Notes under the pieces: generated by a model
What the model saw: only the letters and a program-made list of their open reading frames with translations
What the model was told of the DNA's origin: nothing
Database searches by the model: none
Shown here: positions 1-18,606 of the stretch, one piece after another
How positions within the stretch are numbered: the first letter of the stretch is position 1
Layout of the letters: each line of letters opens with the position of its first letter
Origin: an uncultured Gammaproteobacteria bacterium
Lineage (GTDB): Bacteria; Pseudomonadota; Gammaproteobacteria; UBA9214
Direction of reading: 5' to 3'
Length of the DNA stretch: 18,606 nucleotides
NCBI GenBank assembly: GCA_963827755.1
Contig: CAWHCQ010000043.1
Location: forward strand, 1 to 18,606
Made by a program: the position numbers and the translations under genes

Positions 1-1
1 C

Positions 2-139
2 GGGCGTAAAGTCACATCACTGGATGGCCTGAAAAAACAGGTCAAGCGCTGTGAACTATCACTCGGGCTGCAATGGTTTGACGACGATGTCGACGATGTC
101 ATTGAATACCTGAACACCAGCTTCTACCACTACGAGTAA
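2..139 (+). CDS. 3' end of a small protein, probably c-type cytochrome-like (partial)
   Basis: Frame 2 is open from the window edge: GRKVTSLDGLKKQVKRCELSLGLQWFDDDVDDVIEYLNTSFYHYE*. This resembles, from recall, the C-terminus of small monoheme cytochromes. No CxxCH motif lies inside the window. Confidence 0.55.
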   Translation, partial: GRKVTSLDGLKKQVKRCELSLGLQWFDDDVDDVIEYLNTSFYHYE

Positions 140-144
140 CCGGC

Positions 145-495
145 ATGAGCGTCTGCGACCTGAGCAACAGGCATTGCAAACCCTGTGAAGGCGGTGTCTC
201 GCCACTCGCAGCTGACCAGGCAAGCACGCTGCTGGCAGATTTACACAGGGACTGGTCAATCGATACAAGTGGCAAGGAAATCAGCCGGACATACGCCTTC
301 AAGAACTATTACCAGACCATGGCATTCGTCAATGCCCTCGCCTGGATCGCCCACGCCGAGGACCACCACCCGGACATTGAAGTAAGCTACAAGACCTGCC
401 ATGTCCGCTACAGCACGCACGCCATTGGCGGTCTGTCCGAAAATGATTTTATCTGTGCGGCAAAAATAGACGCCCTGTTGCCCGCAGCCGAATAA
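145..495 (+). CDS. phhB: Pterin-4-alpha-carbinolamine dehydratase
   Basis: 116 aa with CKPCEGG N-terminus, EDHHPD motif and YSTHAIGGLSENDFICAAKID. Confidence 0.95.
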   Translation: MSVCDLSNRHCKPCEGGVSPLAADQASTLLADLHRDWSIDTSGKEISRTYAFKNYYQTMAFVNALAWIAHAEDHHPDIEVSYKTCHVRYSTHAIGGLSENDFICAAKIDALLPAAE

Positions 496-507
496 CAACG
501 ACCTGGC

Positions 508-1465
508 ATGTCTAACGATCCAGACCCTTCCACCAGGCCAGACACAAGAAATCCGACGAACACAAAAACAGACAAGCACCGCACCGCCCTCGTCATTGTC
601 AACTACGGCAAACATCAACTGCTGGAAGATACTGATGGCAAGCTGCACCGCAGCGTTGCACGCCGCGGACTGCAACAGCTAGTCTGCGGCGACACGGTTG
701 AATGGCTGCCAACCGGTGCCGGTGAAGGCGTTATCGAAGTGCTGCTGCCACGCCGCAACGTGCTACAGCGTGTGGACAAAAACAATAGCACACGGCCCCT
801 GGTGGCCAACATCGACCAGCTCATTATCGCGGCTGCTGCAGAACCCCCGCTCGACACCTTCCTGCTTGACAAATACACCGTTGCTGCCGAACTGGCGGAT
901 TGCGAACCGCTGATTATTGTCAATAAAGCCGACCTTTTGAGCGACACACAACGCAGTGATACTGAAGCGCTGTTCAGCGAACTCAATGACATCGGCTATA
1001 CCACCCTGTTCACCAGTGCGGAAGAAAATACCGGCATCCGTGAATTCACAGAACAGCTGTCCGGTAAAACCAGCATCCTTGTTGGCCAGAGCGGTGTCGG
1101 CAAATCATCGCTCATCAAGCGACTGCTGCCCGACATCGACATCACGACCGGCAAACTCTCGACGGCATCCGGGGAAGGTAAACACACCACCACTGCCACA
1201 ACCCTCTATCACCTGCCGCACGGCGGCAAACTGATCGATTCACCGGGAGTGCGCGACTTCAAGCTCAGCAAGACCAGCCCGCTTGAGCTCGGCAACGGCT
1301 TTCGTGAATTCCACGCCCTGCAGTTCAAATGTAAGTTCAATGACTGCGCACACCTGTCAGAACCGGGCTGCGCTATCACCAGCGCCGTCGAAAGCGGCAA
1401 AATCAGCCCCCGCACGGTATGCCAGCTACCGGAGTTTGCTTGCTATAATGGATAATATTGATTAA
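508..1465 (+). CDS. rsgA: Ribosome small subunit-dependent GTPase A, with a frameshift near 1410
   Basis: Circularly permuted GTPase motifs NKAD, GQSGVGKSS, GKHTTT and DSPG, plus the zinc finger CKFNDCAHLSEPGC. The conserved end ARYASYRSLL..* lies in the other frame (ORF 1283..1465) after a C5 run. Confidence 0.95.
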
Positions 1466-1517
1466 GTCCTGATGTAGAATGACTGCAGGCCTTTCCTCTA
1501 AACAAACGGACCAGGTT

Positions 1518-3283
1518 ATGACGCGACTCTCCAGTACATCTCTAAAGGCTCTTCTTCTCATTGCTTGCGGCGTCCTGTATTCAGGTGCGGCCAGTGCCGT
1601 ACCGGCGATATGGGAGGCACAACTCGGGGCAACCGTTACGAATGCGGCCATTGTCCCGGCGCTGGATGACCAGGATGACCTCGATACCGGCACCGACCTG
1701 AGCTTCGGCACCTGTCCTTTCCATTTGCCGGTACAACCTATACCGATATCGACGTGCTGAATATTTCCAGTAACGGTTTTATCAGCCTGGGTGCCAGTAA
1801 CGGCAATGATCCAGCCGCCTCCGCGAACCTGCTGATGACGGATACCAGCCCGCGAATCGCGCCCTTCTGGACCGGACCTTGACCTGACTCAAGGGGGTGA
1901 CGTCTACATCAACCGCTTCAACGATGATGCCGATGCTGCCATTGACCGCATCGTAATCACCTACGCGGCCGGTCTCAATCAGTGCATTACCTCGGATTGC
2001 TCGGTGCTTGTCCAGGTACAACTGCTGGAAGATGGCACTATTATCTTTGGCTATAACGGCATCGACCTGGTCAATCCGGGTGATACGAACGTATCAGATC
2101 TGCTGATCGGCATCTCGCCTGCCCCGGCGGAATTCCCCCGACTAGTTCCGATCTGAGCGCCCTGCTGCCGACCTTTGACAGCGGCACTGAGCAAACCATT
2201 TATGAACTGTTCGCGGCGGTACCTGCCACGCCGGCCTCCCCGCTGTTTGATCTGGATGACACCAACATCATCTTTACCCCCAATCTGACCAACGGTTTTG
2301 ACGTTAGTGACAGCATGGCCAACCCACCGGTCTCAACTGAACCGCCCATCTGGGAGAGCAGGATCGGTACCACCATCGACGGGCAGGCACTGGACAACCA
2401 GGATGAGCTTTCCGTAGATCTCAACTTCGACACCTTGTCGTTCCCGTTTGCCGGTACCACCTATAATGGTGCCGACGTACTGAACATCTCCAGTAACGGT
2501 TTCATCAGCCTGGGGGGAGACAACGGCCCCGACTCTTCACCCAGTGCAGCGATCCTGACCGGAGATGTCTTTCCGCGTATCGCGCCCTTCTGGACCGACC
2601 TGGATCCTGAGTTTGAAGGCGGCGATATCTTCATCAATCGCTTTACTGACGACGATGCCGACGCGGACATTGATCGTATCGTCGTTACCTTCGCGCTTGG
2701 CCATTTCGAGTGCAACGCCGATGATTGCTCGGTGCTGGCACAGGTGCAATTGCTGGAAAATGGCACCATCATCTTCGGCTACAATGGCATCGACCTCGAA
2801 AACACCCTGAACAACGTCACCGAGGACCTGCTGGTCGGTCTCTCTCCCGTCATTGGCGCAACGGACCTGGGCAGTGCAAACATTGGCGACACGGCACCGT
2901 TTAACAGCAGCGCAGGCGACGCCGTCTACGAACTGTTCGAAGCGGCTTCTGCACCCCCGTTTGACCTCGACGGCGGCAACGTGGTGTTTACCCCAGACGG
3001 CGGTGGCGGTTTTAATGTCACGGCCCCTGGTGTCGGTGGCGTGGGCATCGGCGGCGGTGGTGGTGGCGGCGGTGGCGGCGGGTGCAGTCTCGCGGGTAAC
3101 GATGCCGCATTTGACCCGACCCTGTGGCTACTGGTGCTGGTCTCGGTCATCTACCTGCGTCAGCGGCGTTCACGCGCTGAAAGTGCGCAAGTGTCACCTA
3201 AGCGGATACATGCCCTGTCGATGCAAGCACTGCTGCTCGCCGGACTGTTTTCCGGCGCGCTGTTTGCGCGGACCTGCCCTTGA
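1518..3283 (+). CDS. Secreted/surface protein with two tandem nidogen (NIDO)-like domains, a Gly linker and a JDVT-CTERM-like sorting domain; several frameshifts in 1710-2150
   Basis: Signal peptide MTRLSSTSLKALLLIACGVLYSGAASA. Motifs SFPFAGTTY, NISSNGFISLG, RIAPFWT and VQLLE(D/N)GTIIFGYNGID occur twice, about 1600-2310 and 2340-3025. Then GGGGGGGGGGGCSLAGNDAAFDPTLWLLVLVSVIYLRQRR. The 3' end is uncertain (see findings). Confidence 0.75.
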
Positions 3284-4271
3284 CCGTACCCCTTAACCTG
3301 GGCAGCCTTGAGTGGATCGTCACCAACAAAGCGGGAACGAGTTTGGGAGCGGTTCAAGAAACGGCCTTCACGGGCGACTGTGACGGCAGCGTCGACGGCA
3401 TGGGCATCAGTAACGCCACCAGCGCAAGCGGGGCCACCAATGCCTTCGACAATGCCTGGATGCTGTTTGTAAACGACGAGGTCTTTGTTGCCCCTGCCCC
3501 TGGCACGGTAGACCTGACCAGTGAGCTATTAACAGCCGGGCCGGTGCCGCTTTCCGACCTCGACACCACTCTCGAAATCCTCTTCTCGCGCTTTCTGCAG
3601 GCGGCGCGCATTCGCGCGCTGTTTGCAAACACGACCAACTCCGCAATCACCGTTGACGTGGATGTCCCCATCAACCTCGGCTCTGATGACGCCACCAGGA
3701 TTGAAGCGGCCTCGATCGACGACGATGTATTTACCACTGCCGACCGCTGGATTGTCACTTCGGACACCTGTCGACAATAACGCCGTCAACACCACCGTCA
3801 TTTTTGGCCCGGGCACACCCACTGTCACACCCCTTGAGCGTCACCTCCACTGTCTGCAACGATGACAAGAACAATGATAAAGGCATCGGCTTTTCCTTCA
3901 GCATTACCGTCCCGGCCTTTGCAACGCGCTCACTGATGTTTTTTGCAGGACTGGGCGACATCCAGGGGACCAATAACACCATCGACGGCGCTATCACGAA
4001 TGCGACCATGTTCAACAGCAATACCAGCATCGACATCGGATTGCTGGACGACCTGTCAGCGACCGAGCAGAAGGAAATTCTCAACTGGGACTTTTCAACA
4101 ACCATCAACACCGCCGCCACTGCAGCTGAAGATGATGAAGACAGAACCTTTATCGACGATTTTTTTGGCTGCAGCCTGGGCAAGCACAACACTAAAGATC
4201 CGATACTGCCGCTGCTGGTCGCATTTGCAATCGTCGGCGTTTTCATCCGCAACAGAGTTTTTCGCGCCTAG
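3191..4271 (+). CDS. Second secreted protein or module with a C-terminal JDVT-CTERM-like anchor; frameshifts near 3268, 3765 and 3830
   Basis: Signal-like (V/M)SPKRIHALSMQALLLAGLFSGALFA. Joining the ORF pieces 3280..3780, 3623..3865 and 3804..4271 gives a continuous beta-rich domain (NLGSDDATRI..ADRWIVTSD..NTTVIFGPG..TVPAFATRSLMFF) ending FFGCSLGKHNTKDPILPLLVAFAIVGVFIRNR. Confidence 0.65.
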
Positions 4272-4278
4272 TCCTCGA

Positions 4279-4305
4279 ACACCTGCAGGAAGGCCTTGCA
4301 GGTGT
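4279..4305. terminator. Stem-loop after the stop codon, a possible terminator between convergent genes
   Basis: ACACCTGCA-ggaaggcct-TGCAGGTGT, a 9-bp inverted repeat with no U tract. Confidence 0.35.
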
Positions 4306-4313
4306 GACAGGAT

Positions 4314-4652
4314 GTAGGGTGCGTTTTACGCACCATGGCATACTTGAAAAAACCAGATGGTATGTTCCAACACCGAAATGGTGCATGAAATGCACCCTAC
4401 CCGGTGACTGCCCAACCCAGCGTAGGGTGCGTTTTACGCACCATGGCATACCTGAAAAAACCAGATGGTATGTTCCAACACCGAAATGGTGCATGAAATG
4501 CACCCCACCCGGTGACTGCCCAACCCAGCGTCAGGGTGCGTTTTACGCACCATGGCTGAAAAAACCAGATGGTATGTTCCAACACCGAAATGGTGCATGA
4601 AATGCCCCTCCCGGTGACTGCCCAACCCAGCGTAGGGTGCGTTTTACGCGCC
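4314..4652. repeat. Tandem array of REPIN/BIME-like units (GTAG-family REP doublets), period about 108 bp, 3 units plus a partial fourth
   Basis: Units start at 4314, 4422, 4530 and 4632. Each has GTAGGGTGCGTTTTACGCACC, a conserved spacer, the inverted GGTGCATGAAATGCACCCTAC and a linker. Confidence 0.9.
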
Positions 4653-5007
4653 ACTGCGGTCATACCCCGGCGGCCAGTGCATCGGCCGGCCACCCAGCAC
4701 ATGCAGGTGAATATGGTAAACCGACTGCCCGGCCCCGGCATTGCAGTTCATCACCATGCGGTAACCCGGCGCGGCAATGCCCTCATCTTCGGCAACCTGT
4801 TTGGCCGCGAGATAGAGCTTGCCAACGACGGCGGCATTTTCCTCGTTTAAATCATTGCTGGTTGCGATATGCGCCTTCGGAATAACCAGCACATGGACTC
4901 GGCGCCTGCGGGTTTACATCGCGAAACGCCAGTACCGTTTCATCCTCGTAGACCACGTCCGGCTGAATTTCACCGGCCACCATTTTGCAGAATAAACAAT
5001 CTGACAT
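4644..5007 (-). CDS. hinT: Histidine triad nucleotide-binding protein, with a frameshift near 4896
   Basis: MSDCLFCKMVAGEIQPDVVYEDETVLAFRDVNPQAP from the ATG at 5007 joins LVIPKAHI..GQSVYHIHLHVLGGRPMHWPPG. Confidence 0.93.
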
Positions 5008-5021
5008 TGATAAGCTCCGGG

Positions 5022-5618
5022 TTAGATTTCAAGTCGGCCTGAAAAGGCATGGGAAAGTGTGCTGCTGTCGATGTATTCCAGTTCACCACCCATCGGCACA
5101 CCGTGTGCAATACGGGTGGCACGGATGCCGTGCGCACGCGCCATCTCGCTGACAAAATGTGCCGTGGCCTCGCCCTCAACGGTCGGGTTTGTCGCCAGAA
5201 TCATCTCGCTGATCTGGCCGGTCGCAAGCCGCGCCTCGAGCAGATCCAGTCCGAGCGCCTCAGGGCCAATGCCATCCAGCGGCGAGAGATGCCCCATGAG
5301 CACAAAATACAGCCCCTTGTAGCCGGTAGACTGTTCCAGCGCCTGTACATCGGCCGGTGTCTCGACGATACATAATTGACTGCGATCACGCCGGTCATTC
5401 GCACACAGGCCGCACACGGCCGTTTCTGTCAGGGTACGGCACTCACTGCAATTGCCGACCTTCTCCATCGCCTCATTCAGTGCCTCGGCCAGCTGGCGGC
5501 CACCGTCACGATTATGCTCCAGCAATTGAAAGGCCATGCGTTGTGCGGATTTTGGCCCAACGCCCGGCAGACAACGCAAGCTTTCAACCAGGCGCTCGAT
5601 CAGCCGGGAGGTACTCAT
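5022..5618 (-). CDS. recR: Recombination mediator RecR
   Basis: [11 protein letters not shown] helix-hairpin-helix, C4 zinc finger, Toprim motif [12 protein letters not shown], and [14 protein letters not shown]. Confidence 0.98.
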
Positions 5619-5633
5619 GCAACCGGGCGCATG

Positions 5634-5958
5634 CTAGAACGGCAACTTCATGCCCGCAGGCAAATTCATACCGCTGGTCAGTCCGGACATGCGCTCTTGC
5701 GTCGTCACCTCGACCTTGTGCGCCGCGTCATTGATCGCAGCCGCCACCAGGTCCTCCAGCATATCCTTGTCATCCGCTAACAGGCTGTCATCGATAACGC
5801 ACACGCCGCACCTCGTGCTTACCGGTCATCGTGACCTTGACCAGCCCGCCACCGGATTCACCGGTCACTTCCAGGCTGGCCAGCTCGGCCTGTGCCTTCT
5901 CCATATTGGCCTGCATTTCCTGCGCCTGCTTCATCAGGTTTCCTAAACCACCTTTCAT
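5634..5958 (-). CDS. ybaB: YbaB/EbfC nucleoid-associated protein, with a frameshift near 5800
   Basis: Manual translation gives [53 protein letters not shown] / [40 protein letters not shown]. It sits in the dnaX-ybaB-recR synteny. Confidence 0.95.
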
Positions 5959-6048
5959 AATCGCTACCTCGGTTCATTCAAGTCTATAAATAAAATCAGC
6001 TGCAGCTGTATAACGTATACGTGGAGCGCATGCATGATGAGCTGTCAC

Positions 6049-6250
6049 GCATGAGCCCCTGTCGCGCTTGCGAAGCGCTCCTAAGACAATAGAGCTTATC
6101 CGCATTGCTGGGCAGCAAAGCGACGATACCATACATGGCCATCGATGGGAGGCGCTCCCAACCTGCATTTAACACCTGCAGGAACGCGCTTGCAGGCGCG
6201 ATACCCCTGCATGAGCCCCTATCGCGCCTGCAAGGCGCTCCTGCAACAAT
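6049..6250. repeat. Degenerate REP-like cluster (G(T/C)AGGAGCG type) between dnaX and ybaB
   Basis: Imperfect 42-bp direct repeat at 6049-6090 and 6209-6250 (gcatgagcccctRtcgcgcYtgc..gcgctcct..acaat). Segment 6177-6202 is an imperfect inverted copy of 6221-6244. Confidence 0.7.
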
Positions 6251-6307
6251 CGACCCGGCCGATCCATTCAATCCAGGCGTTGCTGGCAAACGCTTGCCAC
6301 AACTTCA

Positions 6308-7958
6308 TCACTTCGGTCGAATCGAATCCATTTGCACCGCCCCGCCAAAGGCATCCTGTAGCGCGCGGATATTCTCATCACCCTCGATCGAATCCTGCGC
6401 CTGCTGCTGGCGCTCATCCTGTTCGCGAATACGCCGGCTTGCCGGTGTCTCATGTGGCAACTCACCTTCCTTGGTGATCTTTACGCTGACGGGATGCTGG
6501 AAATGCGTAGCATAACGCCTGCTCCAGCTGCTCGGTGCGTTCCTTGTTGAGTAGATAGGCATGTGCAGGATCCAGGGACAGCCGTACACTGTTATCTTCC
6601 ATGCCGTGGAATGCACAATGTTGCGCCATCTGCCCGGCCATGCCCTTTAATGTGATCGCCCCGATAATCCCACCCCAGGTCTCCGCATTGTCCGCTGACT
6701 GTCCAGCTGCCTGGGTGACGGGTGGTGCTGCTGAGGTCTGTGCCACAGCCGCCGCATTGGTAACGGAGGCAACTGGCGCAGCCGCGTCAGCCGGTGGTTG
6801 TTTGCGAACCGGTTTCGCTGTTTTTTTCGGTAGCGATTTCGCCGCTGCCGCCTGTGTCTGTTTGGCCGGTGCGGCAGCCGGGCGAAACGCCAGCATGCGC
6901 AACAGCAACATTTCAAAACCGCCACGCGGCTGTGGCGACAGCGGCAGATCGCGCCGCCCCAGCAGCCCGATCTGGTAATACAACTGGACATCTTCAGGAG
7001 AAATACGCTCTGCCAGCGCCAGTACCACATCGCGGTCACCAAGGCTGTCATCAATCGCGTCCGGCAGGGCCTGGGCAATCGCGATACGCTGCAACAGCCC
7101 CACCATGTCAGCCAGTAATGCCGCATAGTCCGGTGCAAAATCATCGGCCTTGCCAATCTCTTCCATCAGCAGGGCGGCGTTATTCTCTGCCAGCGCGTCG
7201 AACAGCCGATAGACCACGTCGCGATCGATACTGCCGAGCATACTGCGCACCTCGTCTTCCTTGAGTTCGCCATCACCGAAGGCAATCGCCTGGTCGAGCA
7301 GACTCAGGGCATCACGCATACTGCCATCGGCGGCATACGCCAGCTGGCGCAGCGCACCGCTATCGGTCTTGATATTTTCCTGTGCAAGGATGTTCTCGAG
7401 TTGCGCGGTAATCTGCGGCAGCGTCAGGCTCTTCAGATTGAATTGCAGGCAGCGTGACAACACGGTCACCGGCAAACGTTGCGGATCGGTTGTCGCCAGC
7501 AGAAACTTGACGTGTGGCGGCGGCTCTTCAAGGGTTTTCAGCAAGGCATTAAAGCTGTGCGTTGACAGCATGTGGACTTCGTCAATCAGGTAGACCTTGT
7601 AGCGCCCGCGGGTCGGCGCATATTGCACGTTCTCGAGCAGATCCCGGGTGTCCTCGACCTTGGTACGCGAGGCGGCATCGACCTCGATGAGATCAACAAA
7701 ACGGCCACTGTCGATTTCCTCGCAGGCACTGCAGCTGCCACAGGGCGTGGAACTCACCCCGGCTTCACAATTCAGTGCCTTGGAAAAGATACGTGCAATG
7801 GTGGTCTTACCGACACCACGGGTACCGCTGAACAGGTAGGCGTGATGCAAGCGGTCATTGTCCAGCGCATTGACCAGGGCGCGCCGCACATGGTCCTGCC
7901 CGACCAGTTCGGTAAACGTACGTGGACGCCATTTACGCGCCAGGACTTGATAGCTCAT
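6308..7958 (-). CDS. dnaX: DNA polymerase III subunit gamma/tau, with a frameshift near 6513
   Basis: MSYQVLARKWRP, GTRGVGKT, DEVHML and SRC motifs. The C-terminus ATHFQHPVSVKI..ETPA..ALQDAFGGAVQMDSIRPK continues in ORF 6308..6616. Confidence 0.97.
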
Positions 7959-8012
7959 CTGGTTTTAAGTATCGGTTAGGGTCACTGAACGGGATGTGAC
8001 GGCCCGGGAAAA

Positions 8013-8124
8013 GGTGACCTGCACCAGCCACACCCCGGCACTCGAATCCACTGCTGCCGCTGCTCCCTTCCAGGCCTGACGGGGTTCACAGCTTCTCGTC
8101 GCGAGGGGACCAGCACAAGCCACC
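8013..8124 (-). ncRNA. ffs: Signal recognition particle 4.5S RNA
   Basis: The minus strand has the SRP domain IV motif GTGAACCCCGTCAGGCCTGGAAGGGAGCAGC. The ends GGTGGCTTGTGCTGG and CTGGTGCAGGTCACC pair. It lies immediately upstream of dnaX. Confidence 0.95.
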
Positions 8125-8201
8125 AGCGGTATTATCGCAGAAGTCGGTGGTTAAATTCCATCGGGATCAGCATAAGACCCCTTGCGGAGCCTTTTTATTT
8201 T

Positions 8202-8446
8202 TGGCGGAGAGGGAGGCCGTTCCCGCACATCCCTGTGCTCCACGGCACCTGCACCTCCCTGTGCATTGGGATTCGCGCTGATTGGATTATCGAGGCTTCA
8301 AATCCCGGTCAGCGCCGGAGACAAAAAAGGCCCCTCACGGGGCCTTTTCTTTTTGGCGGAGAGGGAGGCCGTTCCCGCACATCCCTGTGCTCCACGGCAC
8401 CTGCACCTCCCTGTGCATTGGGATTCGTGCTGATTGGATTATCGAG
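8202..8446 (-). repeat. tRNA-Ser 3'-end-linked repeat, type A (152-bp period, one full and one truncated unit)
   Basis: TGGCGGAGAGGGAGG at 8202 and 8354, each followed by about 78 near-identical bases. A terminator hairpin lies at 8323-8348 and a degenerate one at about 8174-8200. Confidence 0.92.
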
Positions 8447-8531
8447 AGCTCGGTGTTTCCATATTTTTCAATTGGTTACGAAGCTATCGTGTCCAGATCA
8501 TGTCTAACAGAATCCGAGAAACACCAGGAGC

Positions 8532-8585
8532 TTGGCAATCCCGCGACCACATGGTATTTTCTACATAAATCTACAAAACTGTAGA
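8532..8585 (+). promoter_or_regulatory. Candidate sigma70 promoter and operator of the toxin-antitoxin operon
   Basis: TTGGCA (8532), a 17-bp spacer, then TATTTT (8555) preceded by TGn. Palindrome TCTACA-aaac-TGTAGA at 8570-8585, an extra TCTACA half-site at 8560, and RBS GAGGAGG. Confidence 0.55.
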
Positions 8586-8597
8586 GGAGGATCTGCC

Positions 8598-8864
8598 ATG
8601 AGCACAACCACACAAGTTTCCGCCTATATCTCGGAAGAGACCAAGGCCGCGATTGAAGCGTATGTGAAGCGTCGCGGTGTGAAGAAGGCCTACTTGATCG
8701 AAGAGGCGCTACAGCACCACCTTCAGGCATTGCGTGAGATCCCCGAGGATTTGATTATCCCCTCCCGGCTGATGTTGACTGGTGAGGCAATGGCAGAGAT
8801 CGCCGAACGTGTCATCCAGGAAGAGCAACCCACGGAATCCTTGAAAGCGCTGTTTCGTGAATAA
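8598..8864 (+). CDS. Ribbon-helix-helix antitoxin (DUF1778/AtaR-like role)
   Basis: 88 aa, MSTTTQVSAYISEETKAAIEAYVKRRGVKKAYLIEEALQHHL, showing a beta-alpha-alpha pattern. Strong RBS, and it overlaps the GNAT start. Confidence 0.8.
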   Translation: MSTTTQVSAYISEETKAAIEAYVKRRGVKKAYLIEEALQHHLQALREIPEDLIIPSRLMLTGEAMAEIAERVIQEEQPTESLKALFRE

Positions 8865-9603
8865 GGCGAAGCAGGAAGTTCTGGTCAGGCGACTTGAACC
8901 CCTGGACGATCGCACCCGATTCCGTAGCGGAAATATCGACCTCGACCGCTTCTTTCTACGCTATGCCGGTCAGAATCAGTTTCGACACCACATTGGAACG
9001 ACCTATGTCGCCGTCCAGGGTGACCATATCACCGGATTTGTCACTGTCTCCAGCGGAGAGATGGTTGCAGAAAAACTGACGAAAGCCCTGCGCCGACGCC
9101 TGCCCGCTTACCCCCTTCCGATACTCCGCCTTGCCCGACTCGCCGTGGACGAAAGATTCCAGGGGCATGGCATCGGACGGCTGTTACTGCGCGCCATGCT
9201 TGAACTTGCCCTGGAGATGCGAAACCGCGTCGGTTGCATCGGTGTGATCGTGGATGCCAAACCGGATGCAGTTCCCTTTTATTCGTCTTTGGGCTTCAAA
9301 CCTGTCGACCTGGTCAGTGGCGCCCTCAGCGATCGACCCGAGCCCATCGCTATGTTCTTGCCCATTGGCCAGATTGCCTTGGCCACCAAAGAAGCAGCGA
9401 TCGACCCGAGCCCGTCGCCATGTTCTTGCCCATTGGCCAGATTGGCTTGGCCACCAAATCGGAAGAAGACGGCGAAAGGATGGATGACGAGTGGGAGAAT
9501 GACGACTCGGTACACACCTCCACGCCACGGCGTACAAAGGCGCAGGCCAGGGTCGGGAAGATCCTGGAGGACAAAAGCCGTGAAGAACTACTGGATCTGC
9601 TAA
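8857..9603 (+). CDS. GNAT-family acetyltransferase toxin (AtaT/TacT-like); C-terminus altered by a 68-bp duplication
   Basis: FRSGNIDLDRFF, PAYPLPILRLARLAVDERFQGHGIGRLLL and VIVDAKPDAVPFYSSLGF. The core domain ends near 9390 and the remaining residues look out of frame. Confidence 0.88.
   Translation: MNKAKQEVLVRRLEPLDDRTRFRSGNIDLDRFFLRYAGQNQFRHHIGTTYVAVQGDHITGFVTVSSGEMVAEKLTKALRRRLPAYPLPILRLARLAVDERFQGHGIGRLLLRAMLELALEMRNRVGCIGVIVDAKPDAVPFYSSLGFKPVDLVSGALSDRPEPIAMFLPIGQIALATKEAAIDPSPSPCSCPLARLAWPPNRKKTAKGWMTSGRMTTRYTPPRHGVQRRRPGSGRSWRTKAVKNYWIC
9327..9458 (+). repeat. Imperfect tandem duplication, 68-bp period
   Basis: cagcgatcgacccgagccc...ttggccaccaaa starts at 9327 and 9395, with 3 substitutions in 64 bp. 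Confidence 0.95.
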
Positions 9604-9725
9604 TCGAACTGAGTGGCCGGGTCCCGGACGTCAGGCAACACATCGTCGAAAACGAACAACTCGCCAGCGGCCAAGTAGACAAACTCGTTCGCGCGCTGAG
9701 ATTGGAGATCCGGAATCGTGTCTAA
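9460..9725 (+). pseudogene. Fragment of an unrelated helical protein fused behind the duplication
   Basis: Frame of ORF 9234..9725: an acidic linker, then ILEDKSREELLDLLIELSGRVPDVRQHIVENEQLASGQVDKLVRALRLEIRN. From recall this resembles an internal part of SWIM-zinc-finger family proteins. Confidence 0.45.
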
Positions 9726-9781
9726 CTGATCGCGAAATACCGCTGGTACAAGAACAGTCATAACTTTTTTTATTGATGGAT

Positions 9782-10327
9782 TGGCGGAGAGGGAGGGATT
9801 GACTCGGGTCCATCCATGGACCCTCACCCTGCGGGCGCCGGCCTTGCCGGCGTCCCAATCGGCAATCCTGCCGATTGGTCGAACCGCCTGATTGATACAT
9901 CGAGGGTTCAAATCCCGGCTACCGGCGGAGACAAAAAAAGCCCCTTGCGGGGCTTTTTATACTTGGCGGAGAGGGAGGGATTGACTCGGGTCCATCCATG
10001 GACCCTCACCCTGCGGGCGCCGGCCTTGCCGGCGTCCCAATCGGCAATCCTGCCGATTGGTCGAACCGCCTGATTGATACATCGAGGGTTCAAATCCCGG
10101 CTACCGGCGGAGACAAAAAAAGCCCCTCGCGGGGCTTTTTATACTTGGCGGAGAGGGAGGGATTGACTCGGGTCCATCCATGGACCCTCACCCTGCGGGC
10201 GCCGGCCTTGCCGGCGTCCCAATCGGCAATCCTGCCGATTGGTCGAACCGCCTGATTGATACATCGAGGGTTCAAATCCCGGCTACCGGCGGAGACAAAA
10301 AAAGCCCCTCGCGGGGCTTTTTATACT
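9782..10327 (-). repeat. tRNA-Ser 3'-end-linked repeat, type B (RtT/TRIP-like), 3 x 182 bp
   Basis: TGGCGGAGAGGGAGGGATT at 9782, 9964, 10146 and, in the tRNA itself, 10328. The units are near-identical; I see only one difference, in the terminator loop. Confidence 0.97.
10297..10322 (-). terminator. Intrinsic, potentially bidirectional terminator after tRNA-Ser(GGA); repeated at 10115-10140 and 9933-9958
   Basis: AAAAAAAGCCCC-tcgc-GGGGCTTTTT. Confidence 0.85.
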
Positions 10328-10415
10328 TGGCGGAGAGGGAGGGATTCGAACCCTCGATACGTTGCCGTATACACACTTTCCAGGCGTGCGCCTTCGACCA
10401 CTCGGCCACCTCTCC
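10328..10415 (-). tRNA. tRNA-Ser(GGA)
   Basis: GGAGAGGTGGCCGAGTGGTCGAAGGCG-CACGC-CTGGAAA-GTGTG-TATACGGCAACGTATCGAGGGTTCGAATCCCTCCCTCTCCGCCA, 88 nt with a long variable arm. Confidence 0.98.
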
Positions 10416-10495
10416 AGGACTTGCTTGCCTGTTTTCCATGAAACAGGGCACGACAGCCTAAACCTGCCGGGACGCTTGTACAAATATTTATCAGT

Positions 10496-10586
10496 TGGCG
10501 GAGAGGGTGGGGTTCGAACCCACGTGGGGCTAACGCCCCCAACCGATTTCGAGTCGGTGCCGTTATGACCACTTCGGTACCTCTCC
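10496..10586 (-). tRNA. tRNA-Ser(CGA)
   Basis: GGAGAGGTACCGAAGTGGTCATAACGGC-ACCGA-CTCGAAA-TCGGT-TGGGGGCGTTAGCCCCACGTGGGTTCGAACCCCACCCTCTCCGCCA, 91 nt. Confidence 0.97.
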
Positions 10587-10776
10587 TTGTTTACAGAATC
10601 CGTTTGCGGGATTCATCTACATTTACGCGCAATGCGATATGATAACCCCGCAACGACTCATCTAGCTGACGGTATACAGGTTGCCCATGACACTCACAGG
10701 CTTCAGATCGACCGGGGCAGGCCTCCAGGCGCTCTTGCAGGCTGCATATTCTAGCGTATGCGCACCTCTTCGCGCC

Positions 10777-12165
10777 ATGGGTCGAATCACCCTGCTCTGC
10801 CTTGCCTGCCTGCTGCTGACGGCCTGTGACAGGCCGCAGAGCCTCCTCAGTCAGGTACAGGAACAGAATGAGCTGATCGTCATCAGCCGCAATGGCCCGA
10901 CGACGTATTATGAAGGCAGCAACGGGCCAACCGGCTTCGAATATGAACTGGCCAGCCTGTTTGCGGACTTTCTGGGCGTGAAATTGCGCATGGTCGTGCC
11001 ACCCAATTTCAGTGACATCCTGCCCCTGATCACGCGTGGCGATGCCCACCTCGCCGCCGCCGGACTGACCATCACCGAAAAACGCAGGGAAATGGTCCGT
11101 TTCGGCCCCGTCTACCAGAGAATCACCCCGCAGCTGGTCTATCGCAGCGGCACCCGGCCGCCAACAACGCTGGCCGAAGTCGGTGGCATACTCGAGGTGG
11201 TCGCCGGCAGCAGTCACGAAGAGCATCTGAATATACTCCAGCAGGACTACCCGGAGCTGACCTGGTTTGCGAAAGACAGCAGCAGCGAGGAACTGCTGGA
11301 GTATGTATGGGAGCAATTGATCGAGTATACCGTCGCCGATTCCAACGAACTGGCCGTCCATCGCCACTTTTACCCCGAGTTGATACCCGCGTTCGATCTC
11401 ATGCCTGAGGAACCGCTCGCCTGGGCCTTTCCGCATGGCGATGATGACAGCCTGTTCAACGCGGCCGTGGTTTTTTTCAACAAGATCAGGAAAAACGGCA
11501 CGCTGGTGCAGATGATTGAACGTTATTACGGCCATATCGGTGATTTCGATTATGTCGGCACCCGGCGCTACCAGGCCGATGTTGAAGTACTCCTGCCGCG
11601 CTACCGGGAGATGTTTATGCAAGCGGCCAGGGACGTCGATATGGACTGGCGCCTGCTTGCAGCCATCAGCTACCAGGAATCCCACTGGGACCCGGATGCC
11701 GTCTCGCCGACCGGAGTGCGCGGCATGATGATGCTGACACTCGACGCGGCAAAAGACATGGGCATCGAGAACCGCCTCGACCCGGCGCAGAGCATCCAGG
11801 GCGGCGCGAACTACCTGTCTGCCATGGTTGAAAAGATTCCCGATCGTATTGCCGAGCCCGACCGCACCTGGCTGGCACTGGCAGCCTACAACGTCGGTTT
11901 CGGACACCTCGAGGATGCACGCATCCTCACCCAGGAGAACAAGGGCGACATCGATAAATGGATCGATGTAAAAAAGAGTCTGCCCCTGCTCAGCCAGAAG
12001 AAGTGGTACAAGCGAACCCGTCATGGCTATGCCCGCGGACGCGAGCCGGTGCGCTTCGTCGAGAATATCCGCACCTATTACGACATCCTGGTGTGGCTGA
12101 CGGAAAAAGACAACGAGGTTCCTGAAGCACCGATACTGCAACAGTTCGACCCGCAGGCGCTATAA
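10777..12165 (+). CDS. mltF: Membrane-bound lytic murein transglycosylase F
   Basis: Probable start MGRITLLCLACLLLTAC (lipobox-like). An N-terminal solute-binding-like domain (GFEYELA) precedes an SLT domain (AAISYQESHW, GVRGMMMLT, ALAAYNVG, GYARGREP). Adjacent to tadA. Confidence 0.95.
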   Translation: MGRITLLCLACLLLTACDRPQSLLSQVQEQNELIVISRNGPTTYYEGSNGPTGFEYELASLFADFLGVKLRMVVPPNFSDILPLITRGDAHLAAAGLTITEKRREMVRFGPVYQRITPQLVYRSGTRPPTTLAEVGGILEVVAGSSHEEHLNILQQDYPELTWFAKDSSSEELLEYVWEQLIEYTVADSNELAVHRHFYPELIPAFDLMPEEPLAWAFPHGDDDSLFNAAVVFFNKIRKNGTLVQMIERYYGHIGDFDYVGTRRYQADVEVLLPRYREMFMQAARDVDMDWRLLAAISYQESHWDPDAVSPTGVRGMMMLTLDAAKDMGIENRLDPAQSIQGGANYLSAMVEKIPDRIAEPDRTWLALAAYNVGFGHLEDARILTQENKGDIDKWIDVKKSLPLLSQKKWYKRTRHGYARGREPVRFVENIRTYYDILVWLTEKDNEVPEAPILQQFDPQAL

Positions 12166-12195
12166 CGAAACGGTCCGACCCTCGTCCTGAAGTCA

Positions 12196-12310
12196 ATCGC
12201 GGATGAGATCCGCTCCTACCGGTTGAATGATCTCTGCAGGAGCCAGCGCCAGCTGGCGAATGAAGTGTTTCGCGACAGCGAGGTGTTCGCGAGCTGGCGC
12301 TCGCTCCTAC
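12196..12310. repeat. Three GTAGGAGCG-type REP elements between convergent genes
   Basis: 12196-12219 reads GTAGGAGCGGATCTCATCCGCGAT on the minus strand. 12236-12260 is GCAGGAGCCAGCGCCAGCTGGCGAA. 12286-12310 reads GTAGGAGCGAGCGCCAGCTCGCGAA on the minus strand. Confidence 0.8.
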
Positions 12311-12344
12311 GGGCTGAAATCAGATTGCAGGATGGCAATGCCGG

Positions 12345-13340
12345 TTATTGCTGACCCAGCATCTCCGCTTCCATCGACAGGTAGACCTGGTAGGCATTGC
12401 GCCGGCTGGCCTCTTCAAAGGCCGGCAGGTCTTTGTAGTCAGACCAGTCGATTGCATCATAGGCCTCTCTGAACGGGACGAAATCATCCACGGCACGTTT
12501 CATTTCTTCCCGCAGGAAGACCAGGTAACGACGCGTCAGCCCGATGGCCTCGTTCGGATCCTCCGCCACCCCGCCATGTCCCGGCACCAGGGCAACCAGC
12601 TTTTCCCGCTCCATGCGCTCCAGCACCTCGACCCAGCGACGGGTGTTGGCATCCCCGAGGTAGGGCAAGCGGCCCTCGAATATAATGTCGCCGGAAAACA
12701 GTACCCGGTCGGGTTCCACGTAAAGCGTCAGGTCACCGTCTGAATGGGCATTGCCGACAACCGTCACGGTAAAGTCGACATCACCGAGGCGGAACCGTTT
12801 GCCCTCCTGCAGGTACTGGTCCGGGTATACCAGCCGGGTATCCTCGTTGACCCAGGGGTCAAGGGTAAAACGGCGGTCTTCAAGGCGTTCTTTGGCGTTG
12901 TCCGAGGCAAGATAGAGATCCGCACCGGCGGGCGCGAGGATATCGGCATCGAGGTCCTCGAACACCTGCAGGCCGTAGATGTGATCGGCATGATAGTGAC
13001 TGACAATCACGCGCACCACCGGCTCGCTGGTGATGGCCCTGATTTTTTTCAGCAACAGCTGTGCCAGCGAGGGTGAACCCAGCGCGTCGAACACCACCAC
13101 ACCGGCGCCGGTGACAATGACGCCGGCATTTGAGATGAAACCCTGGTTATCGGTGGCAACGCCGGCGACGCCCTGGGCAAACCAGACATGTTCGGATACG
13201 CGCTGCAATGCCATGTCGACCGTTGCAGGGGCATAACGCCCGGCAGTGTTCGGCGACAGGCGCACCTCAGCACCGCTAACGGGCTGCCACAAAAGCAGGC
13301 AAAGACCCAACAGACAGAATCCTGATCTCATATGACCCAT
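12345..13340 (-). CDS. Periplasmic MBL-fold metallo-hydrolase
   Basis: Signal peptide, SNAG, SHYHADH, AHSDGD, FSGD and VPGHG motifs. Confidence 0.9.
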   Translation of the reverse strand: MGHMRSGFCLLGLCLLLWQPVSGAEVRLSPNTAGRYAPATVDMALQRVSEHVWFAQGVAGVATDNQGFISNAGVIVTGAGVVVFDALGSPSLAQLLLKKIRAITSEPVVRVIVSHYHADHIYGLQVFEDLDADILAPAGADLYLASDNAKERLEDRRFTLDPWVNEDTRLVYPDQYLQEGKRFRLGDVDFTVTVVGNAHSDGDLTLYVEPDRVLFSGDIIFEGRLPYLGDANTRRWVEVLERMEREKLVALVPGHGGVAEDPNEAIGLTRRYLVFLREEMKRAVDDFVPFREAYDAIDWSDYKDLPAFEEASRRNAYQVYLSMEAEMLGQQ

Positions 13341-13341
13341 T

Positions 13342-13794
13342 CTAGCCCCTGCGGGCGTGAAAGAAAGCCCTGAGCAGGTCGCCGCACGCCTCTGCCAGCA
13401 CGCCGCCGGTCACCTCGACCCGGTGGTTCAGGCCCGGCAGCTCAAACGCACGGCAAAGGCTCTCGACGGCCCCGCTCTTCGGGTCAGGAGCGCCAAATAC
13501 CAGCCGTGCGACGCGTGCGTGCACCATGGCGCCGACACACATCAGGCAGGGTTCCAGCGTGACGTAGAGGGTAGCGCCCGTGACACGGTAATTTTGCAGG
13601 GCCTGCCCGGCCGCGCGCAGGGCCATCACCTCGGCATGGGCCGTCGGGTCATGGCCGGCGATCGGCTGGTTCCAGCCCTCGGCAAGCAGCGCGTCGTCCT
13701 GCACCAGCAGCGCACCGACCGGCACTTCGCCGCCGGCCCCGGCGTTTGCCGCAAGGTCCAGGGCACGCTGCATCCAGTGTTCATCGGAATGCAT
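13342..13794 (-). CDS. tadA: tRNA adenosine(34) deaminase
   Basis: GEVPVGA, HDPTAHAE, LYVTLEPCLMC and FFHARR. Confidence 0.97.
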   Translation of the reverse strand: MHSDEHWMQRALDLAANAGAGGEVPVGALLVQDDALLAEGWNQPIAGHDPTAHAEVMALRAAGQALQNYRVTGATLYVTLEPCLMCVGAMVHARVARLVFGAPDPKSGAVESLCRAFELPGLNHRVEVTGGVLAEACGDLLRAFFHARRG

Positions 13795-13809
13795 GGTTGC
13801 AGATCAGAT

Positions 13810-13897
13810 GCAGCCCGGGTGCGGGCACGGAGCGCAGGACCTCGGGGGCCTGACACCACAGCCGCCCCGGGCTGCACTGCGTTTCATCCGGGCGACG
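13810..13897. repeat. Degenerate inverted REP-like pair (GTAGCCCGGATG type)
   Basis: gcagcccgggtgc...ctcgggg near 13810, and on the minus strand gtcgcccggatgaaacgcagtgcagcccgggg near 13865-13896. Confidence 0.5.
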
Positions 13898-14127
13898 AAC
13901 AGCTTGAGCATATTTGCAATGCAACTATTCCCACTCAGTAGTAACGTAATAATTATATCGTTTATTTTCAATTACTTATATCCACTTCACAGTGCGTGTG
14001 TAAGTAACGTGTAACTCACTACTCACTCTGCACGTTTTTTCTACGCTTGTGCTCCTATTGCAACTCAATAGTCTACGCAATTCTTACTTGAACATTGTGC
14101 GACTAAAAACGTGCATAAACAATGCAC

Positions 14128-14364
14128 TTAGAGATTATTTAAGAAGTTGGAAAGCTTACTTTTCGTGTTAGCTTTGTCAGCTTCGTCTACATCGCTACTT
14201 TCGTACTTCAAAGCATCTATTGCTCTTTCAACAACAGTCATCTTCACTTGTTGCTTAGTCATAATACGACTGGCACTACGCTGCTTTTCTATACTACGCG
14301 ATGTAACTAAGCGAGGTAGATTGCCAGGCGAAGCATCAATTGAGCCTCGGTTAACCCGTGACAG
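14128..14364 (-). pseudogene. Low-GC gene remnant (3' fragment)
   Basis: Stop-free minus-strand frame ..IDASPGNLPRLVTSRSIEKQRSASRIMTKQQVKMTVVERAIDALKYESSDVDEADKANTKSKLSNFLNNL*, with AT-rich codons. Confidence 0.4.
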
Positions 14365-14555
14365 TCATATCATCGATCCCGGTAATGAGAGCTGCCTCTT
14401 CAGACACGCTGTTTCACAACAACAGGAGAGCAAAAATACTAGAAAAAAACAATGGAATCAGGCCATAATCAGACCGGACAGGCGGGTCATTTCCGGATGC
14501 AATGCCCGGGGCAATTTTAAATGCAAATCAATACCAGACACAACAGGCCAACGAA

Positions 14556-15032
14556 ATGAAATCTTTCAGCTTTGTCGTACTACTATTCCTTTTCTGGATC
14601 TTCTTGTCGGGACATCTGGAGCCCCTGCTGCTGGGATTGGGGGTGGCATCTGTCGCGCTCACGGTTTTCCTGTCACGGCGAATGAATCTTATCGATCACG
14701 AAAGCTATCCGCTGCATCTCTCGTCGAAATTCCCGGGCTTTTTTATCTATATATTCAGAGAGATCGTCAAGGCAAATATCGATGTTGTCAGACGGATCCT
14801 GAGCTGGAGGAAGGCGCCGATCAGCCCGCAGATGATCGAAATCCCGCAATCGCAGGAAACCGATCTCGGTGCGGTGATTTACGCCAATTCCATCACCCTG
14901 ACTCCCGGCACGGTCACGATCAGGTTATCGAAAGACAATCTCACCGTTCATGCGCTCAGCAAGGAGGCGGCCAGCGAGCTCGCCACAGGCGCCATGTCGA
15001 AAGAGATCTCTAACCGGATGTTCGACAAATAG
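14556..15032 (+). CDS. mrpE: Mrp Na+/H+ antiporter subunit E
   Basis: FWIFLSGH, EIVKANIDV, YANSITLTPGT and LTVHAL. Confidence 0.93.
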   Translation: MKSFSFVVLLFLFWIFLSGHLEPLLLGLGVASVALTVFLSRRMNLIDHESYPLHLSSKFPGFFIYIFREIVKANIDVVRRILSWRKAPISPQMIEIPQSQETDLGAVIYANSITLTPGTVTIRLSKDNLTVHALSKEAASELATGAMSKEISNRMFDK

Positions 15033-15331
15033 TGTTTATCGCAGCTTCACTGGCGATCCTTGTGACGATGGGATTGGCCCTTACGCGCGCCCTTGCCGGG
15101 CCTACGACCTATGATCGTGTTGCGGCGGTCAACATGTTCGGCACCAAGACTGTGCTGCTGATCGCGGTTATGGCGTTTTCCTCCGGCAGAGGTGATCTGC
15201 TGGATATTGCGCTGGTCTATGCGTTGATCAATTTCATAGGTGTCGTCGCAGCACTGAAGCTGGTCACTCGTGGCGATTTTCACTCCTCCGACAGCGATGA
15301 GAGCGAAGCAAACCAGGGGAGACCGGAATGA
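15032..15331 (+). CDS. mrpF: Mrp antiporter subunit F
   Basis: RALAGPTTYDRV and LDIALVYALINFIG; GTG start overlapping the mrpE stop. Confidence 0.93.
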   Translation: MFIAASLAILVTMGLALTRALAGPTTYDRVAAVNMFGTKTVLLIAVMAFSSGRGDLLDIALVYALINFIGVVAALKLVTRGDFHSSDSDESEANQGRPE

Positions 15332-15648
15332 TTATCGATATCCTCAGCTGGATCTGCCTGTTGGCCGGCGGGGCGCTGGGTATCGTTGGCGGTATCGGTA
15401 TCCACCGCTTCCCCGACTTCTACAGCCGCCTGCACGCTGCCGGAATAACCGATACCCTTTGCGCCATGTTGATCCTGCTGGGCCTCGGGCTGCAGGCCGG
15501 CTGGAGTATCGCCGCCTTTAAACTGGCGTTGATTTTCGTGTTCCTCTTTTTTACGAGCCCAACCGCTTCCCATGCGCTGGCAAACGCGGCGCTGCACAGC
15601 GGTCTGAAGCCCAGGCTGGATAGCGATGAACGTGAAGCCGGCTCATGA
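15328..15648 (+). CDS. mrpG: Mrp antiporter subunit G
   Basis: RFPDFYSRLHAAG and TSPTASHALA. Confidence 0.95.
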   Translation: MIIDILSWICLLAGGALGIVGGIGIHRFPDFYSRLHAAGITDTLCAMLILLGLGLQAGWSIAAFKLALIFVFLFFTSPTASHALANAALHSGLKPRLDSDEREAGS

Positions 15649-16236
15649 TCGATATTTTAATCAACGTCACCTTGCTGGCCTTTCTGGCGATCACCGCGGT
15701 AGCTATCGTACGCATGGCAAACCTGTTTGCCATCGTCATGCTGTTCGGGATTTTCAGTCTGCTGTCGGCCGGTCTGTTTGTGGTTATGGATGCTCCCGAT
15801 GTGGCCTTTACCGAGGCGGCGGTGGGTGCTGGAATCTCTACAGTTTTGATGTTGGCCACCCTGGCATTGGTCAAAAGACGACAAAAACCCTACTACGACA
15901 GAGGCGCCCCGGACCCACCGTGCATGGTTACCGCTGATCGTCGTGGTCATAACAGGTTCGGCACTGGTTTACGGCACCTGGGATATCCCGGGGTTTGGTG
16001 CGCCCGATGCGCCAGCACAGACACATGTCGCGCGCTACTACATCGACAATGCGATGCCGGATACCGGCGTGCCGAATATCGTCACCGCGGTGCTGGCGAG
16101 TTATCGCGGGTTCGATACCCTGGGCGAGGTCACGGTTATCTTTACCGCGGCCGTGGCCGTACTGCTGTTGATCGGCGGGAAACGCCCAAAACCACGAGTC
16201 AAGACAAAGGATGAGGGGAAACAAGATGAGGCCTAA
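15645..16236 (+). CDS. Mrp DUF4040/MrpB-related subunit (equivalent to the MrpA C-terminus), with a frameshift near 15890-15920
   Basis: APDVAFTEAAVGAG in the first ORF, and PNIVTAVLASYRGFDTLGE in ORF 15943..16236. Confidence 0.88.
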
Positions 16237-16644
16237 CCTTATCCTGCATGTTATTGCAAAGTTCCTTATCCCACTGATTATCCTGTTTGCACTCTATGTC
16301 CAGTTTCATGGTGATTTCGGGCCCGGGGGCGGCTTTCAGGCCGGGGTGATTTTCAGCGCCGCGCTCATTCTTTACTCCCTGGTATTCGGGCTGGATACCG
16401 CAGAAAAGATCATCCCTCCACACTGGTTGCGCATACTGGCTGCGCTGGGCGTGGTGATCTATGCCGGGGTCGGGATGGAGTCCTTGCTGCTGGGGGTAAC
16501 TATCTCGATTACACGCTTTTGGGCAGCAATCAGATTGCCGGCCAGCATCTGGGTATTCTGCTGGTGGAACTGGGCGTAGGCATTACGGTGGCGGCGTCCA
16601 TGTTGATTCTATTTTTTGCCTTTGCAGGCAGGGGTAGAGACTGA
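16226..16644 (+). CDS. mrpB: Mrp antiporter subunit B, with a frameshift at the G run near 16495
   Basis: HGDFGPGGGFQAG. After the shift it reads GNYLDYTLL..GILLVELGVGITV..FAGRGRD*, with the TGA overlapping the mrpC ATG. Confidence 0.9.
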
Positions 16645-17000
16645 TGGATTTCTTTATTGGCCACTATAACTACTGGATTGTGATCGTTTTAATGATGGTC
16701 GGGCTCTATACGGTGATAAGCCGTGGCAACCTGATAAAAAAAATTATCGGCCTGAATATATTCCAGGTCTCGGTGTTTTTTCTCTATATCAGTCTGGGCA
16801 CTGTGAAGGGTGGAGCAGCGCCTATTATCACTGAAGGCGTCAAGGTCTATTCAAATCCATTACCCCATGTATTGATCCTCACCGCCATCGTGGTGGGCGT
16901 GGCAACGACGGCGCTGGCGCTGGCTTTGGTGGTGCGCATCAAGGAGTCCTACGGCAGCATTGAAGAGGATGAAATTCATAATCTGGATCATTCGCTGTAA
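16644..17000 (+). CDS. mrpC: Mrp antiporter subunit C
   Basis: NLIKKIIGL and NPLPHVLILTAIVVG. Confidence 0.95.
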   Translation: MDFFIGHYNYWIVIVLMMVGLYTVISRGNLIKKIIGLNIFQVSVFFLYISLGTVKGGAAPIITEGVKVYSNPLPHVLILTAIVVGVATTALALALVVRIKESYGSIEEDEIHNLDHSL

Positions 17001-18475
17001 TGGTAAGCCATATTAGCCTGCTGCTGGTCGTTGTACCGCTGATTGCCGCGCCCGTCGTCGCCATACTGCCCCGCGGTCGATTGCCCTGGGCGGTTGCGTT
17101 CATTGTCGCTGCCTCGTGTGCCGTGCTGGCCGGGATGCAGTTGTGGGCGGTTCTTTATGAGGGGGCAATCAGTTACGAACTGGGCGGCTGGGCGCCGCCC
17201 TGGGGGATTGAATACCGTATCGATGCGGTCAATGCCTTTGTCGCCCTGATCGTTGCCACTATCGCCGCAATCACACTGCCCTATGCGCTGCTCTCCGCGG
17301 AGCAGGAGATCCCTGAAGATAAGATACCGCTCTTCTATAGCGCCATGCTGCTCTGCCTGACCGGACTGCTGGGAATCACCCAGACCGGTGACATCTTTAA
17401 TGTCTTCGTCTTTCTGGAGATATCATCACTCGCCTCCTATGCACTGATCAGCCTTGGAAGACAGCGGCAGGCATTCACCGCCGCCTATCAATACCTGATC
17501 ATGGGCACGATCGGCGCCACCTTCTATTTGATCGGCGTGGGCCTGGTCTATTCACAAACCGGCAGCCTGAATATGCAGGATCTGGCAACCATTCTGCCCG
17601 GCGTTCTGCATCTTAATACCGTGGAAACCGGCTTTGCCTTCATCATGGTCGGCATTGCGCTGAAGCTGGCAATGTTTCCTCTGCATCTTTGGCTGCCCAA
17701 TGCCTATACCTACGCACCCTCGGTGGTCACCGTTTTTCTTGCGGCAACGGCCACCAAGGTCGCCGTTTATGTGATGCTGCGCATACTGTTTACGGTTTTT
17801 CCACAGGGCTTCGCCTTGACAACACCGGCCGACGAACTATTCATCGTGGCGGGTATCGCCGGCATTATCACTGCCTCCGTCTACGCCATCTACCAGGAAA
17901 ACATTAAAAGGTTGCTGGCCTACTCCAGTGTCGCGCAAGTCGGTTATATGGTACTGGGAATCGGATTTGCATCCGCAACCGGTTTGACAGCCACGCTGGT
18001 TCATCTGTTCAACCATGCCCTGATGAAAGGGGCGCTGTTCATGGCTGTTGGTGCCATTGTCTACCGTATCGGCGCGTGCCGTATGGAACAGATTCATGGC
18101 CTGGGCAGATCGATGCCCTGGACCTTTGGCGCTATCGTTATCGGCGGATTGAGTCTTATCGGCGTGCCGGGTACCGCCGGATTTATCAGCAAATGGTACC
18201 TGGTAGTGGCGGCTCTGGAACAGCAGGCGTGGATCTCGGTTGCCGTGATTCTGTCTGGCTCTCTGCTGGCCGTGGTTTATGTCGGAAAATTGATAGAGGC
18301 ACTCTATTTCAAACCGGTTTCAGATGCGGGAAAAGCGGTGAGTGAGGCGCCGATATTATTACTGCTGCCGACCTGGGCTTTGGTGCTCGCCAATGTCTAT
18401 TTTGGTCTGGACACCGACTTGACGGTGGGGGTTGCTGAAAAAGCCGCGGCCGTCCTGTGGGGGATGCAGCCATGA
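17000..18475 (+). CDS. mrpD: Mrp antiporter subunit D
   Basis: GGWAPPWGIE, GDIFNVFVFLEI, FPLHLWLPNAY, KRLLAYSSVAQ and NHALMK. Confidence 0.95.
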   Translation: MVSHISLLLVVVPLIAAPVVAILPRGRLPWAVAFIVAASCAVLAGMQLWAVLYEGAISYELGGWAPPWGIEYRIDAVNAFVALIVATIAAITLPYALLSAEQEIPEDKIPLFYSAMLLCLTGLLGITQTGDIFNVFVFLEISSLASYALISLGRQRQAFTAAYQYLIMGTIGATFYLIGVGLVYSQTGSLNMQDLATILPGVLHLNTVETGFAFIMVGIALKLAMFPLHLWLPNAYTYAPSVVTVFLAATATKVAVYVMLRILFTVFPQGFALTTPADELFIVAGIAGIITASVYAIYQENIKRLLAYSSVAQVGYMVLGIGFASATGLTATLVHLFNHALMKGALFMAVGAIVYRIGACRMEQIHGLGRSMPWTFGAIVIGGLSLIGVPGTAGFISKWYLVVAALEQQAWISVAVILSGSLLAVVYVGKLIEALYFKPVSDAGKAVSEAPILLLLPTWALVLANVYFGLDTDLTVGVAEKAAAVLWGMQP

Positions 18476-18606
18476 GTGCCGAGACACTGCTGCTGACGAT
18501 CCTCCTTCTGCCGCTGGCAGGTGCGGCCGGCATTATCATTGCCCGTAACCATCCTGATGTCAGAGAGGCGGTGACGCTGCTGACGTCTACATTGATTGCC
18601 GTTTTT
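18472..18606 (+). CDS. Second MrpD-family subunit (5' part, truncated by the window)
   Basis: ATGA overlap with mrpD; MSAETLLLTILLLPLAGAAGIIIARNHPDVREAVTLLTSTLIAV. Confidence 0.75.
   Translation, partial: MSAETLLLTILLLPLAGAAGIIIARNHPDVREAVTLLTSTLIAVF

Follow-up and report, generated by a model that had tools for sequence, protein, structure and literature searches.

Tandem repeats behind a tRNA-Ser operon of an uncultured gammaproteobacterium are probable tRNA-linked repeats with candidate CsrA-binding loops

tRNA-linked repeats (TLRs) have been known since 1978 and were still, by the account of a 2021 paper (PMC8144298), a little-studied class without an accepted function. As described there after Egan and Landy (1978) and Rudd (1999), they lie in stable-RNA operons, directly 3' of a tRNA or rRNA gene and on its strand, with one to five units per locus, and the 18-19 bp at the 3' end of each unit are the 3' end of the upstream tRNA or rRNA gene (PMC8144298). 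TLRs of E. coli are reported to be processed into discrete RNAs (PMC8144298). One of them, RrB, which is made by terminator read-through, binds CsrA in vitro (KD ~100 nM) but no longer does so once three GGAs, including the two in loops, are mutated (PMC8144298, Stenum 2021). By the same account, deletion of rrA/B/F in E. coli causes only a modest change in CsrA phenotypes, the 19 TLRs of E. coli tRNA operons are predicted not to bind CsrA, and stable-RNA transcription is proposed to report growth to CsrA through RrA, RrB and RrF (PMC8144298). A first-pass annotation of the DNA described here took a link between CsrA and tRNA-linked repeats to be undescribed, a claim that the 2021 publication of a CsrA-binding TLR from a stable-RNA operon overturns (PMC8144298).

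The window, that is, the whole stretch of 18,606 nucleotides that was analysed, holds two repeat arrays and the gene for tRNA-Ser(GGA), with 3.1 copies of a 182-bp type B unit followed by 1.7 copies of a 152-bp type A unit. The type B array begins at the base immediately after the CCA of tRNA-Ser(GGA) and on the same strand; the type A array lies 1.3 kb beyond, on the strand of the type B array and the tRNA. The features are as follows, with the source of each in parentheses (R1 is a covariance model introduced below).

10496-10586, minus strand: tRNA-Ser(CGA), first gene of the operon (ARAGORN; Rfam tRNA, 52.6 bits)
10428-10447, minus strand: inter-tRNA hairpin CCTGTTT-CATGGA-AAACAGG, loop CATGGA (sequence)
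10328-10415, minus strand: tRNA-Ser(GGA) (ARAGORN, Rfam)
10146-10327, minus strand: TLR type B unit 1 (TRF, repeat search; model R1, 106.8 bits)
10299-10322, minus strand: terminator hairpin of type B unit 1 (sequence repeats)
10263-10280, minus strand: inverted copy of the tRNA T-arm in type B unit 1, 17/18 positions (inverted-repeat search)
10146-10260, minus strand: core of type B unit 1, four hairpins (model R1)
9964-10145, minus strand: TLR type B unit 2 (TRF, repeat search, R1)
9782-9963, minus strand: TLR type B unit 3, the last unit (sequence, TRF, repeat search, R1)
9855-9878, with copies at 10037-10060 and 10219-10242, minus strand: type B hairpin 1, CCAATCGGC-AGGATT-GCCGATTGG (sequence, inverted repeats)
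9806-9823, with copies at 9988-10005 and 10170-10187, minus strand: type B hairpin 3, GGGTCC-ATGGAT-GGACCC (sequence, R1 helices 4 and 5)
8532-9603, plus strand: cargo between the type A and type B arrays (Pfam)
8857-9603, plus strand: GNAT acetyltransferase toxin-like gene (Pfam Acetyltransf_10/_7/_1)
ATG near 8600 to 8864, plus strand: ribbon-helix-helix antitoxin-like gene (Pfam RHH_1)
8354-8446, minus strand: TLR type A, 5'-truncated unit (repeat search, sequence)
8403-8416 and 8377-8390, minus strand: GGA hairpins of the truncated type A unit (sequence)
8202-8353, minus strand: TLR type A, full unit (sequence, repeat search, module comparison)
8251-8264, minus strand: hairpin GCAC-AGGGAG-GTGC of the full type A unit (sequence)
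8225-8238, minus strand: hairpin GCAC-AGGGAT-GTGC of the full type A unit (sequence)
8019-8115, minus strand: SRP RNA (ffs), the next downstream gene and locus boundary (Rfam RF00169, 67.1 bits)

Position, strand, copied tail (19-20 nt in type B, 15 nt in type A) and number of units (3.1 and 1.7) are those of TLRs, and the internal structure of the type B units is related to that of the E. coli TLRs by matches to R1. We regard the arrays as very probably TLRs. The hairpin positions and sequences of the first-pass annotation proved correct to the base on the minus strand, and its count of ten GGA-loop hairpins in five units stands (three type B units and two type A units with two each, all on the tRNA-sense strand).

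TRF gave a period of 182 bp, 3.1 copies and 99% identity for the type B array (9781-10346). The unit plan consists of a tRNA terminator, a short GAACCC/GGGTTC hairpin, a four-hairpin module of ~75 nt and a 15-20 nt copy of the end of the upstream gene. Each type B unit is preceded by a terminator, and unit 3 is not followed by a terminator copy. The last 19-20 nt of tRNA-Ser(GGA), AATCCCTCCCTCTCCGCCA, recur at the end of every type B unit, the tail of unit 1 being such a copy of the tRNA 3' end. Two GGAs, ~50 nt apart, occupy loops in each unit. The GGA in the loop of the inter-tRNA hairpin is not kept in L008, the closest relative seen, which has the loop GCATGAAG. The toxin-antitoxin-like cargo is on the opposite strand and is separate from the RNA element.

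A direct-repeat search identified the type A pair of 152 bp at 8193-8294 and 8345-8446, with 98% identity. The type A tail, CCTCCCTCTCCGCCA, is identical to 15 nt of the tRNA end, and the terminator and 5' part are 82-84% identical to type B. Only this 5' part is related to type B; the type A core had no match to model R1 and is a separate, dispersed double-hairpin module, not a diverged type B copy. The stems of the two types, rightly described as unrelated before, differ because the type A core is this other module. In the full unit an outer stem, GCCGT/ACGGC, surrounds both hairpins, and the two loop GGAs are 26 nt apart. In the relatives of the module both loops retain CA(N)GGA, with 95.7% paired and double changes in 7 of 13 pairs. 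The gene context of the dispersed module, taken from raw ORFs, was too noisy to read. In one relative, G004, a type A unit is directly downstream of csrA, in the order csrA, tRNA-Ser(GCU), TLR-A, tRNA-Arg.

The type B units belong to one structural family with E. coli RtT/RttR (tyrT-tyrV) and RrB (rrnB). The covariance model R1 was built from 30 units, none of them from E. coli, and it matches all four E. coli tyrT/tyrV RtT units (32-37 bits, E 1e-8 to 2e-7) and the TLR of rrnB, RrB (40.4 bits, E 1e-9). Rfam RtT marks the same places in E. coli, where its control scores were 133-137 bits. Direct reading finds the shared motifs GATGAGAA, GGTTCGAC, GAACG, CCCGAAGGG and GAGTAATCC. The parallel with the E. 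coli tyrT repeats that the first-pass annotation had drawn is thus more than an analogy, given the R1 matches to RtT and RrB. Its suggested comparison of the arrays with the RtT and Csr/Rsm families of Rfam returned no match: RtT (RF00391) found nothing in 8120-10480 even at E up to 10, and the repeats had no match in Rfam either at gathering score or with E raised to 10. The Rfam RtT model represents a narrow enterobacterial subgroup. A blastn search with a type B unit against 5,426 E. coli genomes also gave no match; the relationship with E. coli is visible only by covariance model.

The fold of the family is well conserved. In the R1 alignment, which being model-based leans towards the structure of the model, 88.4% of cells are paired, as against 59.5% in shuffles; 630 cells are changed on both sides, as against 187; 21 of 22 pairs covary; and none of 500 shuffles reached the observed values. 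Sliding the partners reduced pairing to 31-44%. The helices are 96% Watson-Crick, and double changes occur in 8 of the 9 pairs of hairpin 1 (R1 helix 1). RNAalifold predicted no pairs on a plain MAFFT alignment, because the hairpins differ in length. A strand test on G-U pairs had no signal (114 sense, 128 antisense).

In a sample of 150 other genomes from across the class, 58 contained the R1 family, with up to 15 matches in one genome and 1.3 to 3.1 copies per locus, and a pattern scan also returned copies in genome records labelled as other phyla. The search pattern for relatives had the tail sequence fixed; of the unique cores, 90 of 129 are directly 3' of tRNA-Ser, with all four anticodons represented. 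The tail of a unit matches whichever stable-RNA gene is upstream, and one that follows tRNA-Gln(CUG) in this genome has the 3' end of tRNA-Gln as its tail. The TLR family, with its conserved four-hairpin fold, extends well beyond the enterobacteria, and the constant match of its tail to the local gene is an unexplained hint at the way in which the element spreads.

The number of GGA loops in the window is weak as a statistic, because the units are copies and the independent hairpin designs number only four. When the 2.85-Mb assembly was scanned for places where hairpins with GGA loops cluster (loop of 4-8, 4 or more Watson-Crick pairs in the stem), the two arrays shared the top rank with three other loci, at 6 per 600 nt as against a background of 0.87 per kb per strand. 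A stricter cluster scan with CANGGANG/CAGGANG had as its top match a coding acidic repeat at C13:141124, which we rejected as an sRNA. Among 111 non-redundant relatives, the loop of the first hairpin has GGA in 45 and UCC in 2, and that of the last hairpin GGA in 40 and UCC in none. GGA is enriched in the loops of hairpins 1 and 3, on one strand only. It is also optional and not a trait of the family, about 60% of the 111 members having triloops of the C-GNA-G type instead. Loop content is strand-specific for GGA and GNA alike, always on the tRNA-sense strand. Of the conservation and strand bias that the first-pass annotation had proposed as a check, strand specificity and recurrence are therefore borne out, whereas the motif itself is absent from the ~60% of members with GNA-type loops. 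The base before GGA in the last-hairpin loops is G in 12, U in 8 and A in at least 14 of 40, and such variation fits A(N)GGA sites. In the genus, hairpin 1 has GGA in 9 of 15 cores and the last hairpin in 5 of 15 as scored, or 6 of 15 by eye, hairpin 3 of L010 having been misfolded. We also considered whether the loops mimic anticodons and rejected the idea: the share of units with GGA loops is 44-58% for every upstream anticodon, and loops seldom contain the cognate triplets GCU and UGA.

The genome encodes CsrA, as had been anticipated (PF02599, C26:5937-6092, 88.2 bits). CsrB, RsmY and RsmZ (RF00018, RF00195, RF00166) had no match in the arrays, and their best genome-wide scores of 11.6, 22.7 and 20.4 bits are all below the cut-offs; the candidates below cut-off were mostly terminators by eye. 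As in known CsrA-binding RNAs, several A(N)GGA motifs are in hairpin loops, two per unit, and loop GGA is conserved with covarying stems both in the type A module and in the type B-like relatives. The loop GGAs of the arrays sit in the same two hairpins as those of RrB, and GGA hexaloops of the CsrA type are found repeatedly at both positions through which E. coli RrB binds CsrA. Binding of CsrA by the array units is plausible and has a published precedent; for binding in vitro the comparison suggests odds slightly under even. A physiologically meaningful CsrA sponge is a good deal more doubtful. Each unit has only 2-3 sites, and the TLRs of the whole genome together have ~14 loop GGAs, a number well below that of CsrB. 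Of 41 csrA-positive hosts, 20 carry elements that lack GGA loops altogether, and 2 of 9 csrA-negative hosts have GGA, a trend that is not significant relative to the csrA-positive hosts and is confounded by phylogeny (Fisher p = 0.15, 50 hosts).

Metatranscriptome contigs cover the type B units thinly, at a depth of 2-5, one of them 222 nt long and ~91% identical, and may reflect DNA carry-over; as assembled contigs they give no readout of ends, strand or level, and the parts left uncovered prove nothing. None of the RNA runs contained half of the query words. A simple promoter scan returned no promoter-like site on the minus strand; the same scan overlooked the evident terminator hairpins of that strand, since the A and T runs of these are paired. 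In eight relatives (L017, L053, L055, L063, L097, L107, L146 and L173) the units are between tRNA-Ser(GCU) and tRNA-Arg(ACG) and therefore must be transcribed there as spacer.

We propose that transcription of the tRNA operon continues past the weak 5-bp terminator into the units of the window, and that in relatives with a downstream tRNA they are made as inter-tRNA spacer. The tRNA-like tail would give the unit RNAs a defined 3' end, and the A(N)GGA hexaloops in this genome would bind CsrA dimers, two per unit. The arrays would then be a modest pool of CsrA-binding RNA whose dose follows transcription of the tRNA operon and the number of repeats, in parallel with the proposal for RrA/B/F in E. 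coli. To the joint statement that the arrays are TLRs, act at the RNA level and probably bind CsrA we assign a probability of about 0.5.

The observed arrangement could also be that of a DNA element, self-propagating or prone to duplication behind stable-RNA genes. Any RNA from it would be incidental, and the GGA loops would either have a role for the element, such as a recognition site on the folded sense strand, or none. Such an element would be a hairpin module with flanks made on the spot, a copy of the host gene's 3' end plus a terminator. One module does recur downstream of all four tRNA-Ser isoacceptors, of tRNA-Gln (this genome), and of tRNA-Tyr and 5S rRNA (E. coli), with a local tail each time, and the copy numbers per locus and per genome, the nearly pure Watson-Crick helices and the lack of G-U strand bias agree with this origin. 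Units are often at contig ends, toxin-antitoxin cargo separates those of the window, L045 and L046 are on one contig, and the orthologous tRNA-Ser(GGA)-dnaX locus has different subtypes among members of the genus (L022 compared with the window). Judged by 66 downstream ORFs, however, the units are not regularly accompanied by a transposase or integrase, and the strand-specific loop content, for GGA and GNA, is that expected of a transcript. Some units are bound to be part of a tRNA precursor, and E. coli members are reported to be processed into discrete RNAs (PMC8144298). The idea explains where units come from and is compatible with an RNA function; as the main account of the arrays we consider it rather unlikely, though the strongest of the alternatives.

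A related possibility is an origin from integrative islands with the 3' end of tRNA-Ser as their target; the units would be island scars or attachment sites (CIME-like), and arrays would form by accretion. Direct repeats of the tRNA 3' end flank each unit and begin in the T loop, the classic place of crossover; a unit end is abutted by a tyrosine integrase gene in L011 and by an HTH_17 excisionase-like gene in L028, and a toxin-antitoxin pair lies between the arrays of the window. Against this, 66 downstream ORFs include a single Phage_integrase and a single HTH_17, the others being ordinary chromosomal genes (dnaX in 3 loci), so that as a rule the island reading is largely refuted. The tail copies any upstream gene, including 5S rRNA in E. 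coli, and the hairpins covary like a folded nucleic acid, unlike protein-binding arms. Island scars are the least probable of the readings and very unlikely. Only slightly better are the chances that the GGA loops serve intramolecular or RNA-RNA contacts rather than CsrA, through a pseudoknot with the C/U-rich tail AAUCCCUCCCUCUCC or with tails in trans. AGGGAU would pair perfectly with AUCCCU of the tail, as would GGAUU of hairpin 1 with AAUCC, and some copies of the dispersed type A module are flanked by UCCCU-loop hairpins. Yet the free variation of the base before GGA breaks pairing with UCCC and fits A(N)GGA, and RrB has the same loop GGAs with a 5S-derived tail that is not C/U-rich.

If the proposed binding of CsrA is true, the Csr/Rsm network of many bacteria, including lineages without a known sponge sRNA, would receive a growth-rate signal from the tRNA and rRNA operons. 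The genus has no recognisable CsrB, RsmY or RsmZ, and units behind tRNA genes are among the GGA-loop TLRs (~40% of the 111 members). A broader form of the proposal, in which TLRs would be class-wide CsrA-titrating RNAs on stable-RNA operons, their GGA-loop versions would report tRNA and rRNA transcription, and with it growth rate, to CsrA, and here, with the type A module, they would be the main CsrA antagonists, seems to us distinctly unlikely, even more so than a meaningful sponge at this locus.

Among described systems, RtT (rttR of E. coli tyrT-tyrV, RF00391) resembles the type B array in its tandem units of ~178 bp behind a tRNA (182 bp here), its 18-19-nt copy of the tRNA 3' end per unit (19-20 nt here), and its hairpin order and linker motifs; E. 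coli rttR is annotated as a discrete 171-nt RNA. The tyrT units of E. coli differ in having no GGA in the loops of hairpins 1 and 3 and no terminator between tRNA and unit, where the window has one per unit. RrB has GGA in both of these loops: its hairpin 1 loop, CCGGGAG (type B AGGATT), occurs verbatim in relatives of the window, and its hairpin 3 loop is CAGGACG (type B ATGGAT). RrA, RrB and RrF (E. coli rrnA/B/D) differ in being single units behind 5S rRNA with a tail copied from 5S, and are reported to bind Hfq as well (PMC8144298). The 3'ETS-leuZ RNA is likewise a sponge made as a by-product of a tRNA precursor, with its dose tied to tRNA transcription (PMC8144298), but it soaks up the base-pairing sRNAs RyhB and RybB and not a protein, and has neither a repeat structure nor a copy of the tRNA end. 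CsrB, CsrC, RsmY and RsmZ share with the arrays multiple A(N)GGA motifs in hairpin loops on one strand, whereas they have their own GacA/UvrY-dependent promoters, ~5-22 sites per RNA and no link to tRNA genes. The type A hairpin ACAGGGAUGU fits the CsrA consensus (A/U)CANGGANG(U/A) and agrees at 11 of 12 positions with the SELEX consensus RUACARGGAUGU.

The repeats form two arrays on the minus strand downstream of tRNA-Ser(GGA), in the following arrangement.

Features of the repeat locus
10586-10496, minus strand: tRNA-Ser(CGA)
10415-10328, minus strand: tRNA-Ser(GGA)
10327-9782, minus strand: type B array, three full 182-bp units (TRF: 3.1 copies, 99%)
8532-9603, strand opposite to the arrays: ribbon-helix-helix and GNAT gene pair (Pfam)
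8446-8202, minus strand: type A array, 1.7 units of 152 bp
8115-8019, minus strand: SRP RNA, followed by dnaX

The first-pass annotation, which proposed that GGA-loop hairpins in these arrays act as a sponge for CsrA/RsmA, described the hairpins accurately: every one lies at the coordinates it was assigned, and the count of ten GGA-loop hairpins in five units is correct. Because the units are copies, the window alone contains only four independent hairpin designs. Both arrays are among the genome's densest clusters of GGA-loop hairpins, sharing the top rank in the whole 2.85-Mb assembly with three other loci, one of them coding and the other two a REP-like array and an AT-rich repeat at the end of a contig. 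Besides those at the tRNA-Ser locus, this genome has two non-coding repeat arrays of note, an AT-rich one at a contig end with a period of about 140 bp (C10:72098-72667) and one of GATCGCGGATCAGATCCGC palindromes, REP-like in appearance (C9:23198-23639). In the window, 3.2 tandem copies of 108 bp (4314-4653), with units bounded by inverted GTAGGGTGC...GCACCCTAC arms, have no relation to the tRNA-linked repeats. The GNAT toxin-like gene contains a 68-bp tandem duplication (9327-9458; 1.9 copies, 95%); its ORF of 248 aa is long for such a toxin, 68 is not divisible by 3, and a frameshift at the C-terminus is probable.

The window repeats are a new, non-enterobacterial member of the known tRNA-linked repeat (TLR) family, together with a chimeric variant (type A). 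Stenum et al. 2021 (PMC8144298) count 22 E. coli TLR units, spread over ten loci within tRNA or rRNA operons, and describe them as having 18-19 bp at the 3' end identical to the 3' end of the upstream gene and as being without known function. We searched the tyrT and rrnB regions of E. coli K-12 with R1, a covariance model built from non-E. coli relatives of type B and containing no E. coli sequence. R1 matched all four tyrT/tyrV units (32-37 bits, E 1e-8 to 2e-7), at the same places as the Rfam RtT model, which bears out the parallel with the E. coli tyrT repeats drawn in the first-pass annotation; it also matched the rrnB unit (40.4 bits, E 1e-9). The motifs GATGAGAA, GGTTCGAC, GAACG, CCCGAAGGG, and GAGTAATCC recur in the same order in type B units and in the E. 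coli tyrT and rrnB units. These matches and the shared motif order place the B units in the TLR family. The suggested comparison with Rfam RtT gave no match in the window's repeats, the model being too narrow, and blastn of a B unit against E. coli returned nothing.

Read in the tRNA sense, a type B unit consists of the following parts, in order.

Anatomy of a type B unit
1: short GC hairpin flanked by an A run and a T run, the tRNA's terminator
2: inverted copy of the tRNA T arm (17/18), forming a GAACC/GGTTC hairpin with GGTTCGAC
3: hairpin 1
4: GGAC/GAAC
5: hairpin 2
6: small hairpin, GCCC-GNA-GGGC
7: GAG
8: hairpin 3
9: GAGTCA, then AATCCCTCCCTCTCCGCCA, the last 19-20 nt of the tRNA

Real tRNA-Ser genes are matched by R1 as well, over their 3' 36 nt and through the two ends of the model alone (about 33 bits), so that the unit resembles a T arm plus the 3' part of the acceptor whose T loop holds about 75 nt of hairpins. 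The covariance model that had been recommended was made from 30 pattern-scan sequences with the structure set by hand and was then used to align 150 matches, in which covariation supports the structure. In this alignment, which was fitted to the model and therefore favours the structure, standard pairs occupy 88.4% of cells, where shuffles give 59.5% and sliding the partners gives 31-44%; changes on both sides occur in 630 cells against 187 in shuffles, 21 of the 22 pairs covary, and the observed values were reached in 0 of 500 shuffles, still a large margin. Compensatory changes are plain in the raw sequences of relatives.

By blastn against the genus and class, the unit is present in 16 of the 36 other genomes of the genus and in four other families, always directly behind a tRNA-Ser gene where there was sufficient flanking sequence. 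Scanned for the pattern GTTCGAC, 65-90 nt, ATCCCTNNCTCTCCGCC, 185,579 species genomes gave at least 120 loci; the invariance of GTTCGAC and of the tail is imposed by this search, because the pattern fixes both. Among the matches listed, 116 of 133 are not the end of a real tRNA, and 90 of 129 unique cores lie directly behind tRNA-Ser (GGA 37, GCU 21, UGA 17, CGA 15); nine sit deeper within an array, the stored flank of 29 contains no tRNA, and one follows a gene called tRNA-Arg(CCG) by ARAGORN. The titled hosts among these matches are mostly Gammaproteobacteria, with some records labelled Opitutales, Alpha- or Zetaproteobacteria, or Bdellovibrio. R1 was also run on a sample of the class that took one genome from each family, and 58 of the 150 other genomes had matches (E <=1e-6), the most in a single genome being 15.

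Type A is chimeric. Its terminator and 5' part are 82-84% identical to type B, and its core, to which R1 has no match, is a separate module, dispersed through the genus: 20 of the 36 other genomes have it, with as many as 11 matches in one, in either orientation and for the most part at a distance from tRNAs. It is made of a pair of 4-bp hairpins whose loops read CA(N)GGA(N)G; an outer GCCGT/ACGGC stem carries the second. Pairing across 18 copies reaches 95.7% of cells (86.5% in shuffles), seven of 13 pairs show changes on both sides, and in both loops the C, A, G, G, and A vary hardly or not at all, whereas N is variable. In L175-L190, loci from relatives in the genus, the module lies near position 1500 of each; some dispersed copies have longer flanks in common, including hairpins with UCCCU loops. 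Orthologous type A TLRs occur in two relatives (G004 and G016). The order in G004 is csrA, tRNA-Ser(GCU), TLR-A, tRNA-Arg(ACG), and the unit must therefore be part of a tRNA precursor there.

In the window's own genome, R1 found, besides the three B units, a pair downstream of csrA (contig C26) and single units behind tRNA-Ser(UGA) (C34) and tRNA-Gln(CUG) (C13:59208-59420). The tail of the last, AATCCTAGTCCGCCAGCCA, is the 3' end of tRNA-Gln, and after it the tRNA-Gln terminator recurs in a second, identical copy, about 50 nt being repeated with the tail; its hairpins 1 and 3 have GGA loops. The E. coli tails likewise copy tRNA-Tyr and 5S rRNA. Since tails match local genes, one hairpin module is common to the units and the adjoining piece of the host gene is copied on the spot, which argues for mobility of some kind or for a templated duplication, and speaks against an attachment site that travels with the unit. 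Nor are the units island scars as a general rule: only one of 66 downstream ORFs is an integrase and one an HTH_17 gene, the others being ordinary (dnaX three times). The tyrosine integrase (L011, G008:C6) and the HTH_17 excisionase-like gene (L028, G024:C14) each start directly after a TLR's tRNA-like tail, so the target of island integration may be the copy of the tRNA end in the TLR, not the tRNA itself.

In two relatives, L010 (about 1100-1400, minus) and L013 (about 1200-1500, minus), a TLR or type-A-like hairpin stops right after CAGGGA and the sequence beyond, GAAGGTGAGAC..., is common to both, as though a further element had inserted into these loops. The tRNA-Ser(GCU) gene expected downstream of csrA in the window's genome is rearranged (C26:5540-5660, minus; seen in L001): first come positions 1-46 in a degenerate copy, next positions 10-50 once more, now with the CTGCTAA anticodon loop intact, then a terminator in place of the T arm, and finally the two TLR units. 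ARAGORN and blastn found no intact tRNA-Ser(GCU) in the assembly, which is 92% complete. At L026 (G054:C1), an unrelated 200-bp tandem repeat lies behind tRNA-Ser(UGA), each unit ending in the tRNA 3' end; R1 scored three matches elsewhere in that genome. Downstream of the TLR at L015 (G050:C7), repeats starting with the first ~20 nt of tRNA-Arg (GCGCCCGTAGCTCAGCTGG) bear CCATGGATGG-type hairpins, a 5'-end counterpart of the TLR.

Among minimum-free-energy folds of 111 non-redundant cores, the first-hairpin loop carries GGA in 45 and the last-hairpin loop does so in 40; for UCC, the same motif on the other strand, the counts are two and none. The strand bias is one-sided, with GGA in 94 and UCC in two of all 379 loops, and the remaining loops, mostly C-GAA-G or C-GCA-G, are strand-specific too, indicating that the tRNA-sense strand is the one that folds. 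Conservation of the GGA loops, a check proposed in the first-pass annotation, held in part: they recur in two fixed hairpins, but about 60% of members have none. GGA frequency is independent of the upstream anticodon. The base preceding GGA varies; the commonest forms, CA(N)GGA(N)G and CAGGA(N)(N)G, match the consensus sites of CsrA/RsmE and the CsrB repeat.

Several points favour a sponge in this genome: csrA is present, the arrays are dense in GGA loops, and CsrB, RsmY, and RsmZ, families the first-pass annotation had put forward for comparison, have no match above cut-off in the whole genome, the best candidates resembling terminators. Counted against it are the GGA-less members, the hosts with csrA and without GGA units, the lack of strand bias in G-U pairs, and the modest in vivo effects of the E. 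coli precedent (PMC8144298). Both kinds occur within the genus, where, of 15 cores, GGA lies in hairpin 1 in nine and was scored in the last hairpin in five (six by eye). Of 50 host genomes, 41 have csrA, 21 of these with GGA-loop units and 20 without, while two of the nine hosts lacking a csrA match have such units (Fisher p = 0.15), a comparison in which kin are not independent and some hosts are incomplete MAGs. On metatranscriptome contigs (two runs of one study), tRNAs and SRP RNA have high coverage and B units thin coverage, at a depth of 2-5. CsrA titration cannot be the function of the TLR family as a whole; for the window units it is a reasonable prediction, with a published precedent in the same family.

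Measured against the openly readable literature, three things appear to be new: how widely the family occurs and the conservation of its fold, the fact that tRNA-linked members repeatedly have CsrA-type loops at two fixed hairpins, and the dispersed double-hairpin module. The CsrA idea, for which the first-pass annotation knew of no earlier description, is not new as a concept: according to PMC8144298, the E. coli TLR RrB binds CsrA in vitro and loses binding when three GGAs, including two in loops, are changed, and the 19 tRNA-operon TLRs of E. coli are predicted non-binders. The loop GGAs of RrB sit in exactly the same two hairpins as those found here, CCGGGAG in hairpin 1 and CAGGACG in hairpin 3, and the hairpin-1 loop occurs verbatim in many relatives of the window units.
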